64,000 bases of DNA from Candidatus Latescibacterota bacterium (GTDB taxonomy: Bacteria; Latescibacterota; UBA2968; UBA8231), in the NCBI GenBank assembly GCA_965200315.1, contig OZ241362.1:1984001-2048000 (forward strand). The letters are read 5' to 3'. Under the pieces are notes generated by a model that saw only the letters and a list, made by a program, of their open reading frames with translations, did no database searches and was not told the DNA's origin. This document shows positions 1 to 64,000 of this stretch, piece after piece. The position numbers and the translations under genes were made by a program. Position 1 is the stretch's first letter. Every line of letters starts with the position of its first letter.

Positions 1-62
1 AATCATCCCGTATAACCAATCCGCAGTCTATGCGGCCTGCTAGCACACCGGGGCTGGGTGGA

Positions 63-91
63 TTGATTTTCTCACCCTCGTTTATTATTAT
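63..91 (+). promoter_or_regulatory. candidate sigma70-type promoter for the surface-protein cluster
   Basis: TTGATT (63-68), 17-bp spacer, TATTAT (86-91), upstream of RBS AAGGAG and ATG at 158. Confidence 0.35.
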
Positions 92-157
92 GGCATGGCC
101 TATCCATCAACACGCCAGAGATTTCTGGCATTCACTCCAAACACAAGGAGTACGAAC

Positions 158-1105
158 ATGCGGCGATTCACAATCGCAGGCGTTTTTAGCCTCGCCCTCG
201 TAGGGGTGGCAAACGCCCAGTTTTTCGATCCACCCGCTCTCGCGGATCGCAATGGGAGTCAGGGTTTTTGGTTTTACATGCTCGAAGTCCCCGATCCCGG
301 TGCTATCACCATCGACGCCCATGGCGACGACTGGGGTTGGTTTGACCCTGAGTACACCTTGACCATGGACGAGTGGCGCGACGAAGGCGACCGCCCGGCT
401 CCAGACCGCGACGACCTGTTCATCACCACCTTCATGGGTTGGAAGGGCGGCGACGACAACCGTTGGTACTGCTTCTTGGAAGCGGTTGACGATGTGCTGG
501 CGCACGCCGGCACGAATGTCGCCCGCTGGGACGGCGACATGCTACAGGTCGGCCTCGATCCGCAGGATCACGGGCGCGAGCGCAGCCCGGCCTCCGGCTA
601 CACCATGGAGTGGCTCATGGCACCGGGCGACCTCAGCCCGCCGACCAACGTCGCTTTCCGCTACACCGAGCAAGAAGCGTGGGCCGAGTACGGGGAATCG
701 CCGTGGATCGAAATGGCCGTGCGCGTCGATCCACCCGAAGCCTGGGCCGCCGACCTGTGGGCCGAGGGCGGCACCACTTACTACGAGTGGAGCGTCAAAG
801 TCCTCGCCTTCCAAGACGACGCCGGCCCGTCGGCGAGCGAAGTGTGGCAGCTAGACTCAGTGGCCGGTGAAGACGGCGCGGGCATGCCCTTTGCCATGTG
901 GTACGAAGACGGCGAAGGCCCGGATTCGAGCTTCTCTCCCAGCGAAGACGGCACCCCGGGCGGCCGCAACGACTGGACCACCCGCGGCCCCGAAGCCTCG
1001 TCTCGGCAGTACTACTCCATTGCCAAGCTGCTGAGAGTCGGCGAGTACTCCAGCCCCACCGCAGTCGAGTCATCGACCTGGGGTAAGATCAAGGACTCTT
1101 TCTAA
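158..1105 (+). CDS. secreted CBM9/DOMON-like protein with C-terminal TAVE-x-x-TWG-K-IK tail
   Basis: RBS AAGGAG before ATG158; signal peptide MRRFTIAGVFSLALVGVANA; 'ITIDAHGDDW' and 'TTYYEWSV' CBM9-like motifs; ends PTAVESSTWGKIKDSF; paralog of 59741..60673. Confidence 0.7.
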   Translation: MRRFTIAGVFSLALVGVANAQFFDPPALADRNGSQGFWFYMLEVPDPGAITIDAHGDDWGWFDPEYTLTMDEWRDEGDRPAPDRDDLFITTFMGWKGGDDNRWYCFLEAVDDVLAHAGTNVARWDGDMLQVGLDPQDHGRERSPASGYTMEWLMAPGDLSPPTNVAFRYTEQEAWAEYGESPWIEMAVRVDPPEAWAADLWAEGGTTYYEWSVKVLAFQDDAGPSASEVWQLDSVAGEDGAGMPFAMWYEDGEGPDSSFSPSEDGTPGGRNDWTTRGPEASSRQYYSIAKLLRVGEYSSPTAVESSTWGKIKDSF

Positions 1106-1133
1106 GCGCAAGGCGACCGGTCGGTCGTTAATC

Positions 1134-1161
1134 GTAGGGGCGACCGGTCGGTCGCCCCTAC
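1134..1161. repeat. REP-like palindrome (GTAG-type), could also act as terminator/stabiliser
   Basis: GTAGGGGCGACC-GGTC-GGTCGCCCCTAC perfect 12-bp stem; partial copy GGCGACCGGTCGGTCG at 1112-1127. Confidence 0.75.
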
Positions 1162-1183
1162 ATTATTTTTAGGGGATTGCACC

Positions 1184-1897
1184 GTGTACAAACGGCTATG
1201 GGCTTGGCCTTTTCTGCTGACCCTGCTGGTGGTGGCTTGCGGCCGCTACTTTCACACGCCGCTCCAGCCCGCCAGCCACCAAGCCGAGGGCATGACCATC
1301 AACGACGACAGCTCCATCACCTACGCCCTCGACCGCCTGTCGATTGAGCTCAAGCCCATGACGGACGCGGAATTAAACCGCCTCGCCCCCGGGCCAGACC
1401 TGTCCAACAACCCCTATACCTTTGGCGAGTGGACGGCCCCGGGCGACGAGTGGACGCCGCCGCGCTTCACAGTCTTTCGGCTCAAGGTCAACAACTATCA
1501 GTTTCCCAAGGTCAAGATCGACCCGCTCAACGCGCACATTACCGCGGCCAACACCCGGCAGTACTCGGCGCTGAGCTACTCCCAATTATACCAGTACTTT
1601 CGCTCGTTTTGGCTGGGACGCACCGGCCAAGGGCGCAAGACCTTTCAAGCCCGCACGGACGCGCTCAAGCGGACTCTGTACAGCGGAGCCTTGGTCTTCA
1701 GCGGCAACGAAGAACAGGGGTATTTGGTCTTTCCCGTCCTCGACGACGATGTCCGAGCAATCCAAGTACACATCGAGAACATCGTCTTGCGCTTCGACTA
1801 CGCCGACGACCCCCTAGAGGCGATTGACCTGAGCTTCTCCTTCCAGCGCAACACCCTGCAAGGGTATGATCCTTCGGCCGCGGCGCGGATCAACTGA
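1184..1897 (+). CDS. uncharacterised lipoprotein
   Basis: lipobox LVVA-C after hydrophobic stretch; TGA overlaps next ATG. Confidence 0.75.
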   Translation: MYKRLWAWPFLLTLLVVACGRYFHTPLQPASHQAEGMTINDDSSITYALDRLSIELKPMTDAELNRLAPGPDLSNNPYTFGEWTAPGDEWTPPRFTVFRLKVNNYQFPKVKIDPLNAHITAANTRQYSALSYSQLYQYFRSFWLGRTGQGRKTFQARTDALKRTLYSGALVFSGNEEQGYLVFPVLDDDVRAIQVHIENIVLRFDYADDPLEAIDLSFSFQRNTLQGYDPSAAARIN

Positions 1898-3885
1898 TGA
1901 CCGCTCCCGCGTCCAGAGCGCTCGTCGGCACTGTCCTAGCGGTGCTTGGGGGGCTAGCACCAAGCGATGCGCAAATCGAGATGTGGCATATCGGCAAGGG
2001 GGGGCTTACGTGGGTCTCACAGGCCGAGACCCAGATTGGCGCGCTGGACGTCGACGGTGCCCTACAGCCTCTACAGCTCCAAGCCGGCGAAAACCTCATC
2101 GAATTGCTCCGCGCTTCGGGCCAACGCTTTCTCAACGGCCAACCCCGCGACTTCACCCTCGGCGGCCAGCCGCGAGCGTGGTCCAACGACGGCTTCTTCA
2201 ACCAAATCTCCGGCCCCCTCGACCTGATTGACGGCGATCCGGCGACCTCCTCGTCGGGCGTGTTCAAGACCGCCCAGAGCCAAGCCGGGGCGACGTTCTT
2301 TTGGGATTTGGGTGCGCCCTTCCCAGTCAACCGCATTCGCTTCTTTCCCGCGCCCGACGATGACGCCTTTGTCAAAGCCTTTGAACTGCGGGTCAACGAC
2401 GGCGAAAACTTCAACGACATCAACAGGCCGCAATACGAGGTTTTGCGGCGGGTAGAAGTCAACCGCGAATCCACCGTCGATATCGAATTTGCTCCCTTGC
2501 AGGGCCGCTTCCTCCAGCTACTCGTACTGTCTAAAACAGTGTTCAACATCGCGGAGTTTGAAATCTACGGGCAGGGCTTTGTCCCGGTCGCCAGCTACGG
2601 GTCGGCTCTGCACTCCTTTGGCGGCCCGGTCAACTACGGCCGCCTGCGCGTCCACGCGACAAAACTCGGAACGACCGGAGACGCGGCCGCGGCCATCCAG
2701 ATGCGGACCGGGGCCGACGACGGCCCACTGGCGTACTTTCGCCGCGACCGCGACACGGGTCGCCAGCAGGAAGTGCCCGCGGCCGAATACAACACCGACC
2801 TCCCGCGCCGCGCCCTGTACCGCCAAGACCCAGACACCGGCGAGCTGTTAGAGGAACTAGACCGGGCCGAATACCTCACTCTGCCGATCGAAGAGCAAGG
2901 GCCGGTGCGCGATTTCGTCAAGGGCGACATCCGCGACGACGTCAACAACTGGAGCGCGTGGTCGCCGAGCACACACATCACCGGCACCGGCACAATCGAA
3001 GTGCCCATAGAGCTGCCCAGCCCAAGGGAATTCATGCAGTTCCGCATCTTCTTCGATGGCGACGCTGAAAACGCCGTGCGCATCGACACCTTGCAGGTGG
3101 AGTTTTCGCCCGGGCTGGTCAGCGAGGCCGTCGGCGAGGTGGCTCTCGCCACCGATCCCTTTCCCGCCAGCGGCCTGCTCGAAGTCACAGGGGGCATTGA
3201 CACGACCTTTACCTACGACATCCGCACCGAGTTCGCAGATGACGTGGCCGGATATCACGGCGTCCGCATCGAGGCGTTCCCACCGCCGGTATTCGAGAGC
3301 CTGCAAATGGGCGATCCCCTCTCAGCCGTAGCAGACTTTGAATGGGCGGCGACCAAGAGCGGCTTCGACATTTTCTTTGCGCCCGTCGCCGACGACAACA
3401 ACCAACCCCTGAGGATCACCTTCCGCCTGCGACCGCTGGTCCACAACACCCCGATTAACGCCTATCTCCTCGGCGCGGGAAGTGTCCCACCCCATCCCAT
3501 CGCCCCGGGCAATGCCAGCGAATTGGTGGGCACCAACGCGACCAACGCCTTTGCAACTCAGGCGCAGCCTGAGCTCCAACTAGCGCTTTCAACGGCCATT
3601 ATCTCGCCCAACGGCGACGGCCGCAACGATGCTGTCGCCATGGACCTCGTGTTGTCCCAGTTCGCTGCGGATACAGCAGTGGCGGTCGAGATTTTCGATT
3701 TGAGCGGACGCCGGGTGCGCCAGCTCGTCTCCGAGCTGCGGCCAGCCGGCTTTTATTCCGAAACTTGGGACGGCCGCGACGAACAGGGCCGTTTGGTGCC
3801 GCCGGGCCTGTACCTCTGCCGAGTCGGCGTGGAGGCCGACTTCGACGTGTTTGCCGGCGTAGAGCCAATAGGGGTGGCCTATTGA
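1897..3885 (+). CDS. secreted protein with discoidin-like segment and C-terminal FlgD Ig-like domain (paralog 1)
   Basis: signal peptide; WDLGAPFPVNRIRFFP; SPNGDGRND...WDGRDEQGRLVPPGLY; ends GVAY. Confidence 0.75.
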   Translation: MTAPASRALVGTVLAVLGGLAPSDAQIEMWHIGKGGLTWVSQAETQIGALDVDGALQPLQLQAGENLIELLRASGQRFLNGQPRDFTLGGQPRAWSNDGFFNQISGPLDLIDGDPATSSSGVFKTAQSQAGATFFWDLGAPFPVNRIRFFPAPDDDAFVKAFELRVNDGENFNDINRPQYEVLRRVEVNRESTVDIEFAPLQGRFLQLLVLSKTVFNIAEFEIYGQGFVPVASYGSALHSFGGPVNYGRLRVHATKLGTTGDAAAAIQMRTGADDGPLAYFRRDRDTGRQQEVPAAEYNTDLPRRALYRQDPDTGELLEELDRAEYLTLPIEEQGPVRDFVKGDIRDDVNNWSAWSPSTHITGTGTIEVPIELPSPREFMQFRIFFDGDAENAVRIDTLQVEFSPGLVSEAVGEVALATDPFPASGLLEVTGGIDTTFTYDIRTEFADDVAGYHGVRIEAFPPPVFESLQMGDPLSAVADFEWAATKSGFDIFFAPVADDNNQPLRITFRLRPLVHNTPINAYLLGAGSVPPHPIAPGNASELVGTNATNAFATQAQPELQLALSTAIISPNGDGRNDAVAMDLVLSQFAADTAVAVEIFDLSGRRVRQLVSELRPAGFYSETWDGRDEQGRLVPPGLYLCRVGVEADFDVFAGVEPIGVAY

Positions 3886-3899
3886 CTGCTCAGAGCAAC

Positions 3900-5933
3900 A
3901 TGCGGTGGCTAGTGCTGCTCCTCACCCTCAGCGGCCAAGCGGCGGCGCAGACGCCCTCGGCTTGGGTCGTAGGAGGCACGAGCGGCGAACCTTGGGCCGA
4001 CTCCGTAGAGCGCTGGATTGCCCTCGACGACTCGGTGCGCTCCGGGGCGATTCAGCCGCGGGCGATTCCCCGCTACCACACGGTTACTCGCCAACTCGTG
4101 CGCACCGGCATTGCCACGACCCAGCGCAACCTCTTTGGCTATCGCTGGAGCTTGCACAAGGGGCCGCGCCAGATCGAGGCCGACACCTTAGAGATTGGGT
4201 GGCACCCGCGCCTGTGGCTGGGGGGCGGCACCAACGCCCTCGCCCCGGAGGTCATGCGCGGGCTAGTCGATGGCGACGCGCTAACCGCGAGCTTTACCCA
4301 CAGGGCGCGGGCCGATGGCCGCCCCAACAGCGCACAGTTCATCACGCTCGACCTCGGCGTGCCCGTGCCCGTTGACAGCATCGTGTTTTTTCCGCCGCAG
4401 ACCGGGCTGACCAGCGACAACCAGCGGCAACGCGAGTTGTTCGCCCGCGCCTATGAAGTCAGCCGGACCAACTTGCCGGTCGAATGGCTGATCTTTGAAG
4501 ACGAAACCACGTCAACCGGATCGTCGGGGTACCACCCCCTCGACGAGATTCTCGCCAGCACCTTTGCCAACAACACCAGCGTCGTTTCCCTCGCAACCGA
4601 CCTACGCTTTACCCGCTTTCTCCGCTTCAAGTTCGGCGAGGTCTCTACCACGACCTTGCTGGCCGAAATCGAAATTTTTGGTCGCGGCTACCCCCAAGAG
4701 GCCCGCTACATCTCCGCGCCCCATTCTTTCGGCCAAGCCGTGAGCTTGGGGCGGGTCACGTGGAAATTCACCCGCTATCGCCTATTGCCTTCTGGCGCGA
4801 TCACAGCCGACCCCGGCGCACCGGTACAACTAAACTTGCAGACCCGCGCTGGCTTCGACGACAATCCCAAGACGTACTTCATCTTCGACGACCTTGGCCG
4901 GCTGGTGGAAGTCGATGAGAAAACGTATTTCGACTCGCCGCGAGTGGTAGAGCGGTTCTCCGAGGGCATCGCCGGCTTCCGCGCCAAGCGCGACGACGAC
5001 ATAGAAAACTGGAACAACTGGTCGGTCAATTACCAAGCGTCGGGCGACGAGATCCGCTCCTCTGACGGAGCCGAGTTCCTCCAGTTTCGCTTTACCATCA
5101 CCACCGAAGACCCGCTCGCCTTTGGCGTACTCGACAGCTTGGCCTTTGAGATTTCGCCGCTGTTGGCCGACCGCGCACTGGCGGAAATTGCTCTCGACGG
5201 GCGCAGCGGTACAGACGGGGCCGTCGAGGTGCCCCTCGGAGTCGCCCAGCACTTTGCCTATCACATTCGCACGGAGGCCGGCAACCGCGCCGGATTCGAC
5301 GGCATCGAGTTGGAGGTTCCCCCGGGCACCCGCTTTCTCGACCTGACCATCGACGACCAGCCGGCAGCCGAGGGGGCGGATTTTTCCCTCGCCGCCAGCG
5401 ACGGACGGTTGCGCTTCACCTTTCCTGCGGCATTCCAAGAAGACAAGGCGTTTCGCGTGCGCTTTCGAAGCGCGGTCTTCCAACCATCGGTCTTTTTGGC
5501 CAGCCGCCTTTTTAACACCTCGGCCGCTAGCTTGCCGCAGTCCATCGAAGCCGGAGACGCCCACGCCGACGTAGCCAGCAACAGCATCCAAGTCGTATCC
5601 AGCGACGCGGCCTTGAGCATTCTCGGAGCGGTTGGGCTGTCTGCGCCCGCCATCACGCCCAACGGCGATGGGACCAACGAGCAGGTCGCCATTGGATTCG
5701 ACTTGTTCGGCGTCGCTGGCGGTGCGTTGCGAGTGGAGGCGCGCGACTTGAGCGGCCGGCACTGCGCCGCGATCTTGGACGCACCGGCCGCAGCCGGGCC
5801 GTACGCGCTGCGCTGGAATGCGCGGGACGAGCGCGGCAAACTCGTGCCCCCAGGGCTGTACCTAATCCGCGTCGAAGTCGAGGTCGATCGCGGCACGTTC
5901 GCCCGCGTGGCAGCGGTCGGAGTCGCGTACTAA
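3900..5933 (+). CDS. secreted protein with discoidin-like segment and C-terminal FlgD Ig-like domain (paralog 2)
   Basis: ATG3900 gives signal peptide MRWLVLLLTLSGQAAA; LDLGVPVPVDSIVFFP; TPNGDGTNE...VPPGLY; ends GVAY. Confidence 0.75.
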   Translation: MRWLVLLLTLSGQAAAQTPSAWVVGGTSGEPWADSVERWIALDDSVRSGAIQPRAIPRYHTVTRQLVRTGIATTQRNLFGYRWSLHKGPRQIEADTLEIGWHPRLWLGGGTNALAPEVMRGLVDGDALTASFTHRARADGRPNSAQFITLDLGVPVPVDSIVFFPPQTGLTSDNQRQRELFARAYEVSRTNLPVEWLIFEDETTSTGSSGYHPLDEILASTFANNTSVVSLATDLRFTRFLRFKFGEVSTTTLLAEIEIFGRGYPQEARYISAPHSFGQAVSLGRVTWKFTRYRLLPSGAITADPGAPVQLNLQTRAGFDDNPKTYFIFDDLGRLVEVDEKTYFDSPRVVERFSEGIAGFRAKRDDDIENWNNWSVNYQASGDEIRSSDGAEFLQFRFTITTEDPLAFGVLDSLAFEISPLLADRALAEIALDGRSGTDGAVEVPLGVAQHFAYHIRTEAGNRAGFDGIELEVPPGTRFLDLTIDDQPAAEGADFSLAASDGRLRFTFPAAFQEDKAFRVRFRSAVFQPSVFLASRLFNTSAASLPQSIEAGDAHADVASNSIQVVSSDAALSILGAVGLSAPAITPNGDGTNEQVAIGFDLFGVAGGALRVEARDLSGRHCAAILDAPAAAGPYALRWNARDERGKLVPPGLYLIRVEVEVDRGTFARVAAVGVAY

Positions 5934-5943
5934 TGGAGGCACC

Positions 5944-8301
5944 ATGAAAGCGTTACCGCTAGCAGTTGTTTTCCTCCTATTCGCAGTCGCGGCGAGCAGC
6001 CAAAACCTGAGCTTTACCGGGTCCGACTTCGCTTCTTGGGCTCATCCTCAGGGGCTAGTGGAAGTTCTACCACAGGGCATTAAAGTGAAGCGCTTTGAGC
6101 AGCGGTTCAACGCAGTAGCCAACGCTCGTGAGTTTTCCGGCATGTCCATCGGCGAATACGGGAAGCGCTTTGCGCGCACGCCGTCCAACCAGCAGCAGGC
6201 CGACCTAGCCGGCGACCAAGACCCAAACACTTGGTGGAAACCCGACCCGGACACCCCGGTGCAGTCTTGGTGGCTGGAACTGGACTTGGGGCGCTCGGTC
6301 GTCGCCGACAAGGTGCGCGTCCGCTTTCCCAACCGCGAGGGCGCCAAGCCCTTTAACTTTTTCTCGCTGTACGTCAGCCCGGGCATTCCGGTCTTCGGCG
6401 GCCGGGCCAAGCGCATCGTCTATCGCCGGCTGGGTAGGCCGATCAACAACAACACCGAGTCCCTAATCGAGTTCGACCTCAAGACAACCGGCCTCTCTCC
6501 GGCTACGGGCGAGCACTTGAGCGCGGACGAGGTCCTCGACTTCGACATCGTGCGCTTCGTGCGCTTTGAAGCGGCCGGCGCAACACCCGATGCCGCGCTC
6601 GCCGAAATAGAGGTGGACGGCATTGGCTTCAACCTCGCCTCCATGGTGCAGATCGAAGATCGAACCGAGCACTGGGGAGGACGGACGTGGACGTCTAAGC
6701 ACCGCGACTGCCCGGGCTGCGGCAAGGGCAGCGGGGCTGCGGCCCTCATCGACCAAGACGTGGGATTTCGCGGGTGGAATATCGAGGGCTCGGACAAGGG
6801 CAACTGGCGCGATTCAGGCGTCTGGTCCGTCGTCGATTTCGGCAACGTCTTTCGCGTCGATCGCCTCATCTGGCTACCGATTGTCTCGGGCCGCGGCCCG
6901 TTCCTCTACGGCTTCCAGCGCGACAAGCAGGGTAGTTGGCCCAGTTTCGATTTCTTCGCCTCCGACGGCACGCCCAGCAACAGTGCCGATCCAGTCGTCG
7001 AAGGCCCTTTCCACTACGACTTGCTGTCGTCCGTGGCCAACGCCGGCCGCTATTTGTTCGACTTCCGGTTCGAGCCGCGTGCGCTGCGGCTGTTGTTGTG
7101 GCGCGTGACGCGGCCTCAGCAGTTCCACCGCGCCTCCCAGCTCTTCGTCTTCCACAGCGCGGGCTATCCCGTGCAAATCGAACTGGAATCCGAGGATATT
7201 TCTCTCGGCGGTGCCCGCAGCATGCGCTTCGTCGAATGGGACGCTGACCTGCCGCCCGGAACGCGCATCGAAGTGGAGACCCAAACCGGCAATGGCTTCC
7301 AGACTCTCAAGCGCTACTTCCTCGCCAACGGCAAAGAAGTGACCAAACAAGCCTACGAGTCCGCCAAGTCCCGCAACCGCGGCGACATCGTCGAGGAAAA
7401 GGTGCGCGACGACACCTGGAGCGCGTACAGCCAACCCCACCGGTTCTCCGGGCAGGCGTTCCTCTCGCCATCGCCGCGGCAGTGGCTGCGGGCGCGGGTG
7501 CGGCTCATCAGCGACGATCCAGCGGCCTTCCCCACCCTGCGCTCGCTCACTTTTGTAGCCAATGCGCCGGTCATCACGGCCGGGCTAACGGGCCGCGTCT
7601 TCCCCCGCGAAGCCGTCATGGATTCCCTACAGGCGTTTCGCTACACCATTGCGCCGGTGGACTTCAGCAGCCGAGACGCCGGGTTCGACCGCGCACTCAT
7701 CTTGCTCCCGCCCGGCAGCGGCCGCGACGCCGCATTCATCCGCGCATCCGTGGGCGGAGCCGAGGTCGCGGCCACTGGCTTGTTGCGGGGAGATTCGCTC
7801 TTGGTGGAACTGCCGCCGCCGCTGGTCCGACGGGATTCGGTCGCGATCGCCTTTTCCGCCCGCCTGTCCCACAGCCCCACGGTCTTCAACGCGTTCGTCG
7901 CCAATTCGGCTACCGGCGATAACCTCCAAGGCGTCGTGCCCGCTGAGTTCGGTGCCGATCTAGTCTTCGTGCCGGAGGCGGTCGCTGGCGGCTCGTTGAT
8001 CCGCAATGTCGAGTACACCCGCTCGATAACCCCCAACGGCGATGGCACCAACGACCTATGCGAACTGAATTTCACGGTCGTCAAGACCGAACAAGCACCG
8101 CAAGTACAGGTTTTTACCCTAGACGGCCGCTCCATAGTCGAGCTCGCAAATCAAGGCCCGCCGGGGCGGCGCTTCTACTACATCTGGGAAGGACGGAGCG
8201 CCGACCGCACGGTGCCACCCGGCATCTACGTCCTGCGCATCTCCATAGAAGCCGATGCCCGCGCCGACCGCGTTTACCGGCTCGTGCATGTTGCTTATTA
8301 A
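5944..8301 (+). CDS. secreted protein with discoidin-like segments and C-terminal FlgD Ig-like domain (paralog 3)
   Basis: RBS GGAGG; signal peptide; WLELDLGRSVVADKVRVRF; TPNGDGTND...VPPGIY; ends HVAY. Confidence 0.75.
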   Translation: MKALPLAVVFLLFAVAASSQNLSFTGSDFASWAHPQGLVEVLPQGIKVKRFEQRFNAVANAREFSGMSIGEYGKRFARTPSNQQQADLAGDQDPNTWWKPDPDTPVQSWWLELDLGRSVVADKVRVRFPNREGAKPFNFFSLYVSPGIPVFGGRAKRIVYRRLGRPINNNTESLIEFDLKTTGLSPATGEHLSADEVLDFDIVRFVRFEAAGATPDAALAEIEVDGIGFNLASMVQIEDRTEHWGGRTWTSKHRDCPGCGKGSGAAALIDQDVGFRGWNIEGSDKGNWRDSGVWSVVDFGNVFRVDRLIWLPIVSGRGPFLYGFQRDKQGSWPSFDFFASDGTPSNSADPVVEGPFHYDLLSSVANAGRYLFDFRFEPRALRLLLWRVTRPQQFHRASQLFVFHSAGYPVQIELESEDISLGGARSMRFVEWDADLPPGTRIEVETQTGNGFQTLKRYFLANGKEVTKQAYESAKSRNRGDIVEEKVRDDTWSAYSQPHRFSGQAFLSPSPRQWLRARVRLISDDPAAFPTLRSLTFVANAPVITAGLTGRVFPREAVMDSLQAFRYTIAPVDFSSRDAGFDRALILLPPGSGRDAAFIRASVGGAEVAATGLLRGDSLLVELPPPLVRRDSVAIAFSARLSHSPTVFNAFVANSATGDNLQGVVPAEFGADLVFVPEAVAGGSLIRNVEYTRSITPNGDGTNDLCELNFTVVKTEQAPQVQVFTLDGRSIVELANQGPPGRRFYYIWEGRSADRTVPPGIYVLRISIEADARADRVYRLVHVAY

Positions 8302-8320
8302 GAGACCAAAGGGAACCATT

Positions 8321-10966
8321 GTGAGACGTCTAACTTTCGCACTGCTAATTTCTCCATTCGCATGGACACTGCCGCAACAGGCAAGCGCCCAACGCGCCAC
8401 CGGGTACGACAATCCCTACTACACTACGGGCACTGAAGTTTCTCCGGCGACCCTCGTGCCGTCAGTGCGCAAGTGGTATCTGCCGCAGCGGCTGTACTCC
8501 CTGTACGACTGGCGGCAAGAGCAATACTCCAACTACGCCCGCGATCACTACGAGCGCTATACCGAGGTCTTCTTGGAAGGCTCGCCGTTCTACGACGTGT
8601 ACGGCAATTACATCACGCAGGGCTGGCTGGTGTACGACTGGACTGAAGACTACCCGGAAGACAACGGCAGCATTATCACCAAAAACCCGCGCTTTCGTTC
8701 GTGGTTCAACAACCTGCTCGTATCGTCGAGTCATTCCGGGCAGTTCTACTCGTCTCTAATGGTGGGCGACGGCATCCGCACAACCCTGACCCCGCTGACG
8801 TTTTCCAAGCCGCGCTTCGACGGCATTCAGTGGGATCTTATCACCGACAAGTACGCCCTGACTATGCTGTCGTCGCGGGTCAGCAACACCGGAGAAATTT
8901 CCGCCAGCGAAGTCGGCGGTGGCGTACAGGCCAATACCTTCACCACCCTAATGGCCGCTAGGGGGCGGGTGCAGGTCGGGGATTTTGCCGCCCTCGGCGC
9001 GACCTTTGTCAATGCCGCGCATCGCAACTCCAACCTGCCGTTTGGCGACAACTCGCTCAGCGGCCTGCTCAGCGGCCCGATGAACGCGGATTTTGTCCGC
9101 TCCATTGTCGTACGCATTTCCGACGATTCGCCCGAAGACGGCGAGGGCGGTGCACTGCTGTCGCGCTGGCGCATCTTCATCGATGGCGTCGAACACACCA
9201 GCGACATCGTTCCCGTGGTTGAAGGCGGCATTCGCCGCGGCGGCGCGATTGTGGCCAGCGGCACGGATGTCATCACGCTGACCTACAACATCGAAGACTT
9301 CTCCCCGAGCACAGAAGACGCCATCGACGATTTTCGCGAGATCAAGCGCATTGAGATCGGCCTCGTGCTGGCCAACGACTACAAGGTCGAAGTAACCTCC
9401 AACAAGCAAACCAACAACCTCGGTACGCCCGTATTCCTGCCGGTGTTGCGCGCGGCCGGCAACGTCAAGGACGGCTCGAACCAGGCATTTCACCGGTTCA
9501 GCTACGGCTTGCCGACTGGGACCCGCATGTTGGGCTTTGACCTCGCCATTGCCGACCTACAGGGCTTTGACTTCAGAGGTGAGTTCGTCCGCAACTTTCA
9601 GTACCGCCGCTTTCCCAACGAGAACGTGGTCAAGGACCAGACGCTGGCCACCAACAAGGCCCAAGCCCTGTACGCGACCGCGCAGAAACGCAACTATCCC
9701 TATACGTTTTTCGCCGAGGTTTTTAGCATCGATGCGGATTATTCCACTCGCGCCTTTATGCCCAACGCCGAGGGACACGTGTACTACGACAACGAGCAGC
9801 GGCACCTGTACGAATTCGTCGATGACAACGATGATCAGGACGAGCTGCCAGACTGGACGCGGCGCACGTTCGGCAGCCGCGTCAATACTCGGCAGGGGCA
9901 GCAGTTGCTGACCGACGCCGCAGTCTTCCCGGGCATTGACGAGGACAACGACGACATCTCGGATTTCAACCGCAACTTCAACACCCAGCCCGACTACGAG
10001 GAGCCATTCCTGCGCTTTGATATAGACCCGCCGGAGTTTTTGTTCGGCATGGACATGAACAGCAACGGCGTCATCGACCGCTTTGAAGACGACGGGGAAG
10101 CCGACTATCCCTACAAGCTGGGCCGCCAGGGATTCAACACCTATGCCGCCGTGGAAATCCTGCCCCGCACGAGCGTCATGGTCGGCTATCTCGACCAGCG
10201 TCTGCTAGACACGGCCCGGGAAAACCAAGCCGCCTACCTGCTGCTGACTGCGAAAAAGGAATTCCCGGCAAAGGACTTCAGCGCGTGGCTGATTGCCAAT
10301 CCGCGCCGGGTTAAAGACGACATTCCCGACGACGTGCTGTTGTGGCGCGACCTGCCCGGCACGCGCGGCCGCTCGGTCTTTACCCGCGACCTCCTGCCCG
10401 CGCGCAACGCCTTCGTCAACACCACGTACCTCGAAGTACACTACGACCGCTACCTGCCCTTGACGGCCAAGGTCAAACACGAATTCTATCGGCAATTGGG
10501 TGCTCAGGAAGGCGAGTGGCGCAACCAGCGCTTCTTGGGCATCGTGGCCAAAGGCGAGTACTCGACCCACATTCGCGGCTGGGCCTTGGTGCCCAAGTGG
10601 AAACAGCTTTACAACAGCCGGGTGCCGGCGCAGCGCAGCGCACTCAAAATCCGCGAGCTAACGGAGATTTTCTCGCTGCAAGCCGTGCGCAGCATCAACC
10701 GCAACATGCGCTTCATCACCGGAGCCGAGTACGAGCTGTTCAACAATCTCCGCCCCAAACCAGACCCCCTGCCCTCGGGCTACCTCCTCGACGGCACGAC
10801 GTGGGTGCTCGCCGCCCAAGTCGCCAACGACTCCGCGTACTTGGGCTACGCCCTGACGACGAACGTCGGCGTACGCTGGATTCGCAACAACTTCGACGGA
10901 TCGCCGGCTTCGTCCGAGCTGCTCTCTTTCATCACGGTGTACGCCGGCTTGGGGACGGATCGCTAG
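8321..10966 (+). CDS. large secreted, putative outer-membrane beta-barrel protein with Asp-rich core
   Basis: GTG8321 gives signal peptide; alternating-hydrophobic C-terminal strands ending ITVYAGL; DDNDDQD/DMNSNG motifs; collinear paralog of 60767..63451. Confidence 0.65.
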   Translation: MRRLTFALLISPFAWTLPQQASAQRATGYDNPYYTTGTEVSPATLVPSVRKWYLPQRLYSLYDWRQEQYSNYARDHYERYTEVFLEGSPFYDVYGNYITQGWLVYDWTEDYPEDNGSIITKNPRFRSWFNNLLVSSSHSGQFYSSLMVGDGIRTTLTPLTFSKPRFDGIQWDLITDKYALTMLSSRVSNTGEISASEVGGGVQANTFTTLMAARGRVQVGDFAALGATFVNAAHRNSNLPFGDNSLSGLLSGPMNADFVRSIVVRISDDSPEDGEGGALLSRWRIFIDGVEHTSDIVPVVEGGIRRGGAIVASGTDVITLTYNIEDFSPSTEDAIDDFREIKRIEIGLVLANDYKVEVTSNKQTNNLGTPVFLPVLRAAGNVKDGSNQAFHRFSYGLPTGTRMLGFDLAIADLQGFDFRGEFVRNFQYRRFPNENVVKDQTLATNKAQALYATAQKRNYPYTFFAEVFSIDADYSTRAFMPNAEGHVYYDNEQRHLYEFVDDNDDQDELPDWTRRTFGSRVNTRQGQQLLTDAAVFPGIDEDNDDISDFNRNFNTQPDYEEPFLRFDIDPPEFLFGMDMNSNGVIDRFEDDGEADYPYKLGRQGFNTYAAVEILPRTSVMVGYLDQRLLDTARENQAAYLLLTAKKEFPAKDFSAWLIANPRRVKDDIPDDVLLWRDLPGTRGRSVFTRDLLPARNAFVNTTYLEVHYDRYLPLTAKVKHEFYRQLGAQEGEWRNQRFLGIVAKGEYSTHIRGWALVPKWKQLYNSRVPAQRSALKIRELTEIFSLQAVRSINRNMRFITGAEYELFNNLRPKPDPLPSGYLLDGTTWVLAAQVANDSAYLGYALTTNVGVRWIRNNFDGSPASSELLSFITVYAGLGTDR

Positions 10967-10968
10967 CG

Positions 10969-12327
10969 CTACTGAAACGCTTTCTCCAACGCCTCTGGGA
11001 ACACGTGGATTTGGATCGCATGCGCCTCGCGCAGCTCGGCCAATAGCGCATCCATAGCCTCGGTTTCGGCCCGTTGCCGCAGGGCCGTGCGAATGCTCTC
11101 GCGCACAAAAGCAAAATCCACTACCCGGCCATCGGTGCGAGTAAACTGATCGAGGTGCTGGTCGTAAAAGGCCCGCACCGCATCGTCGGCGATCTCTCCG
11201 ACCCGCTCGGCTTCAGCTTGGTAGAGCCGCTTGATCAACAGGGCATCTCGCTCCTTTTCGATGCTGGCGCGGATATCCGCATCGTCGGCGATCCCCAGCT
11301 TGCGAGCTTCCGCCACCATGATCTGCTTGCCAGCGAGATTATCTACGGCCTTGTACAGGCGCACACTGTCGAGCTCGGCTGGATGCGGTGCGCGGCCCTG
11401 CTCAACTAAGGCGAGGTACTCCCGTGCTATGAGCTGGCCGCCGCGCCACGTGAGCAGCGGCGCATCCCCTTCGTCCCATTGCGTCGATTGCGGCGGAAGG
11501 GCGAGTAACGCGGCAAAAACCTCCGCGTCCAGCGCCAACTGATACCGCTCGCGCAGGGTGCCGACGTAGCACTCCATATCGTCGGCCCGACTCTGCACGA
11601 GGGCCTGTTTCTCCACCCACTCGCGGGCCCCAGCAAAATCGACGGGGCGTCGTTCCCCAAGCCTGAAGACATGGTAGCCGCTCAAGGTCTGCACCGGGTC
11701 GGGATACACGCTGCCGACGGGCATAGTGCTGAGCGGCACCTTCAGCCCCTCGTACACCTCGCCGATCTTGAACCAGCCGACCCAACCGCCGGGGCCAAAG
11801 CGCTGCTGGATGTTCTGGACAGAATAGGGCCGGATTAGCGACTCAAAAGGCGTCCCTTCCTCAAGCAGCTCAAGGACGAGACGAGCCTCTTCTGAGGTGG
11901 CGCAGACGATGTGCTGGCTGAGCACTTCTATGTCGTATTGCTGTTGGGCAAAAAACGCCCGCAGGTCCGCGTCTGAAAACGAATACGACGCCTGCACGGC
12001 CTCCTGCTCGTAGAGCTTGTTCATCAGCGCCCTGCGCTCGCTCTTGGCCACGGCCTGGGCGATAGCCGGATCGCGGTCGTACCCGCGCCGGAGGCCCTCG
12101 GCGATGAGCAATTCCCGCGCAATGACGCCGTCGAGCAGTTCCTGCTTGCCCTGCTCATCTAGCTCCTCAACGTGGCCGTAGCCGGTCTGCCGCAGCTTGT
12201 GCGCTATGGCCGCGAACTGCTCAACGGAAATGGCCTTGTCGCCGATGCGCAGAACCGTTTCTTCCACGCACCAAGCCGCGCCACACAGGACGAGGAGCGC
12301 GAAGGTGCTAACTAGCGAGTATTGCAC
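10969..12327 (-). CDS. PpiC/parvulin-type peptidyl-prolyl isomerase (SurA/PrsA-like foldase)
   Basis: signal peptide; 'QHIVCATSEEA', 'GGWVGWF', 'PVQTLSGYHVFRL' parvulin motifs. Confidence 0.8.
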   Translation of the reverse strand: MQYSLVSTFALLVLCGAAWCVEETVLRIGDKAISVEQFAAIAHKLRQTGYGHVEELDEQGKQELLDGVIARELLIAEGLRRGYDRDPAIAQAVAKSERRALMNKLYEQEAVQASYSFSDADLRAFFAQQQYDIEVLSQHIVCATSEEARLVLELLEEGTPFESLIRPYSVQNIQQRFGPGGWVGWFKIGEVYEGLKVPLSTMPVGSVYPDPVQTLSGYHVFRLGERRPVDFAGAREWVEKQALVQSRADDMECYVGTLRERYQLALDAEVFAALLALPPQSTQWDEGDAPLLTWRGGQLIAREYLALVEQGRAPHPAELDSVRLYKAVDNLAGKQIMVAEARKLGIADDADIRASIEKERDALLIKRLYQAEAERVGEIADDAVRAFYDQHLDQFTRTDGRVVDFAFVRESIRTALRQRAETEAMDALLAELREAHAIQIHVFPEALEKAFQ

Positions 12328-12383
12328 TTTGACCTAACTACATGACACCAATAATCGGGTAGTTGCTTGGGCACACTCTCGCG

Positions 12384-12815
12384 TTAAGCGGCATATACTT
12401 CCAATACTAGGCGTTTGCCCAGTGCTTCTAGCGCGGTCTCGACCTGATCGATGTGTGAGCGATGGTCCAGATCGAGGAGTCGTCGTACCGTCGTTGCAAC
12501 AGCACCAAGACGTTCCGCTAATTCGCGAATGTCAATGCCCTGCTCACACATCGCCTCGTAGAGCGCGAGCTTGGCGGCGATGAGCGCCGGCAGTTCAACA
12601 ACGGGGCCATTACCTGCCGATGATTTCGGAATGCGCCGCCCGTCGTTTACGTACCCACCAAGTGCTGCGATAAGGCAGTCCGTTGCTTCCGCCAGCGCTT
12701 CGCGTTCCGTATTGCCCTCGGTCAATGCTTCTGGAATGTCGGGAAACGACACCAGCACGGTATCGGGCATAATCTGTAGTTTCACCGGATAGGCCAGTCG
12801 TCTCAATTGCACCAT
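12384..12815 (-). CDS. hicB: HicB family antitoxin
   Basis: VSFPDIPEALTEGNTEREALAEA and C-terminal HTH; RBS GGAGGT before ATG12815. Confidence 0.85.
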   Translation of the reverse strand: MVQLRRLAYPVKLQIMPDTVLVSFPDIPEALTEGNTEREALAEATDCLIAALGGYVNDGRRIPKSSAGNGPVVELPALIAAKLALYEAMCEQGIDIRELAERLGAVATTVRRLLDLDHRSHIDQVETALEALGKRLVLEVYAA

Positions 12816-12839
12816 AAAACACCTCCGTTTCCAGTACAC

Positions 12840-13052
12840 CTAGATGTCCTTTGCGGACAATCCGAGTTGTCGGAGCATAGTAGCGAGTAAACTCCGACTG
12901 ATCTCTTTCTTTCGATCTTTCACCGTCGTGAACCGCTTGCCGTAATAGAGGCGACCATGGCTACCTTTGCCCTGTCGCGAGCGAAAATAAACCTCCACTC
13001 CGCGAGTTCGCCCAACCGCTCGCACACGACGGATGAATTCCGCACCTGTCAT
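12840..13052 (-). CDS. hicA: HicA family toxin
   Basis: 70 aa, basic, GKGSH motif, directly upstream of hicB. Confidence 0.85.
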   Translation of the reverse strand: MTGAEFIRRVRAVGRTRGVEVYFRSRQGKGSHGRLYYGKRFTTVKDRKKEISRSLLATMLRQLGLSAKDI

Positions 13053-13124
13053 TTGAGACTATTCCACTTCTCAGGCCCAAATTATCGCCCAATAGCACTC
13101 TATCGTCAAAACACCCCAACCTCC

Positions 13125-14762
13125 TCAACGATTCTCTCGAATCATAATACTCTGATCGGCCTCCACCCCTACCAGCGTCTGCACCGCGCCGCTGGGCCAG
13201 CGAACTTCGAGCGTATCGACCTGCGTGCGGTCGCCCAAGCCGAGCGTCAGGCGCACGTCGTTAGAACCCATATACCCGTAGCTGCGGCGGATCTCCCGCG
13301 TCTGTACCAAGTCGCCGGCCACGGCGCGGACGCGCGCGCCCAGGCCGTCCCGATTGCTCGCGGTTCCAACCGCCTCAACCGTCAGATAGTGATTGGCGTT
13401 GCCGCCGTCGTTGCGCAGCAGGGTGCAGTGCGGAGCGGCTGAGTCCGAGACGAATATGTCCACGTCCCCGTCGTTGTCGCAGTCGCCGAACACGGCACCG
13501 TGGCTGACGCGCTCAACCAACATCCCCGGCCCACTGCGCGCGGTCACCTCGGCGAACGAACCGTCGCCCCGGTTGCGGAAGAGTTGGTTGCGCTGCGGGT
13601 AGGTGGTGGCCGGGTCGTATTCTTCCACGTTCTCGTCGAGGTGGCCATTGCTGACGAACACGTCGAGGAACCCGTCGTTGTCGTAGTCGAGAAAGGCGGA
13701 CGTCATGCCGAGATACGGTACGCTGGACACGCCTAAGTTGGCCGCAAACGTAACATCCGTGAAGAACCCATCGCCGTCGTTGTGGTAGAGCGTGTTGGGC
13801 AGCCACTGGAAGGTCGCCACAATAATGTCGAGCAAGCCGTCGTTGTCGTAGTCGCCCCAATCGGCCCCCATAGCCGACTCGGCCAACCCTTCCTCGTTGT
13901 ACGCCACCCCGGCCTCAGCGCCGTTTTCGCTAAACGTTCCATCGCCGTTGTTGACGAAGAGAAAGTTGGGTCGCTTGTCGTTGGCGACGAACAAATCGGC
14001 GTCCCCGTCGTTGTCAAAATCGCCGAACACCGCGGCGAGTTGCCGCCCGGAATCGTCGGAGAGTCCGGCTTCTGCGGTCGCGTCGGCAAAGCGGCTGTCC
14101 CCGTCGTTGCGGTAGAGCACACCAGCCTGTCCGGGGTACGTATTGGGACCGCAGTAAATGCGCACCGTGCCGGCAAAGCACTCCTCGTTTTGATCTGGGT
14201 CGAACTCCATGTAATTGGCCGCGTATAGATCCAAGTCACCATCGCGGTCGTAATCGACAAAAGCCGCGTGCGTACCCCACCCTACATCTCCGACCGCGGC
14301 CGCAACCGTGACGTCCGCGAAAACGCCGCTATCTTCGTTCCGGTACAACACATTCGGCCCGTAGTTGGTCACGTACAAATCCGCATCGCCGTCGTTGTCG
14401 TAGTCGCCGACAGCCGCGCCCATACCAAAGCCGGTGTCGCCCGTGCCAGCCGCGACCGTGACGTCGGCAAAGGTTCCGTCTCGTTGGTTGCGGTAGTGTG
14501 CGTTGGGGCTACTCGGGCCGCGATAACCGGGCATGGGCGCGCCATTGACAATGTACAGGTCGAGCCACCCGTCGCCGTCGCCATCGAAAAAGGCCGCGCC
14601 TGAGCCGACGGCTTCCACCATGTACTTGTGGCCGCTGGCCCCATTGACATAGCGAAAATCTAGGCCCGCTTCCTCGGTGATCTCCACAAATTGCGGAGCT
14701 GGCTCGGCAGTCGCGCAGGCGGCGAATACAACGCTAACCCACAACAAGGTCCACAGCATCAT
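13125..14762 (-). CDS. CRTAC1 family protein (FG-GAP repeats + ASPIC/UnbV domain)
   Basis: repeated GDYDNDGDxDLYV motifs; C-terminal SNRDGLGARV...GLG...VRWPSG. Confidence 0.9.
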   Translation of the reverse strand: MMLWTLLWVSVVFAACATAEPAPQFVEITEEAGLDFRYVNGASGHKYMVEAVGSGAAFFDGDGDGWLDLYIVNGAPMPGYRGPSSPNAHYRNQRDGTFADVTVAAGTGDTGFGMGAAVGDYDNDGDADLYVTNYGPNVLYRNEDSGVFADVTVAAAVGDVGWGTHAAFVDYDRDGDLDLYAANYMEFDPDQNEECFAGTVRIYCGPNTYPGQAGVLYRNDGDSRFADATAEAGLSDDSGRQLAAVFGDFDNDGDADLFVANDKRPNFLFVNNGDGTFSENGAEAGVAYNEEGLAESAMGADWGDYDNDGLLDIIVATFQWLPNTLYHNDGDGFFTDVTFAANLGVSSVPYLGMTSAFLDYDNDGFLDVFVSNGHLDENVEEYDPATTYPQRNQLFRNRGDGSFAEVTARSGPGMLVERVSHGAVFGDCDNDGDVDIFVSDSAAPHCTLLRNDGGNANHYLTVEAVGTASNRDGLGARVRAVAGDLVQTREIRRSYGYMGSNDVRLTLGLGDRTQVDTLEVRWPSGAVQTLVGVEADQSIMIRENR

Positions 14763-15991
14763 TGACCAACCTGCGCGGCGATTTGCTCGGCAGCCGCGAG
14801 GTTGCGGCGGAGCTTGGGATGGTCGGGCTGGTAGTGCAAGCCGCGGCGGAAGGAGGCGATGGCGCGCTCGTACTGCTTGCGCAGCATCTGCACATTGCCC
14901 AATCCCAAGTGCGCAAGGGCATACGTGGAATCGGCCTGCAATGCACGGCGAAACCGCTGCTCGGCCGCGGCCATTTCCCCTCGGCGGAAGTGGATGTTGC
15001 CGAGGTTGTGGTGCGCGGGCGCGAACGCCGGGTCGCGGTCGAGGGCTTGGAGGTAGCGGATGCGCGCTTCTTGGTATTGGCCGCGCTGCCCGTACACAAC
15101 GGCCAAGTCGTGGTATGCGCCAGCGTCGTCTCGGTGCGTCGTCAAGGTGTTTTTCAGTATGGCGATCCGCTCTTCCTCCTCGTCGAGCCGCTTGTACAGC
15201 GCGAGCTGGCGTCGCCCTTCTTCCTTCTGACCGGAGCGCAGCAAGGCGTTGCCGAGGTTGAAGCGGGCTTGGGCAAACAGCGAATCCAGCCGCACAGCGC
15301 GGCGAAATTCTGCCACAGCCGCCGCGTAGTCGCGCCGGAGATAATAGCTGCGCCCCAAGCCACTGCGGAATTGGGCCGAGGTCGCGTCCGCGGCTACGGC
15401 GCGGCTAAAGGCTTGCTCAGCGGCCGCATAGTCGTTTTGCTTGATATGGGCTTCGCCGAGGTTGAACCACGCCTCCCCGTAGCTAGGTACGGCGGCAATG
15501 GCGCGCTGATAGGCGGCAATCGCGGCTGGATAGCGCCCCTCGCGGGCGTGCAGCAACCCCAGCACCATCTGCGCTTGGGCACGGTCCGGCTGCTCCTGCA
15601 CCGTCTGTTCGAGCAGGGCCAAGGCATCGTCGTAGCGGTCGAGGCGCGTAAACAGGATCGCCAACTCGGTCCGCGTCTTGGCGTGGCTCGGCGCTAGGGC
15701 AATAGCCTGCTCATACGTGCGGACGGCCGCGGGCAGGGCTTCGTTTTTCGCATGGGCTTCGGCCAACTTGCGGTAGAGCGCCGGCGATTTTGCGTTCTGA
15801 TCAACGGCGCGCTGGTAGTGGTCGGCGGCTTCTCCGTAGCGACCGGCGCGCATCGAGCGGTCGCCCTGTACTTCGTGCGCTGGTTCGGGTGTTTCCGCAT
15901 AGCCGGGAATCGCCAGTAGGAGCACAGCTAATGGGCCTATCCACCGCCTTAGGCGTCTATTGAGAAGCAGAGAGGGTCTGTACCAAGACAT
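14759..15991 (-). CDS. tetratricopeptide repeat protein (start uncertain)
   Basis: many TPR repeats (AWFNLG, ARFNLG, AHHNLG); 4-bp overlap with the CRTAC1 gene. Confidence 0.85.
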   Translation of the reverse strand: MSWYRPSLLLNRRLRRWIGPLAVLLLAIPGYAETPEPAHEVQGDRSMRAGRYGEAADHYQRAVDQNAKSPALYRKLAEAHAKNEALPAAVRTYEQAIALAPSHAKTRTELAILFTRLDRYDDALALLEQTVQEQPDRAQAQMVLGLLHAREGRYPAAIAAYQRAIAAVPSYGEAWFNLGEAHIKQNDYAAAEQAFSRAVAADATSAQFRSGLGRSYYLRRDYAAAVAEFRRAVRLDSLFAQARFNLGNALLRSGQKEEGRRQLALYKRLDEEEERIAILKNTLTTHRDDAGAYHDLAVVYGQRGQYQEARIRYLQALDRDPAFAPAHHNLGNIHFRRGEMAAAEQRFRRALQADSTYALAHLGLGNVQMLRKQYERAIASFRRGLHYQPDHPKLRRNLAAAEQIAAQVGQ

Positions 15992-16141
15992 CTCAGTACA
16001 CGACACTACGGTCTTAGCTCGGAGGGTGGGCCAAAAGACTGCGGAAAAAACGCGGACGCAGAGCAGGGGTCGTGTACGTAGCCAAGACATATAAAAAGTA
16101 TAGACCTCGCTAGTACTACCGACAAACGCATAGGACAATCC

Positions 16142-17434
16142 ATGGAACGCAGAGCATTCTTCAAGGGAATCGCCGCAGCCGCGGCCGCAGCCCCGCTCCT
16201 TCCCGACGTGGCCGAAGGACTTGCCGAACGGCTCGGCACCCTCAGTCGCGCCGTGGCGGCCGCTAGCAGCGAGCGCACCCTGTGGCAGCGGGTGCGGCGC
16301 GAGTTTCGCCTACACCCCGGCCTAGTGCATCTCAACTGCGGCAGCATCGGCGCGACGCCCCGCGTGGTGACCGACGCCCTGATCTCGTATCTCGCCGAAC
16401 TGGAGGGCAATCCGCTGGCCAATACCTGGGGCGGCCTCGGCAACGAGATGGAAACGGTGCGGGCCAAAGGGGCCGAGTTCATTGGGGCCGAGTTGGACGA
16501 AATTGCGCTGACGCGCAATACGACCGAAGGCATGAACCACGTAGCCAGCGGCCTCGACCTCCAGCCGGGCGACGAAGTGCTGACGACCAATCACGAGCAC
16601 GGCGGCGGCATGGTCTGCTGGCAGCACTTGGCGCGCACTCGCGGCGTGGTGGTTCGCTGCATCAAAATGCCTAATCCCGTGCGCGATGCCGCCCAGCTCC
16701 TGCAATTAGTGGAAGATCACCTGACGCCGCGCACCCGCGTGTGCAGCTTCTGTCACATCGACACCATCACCGGGCTGCAAATGCCACTAACGGCCATCGC
16801 CGCCCTCGCCCGCCCCCGCGACATCCTGCTGGTCTGCGACGGCGCGCAGGCCCCGGGCATGATCGACGTCGACGTCAAAGCACTTGGCGTAGATACCTAT
16901 GCCTCCAGCAGCCACAAGTGGATGCTCGCGCCCAAGGGCACGGGTTTGCTCTACATCCGCAGGGAAGTGCAAGATCGCGTACGGCCCGTGTTCACGTATT
17001 CCGGGTACAGTGCCTATTCCGCCTCGTCTGGCACCCGCAACGTGCCGCAAATCGTCGCGCACGGGGTAGCGATGGAATTCCACAACACCATCGGCCGCCC
17101 GCGCATTGAAGCGCGCTGCCGCCAGCTCAGCGCCTACGCGCGCCAGCGTCTCACGGAAATCCCCCAACTCACACCAATCACCCCACCCCAGCGCGAGCTG
17201 TCCGCGGGCATCGTCAGCTTCGCACTCACCAGCGGCCGCCACAGCGAAGTCGTCTCTGCGCTACAAAAGCGCGACATTTTCCTCAAACCAGCGCAGGGCA
17301 CGTACGCCTATGTGGAAGACGCTGGCGTACCGAAGGAAAACTACAACGCCATCCGCATCTCCACGCACATCTTCAACGACGAGACCGACATCGACCGCGC
17401 CGTCGCGGCGTTGCAGATGGCGATAGCCCGCTAG
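16142..17434 (+). CDS. Tat-exported class V PLP-dependent enzyme (isopenicillin N epimerase/cysteine desulfurase-like)
   Basis: Tat motif ERRAFFK; NTTEG, DGAQ, SSHKW (PLP lysine), RISTH. Confidence 0.85.
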   Translation: MERRAFFKGIAAAAAAAPLLPDVAEGLAERLGTLSRAVAAASSERTLWQRVRREFRLHPGLVHLNCGSIGATPRVVTDALISYLAELEGNPLANTWGGLGNEMETVRAKGAEFIGAELDEIALTRNTTEGMNHVASGLDLQPGDEVLTTNHEHGGGMVCWQHLARTRGVVVRCIKMPNPVRDAAQLLQLVEDHLTPRTRVCSFCHIDTITGLQMPLTAIAALARPRDILLVCDGAQAPGMIDVDVKALGVDTYASSSHKWMLAPKGTGLLYIRREVQDRVRPVFTYSGYSAYSASSGTRNVPQIVAHGVAMEFHNTIGRPRIEARCRQLSAYARQRLTEIPQLTPITPPQRELSAGIVSFALTSGRHSEVVSALQKRDIFLKPAQGTYAYVEDAGVPKENYNAIRISTHIFNDETDIDRAVAALQMAIAR

Positions 17435-17529
17435 CAATACGAAACAAATCCGTTAAAACCGACGACGCGCCGATTCGTCCCTACGTTGGTGTGTGGTATA
17501 GCCATCCGACACGCCGGGCGCGGCGCGCA

Positions 17530-17657
17530 GGAGCACACCCGGTTCAGTCGAGCCCCCGGGATCGAAGGCATCCAGCCCTCGAAATACGCCACACCTCTAA
17601 GCGACCCGCCCCGAAAAGCCGCCCGACGGGCGCGGTAAAAGTGTTTCTGATGGCCCC
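17530..17657 (-). ncRNA. candidate structured RNA of unknown family
   Basis: four predicted stems on the minus strand, several containing G-U pairs (see findings). Confidence 0.3.
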
Positions 17658-17822
17658 TATAGCCATCCTACCTGACTTGCGCCGCTGGCAGCGTTGTGCT
17701 CTCATCGACTTGGTGCCGCCGGTGCTTGGTGGTCCATGCCTACGTCCTTGGGGGGCCGGCCGCTGGCCTGCGGGCGAGACGCCCGCGCACCCGCATCTCA
17801 CGAATGAGGTAGGATTGCTATA
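17658..17822. mobile_element. MITE with TATAGC...GCTATA ends (copy 1)
   Basis: TIRs TATAGCCATCCTACCT / AGGTAGGATTGCTATA (15/16 match); interior homologous to 49027-49203. Confidence 0.75.
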
Positions 17823-17950
17823 TCCTGTGTGGCAATTTGTGTGAAGATCCGCACTACATTCCCTTTTACTAGTAAGCGAAAATGGACAGCCGTCTAAAAA
17901 TTCCTAGCGAGCCAACGCGGCAAGCACCGGGGATTTTCGGCTGCTGCGCC

Positions 17951-18949
17951 TCAGCGCCGGTTGCCCCCCTCGGGTCCGATCTCGCCCGTGCCCACCCCCA
18001 CGCCCGTAAGCACCTCGCTGTAGCCGGGATAGGTGACGGCGTATTGGAAGCCCTCGTTGGTGCCGGCCGCGCCAAAACGGCCCTGCTTGTCGAGCGCGAC
18101 GAAATTGAGGTGCAATTCCTCGACCGGCCGCGGGTCGAGCGCGACGATGCGGCGGATGGTCTCGACGCAGGCTTCCTGCGGGTGCAACCCCCCGCGCATG
18201 TATTCGACCGCGAGGAAGGTGGCGCAGTAGCGCATGACGTTCTCGCCCAAGCCAGTAGCTCCGGCCGCGCCCACGCCCCCATCGACGTACAGGCCGCTGC
18301 CGATGATCGGCGAGTCGCCAACGCGGCCCGGCAGCTTGTAGCCCCAGCCGCTGGTCGAGCAGCCGCCCGCGATCCGCCCCTCACCGTCGAGGCCAAGCAG
18401 GGCGATGGTATCGTGGTTGTCGGCCGCGCCCTGCTTGGCCCGCCATTTCTCCCACGCCTCGTGCCTTTCTTTCGTAAGCAACTCGACGCTGGCAAATCCC
18501 TGCTCCAGCGCGAATTGCCGCGCCCCTTCGCCCACGAGCATAACGTGCTTGGTCGCGTCCATCACCCGGCGCGCCACCGAGATCGGGTGCAGGATCCCCT
18601 CAATGGCGGCGACGCTGCCGGCGCGTTGTCCCTCGCCATCCATGATGCAGGCGTCGAGTTGCACCACGCCCCGGGCGTTGGGTATGCCGCCCAATCCTAC
18701 GGATGCGTTAGAGGCGTCGGCCTCGGCGACGTGGATGCCGCGCTCGACCGCGTCGAGAACCGAACCGCCCTGTTCGGCAGTCCGCAGCGATTGTTCGTTG
18801 GCCGCTTTGCCAAAGGGCCAAGTGGAGACGAAGAGAGGGCGGTCCGTGCTCATGGAAATGTCCTTTTCTGCACGCGCCGTCCCGGCAAGAGCTAGACCAC
18901 CGGCGGCTAGCGCGGTCTCGCGCATGAAGCGGCGGCGACTCAGCGGCAT
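17951..18949 (-). CDS. N(4)-(beta-N-acetylglucosaminyl)-L-asparaginase (glycosylasparaginase, Ntn hydrolase), Tat-exported
   Basis: Tat SRRRFM; STWPFG, LDACIMD, HD/TI autocleavage site, GRVGDSPIIG. Confidence 0.9.
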   Translation of the reverse strand: MPLSRRRFMRETALAAGGLALAGTARAEKDISMSTDRPLFVSTWPFGKAANEQSLRTAEQGGSVLDAVERGIHVAEADASNASVGLGGIPNARGVVQLDACIMDGEGQRAGSVAAIEGILHPISVARRVMDATKHVMLVGEGARQFALEQGFASVELLTKERHEAWEKWRAKQGAADNHDTIALLGLDGEGRIAGGCSTSGWGYKLPGRVGDSPIIGSGLYVDGGVGAAGATGLGENVMRYCATFLAVEYMRGGLHPQEACVETIRRIVALDPRPVEELHLNFVALDKQGRFGAAGTNEGFQYAVTYPGYSEVLTGVGVGTGEIGPEGGNRR

Positions 18950-18952
18950 GGC

Positions 18953-19411
18953 CTAATCCTCGTCGGCATTGTGATGGTCGCCATCGTCATCCGTGTTTTT
19001 ATGGGCGATGGCAGCGATCTCAACGCGAAAGTCAAAGACGATCTGTGCTCCACCAGTGCAGGCCCGCGCCGGGAATTGTTCTTTAAAGTAGGAAGCGTAT
19101 GCCTTGTTCATCTCGTGGTAATCTTCAATGTCCGCGAGCCAGACCGTGACGTTGACAAGGTCGTCGTACGCATAACCATGCTCTTCGAGTATGTGCCCGA
19201 TGTTTTCCATGATCTGATGAGTCTCCGCCGCGACCGACTCCTTGACGTCGGCACCGTCGGCCGTGCGGGCGATCTGGCCGCTGATGAAGAGGAGATCGCC
19301 GGCTTGGCGGGCCGGGCTGAAGGGCAGGGTCTTGAGCGGCACGGCCTCTTGGGCAAGGGCTGGCGAGACAGCGAGCGCACACGCGAGCGCGGCGCGGATG
19401 CAGCTTTTCAT
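18953..19411 (-). CDS. RidA/YjgF family protein with signal peptide
   Basis: PFSPA, LFISGQ, FPAR, VEI motifs; N-terminal ALACALAVSPALA. Confidence 0.85.
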   Translation of the reverse strand: MKSCIRAALACALAVSPALAQEAVPLKTLPFSPARQAGDLLFISGQIARTADGADVKESVAAETHQIMENIGHILEEHGYAYDDLVNVTVWLADIEDYHEMNKAYASYFKEQFPARACTGGAQIVFDFRVEIAAIAHKNTDDDGDHHNADED

Positions 19412-19604
19412 AAGGTATCTCCTAGTTTGGGTTAGACCTGTTAATAAGCTCAAAAGGCTCTAAGGCGACAACCGGCGCGGGCGGGGTTAAGGTTTTGAAT
19501 ATATTACCGTAAAGCCGTTACTGCATTTTTTTGACGGCGCGATGGTCTGCGCTTATTTTTTATGCCTCACAGAATTTCAAACCCCAATTAAGGAGATTCC
19601 AATT

Positions 19605-19808
19605 ATGGCCGAACGGACCTCCCGCGACCACGGCGAGCGCATTGGCCGCCTCGAAGGCATCATCGAGCAAATTAACGAGTGCCTCGGTGGCATAACCCGT
19701 CGCCTCGACAGCCTAGAAATCAACCACCGCCGAGACTTTCGCTGGCTCATCGGCCTTCAGTTGGCTACTTGGGCTACCATCGTTGGACTGAGATTATTTG
19801 GCGGGTAG
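19605..19808 (+). CDS. small coiled-coil protein with C-terminal membrane anchor
   Basis: RBS AAGGAG; RIGRLEG...RLDSLE...FRWLIGLQL. Confidence 0.65.
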   Translation: MAERTSRDHGERIGRLEGIIEQINECLGGITRRLDSLEINHRRDFRWLIGLQLATWATIVGLRLFGG

Positions 19809-19813
19809 CTGCC

Positions 19814-20437
19814 TTGCTAAAGACGCTTAAAGACATCGCTCGCGTCCAGATGGGCCTTTCCTTTCGTTCCCGCATTGAGCCGGATGCGGACGGGGCTTTT
19901 GCAGTCATTCAGATGCGCGACCTGACCGAGGATAACAAACTGAGCCGTCGCAATCTGATCACTATTGAGATAAACGGCCTCAGCGACCACCATTTGGTAA
20001 AACGCAAAGACTTGATTTTTCGCTCTAGAGGGCAGACCACTACGGCGACAATCGTTGATACGGAGATCGGTCCGGCGGTTGTCGCGGCGCCGCTGTTGAG
20101 AATCCGAGTTACGAGCAAGCACGTCCTGTCGGAGTATTTGTGCTGGTTCATCAACCAAGCGTCAGCCCAGGCGTTTTTGCACAGCAGGGCTACCGGGACG
20201 GCGATGACAGTGATTGGCAAATCCGCTCTCAATGAGTTGCAAGTTCCCCTGCCCGACCTTGCAACTCAGGAGCGCATCGTCGCCTTGGCCGATTTGTCGA
20301 ATAAGGAGCAGAAGCTGATGAGGGAGTTGGCCGAGAAGAAGGAAAAACTGGTCAACGGGATTCAGATGCGATGGGCGACAGAAGTATCCGCAGATGGACG
20401 CAGATGGGCGCAGATATTAAACCGATGGGAGCGATAA
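19814..20437 (+). CDS. hsdS: single-TRD (half-size) type I restriction specificity subunit
   Basis: DLIFRSRG, YLCWFIN, PLPDLATQERIV; directly upstream of hsdM; start approximate. Confidence 0.75.
   Translation: MLKTLKDIARVQMGLSFRSRIEPDADGAFAVIQMRDLTEDNKLSRRNLITIEINGLSDHHLVKRKDLIFRSRGQTTTATIVDTEIGPAVVAAPLLRIRVTSKHVLSEYLCWFINQASAQAFLHSRATGTAMTVIGKSALNELQVPLPDLATQERIVALADLSNKEQKLMRELAEKKEKLVNGIQMRWATEVSADGRRWAQILNRWER
20385..20415 (+). repeat. tandem 10-bp CGCAGATGGR repeats
   Basis: TATCCGCAGATGGACGCAGATGGGCGCAGAT; related copies at 21942, 26895, 30171 and 30236. Confidence 0.7.
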
Positions 20438-20441
20438 AAAT

Positions 20442-21953
20442 ATGAGCGATCAGATCCAGCAGAAAGATATCAACAGTGCCGCTTGGTCCGCTTGCGACAC
20501 CTTTCGCGGGGTGATGGATGCGACGGGATACAAAGACTACATTCTCGTGATGCTATTCCTCAAGTACATCTCCGATGTATGGAAAGATCACTACGAGGAA
20601 TATCAAAGAAGATACGGCGGTAATGATGAGCGCATCCGGCGTAGGTTGAAAAACGAGCGTTTTGTCCTGCCAGAAGGCAGCAGCTTTTACGACCTCTATG
20701 AACGGCGCTCGGAAGCCAATGTTGGCGAACTCATCAATATCGCACTGGAGGCGATTGAAACGGAGAACAAAGAGAAACTCGAAGATGTTTTCCGCAATAT
20801 AGATTTCAACAGCGAGGCCAATCTCGGCAAAACCAGAGATCGCAATCGCCGCCTGAAAATGCTACTAGAAGATTTCAACAAGCCCGAATTGAACATGCGC
20901 CCCAGCCGCGTTTCAGAAGATGTAATCGGCAATACTTACATCTATCTGATCGAGCGTTTCGCCTCTGACGCGGGAAAAAAAGCCGGCGAGTTCTACACGC
21001 CGCACAAGGTGTCCGAACTGGTCGCGAGACTGTGCGCTCCCAAGCGAGGAGCCCGCATCTGCGACCCCGCCTGCGGTTCCGCCGGGTTGCTGATTGAGGC
21101 GGCCCGCTTGGTGGGCGGCAAGGACTACGCCCTGTACGGCATGGAGGTGAACGGCAGCACTTGGGCACTGGCGCGGATGAATATGTTTCTGCACGGTGCC
21201 GACTCCGCCCGCATCGAATGGTGCAACACCCTTACTGCCCCAACACTGGCGGAAAACAACCAACTGATAAAGTTCGACAACGTGGTCGCCAATCCGCCGT
21301 TTTCGCTGGACAAGTGGGGCGCAGAAGACGCCGATGCAGATCCGTACAACCGCTTTTGGCGCGGAGTGCCGCCCAAATCCAAGGGCGATTACGCTTTCAT
21401 CAGCCACATGGTGGAAGCGGCGTTAGAAAAAGAGGGGCGGGTCGCGGTGGTGGCTCCGCACGGCGTTTTGTTCCGGGGCGGTGCCGAAGGGCGCATTCGC
21501 CAGCAGTTGATTGAAGAAAATTTGCTCGACGCCGTCATCGGCTTGCCCGGCAATCTATTCCCCACGACCTCGATACCAGTGGCCATTTTGGTCTTTGACC
21601 GCTCGCGGGAGCAAGGGGGGGCGCATGAGAGCCGCAAGGACGTTCTGTTTGTCGATGCGAGCCGTGCATATCAGGCGGGCAAGAATCAAAACACCTTGCT
21701 AGACGAGCATATCGAAAAGATCACCGCTACTTACAAAAAACGCGAAGACGTGGACAAATACGCCCATATCGCCACCTTTGAGGAAATCGCGGAAAACAAC
21801 TTCAACCTGAACATTCCGCGCTATGTGGATACCTTTGAGGAAGAGGAGGAGATTGATATTGATGCGGTGGGGAGAGAAATTGATCAGTTGGAGAAGGAAT
21901 TGAGTGTGGTGCGGGGGGAGATGGGGAGGTTGTTGCAAGGGATCCGCAGATAA
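20442..21953 (+). CDS. hsdM: type I R-M methyltransferase subunit (m6A)
   Basis: GEFYTP, DPACGSAG (motif I), NPPF (motif IV), NLNIPRY. Confidence 0.95.
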   Translation: MSDQIQQKDINSAAWSACDTFRGVMDATGYKDYILVMLFLKYISDVWKDHYEEYQRRYGGNDERIRRRLKNERFVLPEGSSFYDLYERRSEANVGELINIALEAIETENKEKLEDVFRNIDFNSEANLGKTRDRNRRLKMLLEDFNKPELNMRPSRVSEDVIGNTYIYLIERFASDAGKKAGEFYTPHKVSELVARLCAPKRGARICDPACGSAGLLIEAARLVGGKDYALYGMEVNGSTWALARMNMFLHGADSARIEWCNTLTAPTLAENNQLIKFDNVVANPPFSLDKWGAEDADADPYNRFWRGVPPKSKGDYAFISHMVEAALEKEGRVAVVAPHGVLFRGGAEGRIRQQLIEENLLDAVIGLPGNLFPTTSIPVAILVFDRSREQGGAHESRKDVLFVDASRAYQAGKNQNTLLDEHIEKITATYKKREDVDKYAHIATFEEIAENNFNLNIPRYVDTFEEEEEIDIDAVGREIDQLEKELSVVRGEMGRLLQGIRR

Positions 21954-21967
21954 AAAAGGATAAAGGC

Positions 21968-22360
21968 ATGAGACGACGAGAAGCTCGCCTCATTTTAGGT
22001 GTAGCTGAGGACGCCACCATAGAGACGATAAAGTCGGCGTTTCGCCGCTATGCCCTCAAGCATCACCCCGACCGCAACCCAGACGACCCAGTTGCCGAGG
22101 AGGCATTTAAGAAGGGTGCTCATGCTTATCGCTTGCTGACGGGGCAGGAGGGGTCCGACCTAGATGCGTTGTTCGAGCAGTTTGATGACATAGAGCAGGC
22201 CCTCGACAAAATGGAGCAGTCCTTTGACGAATTTGAAAAAAACGTGTCAGAAGGGCTCGACCGAATCGAAACCAAGATGTCCCGCATGTTTAAGTGGGTC
22301 ATCATCTTGATGATTTTCACGACCCTATCGTTGAGCCTTGTCATTCTGCTCGGTTTCTGA
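21968..22360 (+). CDS. J-domain protein with coiled coil and C-terminal TM helix
   Basis: ILGV...IKSAFRRYALKHHPDRN (HPD motif); hydrophobic C-terminus. Confidence 0.8.
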   Translation: MRRREARLILGVAEDATIETIKSAFRRYALKHHPDRNPDDPVAEEAFKKGAHAYRLLTGQEGSDLDALFEQFDDIEQALDKMEQSFDEFEKNVSEGLDRIETKMSRMFKWVIILMIFTTLSLSLVILLGF

Positions 22361-22378
22361 TAGCAGGAGGAGCAGACA

Positions 22379-22667
22379 ATGGCCAAGACCAAAACAACGC
22401 GCTACGACGTCGCCGAGCATCTGCGTACACCCGAGGAGATGGCGGCCCTGCTTTGAAGAAGCGGACAGCGATGCGGCCTTTATCACCAAAGCACTGAGCG
22501 ACATTGCTCGCGCCAGGGGCATGTCTCAACTCGCGAGGGATGCCGGTTTGTCTAAGGAGAGCTTGTACAAGGATTTGTCTGGAAAGCAGCCGCCGAGCTT
22601 CGATACGATCCTAAAGGTGGTGAACTCCTTGGGGCTGAAGCTGCGTACAGAAGCCATCAAACGCTGA
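22379..22667 (+). pseudogene. frameshifted addiction-module antidote (HigA-like HTH)
   Basis: MAKTKTTRYDVAEHLRTPEEMAA in one frame continues as CFEEADSDAAFITKALSDIARARGMSQLARDAGLSKESLYK in another; cognate toxin absent. Confidence 0.8.
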
Positions 22668-23870
22668 GTGTGTGGAGTGACTTTGAGTAGAATGACAGTG
22701 AAAAATGATGCGTTGCCGAAGGGGTGGCGGAGGGTGAGGTTGGGAGAGATATATAACATCTCAGCTAGCGGCGACCTTGATGCTAAATCAGCTTCCCCGA
22801 TTCAAGATGAAAAGCATCCTCATCCAACCTACTCTAACGCTCTCACAAATAAAGGACTACATAGCTATAGTAGCTATGCAAAATATGATGAAGATTCGAT
22901 TACAATTACCGCACGAGGTGATATTGGCTTTGCAAATCATAGAAAGACAAAATTCATGGCAATAGGCCGTTTATTAGTTCTGAAGAGTAAAGTTCCCGTC
23001 TCAAACAAGTTTGTTTGTGAATACATAAATCATAAAGTTAGATTTTTCAAAGAGACAACAGGTGTGCCACAGCTCACAGCACCTCAAGCAAGTAAATACT
23101 ACGTCATATTACCTTCCCTGCCCGAACAAAAAGCCATCGCCTCTTTACTGGAAACATGGGACGCGGCGATTGAGAAAACCGAAGCACTGATCGCGGCGAA
23201 GGAGAAGCAGTTTAAGTGGCTGCTGAAAACTCTCATCAGCGACCAGCAGGATAATCCTGAATGGCGAAAGGTGACGTTGGGGGAGATTGGAACCTTCTAC
23301 AAAGGGAAAGGAATCACAAAAGCCGACTTGGTTGATTACGGCATTTCTTGCCTACGCTACGCCGAAATCTACACGAAATACGATGGTATAGTTAATGAAT
23401 TATCTTCCTCTGTCAGTCCAGATGCAGCTACCAAGGCTACGCCGATTCAGTCTGGCGACATCATCTTCGCTGCTTCCGGGGAAACGGCTGCCGAAATCGG
23501 GAAGGCCATCGCTTTCGTTGGTTGCGACCCGGCGGTTGCCGGTGGTGACACCATAATTTTTCGTAATCACGGGCAAGAACCAGCCTATTTGGCACACATG
23601 CTCAATTCCACAGATGTAGCAAGGCAAAAGGCTCGTCTCGGCAAAGGTCAATCCGTCGTTCACATTCACGTCCCGGAGCTTTTTCAGGTTGAGGTGTCTC
23701 TTCCTCCTCTGCATGAACAACGCAAGATCGTCAAAATTTTGGCCACTTGGGACACGGCGGTTAAGAAAATCAAGGCCCTAGCCGAACTATACCGCACACA
23801 AAAGCACGGCTTGATGCAGAAGTTGCTGACGGGAAAGTGGCGGATAAACCTGAAAAAAGGAGACCATTAA
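22668..23870 (+). CDS. hsdS: type I R-M specificity subunit (two TRDs)
   Basis: LPKGW, PSLPEQKAIA, PPLHEQRKI, GLMQKLLTGK conserved regions. Confidence 0.93.
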   Translation: MCGVTLSRMTVKNDALPKGWRRVRLGEIYNISASGDLDAKSASPIQDEKHPHPTYSNALTNKGLHSYSSYAKYDEDSITITARGDIGFANHRKTKFMAIGRLLVLKSKVPVSNKFVCEYINHKVRFFKETTGVPQLTAPQASKYYVILPSLPEQKAIASLLETWDAAIEKTEALIAAKEKQFKWLLKTLISDQQDNPEWRKVTLGEIGTFYKGKGITKADLVDYGISCLRYAEIYTKYDGIVNELSSSVSPDAATKATPIQSGDIIFAASGETAAEIGKAIAFVGCDPAVAGGDTIIFRNHGQEPAYLAHMLNSTDVARQKARLGKGQSVVHIHVPELFQVEVSLPPLHEQRKIVKILATWDTAVKKIKALAELYRTQKHGLMQKLLTGKWRINLKKGDH

Positions 23871-23871
23871 A

Positions 23872-24546
23872 ATGGCCAGAAAGATTTTTGTTTCTTATAA
23901 ACACAGCGATAACTCTATTGAACCTCTCAGTAATTATGAAACGACAGCCCGTGCTTATGTGGATGAAATAATTGAATTATTTGAAGGAGATGAAATATAC
24001 AAAGGAGAGGGGAATGAAGATTTAAGTGAATTTAAAGACGAAACCATTGAGACGCATCTAAAAGATAAAATTTATGATAGTAGTATAACACTTGTTTTAA
24101 TTTCACCGAGTATGAAAGAAGATTGGTACAAAAAAGAATCTGACCAATGGATTCCTTGGGAGATATCCTACTCCCTCAAGGAAATCACGCGGAGTGGCCG
24201 CACGAGCCATACAAATGGAGTACTGGCGATTGTATTGCCAGATAGAGGCTCTTCCTATAGCTACTTTCTTGAGGAAGATTCTTGTCCATATTGCCACTGC
24301 ACAACTTTGCGTACCGACAAACTATTTCAAATACTGAGAGACAATATGTTTAATATAAAAAAGCCTACTTTTAATAATTGCTCTAACCATATGATTACCA
24401 ATCCTGTTTACATAGGGCAATCTTCCTACATTTATTCGGTCAAATGGTGTGATTTTGTAGGATATAAAGAGAAATATCTTAAAAAAGTAGAACATCTGAG
24501 AGACAGTATAGATGACTACAACATTAAGAAAACTGTAGAAGATTGA
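23872..24546 (+). CDS. TIR-like protein (ThsB/DUF1863-type) 1
   Basis: RKIFVSYKH, SSITLVLIS, WIPWEISYSL (catalytic Glu position); markedly AT-rich. Confidence 0.85.
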   Translation: MARKIFVSYKHSDNSIEPLSNYETTARAYVDEIIELFEGDEIYKGEGNEDLSEFKDETIETHLKDKIYDSSITLVLISPSMKEDWYKKESDQWIPWEISYSLKEITRSGRTSHTNGVLAIVLPDRGSSYSYFLEEDSCPYCHCTTLRTDKLFQILRDNMFNIKKPTFNNCSNHMITNPVYIGQSSYIYSVKWCDFVGYKEKYLKKVEHLRDSIDDYNIKKTVED

Positions 24547-24630
24547 CCCATACATAATAAGGACATCTATGTGCCTTATCTATACACTGTCCCTGATCAC
24601 CGGCATGCCAATTCACATAAGGAGACAAAT

Positions 24631-25155
24631 ATGGTTAACTTACCAAAAAGGAGAGCGTTTTACAGTTTTCACTATATCCCGGACAACTGGCGGGCGTCTC
24701 AAGTTCGCAATATCGGTGTTATCGAAGGCAATAGGCCAGCGACAGATAACGATTGGGAAGTAGTGAAACGGGGTGGAGACACAGCCATAGCTAGATGGAT
24801 CAGGACCCAAATGAAGAGAAGATCCTGTACTATTGTTTTAGTTGGTACAAACACTGCGAATCGCAAGTGGATCAACTACGAAATTAGGGAGTCTTGGAGT
24901 CAGGGAATGGGCGTTGTGGGCATTCGTATCCATGGCTTGGAGGACAAATATGGTCGTATTTCAAGGATGGGTACTAATCCCTTCTCCTACGTTAGAGTTC
25001 CAGGAACATGCACACTGATGTCAACCGTTGTGAAATGTTACAAACCACCGGGTCGGGACAGCACAAAGAAGTATAATTGGATCGCCGATAATCTTTCAGC
25101 GATGGTTGAAGAAGCAATCGCCATCCGCAACCAATATCCCCCTAGCAGGAGGTAA
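24631..25155 (+). CDS. TIR-like protein (ThsB/DUF1863-type) 2
   Basis: RRAFYSFHY, WRASQVRN, SCTIVLVG, RKWINYEI (catalytic Glu position); RBS AAGGAG. Confidence 0.9.
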   Translation: MVNLPKRRAFYSFHYIPDNWRASQVRNIGVIEGNRPATDNDWEVVKRGGDTAIARWIRTQMKRRSCTIVLVGTNTANRKWINYEIRESWSQGMGVVGIRIHGLEDKYGRISRMGTNPFSYVRVPGTCTLMSTVVKCYKPPGRDSTKKYNWIADNLSAMVEEAIAIRNQYPPSRR

Positions 25156-25161
25156 CGTCAA

Positions 25162-25608
25162 ATGACCAACGACGAACGTGTTGTAAAGCACTTGGAGTTT
25201 ATCCAAGGCGTCGTAAACCGCTTGGGCAACAACGCCTCCCTGCTCAAAGGCTGGAGCATGACCGTCCTCGTCGCTGGCTCCTTGTTGATGGTGCGATTTA
25301 GGCCAGAGCAGCCTCTATTGGCATTGACGCTTCTCGTGCCCGTTCTCGGATTCTGGCTAATAGACGCGTACTTCTTGTGGCAAGAGCGGTTGTTCCGCGC
25401 CGAATACGACCGCGTCCGCCAGCAAGACGAGACCGACTTTGCCATGAAGCCACTCCAGCACAAGGACAAGCCAAAACATAGCTGGCCCGCAGCATTTTTC
25501 TCGGTGACGCTGGTCGTTTTTTACGCCATAGAAATCCTGTTCGTCTCTGTTCTCGCCGGTGCTCTCTGGGTCGCAGGTAAACCGGCAGCGGGGAGCTCCT
25601 TAACATGA
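25162..25608 (+). CDS. small integral membrane protein (about 3 TM), putative TIR-linked effector
   Basis: KHLEFIQGVVNRLGNN..KGWS; FWLIDAYFLWQERLFR..YD; 6 bp after TIR2 with RBS GGAGG. Confidence 0.75.
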   Translation: MTNDERVVKHLEFIQGVVNRLGNNASLLKGWSMTVLVAGSLLMVRFRPEQPLLALTLLVPVLGFWLIDAYFLWQERLFRAEYDRVRQQDETDFAMKPLQHKDKPKHSWPAAFFSVTLVVFYAIEILFVSVLAGALWVAGKPAAGSSLT

Positions 25609-25656
25609 TCCTCAACGCTCGCGTTTTGGAACGTGCGGATATAAGCCCTAATCGAC

Positions 25657-25689
25657 ATTTTACTCAATACACTGAGTAAAATTACTCAA
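25657..25689. promoter_or_regulatory. operator-like inverted repeat
   Basis: ATTTTACTCA-N6-TGAGTAAAAT perfect IR plus a third TTACTCAA half-site just upstream of ATG25703. Confidence 0.5.
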
Positions 25690-25702
25690 AGAACCGAGCA
25701 AA

Positions 25703-26893
25703 ATGACCTTCATCAGACCCCAAGCGTCCGAGCTAGCGCAGCGCCTGCAAGAACCCCGGCGGTTCATTCAAGTCGTCTCAGGGGCGCGGCAAGTAGGCAA
25801 AACAACCCTTGCCTTGCAAGTCGCGGAGCGGAGCAAACTGCCCTATCACGTCGCCAGCGCAGACGAGCCGACCCTGCGCGGTGCCGGGTGGATTGAATCG
25901 CAATGGGAGGAGGCGCGGCTGCTAGCCGACCGATCTGCCAGAAAAAACGCCTTGCTCATACTAGATGAAGTACACAAAGTTCCGCACTGGGCTGAAACGA
26001 TCAAGTACCTCTGGGACGAAGACACGCGCAAGAAACAATTGGTAAAAACCGTATTGCTCGGCTCGGCTCCGCTCTTAATCGGCAGAGGACTAACCGAAAG
26101 CCTTGCCGGCCGTCTTGAAATCCTGCACATGCCGCACTGGAGCTTTCCCGAGATGCGGGCGGCCTTTGGCTGGGATCTGAAACAATACCTTTTTTACGGT
26201 GCCTATCCGGGTGCCGTGCCTTTGATAAAACAACCATTCCGCTGGTCGCGCTACATAACAGACGCTCTCATCGAAACGACCGTCGGGCGCGATGTGCTCT
26301 TGCTCTCCCGCGTCGACAAACCGGCCTTGCTCCGGCGGCTGTTTGAACTCGGCTGTGCCTATTCGGGGCAAATCCTCTCCTATACAAAAATGACCGGGCA
26401 ACTTCAGGATGCGGGGAACACGACGACGCTTGCCCACTACCTCGACCTGCTCGCGGGTGCTGGCGTGCTCACCGGCTTGCCTAAATATGCCGGCGACACA
26501 GCGCGGCGGCAGCGATCAAGTCCCAAGTTTCAAGTCTTCAACACGGCACTAATAACCGCCCAGTCCGGCATGACTCAGGCGGAAGCGTTTGCCGACCGCG
26601 AGTTTTGGGGACGCTTGACCGAGTCCGCGGTGGGCGCACACCTGCTCAACGCATCGATTAGCGGAGTATGTGAACTCTTTTACTGGCGGGAGCGCAACCG
26701 CGAAGTGGATTTTGTCGTGCGGAGAGGAAGGAAGTTGGTGGCCATAGAAGTAAAAAGTGGACGCATCGGCATGGAATCGTTTGCCAAGTCCTTCAAACCG
26801 AGTCGCCTGTTAATAGTCGGCACAGGCGGAATTTCTCTCGAGCGGTTTCTCTCAGAGCCTGTAGGCTATTGGATAGATCACTCAGACCGATAA
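25703..26893 (+). CDS. AAA_14 ATPase with DUF4143 / PD-(D/E)XK-like C-terminus
   Basis: GARQVGKT, ILDEVH, ESLAGR, EVDFV...AIEVKS. Confidence 0.9.
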   Translation: MTFIRPQASELAQRLQEPRRFIQVVSGARQVGKTTLALQVAERSKLPYHVASADEPTLRGAGWIESQWEEARLLADRSARKNALLILDEVHKVPHWAETIKYLWDEDTRKKQLVKTVLLGSAPLLIGRGLTESLAGRLEILHMPHWSFPEMRAAFGWDLKQYLFYGAYPGAVPLIKQPFRWSRYITDALIETTVGRDVLLLSRVDKPALLRRLFELGCAYSGQILSYTKMTGQLQDAGNTTTLAHYLDLLAGAGVLTGLPKYAGDTARRQRSSPKFQVFNTALITAQSGMTQAEAFADREFWGRLTESAVGAHLLNASISGVCELFYWRERNREVDFVVRRGRKLVAIEVKSGRIGMESFAKSFKPSRLLIVGTGGISLERFLSEPVGYWIDHSDR

Positions 26894-26932
26894 CCCATCT
26901 GCGTCCTTATGCGGATAACCAGGAACAAAACC

Positions 26933-29900
26933 ATGCCCCCCTTCCCCATCAGCGAAAAATACCTCTCCCAGCTCCCCGCCCTACAACAGCTAATCAACCT
27001 AGGCTACCAATACCTCCCCTCCGCCCAAGCCATGGCAGAACGCGGCGACCGCGCCTCCAACGTCCTCTTGGAAAACATCCTGCGCGACCAGCTTAAAAAA
27101 ATAAACCGCATCCGCTACAAAGGCGGCGAGTATCTATTCAGCGAGGAGAACATTCAGTCTGCCATCCAGAAGCTCAAAACCGTCCACTACGATGGCTTGC
27201 AAAAGACGAACGAAGCGATCTACGACCTGATAACCCTCGGCACGGCACTCGAACAAACGATTGAAGGCGATTCCAAGAGTTTTACGCTGAACTATATCGA
27301 CTGGAAAAATCCCGCCAACAACGCATTTCACGCCGTAGCGGAATTCTCCGTTGAACGCGCCCGCCGTACAGAGACCGCAAAACCCGACATCGTCCTGTTC
27401 GTGAACGGCATCCCCCTAGTCGTGATCGAGTGCAAAGCCCCGGATATAGAGGTGGACCAAGCGGTGTCTCAAATGATCCGCAACCAAGGAGACGAATACA
27501 TCCCGCGGCTTTTCACGTACGCACAAGTGTTACTGGCCGTGAACAAAAACGAGGCCAAATACGCAACAGTGGGCACCGCAAAAGAGTTCTGGAGCGTTTG
27601 GGACGAGTTGGAAGATGCCGAGTGCAACGTGAATGTCTGCATCAATAAAGCGCTTTCCAGTAGGGACAAAGACGCCCTGTTCTCCGGTGAGTTCGCCTCA
27701 GCGCGATCGCACTTTGACGCACTTGAGCGCAGCGGCGACCGACTAGTTACAGAACAGGATCGCGGTCTCTACAGTTTGTGCCGACCCGAGCGCCTGTTGG
27801 AGATAATTTTCGGTTTTATAGTCTTTGACGTGGGCAGCAAAAAAATTGCTCGCTACCAACAGTTCTTTCTGGTCCGTGCCGCCGTGAAGCGCATCAAGCA
27901 AAGCAGGGGCGGTATCGTCTGGCACACGCAAGGTTCTGGAAAGTCCATCACCATGGTCATGCTGGCCCGCGCCCTATCTTTAGACCCGGAGCGGACCAGC
28001 CCGCGAATCATTCTGGTTACAGACCGCAAAGACCTAGACAAACAACTGGGCAATACCTTTGCGGCCTGCGGCTTGGACAAGGAGCGAGCGACATCCGGGC
28101 GCAATCTGATCAGACATATCAAAAAAAGAGTGGGCATCATCACCACCCTGATCAACAAGTTCGACAAGGCACTTTCGGCTGAGAAATACGTGGACGATTC
28201 GGCCGATATCATCGTCCTCGTTGACGAAAGCCACCGCACCAACTTCGGCGCCTTAGCAGCCCGCATGAGACAAATGCTGCCCAATGCCTGCTATATCGGT
28301 TTCACGGGGACGCCGCTGCTCAATAAAGAAAAGAACAGCTTTGCCCGATTTGGCGGTTTGATTGAACCGCATTATTCCGTCCGGCGGGCAATCGAGGACA
28401 AGGCTGTGGTTCCTCTGCTTTACGAAGGACGGCACGTGGAGATGGAGCAGAATCAAGCCGCCCTTGACCTCTGGTTCGCTCGCCACACCGAGGATTTAGC
28501 AGACGAACAAAAAGCAGACCTGAAGCGAAAATACGCACGTGCCCAAGCGTTGAGTAAGACCGATCAAGTCGTCTATATGTGCGCTTTTGATATTAGCAGG
28601 CATTTCCAGACCACTTGGCAGAACACGGGATTTAAGGCGCAGCTTGTCGCAGACAGCAAGGCGACCGCGCTCAAGTATCGCGAATCGCTCAACGAGATAG
28701 GCGCGGTATCATCCGAGGTCATTATCTCTCCGCCGGATACGCGGGAAGGGCATGAGGAAGTAAGCGCGGAGACGACAAGCAAGGTGATCCAGTTCTGGGA
28801 AAAAATGATGGCTCGCTACGGGTCCGAAGATCAATACACCAAGCGAATCATCGCCCAGTTCAAGCGCTCGGACAAACCGGAAATTCTAATCGTCGTGGAT
28901 AAACTCATCACCGGGTTTGATGTGCCGCGCAATACCGTGCTCTATCTGTGCCGCAAGTTGCGCGAACACACGCTGCTGCAAGCGATTGCCCGCGTAAACC
29001 GCCTACACGAGGGCAAGGAGTTCGGCTACATCATCGACTATGCCAATGTGCTGGGCGAACTCGACAAGGCGCTACACACTTATGACGCACTTGCAGGGTT
29101 TGACGGCGACGACCTCGCGGATCTCCTGACCTCCATCCACCGAGAAGTGTCAAAGCTGCCGCAGCGCTACTCAGACCTGTGGAGCGTCTTCAAGGAAATC
29201 AAAAACTCCCGTGATGAAGAACGCTATGAAGTGCTTCTATCTGACGACGCCGTGCGGAGTGAATTTTACGACCGCCTCACTGAATACAGCAAGACTCTTG
29301 CGATAGCCCTTTCAGCCGAGCAGTTCATTATGCAGACTGACGAGACGCAACTAAATCGCTACAAAAACGATCTCAAGCGTTTTCAGAAACTGAGAAAGGC
29401 AGTCCAACTGCGCTACGCCGAAACCATTGATTATCGCGACTACGAGCCCCGGATTAAAAAATTGCTGGATACGCATATTCAGGCCAACGAGGTCACTCGC
29501 TTAAATGATCCTGTGAATATGTTTGACGATAAAACTTTCTCTATGGTCAAAGAGAAGCAAGGCGTCTATCGAGCCAAGACTACGGCGGCAAGGGCCGACA
29601 TTATCGCTCATGCGGTCAAGCGCATCCTTACTGAAAACATGGACAAAGACCCGGCTTTCTACGAGAAGTTCTCCAAGCTCATTCAAGATGCGATTGACCG
29701 TTTCAGGAATCAGCGGCTATCGGCCCTTGACTATTTGCAAAAGGTGAGTGCTATCCGCGATGAGGTCGCCAACACCCAACGCGACGATGTGCCCGACTCT
29801 ATCCGCGATAACGAGGAGGCCAGCGCGTATTTTGGCGTGATCAAACCTTGTCTGACTGAGGTAGGTGCAAGCCGAGTTGACTATGTTGCGGCAAAAACGG

Positions 29901-30121
29901 CGCTTGCCGTCAAAAGCGCACTAGAAAAAAATTGGAAGGTGGATTTTTGGAACGATAGCGACGCGCAAAATGCGGCCAAAAACGAGATGGATGATTTCTT
30001 TTACGACGTGGTAAAAGAGGTGCATGGGGTTGATTTATCGTCGGCACAGATGGACGCAATGATCAGCCAAACCATGAAAATAGCCAAATTCTGGAGACAT
30101 TCTTATAGCAACCCGACGTGA
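26933..30121 (+). CDS. hsdR: type I R-M restriction subunit
   Basis: PDIVLFVNGIPLVVIECK nuclease motif; HTQGSGKS, DESHR, FTGTP, QAIARVNR helicase motifs. Confidence 0.95.
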   Translation: MPPFPISEKYLSQLPALQQLINLGYQYLPSAQAMAERGDRASNVLLENILRDQLKKINRIRYKGGEYLFSEENIQSAIQKLKTVHYDGLQKTNEAIYDLITLGTALEQTIEGDSKSFTLNYIDWKNPANNAFHAVAEFSVERARRTETAKPDIVLFVNGIPLVVIECKAPDIEVDQAVSQMIRNQGDEYIPRLFTYAQVLLAVNKNEAKYATVGTAKEFWSVWDELEDAECNVNVCINKALSSRDKDALFSGEFASARSHFDALERSGDRLVTEQDRGLYSLCRPERLLEIIFGFIVFDVGSKKIARYQQFFLVRAAVKRIKQSRGGIVWHTQGSGKSITMVMLARALSLDPERTSPRIILVTDRKDLDKQLGNTFAACGLDKERATSGRNLIRHIKKRVGIITTLINKFDKALSAEKYVDDSADIIVLVDESHRTNFGALAARMRQMLPNACYIGFTGTPLLNKEKNSFARFGGLIEPHYSVRRAIEDKAVVPLLYEGRHVEMEQNQAALDLWFARHTEDLADEQKADLKRKYARAQALSKTDQVVYMCAFDISRHFQTTWQNTGFKAQLVADSKATALKYRESLNEIGAVSSEVIISPPDTREGHEEVSAETTSKVIQFWEKMMARYGSEDQYTKRIIAQFKRSDKPEILIVVDKLITGFDVPRNTVLYLCRKLREHTLLQAIARVNRLHEGKEFGYIIDYANVLGELDKALHTYDALAGFDGDDLADLLTSIHREVSKLPQRYSDLWSVFKEIKNSRDEERYEVLLSDDAVRSEFYDRLTEYSKTLAIALSAEQFIMQTDETQLNRYKNDLKRFQKLRKAVQLRYAETIDYRDYEPRIKKLLDTHIQANEVTRLNDPVNMFDDKTFSMVKEKQGVYRAKTTAARADIIAHAVKRILTENMDKDPAFYEKFSKLIQDAIDRFRNQRLSALDYLQKVSAIRDEVANTQRDDVPDSIRDNEEASAYFGVIKPCLTEVGASRVDYVAAKTALAVKSALEKNWKVDFWNDSDAQNAAKNEMDDFFYDVVKEVHGVDLSSAQMDAMISQTMKIAKFWRHSYSNPT

Positions 30122-30266
30122 TTTGAACGATTCGAGCGGTGGCTAGTCTTGTGCCTCCTATTCTCCGTCTATCTGCGTCCATCTGCGGTTATCATGATGT
30201 AGGATTGCTATATGACAATCGATGACGACTATCCTGTGCCCATCTGCGGATAATCTAGGAACCACA

Positions 30267-31076
30267 ATGCCAAAAACAAACCGCACCCTCGCGTATGCCG
30301 GCGAATCTATTCCCTTTCACCTGAGTTATTCTAAAAGAAAGACGGTTGAGATCGCCGTTCACCCCGACGGCTCGGTAGTGGTAAAAGCCCCGCTAGGAAC
30401 AAATGAAACCCTTGTCGAAAATTTCGTTTACAAGCGCGTGCGCTGGATAAGACGCCAGCTTCGCCATTTCGCACAGTTTGGACCGCCCACTCCCAAGCGG
30501 CAGTTTGTCGGCGGCGAAAGCCATCTTTATCTCGGCAAACAGTACCGGCTGAAGATAAGGCCGTCTGCAACAGACCAGGTTCTACTAAAGCGCGGCTTCT
30601 TCCACATACAAGCGGTTGACGATACGCCGGAGCACATAGCGATGCTGCTTGAAGCATGGTATCGGAGCAAGGCGGAGGTTTACTTCGCTCAACTATTTGA
30701 AGAATGCTGGCAGATCTTTAGAGGCCCTAACAAAACCCGCGGGGCGATCTTCGCAACGCGGGCATCCCGCCCATGTCATTCCCGCGTAGGCGGGAATCCA
30801 GTTTTATTAGGGCCTCTCAAAAAAGAGGAAGTAGAAAAGCCTGTACTTAAAATCCGCAAGATGAAAACGCTCTGGGGCAGTTTCAGCGTTAAAAGCGGCA
30901 TAACATTGAATCTGGAGCTTATAAAAGCCCCTAGAGCATGTATCGAATATGTCGTTATTCACGAGCTATGCCATTTGCTTCATCTCAATCACGGCCCGGA
31001 GTTTTACAACTTGCTCGAGCAGTTTATCCCCGACTGGATCAAACGAAAACGTCGCCTAGAAACCGTATTGTCTTAG
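30267..31076 (+). CDS. M48/YgjP (DUF45) zinc metallopeptidase-like protein with an in-frame 33-codon insertion
   Basis: GESHLYLG, WGS, YVVIHELCH, HGPEFY; usual position after hsdR. Confidence 0.88.
   Translation: MPKTNRTLAYAGESIPFHLSYSKRKTVEIAVHPDGSVVVKAPLGTNETLVENFVYKRVRWIRRQLRHFAQFGPPTPKRQFVGGESHLYLGKQYRLKIRPSATDQVLLKRGFFHIQAVDDTPEHIAMLLEAWYRSKAEVYFAQLFEECWQIFRGPNKTRGAIFATRASRPCHSRVGGNPVLLGPLKKEEVEKPVLKIRKMKTLWGSFSVKSGITLNLELIKAPRACIEYVVIHELCHLLHLNHGPEFYNLLEQFIPDWIKRKRRLETVLS
30721..30816. mobile_element. 96-bp MITE inside the M48 gene
   Basis: TIRs GAGGCCCTAACAAAAC / GTTTTATTAGGGCCTC; TTA/TCA flanks; internal ATTCCCGCGTAGGCGGGAAT palindrome. Confidence 0.75.
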
Positions 31077-31087
31077 AGACTGTACCC

Positions 31088-31202
31088 CTAAGTACACGAC
31101 AGTAGCGTGGTCTGGGATGCTTCGCTGCGCTCAGCGAAGCGGAGTCGAAGCATCCTAGACCTCCCATGCCTAATGGCCATTGGATTACTGTCGTATACTT
31201 AG
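31088..31202. mobile_element. 115-bp MITE with internal hairpin
   Basis: TIRs CTAAGTACACGACAGTA / TACTGTCGTATACTTAG (16/17); inner stem GGTCTGGGATGCTTCG / CGAAGCATCCTAGACC. Confidence 0.75.
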
Positions 31203-31217
31203 CTATAACCAAACTGA

Positions 31218-31296
31218 ATTCCCGCCCCGTGTCGGGGCACGGGGTGACGTTCTTGCACGGGAATGACACCGGGCGGGCGAGACGCCCGCGCTCCCA
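31218..31296. repeat. adjacent palindromic repeats (ATTCCCG...CGGGAATGAC element and GCGGGCGAGACGCCCGC hairpin)
   Basis: same motifs as in the 30721 element and in the 17658/49027 MITE interiors. Confidence 0.6.
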
Positions 31297-31321
31297 GCAA
31301 GCCCCAGCGGGTTTCTTAGCT

Positions 31322-32263
31322 TCAATAGCCCTTGCGCTTGTCGATTACGCTCACCAACGGCTGCCCCGCCAAGTAGCGCCGCAAATTATCGCAAAACAAC
31401 GCCACGCACCGGCGGTCGCGGTTGGGCGATCCCCCGGCCGTATGCGGCGTTATCAGCACATTGTCCATCCGCCATAGCGGGTGCTCTGCGGGCAGGGGCT
31501 CCTGCGGCACTACATCCAATCCCGCCCCGCCGATCTGCCCGTCGGCAAGTGCCGCTATCAGTGCCTGCTCATCGACAATCCGCCCCCGCGTGACGTTGAT
31601 CAACAGCGCGTGGCTCCGCATCTGCGCAAACGCCTCTTGGTCGAACAACCCCTCAGTCTCCGCAGTCAGCGGCGCACAAATCGCCACCACGTCGGATTGT
31701 TCCAACAGAGAGTGGAATTGATCCATCCCCCAGCAGGCTTCCACTGCTCCCGGCACTTCGACCGCTTCTGGATCCACCGCGATGATCCGCATCCCAAACG
31801 CACTCGCCCGCTTTACCAACTCCCTCCCAGTCCCCCCCAATCCCACAATGCCCATCGTCTGCTCAACCAGTTCCCACGACGCGGCGCGAATCGGCCAGCG
31901 CCGCTCCCAATCTGGATAGCGCACGGCCGTGTGGATCCCCCGCGTCAGCCCGAGCAACAACGCCATTGCATGTTCGGCCAAATGCACTCCCACCCATCCC
32001 TTGGCGCTGCACAACACCACATCGCTGTCGACCAGTTCAGGATGCAATAATCCATCTACCCCCGCGCCCCAACTCTGCATCCACTTGAGCTTTTTCCGCC
32101 GCGCGAACATTTCCTCGCTGATGTGCCCGCAGACGACCTCGATCTCCGGCATAACCTCCAAGGCCGCCTCTGAATCCACCTGCACCACTTCTACTTCCTC
32201 GGCCACCTGCCGAATCTCCTCGATCAACTCCTCGGTTAAATCCATCTGCATCAAGACTTTCAT
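31322..32263 (-). CDS. D-2-hydroxyacid dehydrogenase
   Basis: GAGVD, GIVGLGGTG, INVTRG, LDV..QEP, TPHTAG; RBS GGAGG before ATG32263. Confidence 0.9.
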   Translation of the reverse strand: MKVLMQMDLTEELIEEIRQVAEEVEVVQVDSEAALEVMPEIEVVCGHISEEMFARRKKLKWMQSWGAGVDGLLHPELVDSDVVLCSAKGWVGVHLAEHAMALLLGLTRGIHTAVRYPDWERRWPIRAASWELVEQTMGIVGLGGTGRELVKRASAFGMRIIAVDPEAVEVPGAVEACWGMDQFHSLLEQSDVVAICAPLTAETEGLFDQEAFAQMRSHALLINVTRGRIVDEQALIAALADGQIGGAGLDVVPQEPLPAEHPLWRMDNVLITPHTAGGSPNRDRRCVALFCDNLRRYLAGQPLVSVIDKRKGY

Positions 32264-32350
32264 AAGCCCTCCTTCCCTTGCAATTGTCCGTCCTCGGCGG
32301 TAGGCCCTATTATTTGTTTTTCCCAATTCTACCAACCACGGAAGCAGGTC

Positions 32351-33865
32351 ATGCAAAATCACCTCGTCAAGACCCACCCAGACGGTACGGTCCTCCCGCG
32401 CGAAGAGCAATTGGCTTGGAAGCTGGCCCAGCTCGCCGCCCACAACCAAGCGGCCGACGCGGATGTCGTCGAGATGATCGGCAACCGCGTCATCGACAAC
32501 GCTGCGGTCGCCCTCGCCGCAATCAACCGGCCAGCGGTGCGCAACGCCCGCCTCCTCGCCCTCGGCTACCCCCATCCCCACCACAGCGGCGCCCGCCTCT
32601 TTGGCGTGGCCAACGACCGCAGCTTCCACTGCGAGTGGGCCGCCCTCGCCAACGGCGTGGCCGTGCGCGAACTCGACATGCACGACACCTACCTCGCGGC
32701 CGACTACTCGCATCCCGGCGACACCATCCCCGGCTTGCTCGCGGCCGCCCAGCAAACGGGTGCCGCGGGCCGCGCCCTGACCTTGGGCATACTCACGGCC
32801 TATGAGGTACAGATGGCACTGGTAACGGGCATTTGCCTACACGAGCACAAGATCGACCACGTCGCCCACCTCGCCCCGGCCGTGGCCGCCGGGCTTGGGA
32901 CCATGCTCCAGATGCCAGCCGAGCAAATCTACCAAGCCATCAACCAGAGCCTGCACCTAGCCTGCGCCACCCGCCAGTCGCGCAAAGGAGACATCACCTC
33001 GTGGAAGGCCTACGCCCCAGCCCAAGCCAACAAGATCGCCATCGAAGCGGTGGGCCGGGCGCGTCTCAGCGAGCGAGCACCGTCGCCCATCTACGAGGGA
33101 CGCGACGCCGTCATCGCTTGGATGCTGTCCGGGCCAGATGCCGAATACCGAGTTCCCCTGCCTGAACCGGGCGAGAACATGCGCGCCATCCTGCGCTCCT
33201 ACACCAAGGAACATTCGGCCGAATACCAAGCCCAAGCCCTGATCGATCTCGGCTTCCGGCTCCACGCTCGCCATATAGACTTAAACCAAGTAGAAGACGT
33301 CGTAATCCTCACCAGCCACCACACGCACTACGTGATCGGCACCGGAGCCAACGACCCGCAGAAAATGGACCCGGACGCCTCGCGCGAGACCCTCGACCAC
33401 AGCGCCATGTACATCCTCGCTGTCGCCTGGGAGGACGGCGCTTGGCACCACGTACATTCCTATACCTCGGAGCGCACCCACCGCCCCTCGACCGTCGCGC
33501 TGTGGCACAAGCTCCGCACCGAAGAAGTTGCCGAATGGACCCAAGCCTATCACCATCCCGATCCCGACCACAAGAAGTTCGGTGCCCAAGTCGTGGTGCG
33601 CCTCGCCGACGGCACTCAGATCGCCGAACGCCTCGACAACCCCAACGCCCACTACCTCGGCGAGCGGCCCTTTGCCCGGACGGACTACATCGACAAGCTA
33701 GCCGTATTGACCGAGGGACTCGTAGCGCCAGCCGAGGTTGAGCGCTTTCTGGGACTAGTAGACCGGTTGCCGGACCTGACGCCCGAGGAAGTGGGCCAGC
33801 TCAATCTCGTGGCAGCCGAGGGCATGTTGGAAGACGCCAGCAGCCCCCGCGTAGGCATTTTGTAG
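32351..33865 (+). CDS. prpD: MmgE/PrpD family protein (2-methylcitrate dehydratase-like)
   Basis: [43 protein letters not shown]. Confidence 0.8.
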
Positions 33866-33868
33866 TCA

Positions 33869-35167
33869 TCAAGCCCGCAGCAAGTCTTCGCCTTCTGTGC
33901 GCGCCACCAGCGCCGTGACCACCAGATCGCTGGTCACGTTGACGGCCGTGCGGCACATATCGAGCAAACGATCGACAGCCAAGACAATGGCGATGGCTTC
34001 CACCGGCAGGCCGACCGCGGGCAGGATCAGCGCGATAGCGACCACACCGGCAGCCGGGATGCCCGCCACGCCGATCGACGTGAGCAAGGCGAGCAATACG
34101 ACGATTAGCTGCTCCGCGATGCCAAAATCTATGCCAGACGCGAACGCGTACACTTGGGCAATGAACACCACCACTACGCACTCGTACAGCGCCGTGCCGT
34201 CCATGTTCACCGTCGCCCCCAACGGCAGGACAAAGCTGGTCACGCGGTTGGGGATGCCAGCCTGTTCGGCGCTGTTGATGGTCACCGGCAAGGTCGCCGC
34301 AGACGACGCAGTCGAAAACGCGGTCAATTGCGCCGGCGCAATTTTGGCGTAGTACTGGTATGGACTGATGCCGGCGACCAAGCGCAACAGCAGCGGCAAC
34401 CAGACGGCAAAATGCACCGCCAGCGCCAGCAATACAGTCAGGAAGAACAGGCCCAATGCTTCGAGCGCGGCAAAGCCGGAGACGAGTAACGTCTTACCCA
34501 CCAGCGCAAACGCGCCGATGGGAGCAAACCGCATGATCCACATCGTAACCAAGATCATAAGGTCGTGCAGGCCGACCCAGAACTGCTGTAAGATGTCGCC
34601 TGCCGGCCCGTTCAGCCGCGCCATGAAATACCCAAACACGACCCCGACAAATACCAGCGCCAGCAGTTGAACCTCTAGCGCGGCCGCGAAGATGTTGGAC
34701 GGTATCGCGCGCTTGAGTACCTCGACCAGATCGCGTATGCCGCGCCCCTCTACCTTGTCCATGACTTGCGACGGATCTGGCAGCGCCGTGCCCAGCGCCC
34801 GCGCCGACTCCGTTTCGCCGGGCGCTATGACATTCACGCAAACGAGGCCAGTGAAAACCGACAGGAACCCCGTCGCCACGTAAAAGGCCACCGTCTTCCC
34901 GCCGATGCGTCCAAAGGCGTTCTGGCTCGCCATGTTGCGGACACCAACAATGATCGAAGACAGAATCAGCGGCACCACGATCATCTTCAGCGCGTTGAGG
35001 AACAAGCTGCCAAAGAAATCGAGAATTTCTATGAGCGACGCGCCAAACAGCGTCGTGCGCTCGTCGGCCAGCCACCCCACCAATGCAGCGAGGACCAAGG
35101 CAATGGCGATCTGCCAGTGCAACGAAATGCCGATAAACCGCGAAAGTGCGCTACGCTGGCTCTTCAT
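33869..35167 (-). CDS. dicarboxylate/amino acid:cation symporter (DAACS)
   Basis: [35 protein letters not shown]. Confidence 0.92.
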
Positions 35168-35222
35168 CTATTTCTCCTTTGTAAATGAGTTGATTTTTAT
35201 AACATATTTGTTAATTTTCGGT

Positions 35223-35555
35223 ATGGCTTGGGGAAATCGTTTATTACAACGAGACGTCCAAAGTATCCTGAGTGCTTAGCCCATCGGCATCCGAGCCGTT
35301 TATGCCCGGCTCACAGAGCGAATCTCGGTTTTTGGGCCAAGTTTGGGAATGCCTTTTACACGAGCATTGGGAAATGGTTTATTTGAGATTAGAGCAAAAG
35401 GCAAACAAGGAATAGGAAGTGCGTTTTTCTGTACGGTTGTTGATCAAAAGGTAGTTGTGCTTCATGCCCATATCAAAAAGTCTGAGAAAACACCTCTAAA
35501 AGAACTGGAGCTTGTAAGCAAACGTCAGGAGGAGTTTAAACATGAAAACCCATAA
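35223..35555 (+). pseudogene. degraded RelE/HigB (Gp49-like) toxin
   Basis: C-terminal half GMPFTRALGNGLFEIRAKG...HAHIKKSEKTP is intact; 5' half from ATG35223 is broken by a TAG and probable frameshift. Confidence 0.75.
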
Positions 35556-35832
35556 GGAATTGCTTGACGAATGGATGAAAGACCCTGAATTCGTCGCTGA
35601 ATACGACGCGCTTGCAGATGAGTTCGCCCTCTTTGACGAAATGCTCAAAGCCAGAAATAATGCTGGTTTAACTCAGGCTGATGTTGCCAAAAAAATGGGC
35701 ACCCAAACGCCAGCAGTCGCACGCCTTGAAGCATCGGGACGCCATAAAAAGCACTCCCCTTCTCTTGCAACTCTGCAAAAATACGCAGAAGCTGTTGGCT
35801 GCCGCTTGGACATCCGCCTGATTCCTCGTTAA
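35542..35832 (+). CDS. higA: HigA-like XRE HTH antitoxin
   Basis: AGLTQADVAKKMGTQTPAVARLE...PSLATLQKYAEA; downstream of toxin remnant. Confidence 0.8.
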   Translation: MKTHKELLDEWMKDPEFVAEYDALADEFALFDEMLKARNNAGLTQADVAKKMGTQTPAVARLEASGRHKKHSPSLATLQKYAEAVGCRLDIRLIPR

Positions 35833-35848
35833 ACAAGACTCACTCCCT

Positions 35849-36982
35849 GTGGAGAACGCCACCATGATCTACGACGGACACGCCTATTGCTTCCCACCGC
35901 CAGGCCGCAACGGGGGCTTCGCCGACCCCGCCGAGTTCTGGCGGCACCTGCAACTGTTCATGGCCCAGGCCCGGCAACAGCCCTGCTGGCGACGCCCCGA
36001 CCGCGCCCCGGCCGATGCCACGGGCCTCTACGACCCCGATCGCCCTTGGCACTTCGACGGCCTGCGGGACGCCGCTTTCCGCACCGGGGAGCACGGCCTC
36101 GTCGAGTGGACGGTGGACGGCGAGGACTACGTGAAGCAGGCCCTGCCGCCATGGACAGTGGACTTCGCCTTCCCCGCCGACAGCCTAGTGGCGGAGATGA
36201 ACTACGCCGGCATTGATCGGGCGCTTCTGCACCGCACCCCGTACATGGGTCTGGGCGACGACTACATCGCCGACTGCTGCCAGCGCCACCCGGGGCGGCT
36301 CCAAGGCTTGGCCTACGTGCCCGAATGGTGGTTCCCCAGCCGGACGGACGACGCCGTCGCCAAGTTACAACGGGCGATTCGCCACCACGGCCTGTCGGGC
36401 CTGCAGTTCATGCCCTTTCACCGGGCCCTCTACGACCTCTCGCCCGAGTGGACCGGGCCCGATTTCGATCCTTTGTGGGCGGCCGTGGCCGAGCTGGGGA
36501 TCCCCGTGTTCTTCACCCTCGGTGGGATGAGATCGCCCGCCGCGTACCTCAGCGAGTTGCGCGCGCTGCGCGCTTGGATGGACCGCTTCCCGGACGTCGA
36601 TGTGGTCCTAACCCACGGCTTCCCTTGGCGGATGTTCGCCGACGACGACCGGCTCCACGTGCCCGACGAGGTGTACGAGGCGACGCCCATCGGCCACCCG
36701 CGCTTCCACATCCAAATCCTCTTCGCCGTGTTCCTCCAGTCGCGCTGGGACTACCCCATGCCACAGATGCGGCCCGTCCTAGAGAAGATGGTCGAACGCA
36801 TCGGCACCGAGCGCATTCTGTGGGGGACGGACATCCCCATCGTGCTGCTGCACTGGACCTACCGCCAAAGCCTCGACTATGTGCGGCGCTACTGCCCGTT
36901 CATAGGCGAATCTGCAATGGCGGCGATCCTCGGCGGCAACATGGAACGGCTCTTGGGATCGGTGGATTCGGCCTGTCGCTGA
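35849..36982 (+). CDS. amidohydrolase 2 family protein
   Basis: IYDGHAY, LTHG, ILWGTDIP, ILGGN. Confidence 0.85.
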   Translation: MENATMIYDGHAYCFPPPGRNGGFADPAEFWRHLQLFMAQARQQPCWRRPDRAPADATGLYDPDRPWHFDGLRDAAFRTGEHGLVEWTVDGEDYVKQALPPWTVDFAFPADSLVAEMNYAGIDRALLHRTPYMGLGDDYIADCCQRHPGRLQGLAYVPEWWFPSRTDDAVAKLQRAIRHHGLSGLQFMPFHRALYDLSPEWTGPDFDPLWAAVAELGIPVFFTLGGMRSPAAYLSELRALRAWMDRFPDVDVVLTHGFPWRMFADDDRLHVPDEVYEATPIGHPRFHIQILFAVFLQSRWDYPMPQMRPVLEKMVERIGTERILWGTDIPIVLLHWTYRQSLDYVRRYCPFIGESAMAAILGGNMERLLGSVDSACR

Positions 36983-37031
36983 ATGCGCCGTGCTCGTAGC
37001 TGAGTTCGCCCTTTTTGCTGAAATGCTCAAC

Positions 37032-38246
37032 TCACTCCAGCACCGACCCCTCCGCTTCCACCCGCCCGTACATGCGTGCGAATTCCTCGGACCCGTCGTC
37101 GTGCCACACCGCAAAAGACAACCCCCGAATAGTCCCTTCGGCAAAGCCGGTTAACGCATCTATCGGCGGGATACTAGCCGTGTAGAGCACGTGCCCATCC
37201 GGCAGGCGCAGCTTGCCTAAGTGCCGGGGGATTTCCGCTGGGGCGCGCTGCGCCAAGCGCGCAATAACCGCTTCGTCCACCTCCACGCCGAGGCCCGGCC
37301 CCTCGGGCACGGGCGAACAACCTTCGACGATCTCAATGCGCTGACGGGCCGCGTCCTCCTCGTACTGGTCGTCGAGGTTGATCGAGTGCGCAGCCGTGGG
37401 CAGCACAGCCGCCAAGTGCAGTGCCAACGCCTTGGCCAAGGTGCCTCCAGTTAGCTGCACCACCACCTGCACATTGGCTTTGCCATAAGCCAAGCCGCGC
37501 ACCAGCGCGTCGCCAAATCCGCCGCAGTACTCGGCCACGATGTACGCATCGGCCATCCCCTGCACGACTTCCTGCAACCCGCCCAGCGGCGGCACGTGCA
37601 TGACCAATGGCACACCGCATTGGGCGCGGAGTCGCCGCCAGCCTTCTACATCGCTCAGCACTAAGGGGTCCTCGATATAGCCCACTACGGGCGATTTTTC
37701 GAGCTGTTTGACGATGGGCAGCACCGTGGCCAAGGTGCGGTTGGAATTGAAGTCGTACTGCATCTTGAAGCCGGGTGGCGCGACATCCTCTACCGCGCGA
37801 TTTTGCTCAAACACGTCGTGGTGCTGGCAAGTGTGCATCTTAAACAGCCGATAGCCTTGATCGGCGGCGCGGACGATTTCGCGGCTCAGCTCTTCGGGAT
37901 CGGCGGGCCGCGTCCACGCCGCCACCGGCACACGGTCGCGCACTTTGGGACCCATCAGCTTGTAGGCCGGCACTTCGAGGTACTGGCCCATCACGTCGTA
38001 CAAGGCCCCGGCCAAGCCGAGGTGGACCTCGCTGCCCAAAAAATCGAAGGGACTGCGGCCGATGAGGCCCTCCACGCTCTGTGCGGGCGGCGTACAGCGG
38101 TACTCGCCCCAGCCCACCAAGCCGTTGTCGGTTTGCACCTTGAAGAAGGTGCGCTGGTCAATGGAGCGGAAGCGCACGGCGTGCTCGGCGTTGCGAGTGG
38201 CGAGCGGCACGTGCGCCGGAATGATGTCAACATCGGTTATTTTCAC
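37032..38246 (-). CDS. mandelate racemase/muconate lactonizing enzyme (enolase superfamily)
   Basis: KITDVD, TDNGLVGWGE, FKMH, YDFN, IEDP, PEGPGLGVEVD. Confidence 0.85.
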   Translation of the reverse strand: MKITDVDIIPAHVPLATRNAEHAVRFRSIDQRTFFKVQTDNGLVGWGEYRCTPPAQSVEGLIGRSPFDFLGSEVHLGLAGALYDVMGQYLEVPAYKLMGPKVRDRVPVAAWTRPADPEELSREIVRAADQGYRLFKMHTCQHHDVFEQNRAVEDVAPPGFKMQYDFNSNRTLATVLPIVKQLEKSPVVGYIEDPLVLSDVEGWRRLRAQCGVPLVMHVPPLGGLQEVVQGMADAYIVAEYCGGFGDALVRGLAYGKANVQVVVQLTGGTLAKALALHLAAVLPTAAHSINLDDQYEEDAARQRIEIVEGCSPVPEGPGLGVEVDEAVIARLAQRAPAEIPRHLGKLRLPDGHVLYTASIPPIDALTGFAEGTIRGLSFAVWHDDGSEEFARMYGRVEAEGSVLE

Positions 38247-38338
38247 GGTTGTTCTCCTCGTTTGACTTATGTAAAATAGGGCCATTACCTTTACGCAAAG
38301 TTGATGTTCAGTTCAACTCAAACCCGAACGGATCTGTT

Positions 38339-38570
38339 GTGGATTCCAGCAAATTTATAGACTATTTACACCGCGAGCTCAAGCTGCAAGAACCCGATCA
38401 CACCGCACCAACAGTTATAGATCTCTTTGCCGGTTGCGGCGGCTTGGCACTCGGCTTTGAAGTGGCTGGTTTTAAGACATTTGGCTTTGAAGTGGCGACA
38501 GATGCTTGTGCGACATACGGCGAGAATCTTCACGGCGAATGTTATTGCGTCCGCCTGACAGAAGAAACAG
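38339..38570 (+). pseudogene. 5' fragment of DNA (cytosine-5) methyltransferase
   Basis: motif I VIDLFAGCGGLALGF..AGF and ACATY; catalytic PC motif absent; runs in frame into transposase. Confidence 0.8.
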
Positions 38571-38619
38571 GAAAGCCTCGGCTATGTTGTGGAAGCTCAA
38601 ATTTTACAAGCCGTTCACT

Positions 38620-39292
38620 TCGGGGTGCCGCCCGATTGCACGACCAGTTTGTTCAAAACGTGCAATCTGAGAGGGTGCAGGTCGATGAGATATGGTCGTT
38701 CTGCTATGCCAAGAAACGGACCGTAGCGGCGGGCGGTCCGCTCGGCTCCACCGAGGCGGGCGACGTGTGGACTTGGACCGGCCTTGACCCTGAAACCAAG
38801 CTATTGATCGCGTGGCACGTAGGCGACCGCACCATGAATAGCGGCAAGGTGTTTATGGCGGATCTGCGGTCGCGGCTGGCGCACGAAGTGCATTTGACCT
38901 CTGACCAGTACGGCGTCTATGCCGAGGCCGTAGAGGATGCTTTCGGAGCCGACGTAGATCACCACCAGATCACCAAGCGGCAAACCGGCAAGGCCACCAC
39001 GTCCCACGTTGAACGCCACAACCTGACGCTGCGGATGGGGATGCGGCGCTACACGCGCAAGACGAACGCTTTCAGCAAGAAGTTAGAGCCGCACAAGCGC
39101 AGCGTGGCACTGTTCATGTTCTACTACAACTTTATCCGCATCCACAAGAGCTTGAGAATGACGCCCGCTATGGCCGCAGGATTGACCAACACACTCCACG
39201 ACCTTGAATGGCTCGCCGAGCAGATCGAGGCCGCACAGCCCAAGCCCAAGCGGCCCAAAACCTACAAGCCAAGGAGAAAGCAAGATGACTAA
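38620..39292 (+). mobile_element. IS1-family-like DDE transposase, N-terminally truncated
   Basis: VQVDEIWSF, WTWTGLD, LTSD..Y, SHVERHNLTLR, NAFSKK, YYNFIRIH, TPAMAAG. Confidence 0.85.
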
Positions 39293-42212
39293 TCCAGCGA
39301 TTGAAGAACGGATTGCTAATCTTGAAGGGAACCTAGCGCACCTAGCAACGAAAGAGGATGTTGCTAGAGTAGAAACCAAAATCGCCGAACTCAAAGGCAG
39401 TTTTAATGTGTTATTGTTGAGTATGGGTAGCGGCCTAGCCTTGCTCAATATCGCTCAGCGTTTTTGGCCCGTTGTGTTTGTTGGCCTTTTTCTTCCCGCT
39501 CAAGTATTCGCCGACCGCTTTACCTACCATTGGGAGATAGACGAAACGCCCCAAGGCCAAGAAGCGGCTAGCCGGATTGAGCCGGTTAAAGTGGTCTTGT
39601 TGGATGAGGTGGTAGAGGTGGCGTCGCACTCTGCGGCGCTACAATTACGCGAGAAGTACTCGGTGCATCTAGGTCCTGAGTGGAGCGCAGAGCAAGCCTA
39701 CGGGTTACTTCGCACCTTTGAGTCTGTGCCGCAAGCAGTCAACTGGCCTTACGACGAAGAACCGACCGTGCCCGCGTCGATATGGATATTGAGCAACGGC
39801 CATGTTCAAGATGATATTGCCATAAGAACCAGAGACGGCCAACGCGAAGCAACGATTGCTAAAGCGGCGTTCACCTACGCCAATCCCTTATTGGCTGAAA
39901 TTGATGGCATTCGCGGCCGGTTTTTCTCCAAGAGGCTGCATCGGGCTGTTGTGCGATTCGCAACTAATAATGGCAAGGATCGACACACCTTAGAACGCAT
40001 CCTGTCAGAACGCTATGCTGTGAGTGTGAACGTGCCAGACTACCAAGCCTTGACCAAGCATACCACTGGCGAGGGAGCCGGGCGATTTATGCCCTTCAAG
40101 AACGAAGAATTGATTGCCCTAGCGTCGATGCTAGAAGAATACCCTTCAGGGATGCGCCACACGCCGGGGCTTTCCTATATAGTCCGGCGCTTAGATGGTA
40201 CGCCACACCCATTATATCCGGCTGCCGGAGCCGTAGCTTGGACGCAATCGGGCTATATCGAGTTTATGGAATCGGCATTTAAGGGAGCGGGCGCAGCCTC
40301 TATCAATCGGCTCGTTCTGCATGAGAAAGCGCATTTTCTTTGGGATCACCTCTTTGACGAACAACTCAAGGCCGACTGGATCGAGTTAGGGGGATGGTAT
40401 AGAACATCAGAGCGCGATAACGTAGCCGCGCAAGACGACGCTGAAACAGCTTGTGCAGGGGAATCGCTGTTCTCTATGATGGACTGCTTTGACAAGTCGG
40501 CTGCTTTTGCCCGGCCCGACCAAGAAAACGACTGGGCCACCACTAAGCAAACCGAGTTCGTTTCGGCCTATGCCCATGCACACAATCCAAACGAGGATAT
40601 GGCCGAATCCATTGCGTTCTACATCGTCAATCCCGACAAGCTCCGCAGCCGTTCCCCGGCCAAGTATGAGTTCATTCAGAATCGAATCATGCACGGTACG
40701 CGCTACATCTCGCAGATCCGCGCCGATCTGACGTTCCAAGTGTATAATCTCTACCCGGATTACGTCTATCCGGGGCGGATTGTTCGGGTCGATATTACCG
40801 TCGAGGGAAAGCCCCAAGAGGATAAGCGGATTACTATTGAGATTGAGCTACACCACGAAAATGAGCGGGATGTCGCCCAGCCGTCTCAGGTGCGTATCTT
40901 TGCCGAAAACGGAAACTTCTTTGACGTGTGGCTCGACCCAGTTGACAAAAATGGTCGGCGGCGCTCAACGGGCTATATCCTACGGGGCAAGCATACGCTG
41001 TCGAAGTTTGCACCCGATGGGTACTGGGGTCCCGATCAGATTGCCGTTACGGATGCAGTGGGCAATGAGCGGCTTCTATCGCAGGTTGATTTCGGCTGGA
41101 AGCTGTTTGTGGACAATCCATTGGCCGATTATGAAGCGCCCGTTTACGTGCCCAATTCCATGAAGTTGTCTTTGTCAGAAGGCGCAGAAAACGGACGGCC
41201 CTATCAGATTGTAACGGCTCGCTGGAAGTTGCTAGAAGACAACGACATTAAGGGCGTTTTGGTGTGGCTCAATGATGGGGATGCCGACACGTACTCCCGG
41301 CGTACAGAAGATTGGGGCGACTACGACAAGGCAACCGGCCAAGCCAGTGTTCAACTCATAATCCCCGACTATTACCCTAGTGGTATTTGGAAACTCAACT
41401 ATCTGGTGATGGAAGATATTGCGCTGAATAGTCGGGGAGTGTATTTCACTACCTCTAAGCGTCGTCTTAGAGATGGTGAAAACGCCATTGATGAAGCACC
41501 CGCGACTATCCAGATCAAGACGAAAAACCCCGACACCAAGCCGCCCACACTGGATTTGAACAGGATCACCGTTGACGCTGAGCCTACCAATCCAGCGGCC
41601 CCCAATGGCGAGACGCGGGTTGATATTTCCTTCAGAGTGAAGGACGACATTAGCGGCTACCGATCTACGGACATGCTTCTGCGCGACCCCCAAGGAGTCG
41701 AGCACTTTTTCCGCCATCACCGCAACGACTTGTATTACTCAGTTTACTTTCGCGGCGATCCTACCGTTTGGGCCACGTATGAAAACACTATCGTCCTACC
41801 CGTCGGCAGTGTCCCCGGCATTTGGGGCCTCGCTGAAATGACGGTATGGGACAAGGCCCAAAATAAATTGGTCGCCGACTTCACCGAGATTGTCCGCTTT
41901 GAGATAGATGGAAAAGCGGGCAAGATCACCGCAACACCCTTGCAGCTTTTGCCCAACGCGCCCAACCCCTTCAACTCGCAGACCGTCCTATCCTACTTCC
42001 TCCCCAAGCTGTCTTTCGTACGGCTGGAACTGTTCAACCTAATGGGCCAGCACGTCAAAACGCTCTATGAGGGCAACCAGCAAGCAGGACTGCATCAACT
42101 GCGCTGGGACGGCACGGATAAGGCCGGTAGAGGAATGGCCAGCGGAACCTATCTATATCGGCTGGCCACAGATCAGGGGGTACTCAGGCGAAAGCTGACG
42201 CTGTTGCGATAA
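39285..42212 (+). CDS. large exported zinc-metalloprotease-like protein with N-terminal coiled-coil module and C-terminal FlgD/sorting-type domain
   Basis: HEKAH and EDMAES; NAPNPFN...WDGTD..G..MASGTYLYRL...RKLTLLR. Confidence 0.7.
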   Translation: MTNPAIEERIANLEGNLAHLATKEDVARVETKIAELKGSFNVLLLSMGSGLALLNIAQRFWPVVFVGLFLPAQVFADRFTYHWEIDETPQGQEAASRIEPVKVVLLDEVVEVASHSAALQLREKYSVHLGPEWSAEQAYGLLRTFESVPQAVNWPYDEEPTVPASIWILSNGHVQDDIAIRTRDGQREATIAKAAFTYANPLLAEIDGIRGRFFSKRLHRAVVRFATNNGKDRHTLERILSERYAVSVNVPDYQALTKHTTGEGAGRFMPFKNEELIALASMLEEYPSGMRHTPGLSYIVRRLDGTPHPLYPAAGAVAWTQSGYIEFMESAFKGAGAASINRLVLHEKAHFLWDHLFDEQLKADWIELGGWYRTSERDNVAAQDDAETACAGESLFSMMDCFDKSAAFARPDQENDWATTKQTEFVSAYAHAHNPNEDMAESIAFYIVNPDKLRSRSPAKYEFIQNRIMHGTRYISQIRADLTFQVYNLYPDYVYPGRIVRVDITVEGKPQEDKRITIEIELHHENERDVAQPSQVRIFAENGNFFDVWLDPVDKNGRRRSTGYILRGKHTLSKFAPDGYWGPDQIAVTDAVGNERLLSQVDFGWKLFVDNPLADYEAPVYVPNSMKLSLSEGAENGRPYQIVTARWKLLEDNDIKGVLVWLNDGDADTYSRRTEDWGDYDKATGQASVQLIIPDYYPSGIWKLNYLVMEDIALNSRGVYFTTSKRRLRDGENAIDEAPATIQIKTKNPDTKPPTLDLNRITVDAEPTNPAAPNGETRVDISFRVKDDISGYRSTDMLLRDPQGVEHFFRHHRNDLYYSVYFRGDPTVWATYENTIVLPVGSVPGIWGLAEMTVWDKAQNKLVADFTEIVRFEIDGKAGKITATPLQLLPNAPNPFNSQTVLSYFLPKLSFVRLELFNLMGQHVKTLYEGNQQAGLHQLRWDGTDKAGRGMASGTYLYRLATDQGVLRRKLTLLR

Positions 42213-42232
42213 ACGCAAGGAGCAATCCAGCT

Positions 42233-42383
42233 ATGGCTTACCCTTGGCTGAATCTAATCCCTGATGTCATTCATCGCGGGCCTGCTCGTATATATTCTCA
42301 ATCGACTGTCGAATCTGTCGGATCGAGTATCGAAGATTGAGAGCCTACTTGAAGGATTTTTTCTAAGGAAAGATGCTGAATAG
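42233..42383 (+). pseudogene. small TM + coiled-coil protein, probably frameshifted
   Basis: RBS AAGGAG before ATG42233; alternate frame MSFIAGLLVYILNRLSNLSDRVSKIESLLEG. Confidence 0.45.
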
Positions 42384-42413
42384 CAAGGCTCCAATAACCA
42401 CACTAACCCGTGT

Positions 42414-42435
42414 AATTTCAAACTGAGACACTACC
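42414..42435. mobile_element. probable IS terminal inverted repeat (right end)
   Basis: AATTTCAAACTGAGACACTACC; reverse complement begins GGTAGTG, fitting IS1-type GGnnnTG termini; abrupt switch to a gene remnant right after it. Confidence 0.6.
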
Positions 42436-42630
42436 CAGATACGGCTGAACAATGCGTTGCTGGAACAGCCGACCGTGGACGATGGCTAGTTGGTATGGCC
42501 GGTCGAGGGGCTGCTCTTGGCGGCTGGCGCGAATCTAATCGGCATCAGCGCCGAGGAGCGGGCACTCGACGCGCCGCAGCTGATCGTCGAAAAGCTGGAA
42601 ATAGCCGTGGTGTGCGAGGCTGTGGGCTAA
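42436..42630 (+). pseudogene. 3' remnant of an interrupted host gene
   Basis: QIRLNNALLE...DG*LVWPV...LIVEKLEIAV; no start codon, internal TAG. Confidence 0.5.
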
Positions 42631-42677
42631 GTCATTAGAGGCTATTGCAACCGTCGGCCCCTCTCACCCGACCCAGC

Positions 42678-43343
42678 TCAGTCGGCTTCTGCGGGTTCAA
42701 TCACCTCAATGCCCGCCTCGCGCAGAGCTTGCGCCCGATAGCTATAGATATCCGCCGTGGCGAGTAGAACTCGCACCGGGGGCACGCCGGTTGCCTCGGT
42801 GTACAGACGACGCTTGCGCTCCAGCCGCTCTTGGATCGAGGCCCCCACACTGGCGGCGATTTCGACGAGGATGTGCTGATCGGCATCGACAATGACCACG
42901 TCGAATTGTTCGCCCGCAATGACGCGCTCCTCGACTGCGGCCCCAAACGATTCCTCCAACAGGGCCGCCATAGTGCGCCGAAACACGCTCTCGTTGCGGA
43001 TGCCCCAGCGCGAACCCAGCCGATCGATGGCTTGAAAGACTTCATCAAAGCGCCGATTCACTTCCTCGCGAAACGTATCTATACGCGCATCTACTTGCTC
43101 AAAACGCCGATTCACTTCCTCGCGAAACTGCTCAAAACGGCGCTCTGATTGCTCAAAGCGTTGGTCCATCTCAGTCCGCAACTCCCGCAACTCCGTCAGC
43201 ACCACGGCCACCTCTTCGCGGCGGGCAAACGCGCCCAAGAACCCTTGGTAAATCAGCGGCTCGAGGTCCGGGCGGCGGTCCAACAGGTCGGGGAGTTGCC
43301 GATTGAACAGGTCGATCAGTTCTTCATCACTAAAGGTTTTCAT
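42678..43343 (-). CDS. coiled-coil repeat protein with PD-(D/E)XK-like C-terminal domain (DUF3782-like)
   Basis: RRFEQ repeats; LGSRWG..NESVFR; FDVVI...VEI. Confidence 0.75.
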   Translation of the reverse strand: MKTFSDEELIDLFNRQLPDLLDRRPDLEPLIYQGFLGAFARREEVAVVLTELRELRTEMDQRFEQSERRFEQFREEVNRRFEQVDARIDTFREEVNRRFDEVFQAIDRLGSRWGIRNESVFRRTMAALLEESFGAAVEERVIAGEQFDVVIVDADQHILVEIAASVGASIQERLERKRRLYTEATGVPPVRVLLATADIYSYRAQALREAGIEVIEPAEAD

Positions 43344-43481
43344 CGCCCTTGCGCCTTTCCTTTATACTTTACTTTGAAGCTAGTTAAGAGGGCTTCCGCA
43401 AGGCCCAGATATTTGAGAGTCGCAAGGTTGCAATACATTGTCAAGCACCGAGATGGCAAAGGAGGGAGGTTTCAACAAATC

Positions 43482-43847
43482 ATGGATCGCATTCTACTGG
43501 TGGGCTGCGGCGGCTTTATTGGAGCCGTGCTGCGCTACTTAGTCTCCTTGGGGACCCAGCGTCTGTTGGGCACTCCGCTCTACGCCACCCTCGTGGTCAA
43601 CGTGGTCGGCTGCCTAGCCATTGGCTTCTTGGGTGGCTTGGCCGAAGCGCGTCAATACCTTAGCCCTCAACTCCGCCTATTTCTCTTCGTCGGCATCCTC
43701 GGCGGCTTCACCACGTTTTCATCCGTGGCCTACGAGACCGCGCAAATCGTGCGCGCAGGTCAGGTGTCAGCCGCTTTCGTTCACATTGGCCTGCAACTGC
43801 TGCTGGGCATTCCCGCTGTCTTCGTCGGGTATTGGGCGGCCCGCTAG
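43482..43847 (+). CDS. crcB: fluoride efflux channel CrcB/FluC
   Basis: GGFIGAVLRY, TLVVNVVG, GILGGFTTFSS. Confidence 0.93.
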   Translation: MDRILLVGCGGFIGAVLRYLVSLGTQRLLGTPLYATLVVNVVGCLAIGFLGGLAEARQYLSPQLRLFLFVGILGGFTTFSSVAYETAQIVRAGQVSAAFVHIGLQLLLGIPAVFVGYWAAR

Positions 43848-44632
43848 TCGCCTAGCCCGAGCAAGTGCGCCAAGCTCTCGGGCGCGGCCTCGCGCAAGCT
43901 AGCCTGGCGATAGACCTTGACCGAGGCAAAACCCGCGTAGCCGATGGCGTCCAAGGCCGTGAGCACGGCCTTAAAGTCGAGGTGGCCGCTGCCCAGCACG
44001 CCGCCATTGCTCTCGCACAAGTGGACGTGCCGCAGCGCACGGCCGCAGTCGAAAATGGGCTGGGTCAACGACTTTTCTTCAATGTTCATGTGGATCGTGT
44101 CGACCATCGGCCTAAAAGCCGGCACGCCAATGCGCTCAATCAGGGCGCGCACCTCGCCAACGGAATTGTTAAACCCCACTTGCAGGTGATTGATCGGCTC
44201 GACGGCCAAGTCCACGCCAGCGTCTTGAGCGGCCAAACCCACTTCGCGCAGGCCAGCCGCAATGCGCTCGTTGGCCACCTCGGCGCTGGGCTCGTCCGCG
44301 CGCAAGCCCTGCAAAAGCCCGACCACGAGAATGGCGTTAAAACGCTGGGCAATCGGCAGGTACTCCCGCAGCCTAGCGACGGCACCGGCGCGTCGACGCG
44401 GGTCGGCCACACTCAAGCACAACCCCTCGGCATAGGCGGCCCCGGTCAAAAGCGACGGTACCACCAAGCCGCACACCTCCATCGCACGTTCGATCGCGTC
44501 CAATTGACCGAGCACCGCAGGCGTCAGATTTAACTCGACGCCCTCGTACCCACAGTCCCGAATAAAGTCCAGCCCAGCGGCGAAATCGCCCCCGAGATCC
44601 GCAAAGTCGATTACCATATAACTGTATTGCAT
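43844..44632 (-). CDS. sugar phosphate isomerase/epimerase (xylose isomerase-like TIM barrel)
   Basis: EPINH, DTIHMNIEE, HVHLCESN, GSGHLDF. Confidence 0.88.
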   Translation of the reverse strand: MQYSYMVIDFADLGGDFAAGLDFIRDCGYEGVELNLTPAVLGQLDAIERAMEVCGLVVPSLLTGAAYAEGLCLSVADPRRRAGAVARLREYLPIAQRFNAILVVGLLQGLRADEPSAEVANERIAAGLREVGLAAQDAGVDLAVEPINHLQVGFNNSVGEVRALIERIGVPAFRPMVDTIHMNIEEKSLTQPIFDCGRALRHVHLCESNGGVLGSGHLDFKAVLTALDAIGYAGFASVKVYRQASLREAAPESLAHLLGLGD

Positions 44633-44646
44633 CGCCGTCTCCTAAA

Positions 44647-44713
44647 GAATTAGGAATTGGGAATTGGGACGGTGGTGGGTAATTCTCAATTCTCAATTCC
44701 TAATTCCTAATTG
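44647..44713. repeat. inverted arrays of 7-bp tandem repeats
   Basis: (GAATTRG)x3, spacer, (AATTCYY)x4 forming a long hairpin. Confidence 0.75.
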
Positions 44714-44774
44714 AAATCAACCGCCGCTGTGTCTAAGTTACTCCATTCCGTTCAGCATCAACAGCAGAGCACAC

Positions 44775-45677
44775 GTGCGATACCGACGATTCGGCAAAAC
44801 GAACTGGCAAGTCAGCGAAATCGCCATGGGCGGGTCTTGGTTCTACGGACGCCCAGAATACGGCCTCCTGCCCGTAGCACACGGAGTTGCCATGGTCGAG
44901 TGCGCCCTCGAATTGGGCATCAACTACTTCGACACGGCCCCGCTCTACGGCCAAGGCCGCAGCGAGAAGGTCCTCGGCCACGCCCTCAAAGGCGTTGACG
45001 CGCCCTATTATTTGGCGACCAAGGTAGGCTATTATCCCGCGCCCTTCGACTACACCCGCGACGCGGTGTGGCGGGGGTTTGAAGCCAGCCTCCTGCGCTT
45101 GCAGCGCGACTCGGTCGATCTGTTGCAACTCCACGAGGCCGAGCAAGCGGGCTGGGAGGGGATATTCGGCCGGGGACGCGCCCTAGAGGCCATGCTCGAA
45201 ATCCGCGATCAAGGACTCGCGCAACACATCGGCCTGACCGGCTCGGACCTCGTACTGATGCGCGATGTCCTCGCCGAGTGCGACGATTTTGTCTCGGTGA
45301 TCACCTTTCTCAAATACGACCTGTTAGTGCAGATGGCCAAGGAAATCCTCCTGCCCACCGCGGCCGCCCGCGACGTCGCCATCATCCTCGCCTCGCCGCT
45401 ACACGCCGGCCTACTCGGTTCCAAGCGCGACGCTTGGAAGGAGGCTAGCCGCTTTGCCGAGCTATACCCCAAACTCGAAAAAATAGAAGCCCTGCTCGCC
45501 GACGAACCCGGCGACATGCCCGAGCACGGGCTGCGCTACTTGCTGTCGGACCCCCAAGTCGCGGTGCTGCTCACCGGCGCTGCAACAATAGACGAACTCA
45601 AAGGCTCCGCGGCTGTTTCCGACGGCCGCTATTTGTCACCCGAACTCATCGCCCGCATCGAAGCACTCACCCCTTGA
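44775..45677 (+). CDS. aldo/keto reductase
   Basis: GINYFDTAPLYG, SEKVLG, LATK, DLLQLH. Confidence 0.92.
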   Translation: MRYRRFGKTNWQVSEIAMGGSWFYGRPEYGLLPVAHGVAMVECALELGINYFDTAPLYGQGRSEKVLGHALKGVDAPYYLATKVGYYPAPFDYTRDAVWRGFEASLLRLQRDSVDLLQLHEAEQAGWEGIFGRGRALEAMLEIRDQGLAQHIGLTGSDLVLMRDVLAECDDFVSVITFLKYDLLVQMAKEILLPTAAARDVAIILASPLHAGLLGSKRDAWKEASRFAELYPKLEKIEALLADEPGDMPEHGLRYLLSDPQVAVLLTGAATIDELKGSAAVSDGRYLSPELIARIEALTP

Positions 45678-45690
45678 GAAGGAATTGCCC

Positions 45691-46722
45691 ATGAAACCCG
45701 TCCGCGTCGGCTGCATCGGCCTCGGCTGGATCACCCAACGGGCGCACCTCCCGGCACTAGCTGCCCTCGCCGAGGAAGGCCAAGTCGTCTTCCAAGCATT
45801 CTGCGACAAAAGCGAGGAAACCCTCCAGGAACAAGCGGCCGTCTATAAGCCGCATTCGACCTATACCGACCACCACCAGATGTTTGCAGAGCAGGAACTC
45901 GACGCGGTTTACTTGTCCATTCCGCCGACTGCACACACCGACGAAGTGCTCATCGCCGCCGACCAAGGCGTCGCCCTGTTCGTCGAAAAGCCGCAGACCC
46001 TCGACCTAGCGCAAGTCGTCGAATTCAACGCCGCAATCGAAAAAGCCGGCATCGTATCCCAAGTCGGCTTCGTCCATCGCTACGAGCCTTCTTCCGCGCC
46101 GACCTTGGAGCTATTGCAGCAGCGCACTCCGCGCCACGCCCAAATCCAAAACTTCTACAGCGGTCAGCCGATCCGCTATTGGACCAGTCGCTACGAACTC
46201 TGCGGCGGCTCGTTCGTGGAAAACACCATCCACAGCGTCGATCTGTTGCGCTACTTGCTCGGCGACATTGAAGCAGTCTCGGCCTTCTACGTCGAATCCC
46301 TGCCCGACGAGCGCATCGATCCGATGAACCTGCCCCACGTGTACAACGTCAACTACCGCTTCAAGGGGCGCTTGACCGCCAACGCCAGCGTCTCGCGGGT
46401 AATGAGCAACGTCAATTACTCTAGGCGAGAAATCCTCGTCATCAGCGACGACTCGATCATCGAATGGAATCCACAAAAAGTGACGGAAAACGGCGAGGTA
46501 GTGTGGGAGGCCAAAGAAGAGTCTCAATCGCGCGGGGCCTTCTTCTCTCAGGCCCGCGCCTTTATCGCCGCCGTCCAAGCCGGTGACCCTTCCATGACAC
46601 GCAGCCCCTACGTCCCTTCCCTCAACAGCCTAGCCGCCGTTTTGGGAGCCAATACCTCGGCCGAAAGCGGCGGCGAGCTGGTCCTCCTCAGCGACCTAAT
46701 CGGCGCGGACACCGGCCGTTAG
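45691..46722 (+). CDS. Gfo/Idh/MocA oxidoreductase
   Basis: GCIGLGWI, FVEKP, GGSFVENTIHSVD. Confidence 0.9.
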   Translation: MKPVRVGCIGLGWITQRAHLPALAALAEEGQVVFQAFCDKSEETLQEQAAVYKPHSTYTDHHQMFAEQELDAVYLSIPPTAHTDEVLIAADQGVALFVEKPQTLDLAQVVEFNAAIEKAGIVSQVGFVHRYEPSSAPTLELLQQRTPRHAQIQNFYSGQPIRYWTSRYELCGGSFVENTIHSVDLLRYLLGDIEAVSAFYVESLPDERIDPMNLPHVYNVNYRFKGRLTANASVSRVMSNVNYSRREILVISDDSIIEWNPQKVTENGEVVWEAKEESQSRGAFFSQARAFIAAVQAGDPSMTRSPYVPSLNSLAAVLGANTSAESGGELVLLSDLIGADTGR

Positions 46723-46932
46723 CCACAAAAGGTACAAAAGACGCAAAAAAGGACGCGAAGAGACACTAAGCCATCTGCTGAACCGCCCTTGGGGCGTGTT
46801 GAGTTGCGGTAAAGACGGCCCCCGTTCACCCTGCGGCGATCTGCTGCATACAAGGGATGGCACCCGGAGTTTTCGGACGGCTTCTAAGTGCCTTCGTGCA
46901 GCGACAAGTAACCCCTAACAGGAGCGTACTCC

Positions 46933-48438
46933 ATGCCCCAACTCCAGCCCCAACCCACGCCCTTTCTCGACTGGTACGGCATCTGGCCCTCCCACCGCAA
47001 GCTCGAAGACGACGGCACCGTTTGGTCGCAAGACCCGCCCCAAGGCATTGAACTCGTGCCCGAACTGGCGCGCAAATCCGAGGTCTTCTTCCACAAGGAA
47101 CGCTCTTGGGAGCGAGGAGCTAATCTCCACATCAACGCCATGCTCCACGACGGAGAACGCTACCGCCTCTGGTACGGTGTGCAACGCTTGGACGACATCA
47201 CGCGCTCCTATGTCTGCTACGCCGAAAGCGACGACGGCTTTACCTATCGGCGGCCGGATTTGGGCTTGTGCGAGTACGAAGGCTCGACCCGCAACAACAT
47301 CATCTGCGCGGGCCGCGACCATCCCCTCGGCTGGGTATTCATCGACCCCAGTGCCCCGGCGGCCGAGCGCTACAAGGCCGTCGGCCCGGGAGCTCACTAC
47401 TTCCGCAACGGCCAGCCCGACCCGGAGATGGACTCCACGCGCTTCAAGGCCCTGCTCGCAGCCCGCGACTTGGGCGATGTGTCGGCCGGGGAAAAGGCCC
47501 AGGGGATTGAAATTCGGCAACAGCTCCTTGGCGCGACCTCTCCCGACGGCATTCACTGGCAAAACCTCAGCGCGCCCGTATTCGACGCCGGCTCAACCCA
47601 GCTAGACACCCACAACCTCTGCGTGTACGATCCCCACCAAGAGCAATACGTGGCGTACCTGCGCGGCCATATCGACCGCCGACGCTTGGTGCGCCGCGCC
47701 TCGGGTCCGCAGTTTACAGATCTAGCCGACCCGCGCCCCTGTCTCCTGCCCGACCCCTTGGATGCGCTCGACGACGACATCTACAACCCCTGCTACACGC
47801 CGTACCCCGGCACACAGCCGCGCTACCTGATGTTCCCGTCGATATACCATCGGATCGCCTCTACGGTCGATGTCCAGCTCGCGGTCAGCCGCGACAACCA
47901 CCAGTGGATCCGGCCCTTTCGCCAGCCCATCATCGACCGCACCTATGAGGGGGGAACGTATGGCCAGCTCTACGCCAGCCCGAATCTCATCGCCGCCAAC
48001 GGCACTTGGCGGCTGCCTTTTAGGGGTTATCAACGCCGCCACGACTTTCTCCGTCGCGGCGCCACGTCGTACCCCGAGGACGGGGAATTTCGCTGGGCCT
48101 GCTGGGAACCGGATCGGCTCGCGGGAATAGAGGCCAAAGGCGAGGGGCGGGTCACGCTTATCGAACGACCGTGCTGCGGCCGCGAACTGTTGCTCAACTT
48201 TCGCACGGCTCCAGACGGCTGGATCAAAGCCGAAATCGTCCAGACCATTCACACGCCACCCCAGCCCGTAGAAGCTTACCCCGGCTTTTCGCTCGCCGAG
48301 GCCGAACCCCTCACGGGCGATTCCATCGCCGAGGCCGCGCGTTGGCGGGGCCAAACCGACCTAGCGGCCCTCTCAGGAAAAAACGTCGGCCTCCGCTTTC
48401 ACCTGTACAAAGCCAAGCTGTTTTCGGTATCTATTTGA
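46933..48438 (+). CDS. uncharacterised beta-propeller glycoside-hydrolase-like protein
   Basis: YAESDDG, SPDGIHW, SRDNHQW Asp-box-like motifs; DTHN. Confidence 0.6.
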   Translation: MPQLQPQPTPFLDWYGIWPSHRKLEDDGTVWSQDPPQGIELVPELARKSEVFFHKERSWERGANLHINAMLHDGERYRLWYGVQRLDDITRSYVCYAESDDGFTYRRPDLGLCEYEGSTRNNIICAGRDHPLGWVFIDPSAPAAERYKAVGPGAHYFRNGQPDPEMDSTRFKALLAARDLGDVSAGEKAQGIEIRQQLLGATSPDGIHWQNLSAPVFDAGSTQLDTHNLCVYDPHQEQYVAYLRGHIDRRRLVRRASGPQFTDLADPRPCLLPDPLDALDDDIYNPCYTPYPGTQPRYLMFPSIYHRIASTVDVQLAVSRDNHQWIRPFRQPIIDRTYEGGTYGQLYASPNLIAANGTWRLPFRGYQRRHDFLRRGATSYPEDGEFRWACWEPDRLAGIEAKGEGRVTLIERPCCGRELLLNFRTAPDGWIKAEIVQTIHTPPQPVEAYPGFSLAEAEPLTGDSIAEAARWRGQTDLAALSGKNVGLRFHLYKAKLFSVSI

Positions 48439-48970
48439 GGCGGCCAGCAAACACCTCGCCGCAGCGCTTTTCGGCAATGCCGCCCAAGCGCTGCGCCATG
48501 CGCTCAAATGCGGCGCGGCGGTAGTCCCATTGGCCCCACCGCGCCACCTGCTCCAGCCAGTCGCATAGGTGGATCGTCACTAGGTCGTTGAAGTCCTGCT
48601 CGTTCATCTCGATGGAATCGCCGGTCAGGCGGTCTTGGAGCACGTAGGGAGCATCGTGCTGCTCCACGGCGGCGTCGAAGGTGTCGCGCACCATGGCGCA
48701 ATTGACGTACGCCAAGTATTCGGCCCGCTCGCCGATGAGGGCCCGCACGTCAGCGCGGCGCTCAACGGGCAGGGTGAAATCTTGGAAAATCTCGGTGCCG
48801 TATATGGAGTGAAAGAGCGCGGCGCGGCACATCACCTCGTCGCCGCCCCACTTTTTCATATCGCCGTGTACACCGATGCAGTGGGCCAAATAGGTCTTGT
48901 TGGTATGCCCTACGTCGGCCGCGCCAATTTCCCTGAAAAATGCAGTGAGTTCCTTAAAGCTAGCAGTCAT
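48431..48970 (-). CDS. DUF6817-like (HD-related) protein
   Basis: H....YLAH, ALFHSIYGTE, LIGERAE, DWLEQ. Confidence 0.7.
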   Translation of the reverse strand: MTASFKELTAFFREIGAADVGHTNKTYLAHCIGVHGDMKKWGGDEVMCRAALFHSIYGTEIFQDFTLPVERRADVRALIGERAEYLAYVNCAMVRDTFDAAVEQHDAPYVLQDRLTGDSIEMNEQDFNDLVTIHLCDWLEQVARWGQWDYRRAAFERMAQRLGGIAEKRCGEVFAGRLK

Positions 48971-49026
48971 AGCGTCGTCCTCCTTTGTATTGAGCTGGTT
49001 TGCGTCGATAGATGAGACAAGCGAGA

Positions 49027-49203
49027 TATAGCAGTCCTACATGACTTGCGGTGCTTGCCGGGTTGTGCTCTCATCGAACGTGGCCCGGCCAGTGCTTGGT
49101 GGTCCGGGCGTCCGTCCTTGGGGGCAGGCACTGGCCGGCCGGCGGTCGAGACGCCCGCGCACCCAGCTCAAGCGCCGCATCGTACTAATGTAGGACTGCT
49201 ATA
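49027..49203. mobile_element. MITE with TATAGC...GCTATA ends (copy 2)
   Basis: perfect 16-bp TIRs TATAGCAGTCCTACAT / ATGTAGGACTGCTATA. Confidence 0.8.
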
Positions 49204-49237
49204 GACGAAGGAGCGATGAGCGTGATGGAACATCTGC

Positions 49238-50434
49238 TCAGCGGGATTCGTCCTGAACCGGCCTATCCGCAATCGGCAGGTGGAGCAGCACCGCCACCAC
49301 GCCGAGGGCTATCGCCAGCCACCAGACGGGATCGTACGACCCGGTCGCGTCGTAGAGCAGGCCCGCCAGCCAGACCCCTAGGAAACTGCCGACCTGATGA
49401 CTGAAAAAGACAATGCCGTATAGCGTTGACAAGTAGCGCGCCCCGAATATCTGCGCCACCGCACCGCTAGTCAACGGCACGGTGGCCAGCCACAAGAAGC
49501 CGATTAGGCCACCGAAGAGCAAGGCGGAAGAGCTGGTCAGAGGGACGAAGAGAAACAAGCCGATAACCACGGCGCGGCTGAAGTAGAGCGCACTCAACAG
49601 ATACTTCTTGCGGTAGCGGTCGCCCAGCCAGCCAAACAACGACGAGCCGAAGATGTTGCACAGGCCAATCAGCGACAAGGCCGTGGCCCCGGTCATCGGC
49701 GACAGACCACCGTCGGTGAGGAACGACGGCAGGTGCGTGGCGATAAAGGCGACGTGGAAGCCGCAGACGAAGAACCCCGCGTTGAGCAGCCAATAGCCCG
49801 AATGGCCCCGCGCCCTGAGCAGTGCTTGCAGCAGCGTACCCTCGCCGTGCGACCGGGACGCATGTGTGCTGGGACGACGCGGAAAGCCAAAGGCCAACAG
49901 CACAACCCAGCCGATCAGGGCGGCACTGGCCAGAAAGGACGCCTGCCAACCCGCGTGGACAATCACCCACTGCACCCCGGGCACTAAGGCGAAGGTCCCA
50001 AACGACCCGGCCGCGGTGACGATGCCAAACGCTGTGCTGCGGTTTGCCGGATGGACGACGCGGGCGACGGCCCCCAGCACGATCACATACGTCGTACTGC
50101 CCAGCCCCAACCCGATGATGAGCCCCAGCGTCAGATACAAACCGAGCGGACCGCTGCTAGCCGGCACCAGCAGGCACCCGGCCGCGTAGAGCAGCGCGCC
50201 CCCCAGCACGACCCACCGCGCCCCATAGCGGTCGGCGATCATCCCGAACAAGGGCAAGCCGAAGACCACGTTTTGCAGCGCTATGGCCAAGCTGAACACT
50301 TCGCGCCCCAAATCCAAGCTGTCGCTAATCGGCTGTAGAAAGAGGCCAAACGACTGGCGGATCCCCATGCTGGCGAGGACCGTCAACGCACTGAAGAGTA
50401 CGATGATCGTCGTCTGACGTTGCGGAGTGGGCAT
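49238..50434 (-). CDS. MFS transporter
   Basis: GMIADRYG, GFFVCGFH, GWLGDRY, WLATVPLT; about 12 TM. Confidence 0.92.
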   Translation of the reverse strand: MPTPQRQTTIIVLFSALTVLASMGIRQSFGLFLQPISDSLDLGREVFSLAIALQNVVFGLPLFGMIADRYGARWVVLGGALLYAAGCLLVPASSGPLGLYLTLGLIIGLGLGSTTYVIVLGAVARVVHPANRSTAFGIVTAAGSFGTFALVPGVQWVIVHAGWQASFLASAALIGWVVLLAFGFPRRPSTHASRSHGEGTLLQALLRARGHSGYWLLNAGFFVCGFHVAFIATHLPSFLTDGGLSPMTGATALSLIGLCNIFGSSLFGWLGDRYRKKYLLSALYFSRAVVIGLFLFVPLTSSSALLFGGLIGFLWLATVPLTSGAVAQIFGARYLSTLYGIVFFSHQVGSFLGVWLAGLLYDATGSYDPVWWLAIALGVVAVLLHLPIADRPVQDESR

Positions 50435-50605
50435 GGGGAAATGCAGGCTGGGTGGATTAATGGGGTGGGTAGTATAGCTTCTTGTCGCGCTTGGATCAAC
50501 TTGAAATGGAGGCTGGGCAAAAGTAAAAACCCTTGGCGATTAAAGAAAAAATTACATTTTAATCTAAACCGTTGGGAGTTTATTGTTAAGAATAAGGAGT
50601 TTTGT

Positions 50606-51529
50606 ATGACCAAGAGTCAGCATTTGTGGTCAAAGGCGGCTAGGTTGTTGTCGGACCCTAAATTTTTTAATTCAGAGCGCGAGCGCGTTTTGGCGGACTA
50701 TCCCTTGCTCAATTCGCATGGCTTGGGAACGGTATATCGCCACCGTCGCATTCTCTCAGAGGATGGGCAGTACTCGGGGCAGTGGGAGAGGGTTTGTATT
50801 CCCGATGATTTGGATAAGGCGCGGGATGAACTGCGCACGGGCGGGCAGTATGAGGAGGGTATTCGCAACACGCTGGAGTACTTTGTAGAGGGAAGGGTAT
50901 CACTTAGCTATCGGTTGAAGGGGTGTGGCTGGGCGCGTCGTTTCAATGGACCGGCCCCACCAAAACGTTCGAGTTATGGCCTCAAGCACAACGTAGAGTC
51001 GTATTTGCGTGCAATGGACAAGCTTCGCGAGGAAAGTGGGAGGACAGCAGAGAGAGGCCGATATACGTCCAATGGGGCGTTTGTATGTGCGGCCCTCATG
51101 GCGGGATTGCGAATATGGACTTATCAGGATTCCATAAATCCCGATCTTCGTTTGGGCAAGCCTTGGGCAGTTGCAGGGTTGCAGCCGGAAGATTATGGCC
51201 ATCCTGACGATGAGCGCATGGCAAGGTTTTGGCGGTGGGCTGTACAGCAGGACGTCGACGACCCCTATGTCGAGGATTTTATTATCGATACGGTGGATCT
51301 ACTTTATGAAGGAGCAGACCTTAAGCGGCTAGATGAGGCTCTTGGGCGGGCATGCTCCGAGGCACTAGAAGTGTATGACAGGCTGCGGCGTGAGTTTGGC
51401 TTTGAACTTTCTGCCCAAACAGCGGCTTCTCGTCGGTTGGGTTTTATGGCCGGACAGATCAAAGTCCCCGACGACTTCGACAGCATGGGCGAGTCAGAGA
51501 TCGAAAAGATGTTCGGGAGAGACGCATGA
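50606..51529 (+). CDS. hypothetical protein ending in a VapB-like antitoxin tail
   Basis: RBS AAGGAG; SSYGLKH..YTSNGAF motif; C-terminal RRLGFMAGQIKVPDDFD...IEKMF; ATGA overlap with vapC. Confidence 0.7.
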   Translation: MTKSQHLWSKAARLLSDPKFFNSERERVLADYPLLNSHGLGTVYRHRRILSEDGQYSGQWERVCIPDDLDKARDELRTGGQYEEGIRNTLEYFVEGRVSLSYRLKGCGWARRFNGPAPPKRSSYGLKHNVESYLRAMDKLREESGRTAERGRYTSNGAFVCAALMAGLRIWTYQDSINPDLRLGKPWAVAGLQPEDYGHPDDERMARFWRWAVQQDVDDPYVEDFIIDTVDLLYEGADLKRLDEALGRACSEALEVYDRLRREFGFELSAQTAASRRLGFMAGQIKVPDDFDSMGESEIEKMFGRDA

Positions 51530-51912
51530 TTTTATTGCTGGATACCCATCTATTGCTGTGGGCGGCAGGAGATCCCGGACAGTTGTCATCAGAATCCCAA
51601 GACCTTCTCGGCGACCCCGCCACGGAACTGATGTTCAGCACCGCAAGCATCTGGGAGATCGTCATCAAGAACGCGCTCGGCAGAAGCGACTTCCGCGTCG
51701 AACCGCGACTGTTGCGGGACGGTCTGATACAAAACGGCTACAGCGAACTTGCGGTTCGATCCGAACACGCACTCGCTGTAGGTAGTTTGCCACCGCTTCA
51801 CAAGGACCCTTTCGACCGCATACTCATCGCGCAAGCACAAGTCGAAAACGTTACGCTGCTTACCACGGATGACAAGGTGGCCTGCTATCCCGGCCCCATC
51901 CAAGCGGTCTGA
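51526..51912 (+). CDS. vapC: PIN-domain toxin VapC
   Basis: LLLDTHLLLW, SIWEI, HKDPFDRILIAQA, LLTTD. Confidence 0.93.
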   Translation: MILLLDTHLLLWAAGDPGQLSSESQDLLGDPATELMFSTASIWEIVIKNALGRSDFRVEPRLLRDGLIQNGYSELAVRSEHALAVGSLPPLHKDPFDRILIAQAQVENVTLLTTDDKVACYPGPIQAV

Positions 51913-52146
51913 TGGACCGGCAAAACTCTACTCGTCGACCCCATCGTAGCTTATCCGCAGTTTTGTGAGGAGAAGAAACTCATAGGAGTAACGCCGTGAC
52001 CGAGCAATCCCTATCGAGAGCCCAAGACCATGACGCTTATTACAAATAACGACCTGAGAGAATTTCAACGAATGCTCATTCAGCATCCCCTAATTATTGG
52101 GGCACTAAAATGATAGAAAAAGAGGATTATAGAAAGCAGGATAGGC

Positions 52147-52581
52147 GTGTACGGTATGGAAACGCCAACACTGATGAAAAGCGAAATTACTTTCGTTGGT
52201 TATATAGAAAACGTTAACCATGAACTCAAGGAACCTCAAAGAATGATGTATCTTCATATAACAGGCAGCATAGACTGGAATCAAACCCACGATCAGATTG
52301 CCAACAAATTTGATTTCAGCACAGAATATATAAAACACCTATCCGGCTATCTCCGTCATCAAGAAATTATAAGTAGTGTCATCGGGTGGGACCGTCTTAT
52401 CATACTCATTGTTTTTGTACTCGAAGGCCGTCTCGGTTGTTCAATTGGAGGCTTTTATGACTTATTTCGGAAGATCAAAAAATGTCCACGAAATCAGTGG
52501 AGCGATATAATGGCTAGAGTAATTCTAGAGATCCAAGAGGGTAAACCTATCAAAATATATACTCAAAATACCATGAAGTAG
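52147..52581 (+). CDS. AT-rich hypothetical protein
   Basis: 144-aa ORF in a low-GC patch; no recognisable motif. Confidence 0.4.
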   Translation: MYGMETPTLMKSEITFVGYIENVNHELKEPQRMMYLHITGSIDWNQTHDQIANKFDFSTEYIKHLSGYLRHQEIISSVIGWDRLIILIVFVLEGRLGCSIGGFYDLFRKIKKCPRNQWSDIMARVILEIQEGKPIKIYTQNTMK

Positions 52582-52619
52582 GTCGGATATTCGGATTGTT
52601 ACAGCTAGAAGCAGTCAAC

Positions 52620-52832
52620 ATGACCGCGACCGCACAAAAAGTCTTCACCGAAACCATTCGCGCCCTACCACCGAGCGAGCAGCTTCGTCTCGCAGCACTC
52701 ATTTTACAGGAGTTGTCCGAAGTAGTTCTTGTGGAACGAAGTGATACTTGGAGCGAACAAGATCAAAGCGACTTAACCGCCGTCTTACAGTATGCGGCGA
52801 AACTCTACCCAGAGAAAGAGTATCTTGTTTAA
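52620..52832 (+). CDS. small antitoxin-like protein
   Basis: IRALPPSEQLRLAALIL...WSEQD; followed by an overlapping toxin-like stub. Confidence 0.55.
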   Translation: MTATAQKVFTETIRALPPSEQLRLAALILQELSEVVLVERSDTWSEQDQSDLTAVLQYAAKLYPEKEYLV

Positions 52833-52908
52833 TTAGGGCGACATAGTAGTGCTTCACCACAGTAATTCGCAATTTTATCCACGCAAAACCTCAAAGGAGC
52901 AAACCTCA

Positions 52909-53931
52909 ATGACCGCACAAAACCAACCCGTCGTCTTCGTCTCACTGACCGGCGATGAAGCCATCAGGCTCTACGACCTCGACCCCCAATCGGGCGCGCT
53001 GGAGCTGCGCGCCACCAGTCCGGCGCACGGCCCGTCGGGTGCGCTCTTTTTACATCCATCGCGCCCCGTGCTCTACGACGGCCACGTCGGGGCCTCAACC
53101 CTCGCCAGCTTCCACCTCGACACCGCATCGGGCGAATTGACCCTAATCAACAAGGTCGATACCGGCCTCGACACCCCCGCGCACCTCATTACCGACCCCG
53201 CTGGTCGCTTTCTCCTCACCGCTTATTACACCGGCGGCGGCGTCACAGTCCACCGCTTGGACGACGACGGAGCCATCGGCGACCTCGTCCAGCGCATCGA
53301 CACCGGCCCCAAGGCACATGCCATCCTGCTGACCGAGGGCGAGCGCTTTGTCTTCGTGCCCCATGTCTATCCCAACAACAAGACCAGCCAGTTCCGCTTC
53401 GACGCCAGCACTGGCCAGCTCTCGCCCAACGACCCGCCCGTGCTGGCTCCACCGGAAGGCGAGCCCGGCCCCCGGCACATCTGCTTCCGCCCGCTCGGCG
53501 ACGTCGCGTACATCGTCAACGAGCAGGGCAACACCGTAACCGCCCACCGCTTCGACCCCGAGCGCGGCACCCTCTCCATTTTTCAGGACATCTCGACCCT
53601 GCCCGCGGACTACACAGAAGGCGGGCACACCGCCCACGTCGAAGTCCATCCCAACGGCCAGTGGTGCTACGCATCCAATCGCGGCCACGACAGCATCGTC
53701 GGCTATAACATCGATGCCGACGGCGCACTCAGCCCGTTTGGGCACTATCCGATACCGGCCAGCCCGCGCTCGTTCAACATCGACCCGACCGGCACGTACC
53801 TGTACGGCGCTGGAGAAGCCGCTGACCGCATGACCTGTTACCAAATCGATGCAACCAGCGGCGCCCTACAGCCCATTGCGGATTACGAAGTGGGCAGTCA
53901 GCCGTTTTGGGTCATGGTGACGACTCTTTAG
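52909..53931 (+). CDS. 6-phosphogluconolactonase/cycloisomerase family (beta-propeller lactonase)
   Basis: GPRH, YIVNE, HPNG...YASNRGHDSI, PRSFNIDP. Confidence 0.9.
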   Translation: MTAQNQPVVFVSLTGDEAIRLYDLDPQSGALELRATSPAHGPSGALFLHPSRPVLYDGHVGASTLASFHLDTASGELTLINKVDTGLDTPAHLITDPAGRFLLTAYYTGGGVTVHRLDDDGAIGDLVQRIDTGPKAHAILLTEGERFVFVPHVYPNNKTSQFRFDASTGQLSPNDPPVLAPPEGEPGPRHICFRPLGDVAYIVNEQGNTVTAHRFDPERGTLSIFQDISTLPADYTEGGHTAHVEVHPNGQWCYASNRGHDSIVGYNIDADGALSPFGHYPIPASPRSFNIDPTGTYLYGAGEAADRMTCYQIDATSGALQPIADYEVGSQPFWVMVTTL

Positions 53932-53973
53932 AGGCCGTGAATGCCACCCCGCATCGGCGCTCTGCGGATCGTC

Positions 53974-55230
53974 TTAGGCCAATCCTAGCGCTTCGTCGAT
54001 GTCCTGCTGATAGGCTCGCACGGCTCCGCCCATAATCTCTTCCATGGACAGCGAACGCCCGGCGAGCGCCGACTCATAGGCCCCCACAATCGCCGCCACG
54101 GCCTGCATCCCGCCGCGGCCATCCACTTCAGGTTGGCCGCCGGTGAGGATGGCTTGGGCAAAGTCGTGGTACTCAATGGCCAAGTGCCGGGAGTCGATTT
54201 CGTAGAAGGATGTTGCAGAAGGATCGTATTCTACGCCGTCGGCACCGAAGAGGCGCTCGGTGATCTCGTCGAGGTGAAAATCCGGCAGGAGCGAGAGGAT
54301 TTCGCGGCCCTTTAGCTCCTTGCCTTCCAAACGCAGCACCGCGGGCCGACCATTGCGGTCGCCGGGGGCATAGAGCGCACCCCAACGCCCGTGGACGCTG
54401 CGCTCCCAACCCCGCCCGCCGCGCCCCGCCACCAGCACGAGCTGCGCCAGCGCACCGGACCGCATCCTGTATAGCGAGACGACAGAATCCTCGCCCGTAG
54501 CCTCTACACTATCGGGATAGGTCTTGGCCCGCTCGCGGTAGGACTCGAGGGGGTGATCGTCGTAGCCTGCTGGCCTGCGCCGCACCGGCTCGACGATGAA
54601 GCCACCGCCGAAGACGTGCGCGTAGTCCCCCATGTAGTATTGGATGATGTCTCCGTAGTGGACGCCCATGTCCAAGCCAATGGCCCCCTTTTCCTTGAGA
54701 TGGCGCCAAGGCGTGATGGTTATGCTGTCGCTGCCACCGGCCGATGCCTGGATCATCAAAAAGGGATCCCCGAGCAAGCCGGACTCGACGACGGCCCGCG
54801 CCAAGCGGTTGGGCGGGTCGCGGCGGTAGTTTTCGGCGGTGGCCAGCACGGCACCGCCGGTGTGGGCTGCGTCGATCATGGCTTGGCAGGCGCGTATGGT
54901 AATGCCGAGGGGCTTTTCCACCAGCGCGTGCTTGCCGGCCAACAGAGCCGGCACGGCCACTTGGTGATGCGTCGAGCCGTCGGTAACCACATCTATGGCT
55001 AGGATATCATCGCGCTTGAGCATCGAGTCCATATCCGTAAAGATCAGGGGCTCGCGCCCGAACAGCCGCTGCACTTCGCGGGCGGCGAACTCGGCGTTCG
55101 CTCGGTTCACGTCGCAGACGGCCATCAATTCAACATTGCCAATGCCGCTATCTTCCAACACCTTGTAGGCCAAGATGTGGCGATGGCCCATGCCGCCGCA
55201 GCCGACGACGCAAAGCGGTACTTTCTCCAT
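53974..55230 (-). CDS. Gfo/Idh/MocA oxidoreductase
   Basis: VVGCGGMG, LVEKP, AENYR, DMGVH. Confidence 0.9.
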   Translation of the reverse strand: MEKVPLCVVGCGGMGHRHILAYKVLEDSGIGNVELMAVCDVNRANAEFAAREVQRLFGREPLIFTDMDSMLKRDDILAIDVVTDGSTHHQVAVPALLAGKHALVEKPLGITIRACQAMIDAAHTGGAVLATAENYRRDPPNRLARAVVESGLLGDPFLMIQASAGGSDSITITPWRHLKEKGAIGLDMGVHYGDIIQYYMGDYAHVFGGGFIVEPVRRRPAGYDDHPLESYRERAKTYPDSVEATGEDSVVSLYRMRSGALAQLVLVAGRGGRGWERSVHGRWGALYAPGDRNGRPAVLRLEGKELKGREILSLLPDFHLDEITERLFGADGVEYDPSATSFYEIDSRHLAIEYHDFAQAILTGGQPEVDGRGGMQAVAAIVGAYESALAGRSLSMEEIMGGAVRAYQQDIDEALGLA

Positions 55231-55314
55231 ATTATGGCTCTCCTGTTTTGGTATGCGGAAAGTCGTGCGCGGCTACGGGCATTGTCAAGGGGAAGGCAAA
55301 ATCGCGGGAGGAAC

Positions 55315-57276
55315 ATGTTGCTAAAACGCTCTCCATCAACGCTAAAAGGCTGTACGCCCAAGGCACTGATCTTCGGACTGCTCGGTGCCGCTTGCATGGG
55401 CCTCGGCTCGACCTACAACGATATGATCGTCAAAGGCTCCGGGCTGGCCGTGTGGAACCTGACCCCTGGGGCGACTTTTCTCTTCTTTGTGCTAGTCCTC
55501 CTCTTAAACCCGCTCTTGAGATTGCTGCATCCGCGCCTGCCCCTGCAGCGCGGCGAACTGGCCGTGGCCTTCTTCCTCATCCTGCTGGCCAACACCTTGT
55601 CGGGTCGCGGCCTACCCGCGCAGCTCCTGCCAGTAATCACTGGGGCCTATTACTACGCCACGCCGGAAAACGGTTGGGCCGAGATCGTCCAGCCCTACAT
55701 GCCCGATTGGCCGGTGCCCCAAAGCCGCGACGCCATTTGGGGCTTTTACGAGGGCGACCCGACCGGGGCCGTGCCGTGGGCAATTTGGGCGGCTCCTCTG
55801 TTGTACTGGGCCGTGTTCGGTCTAGCCCTCTTTCTGGCCATGGTGTGCCTGATGGTAATTGTGCGGCGGCAATGGGTAGAGCACGAGCGTTTGGCCTATC
55901 CCATGATCCAGCTTCCCTTGGCCATGATCACCGACGACGGGCGCGGACGAGCCATCAAACCCCTGTTCCGCAGCGGATTGATGTGGCTGGGGTTTGCCAT
56001 CCCCTTTGTTCTAGCCTCGATCAACGCCTTGCACAATTACTTCGCGATCGTTCCTACCGTCAGCACTTCGCTCGGCGGCTTGTCTTTGTTCCGCGGCGCA
56101 GTGTCGCTGGGCTTGAATCTAAACCTGTCGATGGTGGGCTTCTCCTATTTCATCCCGCAGAACATCGCCTTGGGCTTGGTCTTTTTTTACATCGTCAATG
56201 TGGTACAGCGCGGGTTGCTGGGGATGCTGGCTTGGGGGGGCAAGGACGAGACCATGGGCGCGTACAGCCAGTACACCGACCCGATCATCATCCACCAAGC
56301 CATGGGCGGCATGATCGTCTTGGTCGTGGGGTCCTTGTGGGTGGGCCGGCGTCATCTCAGGGACGTGCTGCGCAAGGCGTTGGGCCGTGCGCCCGAGGTA
56401 AAAGACGCCGATGAAATTGCCTCCTATGGCGTGGCCGTGTGGGGAGCCATAGCCAGCTTCTTGGTGATGGGGGTCTGGCTCTGGCAATCCGGCATTCCGC
56501 TTCCTTTTGTTCCCCTGCTGCTGTTCGGCGCATTTGTCGGGTTTATGACCATTGCCCGCGTCGTCGCGCAAGGTGGAGTCGCGTCGATGTTTCCGCCGAC
56601 CAACGGACCAGACTTTGTCGTCGCCAATGTCGGGGGCACCGTGTTGGGCACTAAAGGCATGGCCGGCATGGCCCTGAGCTATGCCTGGAGCGTGGACACC
56701 TTGATCTTGCTGATGAGCGCGTGCGCCAACGGCCTGAAGCTCGTCACCGAAATCAGCCTACCTCAGCGCCGCCGCCTATTCGGGGCCACCTTTGCGGTAA
56801 TCGTCCTGACGCTGAGCTGCGTCGTCTCCTTAACTCTCTATCTAGGCTATCAGTACGGGGCCATTAATTTGTCGCGGTTTTACTTTGATAACGTCGCTCA
56901 ATATCCCTATCGGTTCATGGAGAAGAGCATCCTCAATCCATTCGCGCCGCGGCCGAGCACTTGGATGCACATAGGCACTGGCGCGGCGATCATGGGCGGG
57001 CTGATGGCAGCCCAGCACCGATTTCTGTGGTGGCCTTTCCACTCGCTCGGATTTCCGATTAGCTGCGTCTTTGGATCGATGTGGTTCAGCGTGTTTGTCG
57101 CTTGGCTCCTCAAGGGTACGGTGCTCAAATATGGCGGGCTGACGCTGTTGAACCGCCTCAAGCCCTTCTTTTTAGGGCTGGTCTTGGGCGAGGCCGTAGC
57201 GGCCGGGACTTGGATACTCATCGACTATGTAATCGGCATGCAAAACAACTATCTGGGGGGGATTGTGTTTCAGTGA
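55315..57276 (+). CDS. polytopic membrane protein (DUF6785/DUF6784-like putative transporter)
   Basis: RRQWVEHERLAYP, WWPFHSLG, LKYGG...PFFLGLVLGE; many TM helices. Confidence 0.75.
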   Translation: MLLKRSPSTLKGCTPKALIFGLLGAACMGLGSTYNDMIVKGSGLAVWNLTPGATFLFFVLVLLLNPLLRLLHPRLPLQRGELAVAFFLILLANTLSGRGLPAQLLPVITGAYYYATPENGWAEIVQPYMPDWPVPQSRDAIWGFYEGDPTGAVPWAIWAAPLLYWAVFGLALFLAMVCLMVIVRRQWVEHERLAYPMIQLPLAMITDDGRGRAIKPLFRSGLMWLGFAIPFVLASINALHNYFAIVPTVSTSLGGLSLFRGAVSLGLNLNLSMVGFSYFIPQNIALGLVFFYIVNVVQRGLLGMLAWGGKDETMGAYSQYTDPIIIHQAMGGMIVLVVGSLWVGRRHLRDVLRKALGRAPEVKDADEIASYGVAVWGAIASFLVMGVWLWQSGIPLPFVPLLLFGAFVGFMTIARVVAQGGVASMFPPTNGPDFVVANVGGTVLGTKGMAGMALSYAWSVDTLILLMSACANGLKLVTEISLPQRRRLFGATFAVIVLTLSCVVSLTLYLGYQYGAINLSRFYFDNVAQYPYRFMEKSILNPFAPRPSTWMHIGTGAAIMGGLMAAQHRFLWWPFHSLGFPISCVFGSMWFSVFVAWLLKGTVLKYGGLTLLNRLKPFFLGLVLGEAVAAGTWILIDYVIGMQNNYLGGIVFQ

Positions 57277-57334
57277 AGTGCGCTTGAACGACGCTGTTGA
57301 AACAGCTATCTTATCCAACCAAAGGCCCAGCCCC

Positions 57335-58174
57335 ATGATGACGCCCGACCAACGCTATTTTTTCGATTTGACCGGCTACCTCCACTTGCGCAACGTGCTC
57401 AGCCCAGAGGAGCTCGCGCCCGCGCAAGCAGCAGCCGACCGCTACATCAACATGCCGCCCGAAGAGTGGCCGCCCGAATTCGGCGCGAATCTCGAGCGCC
57501 GCGACATCACCGGCTATCAGCACGGCTTTGCCTTTGACAAAAGCCTCGAAGTGCTCACCCGGCATCCTACTACTTGGCCGATCCTCATGGAACTCACCGA
57601 CCGCCGGCCGCGCCTCACCGGCGGCACCCTCGGCTATAACCGCCACGGCCACGGCTTCCACTACCTGCACGCCGGGTGGCAGCCGTCCAAACGGCCCGAT
57701 GTGCGGCGCTATTACCTCGAAGACGGCCAAGTCCGCTGCACAGACTTTATTTTCTTTTTTTATTTGAGCGATGTCTTCCCCGGCGACGGCGGCCTCATCG
57801 TCTTGCCCGGCTCGCACAAGGCCCATTTCGACCGGCCCCGAGGGATGTTTTATCTAGACTCCAAAGACGACGAGGACAGGGCCTACGTCGCCCACACCGT
57901 GCCCCCGGGCGTCCACAATGTCTGCGCCCGCGCCGGCGATGTGGTCATCATGCCCGAGCACCTCACGCACGGCGCGCTCACTTGGCGGCCCCGCGACCGC
58001 GACCGCCGCTTCCTGATCCTGCGCTACAACGTCCAGCACATGCTCACTGGCCAGCGCCGCCCTTTTCCAGACGCCATTCGCCAGCGGCTCGACCCCGAGA
58101 CGATTGACCTGATCGAATTGGCTCCGTACTACGAACACAAAGCCCTCGTCAAAAAGCGCGAAAACATCGCCTAA
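57335..58174 (+). CDS. phytanoyl-CoA dioxygenase (PhyH) family protein
   Basis: YFFDLTGYL, LHAG, DGGLIVLPGSHK, LTHG...W. Confidence 0.85.
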   Translation: MMTPDQRYFFDLTGYLHLRNVLSPEELAPAQAAADRYINMPPEEWPPEFGANLERRDITGYQHGFAFDKSLEVLTRHPTTWPILMELTDRRPRLTGGTLGYNRHGHGFHYLHAGWQPSKRPDVRRYYLEDGQVRCTDFIFFFYLSDVFPGDGGLIVLPGSHKAHFDRPRGMFYLDSKDDEDRAYVAHTVPPGVHNVCARAGDVVIMPEHLTHGALTWRPRDRDRRFLILRYNVQHMLTGQRRPFPDAIRQRLDPETIDLIELAPYYEHKALVKKRENIA

Positions 58175-58179
58175 ATTCC

Positions 58180-58947
58180 ATGACATCACAGCAAAACAGC
58201 AGACAGTTGAGCTTCCGCGCCCGCGTCCCAGTCTTCGACGCCAACATCGGCGTTGGCCACTGCCACGACCGGCCCTCACCGTTTGCCGATGTGGCCGGCC
58301 TGCGGGCGGAGATGCAGCGCCACGGCGTGGAGCGCGGCCTGATCTACCACCTCCAAGGCGAAACCCTCAGCGCGATTGAGGGCAACGAGGCCCTGCGCGC
58401 TTGGCGTGGCGACGGACTCGTCCCCCAATGGGTCGCCGGGCCGAGTGCGGACTCGTTGGCGCAACTGCGCGCGCTTCACGCCGCCGGCGAGGTCTCTAGC
58501 GTCCGCCTGCACAATACCGAGGCGAGCCGCGTCCCCTTTGCCGACTGGATCTACGGCGAGTTGCTCGCTTGGCTGGCAGCCGAGCGCATCCCCCTGTGGA
58601 TTTCGCTGGCCGACACGCCGGTTGCCGAAGTCATGGAGACGCTGCGCCGCTTCCCGGATGTACAGGCCGTGCTCCTCGGTGCACACTACGTGCATTCCCT
58701 CGCCTTGCGCCCCCTGCTCAGGGCACTGCCCCAAGCGGCAATGGAGCTGAGCCGCTTTGAGAATCTGGGCGGCATCGAGGCGCTGATCGGCGAATTTGGC
58801 GTGGAGCGCTTCCTCTATGGGTCGTACTATCCGCGCTACGCCATGGGGCCGATGCTCTTTTACCTGCACCACTTGGCCATTGACGACGACGCGCTCGCGG
58901 CTTTGGCTGCGGGCAATCTAGAGCGCATTCTCGGAGGAGCCGCGTGA
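58180..58947 (+). CDS. amidohydrolase-fold protein, degenerate metal site
   Basis: FDANIGVG in place of DxHxH; FLYGSYYP; AAGNLERIL. Confidence 0.7.
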   Translation: MTSQQNSRQLSFRARVPVFDANIGVGHCHDRPSPFADVAGLRAEMQRHGVERGLIYHLQGETLSAIEGNEALRAWRGDGLVPQWVAGPSADSLAQLRALHAAGEVSSVRLHNTEASRVPFADWIYGELLAWLAAERIPLWISLADTPVAEVMETLRRFPDVQAVLLGAHYVHSLALRPLLRALPQAAMELSRFENLGGIEALIGEFGVERFLYGSYYPRYAMGPMLFYLHHLAIDDDALAALAAGNLERILGGAA

Positions 58948-59678
58948 TTATCGACTTTCACGGCCATGTAGGCCGTTGGGACTCCCTCGACATGGTCGAC
59001 GACCCGGGCGAGATGCTGCGCACCATGGATGCGGTGGGGATCGACAAAAGCTGCGTCTTCAACATCTTCCATCCCGAGGGCAAGCCCGGCAACGACCAGA
59101 CGGCGGCTTTTGTCGCCCGCCATCCCGATCGCTTTATTGGCTTTGCTTACGTGTGCCCCACCTGCCCCGACACCGTGCAGCCCGAGCTAAAAAGAGCCAT
59201 CGACGAACTCGGGTTCCGGGCGATCAAAATATACCCGCCCTATACGCCCTTTCCGCTCGACGATCCGGCTTGGGATCCAATCTACGGCTTTGCCGCGGAG
59301 CGCGGCCTCGCGGTCTTGGCGCACACCGGCGGCGAGCCAACGGCCGCGCCCGCCCAGTTTGGCCGCGCAGCCGAGCGCTTCCCCCACGCCCGCTTCGTCG
59401 CCGGCCATTCCGGCAACATCGAGCCGTATCGCAGCCAAGCCATTGCCGCGGCCCAGTGCTTGCCCAACTACTTCCTCGAAACTTGTTCGACCTTCCGCAC
59501 CCCAGGCGTCATCGAAGAGCTGGTGGCCAAGGCCGGGGCCGACCGCGTACTCTTCGGCTCGGATATGCCCCTGATGGACCCCCGCCCACAGCTTGGCAAG
59601 ATCATCACCGCGGCCATTGACGACGACGCCAAGCGCCTCATCCTCGGCGAAAACGCCCGCGGCCTGCTCGGGCTGTAA
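58944..59678 (+). CDS. amidohydrolase 2 family protein
   Basis: IIDFHGH, LAHTG, AGHSG, LFGSDMP, LGENA. Confidence 0.88.
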   Translation: MIIDFHGHVGRWDSLDMVDDPGEMLRTMDAVGIDKSCVFNIFHPEGKPGNDQTAAFVARHPDRFIGFAYVCPTCPDTVQPELKRAIDELGFRAIKIYPPYTPFPLDDPAWDPIYGFAAERGLAVLAHTGGEPTAAPAQFGRAAERFPHARFVAGHSGNIEPYRSQAIAAAQCLPNYFLETCSTFRTPGVIEELVAKAGADRVLFGSDMPLMDPRPQLGKIITAAIDDDAKRLILGENARGLLGL

Positions 59679-59682
59679 GACG

Positions 59683-59720
59683 CAAAAAGCCCGCCGGCCA
59701 CAAGGGCCAGCGGGCTTTGC
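59683..59720. terminator. intrinsic terminator between convergent genes
   Basis: AAAGCCCGCCGGCC-loop-GGCCAGCGGGCTTT stem with A/T tails. Confidence 0.7.
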
Positions 59721-59740
59721 AAAGGGTGTGAAACCAGATA

Positions 59741-60673
59741 TTACTGCTGGTACTGGTACTTAATCCGGCCCCAACTCTGCTCCTCGACCGCAGTCGGCTC
59801 GCCCCAATCAATGGTGTCGTCCATGGGGGAGATGAGCAGGTCCTGCGAAGAGTGACAACAGTTCGTCGGGGTCGTCGCCCACATGCCAACGCGGTTGTCG
59901 GCATCGCCGGCGCTGTCGTCCACGTCGCTGACAAAAATCGAAAAGCCGATCACCTCGCCCGCAGTCAGGTCGTGCTCAATCACCTGATCTTCCGTGATGT
60001 TCTCGTCGGTGGGCTTGGGATACGAATCAATGGCGATCGTGCGGAACTCGTAGATATACGTGCTCTCGCCGTACTCCTCGCCCTCGAAGCTATAGGTGCA
60101 GTAGTACCAACGGCTGCCGTTGGACAACAGCGTCGGGTTCTCGACATCGCTGCTACTGACCGCAGCCGTTTGCAGGGCCGGGCCGAAATTGCCGTTGAGC
60201 GCCGGAAACGCGAATGAGTACTTGTGGTGAGTCACCACGTCTTCGGGCTTGGGCAAGTAGTCGTGCCGCGGGTTGAACTCGATCTCAATGCTGTCGTCCC
60301 ACCAATAGGAACCCAAGTCTTGGCGGGTGATCGTGTGCTTGTTGTCGAACACTTTCGTCGTCACGTAGATTTCGTTACGCGAGTCGTTCCAACCCAAAAT
60401 GTGGCGAATCTGCATCGAAGCCGGATCCATGCCGCCGCGCGGCACATCGTCGCCAGCAAAGCCGTGTACCGAAAAGAGCTTCGCACTCGGAATGGCGTAC
60501 ACTTCGAGCGGCACAGCCGACCAATCGTCGTCAAATCCGTCGATATTCGGCACATTCGCATCGGGGAACTGCACGGCGAGGAAGACCTCGCCCGGGGGTT
60601 CGTGCGCCCCGGCGGCTAGCGCAAAAGCCAATAGCGCGATTGACGTCAGACCACAGGTAAAAAGACGCTTCAT
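59741..60673 (-). CDS. secreted CBM9/DOMON-like protein with C-terminal TAVE-x-x-SWG-R-IK tail
   Basis: signal peptide; PNIDGFDDDW, DSIEI, YIYEF, IGFSI; ends PTAVEEQSWGRIKYQYQQ. Confidence 0.7.
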   Translation of the reverse strand: MKRLFTCGLTSIALLAFALAAGAHEPPGEVFLAVQFPDANVPNIDGFDDDWSAVPLEVYAIPSAKLFSVHGFAGDDVPRGGMDPASMQIRHILGWNDSRNEIYVTTKVFDNKHTITRQDLGSYWWDDSIEIEFNPRHDYLPKPEDVVTHHKYSFAFPALNGNFGPALQTAAVSSSDVENPTLLSNGSRWYYCTYSFEGEEYGESTYIYEFRTIAIDSYPKPTDENITEDQVIEHDLTAGEVIGFSIFVSDVDDSAGDADNRVGMWATTPTNCCHSSQDLLISPMDDTIDWGEPTAVEEQSWGRIKYQYQQ

Positions 60674-60766
60674 AGCTACCTCCTTGGGGGTAAGTGGGCG
60701 GTAAAAAACTAAATCACAACTGAACCACTAATCTGCAAATGTAGGCAAATGACTCGCCAAATACAA

Positions 60767-63451
60767 CTATTGCAAGCCAGCGTATAGCGTGACAAAAGTC
60801 TCGGTCGTCGTTGCAGGCTCGGCCTCTGCAAACGCCTTGCGCTCTACCACAAAACCGGCCAACGCCTGAATCCGGTAGCCCAAATAGGCCGACTCAGTAG
60901 CCAATTGCAAGGCCCAGCTCAGGGAGTCGAAATCCTCCGCATCGCGGTCGAAGTCGTTGAACAGCGCGTACTCGACCCCGGCTTGGAGCCGCGTGGCCTG
61001 CAAGAGCTGCGTGTCCAAAAGCAGCGAAAACAGCTCCATCAGCGTCGTGCGCTCCTCTTGGTCAAATAGCGACCGGCTCTGCTGGCGCCACTCGCTCTTC
61101 CAGCGCGGCGATAGGGTCAGCCCGCGCCAAGTGCGGCGATAGCTAACCTTGTTGATTAAACCAAAGAAAAAATCCGACGCATCGCGCTGCCGCTGCGCGA
61201 AGAAAACTCCGTTCAGCTTGCTCATCACCAGCAGCGCGTCGCTGGTCAGGCTGTGGCCGACGAATAGCTGGTGAACCCAAGCATCGCGCGCCAACAGCGG
61301 ATCGGCGATGTGTACCAGCTTGCCGCCGCGCAGCGTGTTGTCTGGCTGCCACTGCAAAATTGGATCGGGAATGTCGTCTTGCACCAACTGGCTCATCTCA
61401 AAGAGCCGCACCCGACCCACCCGCGGCCAAGCCCGCTCGTACCCTAGCTGCAAATACGTGCTGTGGTTTTTGCGGTCCGCCGAAATCTGCTCCTCGCGCA
61501 AGGTGCCCACCTTGAGCTGCCAGTGCCGATTCAGGCTGATGCCCCCATAGACGTTGAAACCTTGTTGATCGCGGCGGTAGGGGTAGTCCGGCTCGGTGTC
61601 GTTTTCGTATAAATCGACCCAGAAGTTGTGGTTCATATCGACGCCGAAGAGGAACTCTGGCCGATCGACCAAGAAGCGGAGGAACGGCTCCTCGTAATCT
61701 GGAACGGCGTTGGCCTTGACTCGATTGTCGTTTTGGTTGAAATCGGGCACCAAGTCGTTGTTGAGGTCCCAGCCGGGAAAGACCAAACGGTCGTCGACCA
61801 AAAAGTCCGCGCGAAACCCGTCTGGAAAGCGGTCTTGATCGTCGTTGTCTTCCACTAAGTCAAAGCGGTTGCCCTGCCGGGCGTAATCGAGGCCCGAGGA
61901 GGTGGTGACAAAGGACTGGGTGTTGTAGCGCGGATCAATCGAATACACTTCCCCAAACAGCGACAGCCGCCCCAAGTGCTTGCTCAGATTCGCCATCCAC
62001 GCCGGCGCGCTGGGCCGGCCGCCAATGCCCGCGGAGGAAGTGTGCGTCTCCGAGGCAACATTGGGATACTTGCGAAAGCTCCAGCTTAAGTCGTATTCGC
62101 CATACAGATCGAAGCCGAGCACGTCTTCCACCTTGAGGGTGGCCCCGGCAACGGTCGTAGCCGTCGGCAGCCCGTAGGCAAAGCGGACCGTGCGCAGATT
62201 AGATATGTCCTGCACATTGCCCTCGGCCTGCGCCACCAGCAAAAAGACCGGGTCATCCACGTCCGCCCCGAATACGTCGCCCAAGCTGATGGAGCGCTCG
62301 CCCGTCCAACTAAACGAACTCGATGGCCGACCGACCGTTACAAAGCCGCCGCCCTCTCCCAACTGCTGGTCCGAGCTCATCCAGAGCTGGTAGTCGTTGG
62401 CCAGCACGAGGCGAAATTCCACTGCCGCGATTTCGGATTTATCGGCCGAGGCGCGGTTGACAAACGACGCGCTGTCGAAGTCGTAGAGCAAGCTGATTTG
62501 CCCGTCACCATCGGCGGTGAGAAACCCCTGCCGCTCCAAGCCGCCGCTGATCACCGGGCCAAAGCGAATGTCGCGGCCCGACTCCACAGTGCCGTCGCGG
62601 TAGGTGATAATCACGTCCGAGGCATCTGGGAAGAACGCGGCACCGCCAGTGCCGTCTTCCGGCGAGTCGTCGCGCAAGGCGATCGCAATCTGGGAGACGG
62701 TTGCGTTCTGCTGCTTGTTCAGCCCGCCTTTGTACAGGGTTTCTATTAGCTGATCCGACTCGCTGTTGGTCTGGTGGGCATTGACCGCGTGCAGGCCCAA
62801 CTCCACGAAATCCCCCAACTGGGCCGTGAATCGCCCTCCCACGAGGGAAGTCGCGTCCGTGAAGCGGCTCTCCTCCTCCTGCAAACCGCGCGGGCCGGTG
62901 ATCAGCGAGTGGAGAAAGGTCAACTGGTATTTGTCGGTGGCGAGGTCAATCTGCAAGCCGTTCAGGCGCGGCTTGGAAAACGACAGCGGCGTCAAGGTCG
63001 TCCGCAGGTTGTTGCTCACTGTCAGCGCGTAGTGATGTTGACCTTTGTGATCGCCGGCGATGACCAGTTCGTTGAACCACCGCGCAAACCGCTCGGTCTT
63101 GAACAGGGAGCTACCGGCTTCCTCGGGCCGCCGCTGCGCTGTGTTGAAGATCAACCATCCCTGCGCCAAGTAGTTCCCGTACAGATCGTAGAAGTAATCG
63201 CCCTCCAAGTCGATGTTCACGTAGCGCTGATACGGCAGCCGCGCACGGTTGGTGTACTCCCACTGCCGCCACGGGTATTCGGCGAACATCACCTGCGGCA
63301 CGTACCAGCGCCGCATGGCCGGGTCGAGCGCGTCGAGGTACACCTCCGGGCTTTGCGCTACTTCCTGTTGCCATCCGTAGGCCCCGTCGGCAAGGGCGAG
63401 AGCGAACCATGTAGCACAAAGGAGGGCAAGCTGTTTTGTCGGGCCGCTCAT
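60767..63451 (-). CDS. large secreted, putative outer-membrane beta-barrel protein, paralog of 8321..10966
   Basis: shared WYxPQ, YDxYGNY, RTTLTPLxFSKP, DDSPEDG, LANDY, YGLPT, PDYEEPFLRF, EFLFGxDMN, YLGY, YAGL motifs. Confidence 0.65.
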   Translation of the reverse strand: MSGPTKQLALLCATWFALALADGAYGWQQEVAQSPEVYLDALDPAMRRWYVPQVMFAEYPWRQWEYTNRARLPYQRYVNIDLEGDYFYDLYGNYLAQGWLIFNTAQRRPEEAGSSLFKTERFARWFNELVIAGDHKGQHHYALTVSNNLRTTLTPLSFSKPRLNGLQIDLATDKYQLTFLHSLITGPRGLQEEESRFTDATSLVGGRFTAQLGDFVELGLHAVNAHQTNSESDQLIETLYKGGLNKQQNATVSQIAIALRDDSPEDGTGGAAFFPDASDVIITYRDGTVESGRDIRFGPVISGGLERQGFLTADGDGQISLLYDFDSASFVNRASADKSEIAAVEFRLVLANDYQLWMSSDQQLGEGGGFVTVGRPSSSFSWTGERSISLGDVFGADVDDPVFLLVAQAEGNVQDISNLRTVRFAYGLPTATTVAGATLKVEDVLGFDLYGEYDLSWSFRKYPNVASETHTSSAGIGGRPSAPAWMANLSKHLGRLSLFGEVYSIDPRYNTQSFVTTSSGLDYARQGNRFDLVEDNDDQDRFPDGFRADFLVDDRLVFPGWDLNNDLVPDFNQNDNRVKANAVPDYEEPFLRFLVDRPEFLFGVDMNHNFWVDLYENDTEPDYPYRRDQQGFNVYGGISLNRHWQLKVGTLREEQISADRKNHSTYLQLGYERAWPRVGRVRLFEMSQLVQDDIPDPILQWQPDNTLRGGKLVHIADPLLARDAWVHQLFVGHSLTSDALLVMSKLNGVFFAQRQRDASDFFFGLINKVSYRRTWRGLTLSPRWKSEWRQQSRSLFDQEERTTLMELFSLLLDTQLLQATRLQAGVEYALFNDFDRDAEDFDSLSWALQLATESAYLGYRIQALAGFVVERKAFAEAEPATTTETFVTLYAGLQ

Positions 63452-63464
63452 TCAAACTGTAGCC

Positions 63465-64000
63465 TTAGAATTGGTACGAGTAGTACAGGGCTATGCCGCG
63501 CTCTTGGGCGTGGGCTGCAACATCGGGCGATGAAGTCATGTGGGTGACCAAAACGGGGAATACCTCCTCAAACAGCGGCTCTAGGCGAGCGAGTCTGTGA
63601 CTGATAAAATGGTCGATGTTCTTAGCGGACAACTGGCTCTTGCTTTCGCCAATTACGACCACCTCGCGCCCGTTCCTGCGCCCTCGGCCGAAGATGTTGA
63701 CCTCAACGGGATATCCTCTGTCGGTTGTGAGGTACGTGCGGATGAGCCGGTCCTCCAACTCAATACCATGATCGGCCCCTAGCAGCGCCGGCAAGGCGCG
63801 GTAGGCCTCATTTTCGATGATGTAACCCACGGTATGAGAGAGGCCGCCGAGCTGTCTGCGCGTTTCGGCGTGTGCCTCTGTCAGCTTTTCGAGTGCCTCT
63901 TGGGTCCGCGCTTGGGCTTCGGCCAGGCGGTCGAGAGTGGCTTCCACTCTATCCAGCCGCCCTTCGGATCGCGCTTGGGCTTCGACCAGGCGGTCCAGAG
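63465..64000 (-). CDS. coiled-coil repeat protein with PD-(D/E)XK-like C-terminal domain (5' end outside window)
   Basis: LDRLxEAQAR repeats; LGGLSHTVGY..ENEA; EVNI...IGESK. Confidence 0.7.
   Translation of the reverse strand, partial: LDRLVEAQARSEGRLDRVEATLDRLAEAQARTQEALEKLTEAHAETRRQLGGLSHTVGYIIENEAYRALPALLGADHGIELEDRLIRTYLTTDRGYPVEVNIFGRGRRNGREVVVIGESKSQLSAKNIDHFISHRLARLEPLFEEVFPVLVTHMTSSPDVAAHAQERGIALYYSYQF

Follow-up and report, generated by a model that had tools for sequence, protein, structure and literature searches.

Type V Thoeris couples a ThsB protein to a three-helix membrane effector, ThsF (DUF2270/PF10028), and is reported in a December 2025 preprint as verified, with 3'cADPR as its signal (Yirmiya et al., bioRxiv 10.64898/2025.12.03.692087). 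As described there, ThsF forms a ring-shaped homo-oligomer with basic pockets between protomers and is activated by 3'cADPR, and the effector partner varies within one TIR cluster. In type I Thoeris of B. dafuensis, composed of ThsA, TIR1, and TIR2, both TIR proteins are reported to make a cADPR isomer that activates ThsA, with additive phage ranges, and several ThsB genes per effector are presented as normal in Thoeris (Ofir et al., bioRxiv 10.1101/2021.01.06.425286). In E. coli, the systems TIR-I to TIR-IX have been validated; one of them has a transmembrane partner, and the available text of the paper is silent on which (Wang et al. 2024, PMC11350192). In two other Thoeris types, the TIR signal controls an effector that disrupts membranes: type VII, consisting of ThsB and the SLATT-domain protein ThsH with cADPR as the signal, and type II, consisting of ThsB and a TM-Macro protein. 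The SLATT module is also found fused to SLOG. Finally, PADLOC-DB v2.0.0 contains PDC-M50, a computational candidate made up of a small membrane protein (A) and a TIR protein (B). PDC candidates are derived from genes embedded within other defense loci. A full-text literature search found no paper naming PDC-M50.

The window, meaning the whole stretch of 64,000 nucleotides analyzed here from Candidatus Latescibacterota, contains an island of lower GC content at approximately 19.5–31.2 kb with a type I restriction-modification (R-M) operon. All genes of the island listed here lie on the + strand. The island starts with a half-size HsdS-like type I specificity gene (19679..20437; Pfam Methylase_S 1.5e-8, PADLOC Specificity_I 4.8e-28), which is followed by the methyltransferase gene hsdM (20442..21953; NCBIfam TIGR00497 8.5e-83, 278.8 bits against a cut-off of 242.75), a gene for a 130-aa J-domain protein whose C-terminal tail is hydrophobic (21968..22360; Pfam DnaJ 3.5e-16, no match to PADLOC models), a gene of the HTH "addiction module antidote" type with an uncertain start (22338..22667; Pfam dnstrm_HI1420 1.3e-20, NCBIfam TIGR02684 8.3e-23), and a full-length specificity subunit gene, hsdS, present as a 400-aa ORF (22668..23870; NCBIfam NF007278 5.7e-10, below the curated cut-off). 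The cassette under study comes next and comprises TIR1 (23872..24546, 224 aa), TIR2 (24631..25155, 174 aa), and a gene for a 148-aa membrane protein (25162..25608). Downstream lie an AAA_14 + DUF4143 ATPase gene (25703..26893; PADLOC PDLC04791 (PDC-S01) 8e-169, Pfam AAA_14 4.8e-23 and DUF4143 1.6e-28), the restriction subunit gene hsdR (26909..30121; NCBIfam TIGR00348 5.4e-140), and a YgjP-like metallopeptidase gene that marks the end of the island (30222..31076; Pfam YgjP-like 4.1e-55). The ATPase gene, located between the membrane gene and hsdR, is a fourth embedded gene that the preliminary description omitted. In related genomes its presence or absence is independent of the TIR genes; it is a separate embedded passenger, and PDC-S01 itself is a single-gene candidate of PADLOC.

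According to the ORF list, the cassette bounded by hsdS and hsdR consists of three intact, tightly spaced, and co-oriented genes, as had been described. The ATG of TIR1 follows the hsdS stop codon by 1 nt, which is compatible with co-transcription, and 84 nt separate TIR1 from TIR2. Each of the three genes has a ribosome site of the AGGAG type ahead of it. When the island was scanned for promoters and terminators, sites were no more common than in shuffled sequence. The GC content is 0.351 for TIR1, 0.465 for TIR2, and 0.553 for the membrane gene, compared with 0.587 for the whole window and 0.62–0.67 for the host flanks. These strong differences among the three genes indicate piecemeal assembly. 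They also qualify the earlier statement that the TIR genes are AT-rich relative to the host: it applies markedly to TIR1 and less so to TIR2. The contents of the R-M operon slot vary across related genomes; besides the cassette, its passengers in the window are the PDC-S01 ATPase, the J-domain membrane protein, and the HTH gene. The cassette was earlier proposed to back up the R-M system; its nesting matches the known pattern of defense genes embedded in R-M operons.

Both TIR proteins belong to the ThsB type. TIR1 scores 25.7 bits against Pfam ThsB_TIR (cut-off 21.2) and matches the PADLOC ThsB model PDLC00428 over its full length (1.8e-78). Its nearest solved relative is PDB 9vyl_A, "Putative cyclic ADP-D-ribose synthase TIR1" (5.9e-83, residues 1–222), and the stretch QWIPWEISYSL and the CPYC.C cluster are conserved in the alignment. 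The WIPWEIS motif of TIR1 contains the predicted catalytic Glu97, while CPYCHC lies in a Cys-rich C-terminal extension. Judging from its name alone, 9vyl would be the B. dafuensis TIR1 of Ofir et al.; a literature search on 9VYL and 8WCF found nothing relevant. For TIR2, the ORF opened by GTG spans 24571–25155 (194 aa). However, the most likely start is the ATG at 24631, since AGGAG lies 7–11 nt upstream of it and the PADLOC and PDB matches begin there. TIR2 reaches 94.3 bits against ThsB_TIR (cut-off 21.2; 6.7e-27), 1.4e-64 against PADLOC ThsB, and 3e-61 against PDC-M50B, and it matches PDB 8wcf_A at 4e-32 and the ThsB chains 6lhy_A and 9b7d_A at approximately 3e-21. Its predicted catalytic residue is Glu84, the Glu of WINYEI, which aligns with the Glu of WVRYEI in solved ThsB. 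The above-threshold Pfam matches and the alignment of the Glu to solved ThsB chains bear out the proposal of two ThsB-type TIR proteins that keep this residue. The motifs WIPWEIS, WINYEIR, and CPYCHC, as well as KHLEFIQGVVNRL and DAYFLWQERLFR of the membrane protein, are all present in the translations.

The third protein is predicted to be a helical inner-membrane protein and matches all four PADLOC PDC-M50A models (best 1.8e-32). Against Pfam, no family is above its cut-off, and a search at E up to 10 yields DUF3278 alone (E 0.0036); NCBIfam has no model for this protein, TIR1, or TIR2. The AlphaFold2 model (pLDDT 78.7) contains helices at residues 3–46, 51–87, and 115–139. A Kyte-Doolittle scan marks two stretches as strongly hydrophobic, and a third, at approximately residues 30–46, stays under the threshold; these results agree with the suggested count of about three TM helices. 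Further comparisons gave nothing at E up to 0.001 (Foldseek against the PDB), generic helical hairpins and bundles only (VIA-align, 48,161 chains, best Z 9.7), and unnamed clusters only, with 8xMP as the nearest named family at 0.86 (ESM Atlas). The prediction of a four-copy oligomer with alignment A1 scored 0.27 against a mark of 0.42, which speaks neither for nor against an oligomer. The PDC-M50A membrane family is very large, with 5717 representative clusters, and has no Pfam model of its own. Across 139 representatives, the columns that are invariant or at least 90% conserved are H10, L11, Q15, R20, S25, K29, W31, F64, L67, D68, L72, E75, R79, Y82, and S114.

The membrane family adjoins ThsB-type TIR genes far above chance, in several phyla and on plasmids. 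Within the phylum of the window, an ORF matching Pfam ThsB_TIR adjoins the membrane gene at 16 of 29 non-self loci, TIR fragments occur at 3 more, and 10 have no TIR neighbor; both gene orders are found. Among the 80 best loci in species genomes, a same-strand ThsB-type TIR ORF lies within 3 kb of the membrane gene at 47, and the remaining 33 have no TIR neighbor. For scale, the genome of the window has 4 ThsB_TIR matches in 5.36 Mb. The TIR genes could be classed at 44 of the 47 loci: 25 have TIR2-like genes only, 11 have both classes, and 8 have TIR1-like genes only. An annotated TIR gene is also located directly downstream of the membrane gene on all three inspected plasmids (Klebsiella, Priestia, and Vibrio) and on an E. 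coli chromosome. The PDC-M50A models matched by the window's membrane protein also fit the homologues from E. coli, Priestia, and Vibrio. A blastn search of the cassette against E. coli genomes gave no match, and homologues surfaced only via the Klebsiella copy. On the proposed check, TM homologs thus lie beside TIR genes across genomes in all three samples, at part of the loci in the first two.

Gene fusions extend this picture. A SLOG cluster-2 domain is fused to the PDC-M50A module in two proteins (P0210 and P0150; 1e-48 to 1e-49), and in a third (P0122) the module is fused to a ThsB TIR. At two loci (L003 and L007) a separate Macro gene precedes the membrane gene. The TIR linkage and the SLOG and TIR fusions support well the earlier suggestion that the small membrane protein is a signal-gated effector, a role that is predicted here by comparison of sequences and gene neighborhoods.

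When compared with the known systems, the closest counterpart of the locus is PDC-M50. The window has both of its components, adjacent and co-oriented, with the ATG of the membrane gene 6 nt after the TIR2 stop codon, and adds TIR1 as a second TIR protein of another class. The preliminary description had regarded the trio as a distinct, undescribed type of TIR defense. This view is not supported, because PADLOC already lists the pair, and the check for novelty that had been suggested identifies TIR2 as PDC-M50B, the membrane protein as PDC-M50A, and TIR1 as ThsB. Moreover, TIR proteins with three-helix effectors are reported as verified in type V Thoeris. Consequently, the cassette adds no new class of immunity; the pair has a catalogue entry and closely resembles a Thoeris type that was tested recently.

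The likeness to type V lies in the ThsB-type TIR proteins, which are related to 3'cADPR producers, and in the small membrane protein with about three helices. Nevertheless, the membrane protein of the window has no Pfam match to PF10028 (DUF2270), the annotation that the preprint gives for ThsF, and a PF10028 search of 168 genomes of the phylum, 31 of them with PDC-M50A, returned nothing. At the family level, one member (P0248) matches PDC-M50A at 2.8e-49 and PF10028 at 25.2 bits, against a cut-off of 25. Weak PF10028 matches occur in 25 of the 139 representatives, and the nine inspected singly share one alignment register. Profile comparison by hhalign gave a probability of 10.6% for the membrane family against 32 DUF2270 proteins and 0.7% for its profile against a single DUF2270 protein. 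None of three core DUF2270 proteins matched the PDC-M50A models, and L115 likewise had no match. The core DUF2270 proteins are approximately 230 aa long, compared with 148 aa in the window, and the one example examined has a housekeeping context. The family of the window therefore borders DUF2270, and distant homology is possible, the comparison with ThsF being one of Pfam annotation and description.

The tandem, mutually dissimilar ThsB genes and the pairing of several sensors with one effector resemble type I Thoeris as described for B. dafuensis. The difference is in the effector, which in the window is a membrane protein; Pfam, PADLOC, and NCBIfam searches find no SIR2-SLOG ThsA among the island genes. 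The cassette also has no SIR2, SLOG, Macro, or caspase domain by these three resources, as had been noted. With types VII and II, the cassette shares the principle of a TIR signal gating a membrane-disrupting effector, and the SLOG fusions of the PDC-M50A module parallel the fusion of SLATT to SLOG. In Pfam, the membrane protein has no SLATT or Macro match, TIR1 and TIR2 have no Macro match, and SLATT is absent among the matches listed for 27 and 139 relatives (for the 139, the first 25 of 114 families). Another comparison is offered by the same genome. There, the remains of a further type I R-M system contain a gene for an 8xMP protein (PF24838, 3.9e-38), preceded by one ThsB-type TIR gene and followed by two genes of the TIR_2 type. 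Weak 8xMP matches occur in 11 of 139 relatives of the window's membrane protein; this protein itself, however, has no 8xMP match at E up to 10, and hhalign gives 5.1% for the family against the 8xMP protein. A literature search on 8xMP/DUF3278 found nothing relevant. As for the E. coli systems of Wang et al. 2024 (PMC11350192), identity of the pair is excluded for TIR-I only, whose two proteins on pSTU288-1 are 367 and 376 aa long.

Taken together, the locus is probably a Thoeris-family cassette of the PDC-M50 type, with two TIR sensor/synthases and a signal-gated membrane effector, carried as a passenger in an R-M slot. By analogy with characterized relatives, TIR1 and TIR2 would be sensors and signal synthases of the ThsB type from two classes unrelated to each other, each set off by a different phage cue and converting NAD+ into a cyclic ADP-ribose-type signal. 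The closest characterized relatives of both proteins favor 3'cADPR as the most likely candidate. On the model of ThsF in type V Thoeris, the signal would bind a cytoplasmic face of the membrane protein that is conserved and mostly basic and may be formed by H10, R20, and K29 ahead of the first membrane helix and by D68, E75, R79, and Y82 past the second. The protein would then assemble or open in the inner membrane and halt the infected cell.

It is necessary to consider whether the trio is one system at all. TIR2 and the membrane protein could be a functional PDC-M50 pair, with TIR1 as a stray ThsB acquired lately from a type I Thoeris of low GC content, either idle or cross-talking. The GC content of TIR1, well below that of its two neighbors, fits such a capture, as does the type I Thoeris name of its nearest solved relative. 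In addition, TIR1 scores just 0.014 with the PDC-M50B model, against 3e-61 for TIR2, and in L016/L035, the sole relative that also has all three genes, TIR1 is frameshifted while the other two are intact. However, TIR1-like genes adjoin the membrane family at 19 of the 44 classed loci and are the sole TIR class at 8. At one locus (L022), a single TIR1-type gene adjoins the membrane gene with no other TIR gene. The start of TIR1 directly behind hsdS and the reported normality of multiple ThsB genes per effector also argue for its membership, and a stray TIR1 is considered unlikely. Another explanation reverses the roles: the TIR proteins would kill through NAD+ depletion, and the membrane protein would be a sensor, regulator, or anchor rather than a signal receiver. 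This is named as a limitation for unverified TIR configurations by Yirmiya et al., who point to such TIR effectors in CBASS, Pycsar, and pAgo systems (bioRxiv 10.64898/2025.12.03.692087). It is very improbable here, given that TIR1 and TIR2 are short, ThsB-type, and closest to signal-producing ThsB proteins, that the SLOG fusions have the layout expected of a sensor feeding an effector module, and that a single membrane gene is served by up to three TIR genes, which differ in class.

A single point is left unexplained: in the closest relatives, the membrane gene often persists where TIR genes are missing and a J-domain membrane protein is encoded next to it. In 8 of the 10 closest relatives, the membrane gene lacks TIR genes and is still intact, and in 6 of the 10 (L035, L036, L038, L040, L042, and L043) it adjoins an orthologue (73–88% identity) of the window's J-domain gene. 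In L042, nothing but the J-domain gene and the membrane gene lies between the two host genes that flank the island in the window. Pairwise dN/dS of the membrane gene is 0.15–0.375 for orphan copies and 0.11–0.19 for TIR-linked copies. A further TIR cluster lies at a distance of 1.6 Mb in the genome of the window. The membrane protein of this lineage could work without adjacent TIR proteins, together with the J-domain protein, the R-M system, or signals of distant TIR proteins, the neighboring TIR genes being optional add-ons. Such a role is quite unlikely. The loci were retrieved by a membrane-gene search, so that the constancy of this gene is partly built in, and the relatives with orphan copies are kin genomes in which one ancestral island is counted many times. 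Furthermore, a 20-residue TIR2 remnant directly upstream of the membrane gene in L015 indicates that the TIR gene was lost there, not absent from the outset. The J-domain neighbor is seen in the window's lineage alone; elsewhere the commonest neighbor is a TIR gene. A related proposal, given a low probability, is that PDC-M50A forms a separate lineage of effectors, apart from the ThsF proteins that have been tested, and responds to more than TIR proteins in cis; in that case, the TIR genes of the window would be recently added sensors. The long intactness of orphan copies beside the J-domain protein, in a lineage of the symbiont type, suggests that a trigger in trans, such as the other TIR cluster, or a chaperone-linked cue might apply.

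For the biology of the family, these orphan copies draw attention to the control of the effector, and the conserved polar residues of the putative cytoplasmic face offer candidate ligand-site mutants. The locus also exemplifies the module as a swappable passenger of an R-M operon slot. Under the reading as a Thoeris-family cassette, it would provide a complete two-sensor version of a widespread and still poorly characterized Thoeris-type module, from a little-studied phylum.

The cassette is embedded in a type I restriction-modification (R-M) operon. As annotated with Pfam, PADLOC, and NCBIfam, this operon opens with a half-size hsdS, hsdM, a J-domain gene, an HTH antidote-type gene, and hsdS, and continues with TIR1, TIR2, the membrane gene, an AAA_14/DUF4143 ATPase gene, hsdR, and a YgjP-like peptidase gene. 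The J-domain gene (21968-22360), between hsdM and the HTH gene, encodes a 130-aa protein whose C-terminal tail is hydrophobic; PADLOC gave no match for it. Directly after hsdS (22668-23870), the co-oriented genes TIR1 (23872-24546, 224 aa), TIR2 (ORF 24571-25155), and the membrane gene (25162-25608, 148 aa) follow one another. Next come the ATPase gene (25703-26893, 396 aa), which is the PADLOC single-gene candidate PDC-S01 (8e-169), and hsdR (26909-30121). The ORF listing thus bears out the preliminary description of a three-gene cassette between hsdS and hsdR, and every motif quoted there was found in the translations.

Direct reading of the DNA places the TIR1 ATG 1 nt past the hsdS stop, and the ATG of the membrane gene 6 nt past the TIR2 stop, with AGGAGG ahead of it. 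TIR2 most plausibly starts at the ATG at 24631, preceded by AGGAG, which gives a product of 174 aa. The R-M island (about 19.5-31.2 kb) has a GC content below that of its flanks. Because values also differ within the island (TIR1 0.351, TIR2 0.465, membrane gene 0.553; window 0.587), the three genes must have differing histories. A perfect 9-bp inverted repeat at 25658-25681 (TTTTACTCA, 6 nt, TGAGTAAAA), possibly serving as an operator or forming an RNA hairpin, sits in the 94 nt that separate the membrane gene from the PDC-S01 gene.

TIR1 and TIR2 alike pass the Pfam ThsB_TIR model and match the PADLOC ThsB models (1.8e-78 and 1.4e-64, respectively). For TIR1, the alignment with a solved chain, 9vyl_A ('Putative cyclic ADP-D-ribose synthase TIR1'), spans the entire protein (5.9e-83) and conserves both QWIPWEISYSL and the cysteine cluster CPYC.C. 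From the matching name alone, we infer that 9vyl is the protein called TIR1 in the type I Thoeris system of Bacillus dafuensis. In the PDB, TIR2 matches 8wcf_A at 4e-32 and two ThsB chains, 6lhy_A and 9b7d_A, at about 3e-21, and the Glu of its WINYEI motif falls in the same alignment column as the WVRYEI Glu of solved ThsB. The residues predicted to be catalytic are E97 in TIR1 and E84 in TIR2.

For the membrane protein, no Pfam family scores above its cut-off (the sole match is DUF3278, E 0.0036), and the NCBIfam search gave no match. All four PADLOC models of PDC-M50A, the small membrane component of candidate system PDC-M50, match it (best 1.8e-32), while TIR2 matches the TIR component PDC-M50B at 3e-61. 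TIR2 and the membrane protein therefore constitute a catalogued candidate system, and the proposal of a distinct new TIR defence type is not borne out; the name 'PDC-M50' was not found in paper full texts. This is a very large family. Relatives of near-equal length number 616, and the 120 of them that were listed all lack a name or Pfam domain; with an E-value cut-off of 0.001 there are 5717 representative clusters, of which 4204 reach 1e-10 or better. An AlphaFold2 model built from a 27-sequence alignment (pLDDT 78.7) shows a helical hairpin (3-46 and 51-87) and a third helix (115-139). The suggested count of about three transmembrane helices holds for the modelled helices; by hydrophobicity, two membrane segments are strong and one is weaker. 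R20 and K29 do not vary among the 139 representatives compared, and conservation is 90% or higher at H10, L11, Q15, S25, W31, F64, L67, D68, L72, E75, R79, Y82, and S114. These residues border the first two membrane helices, on a side that the positive-inside rule predicts to be cytoplasmic, where they could form a putative ligand site.

That homologs of the membrane protein neighbour TIR genes was confirmed. PDC-M50A is present in 31 of the 168 genomes of the phylum. A ThsB_TIR ORF directly adjoins the membrane gene, with either of the two coming first, at 16/29 non-self phylum loci (TIR fragments alone at 3/29, no TIR at 10/29), and a same-strand ThsB-type TIR ORF lies within 3 kb at 47/80 species-genome loci (best 80 of 441 relatives); the two sets overlap in some genomes and include many kin, so these counts are not independent. 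The 44 loci with classed TIRs comprise 25 with TIR2-like genes only, 11 with both classes, and 8 with TIR1-like genes only. For scale, the 5.36 Mb genome of the window contains only four ThsB_TIR matches. The membrane gene also occurs on 126 plasmids, and an annotated TIR gene stands immediately downstream in all three inspected (Klebsiella, Priestia, and Vibrio). The Klebsiella-type cassette is found in 33 of 5426 complete E. coli genomes, and the membrane proteins of the E. coli, Priestia, and Vibrio cassettes are likewise PDC-M50A. Rare fusions point the same way: the PDC-M50A module is joined to a SLOG cluster-2 domain in representatives P0210 and P0150, and to a ThsB TIR in P0122. A module that is fused to a sensor of nucleotide ligands, and that has one to three TIR genes serving it, is best interpreted as the effector, a role proposed earlier and now well supported by comparative evidence.

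Other partners were also observed. A Macro-domain gene lies directly upstream of the membrane gene at L003:1868-2563 and L007:2-1411 (in L007 as part of a DarT-Macro pair, with a TIR fragment downstream), which suggests further ADP-ribose-handling partners for the module. Two loci with no ThsB TIR carry a PF05014 (nucleoside 2-deoxyribosyltransferase-like) gene, directly downstream of the membrane gene (L075:3374-3931) or about 1.3 kb downstream (L090:4729-5196), and in L092 a TIR_2-TPR protein is encoded upstream instead; non-ThsB partners may be under-counted by a ThsB-only HMM. The closest relatives of the membrane protein, at loci L035-L114, come from MAGs whose labels span several phyla (Latescibacterota, Poribacteria, Binatia, Nitrospirales, and Gammaproteobacteria) at 50-60% identity, which suggests horizontal spread among co-occurring uncultured bacteria.

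In the preprint by Yirmiya et al. (bioRxiv 10.64898/2025.12.03.692087), 29 Thoeris configurations were predicted and types V to XI verified. Type V combines ThsB with ThsF, which is annotated as Pfam DUF2270 (PF10028), has three predicted membrane-spanning helices, is modelled by AlphaFold3 as a heptameric channel with basic pockets, and is triggered by 3'cADPR. PF10028 matched neither the window's membrane protein, nor anything in the 168 phylum genomes, nor in five other genomes carrying the family; in 301 Bacteroidota genomes it gave one match, in a housekeeping context, and PDC-M50A gave seven. The PDC-M50A models did not match the core DUF2270 proteins examined. Weak PF10028 matches occur in 25 of 139 family representatives, nine of which, inspected singly, share one register. 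Representative P0248 (PDC-M50A 2.8e-49) reaches 25.2 bits on PF10028 against a cut-off of 25, and profile-profile comparison with DUF2270 gives 10.6% probability over 48 columns, pairing W31-W46, D68-E83, and RLFRxxYD-RRYRFYD. Taken together, these matches indicate that the PDC-M50A family borders DUF2270, and the tested ThsF proteins may well be members of the PDC-M50A family. Assignment of the cassette to PDC-M50 is firmly supported, and its placement in type V is no more than likely. The membrane protein differs from type VII (SLATT) and type II (Macro) Thoeris components in having no match to either domain. In Wang et al. 2024 (PMC11350192), two-gene TIR systems of E. coli were validated, one of which includes a TM partner; of these, TIR-I is ruled out as a counterpart, and the exclusion applies to TIR-I only.

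The ten closest relatives encode membrane proteins 75-85% identical to that of the window. Five lie at the same chromosomal site, with orthologues of the window genes 17951-18949 and 18953-19453 (87-94% identical). Orthologous host genes flank the slot (window 17951-19453 and 31322-32755) in L036, L038, L040, L042, and L044, at 87-94% identity on the left and 76% on the right in L042. The content differs per relative (R-M genes, PDC-S01, RhuM, TIRs, and hsdM and YgjP fragments), and the slot looks like a defence-island hotspot in gain and decay. Island content is variable among the ten, with TIR genes kept only in L035 (TIR1 frameshifted) and L039. A J-domain orthologue adjoins the membrane gene in six, and in L042 these two genes stand alone between the same flanking genes as in the window. 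The TIR genes were evidently lost, since a 20-residue TIR2 remnant persists in L015. The orphan membrane genes are intact, with pairwise dN/dS of 0.15-0.375 versus 0.11-0.19 for TIR-linked copies. They are possibly on their way out; alternatively, their products may respond to TIR genes at other sites in the genome, or the membrane protein may have a TIR-independent trigger.

A second TIR cluster lies elsewhere in the same genome (L116:3747-6083, about 3,607,200-3,609,600 of G000:C1). Its genes encode an HTH protein, a ThsB_TIR protein, an 8xMP membrane protein of 164 aa (Pfam, 3.9e-38), and two TIR_2 proteins. The cluster has lower GC and is bordered on its two sides by fragments of a type I methyltransferase gene and of hsdS. 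With it, the genome holds two cassettes of TIR and small membrane protein genes, each in R-M remnants. The cassette of the window is a complete two-sensor example of a catalogued kind, one that has probably already been tested experimentally, and it occupies a variable, R-M-embedded defence slot.
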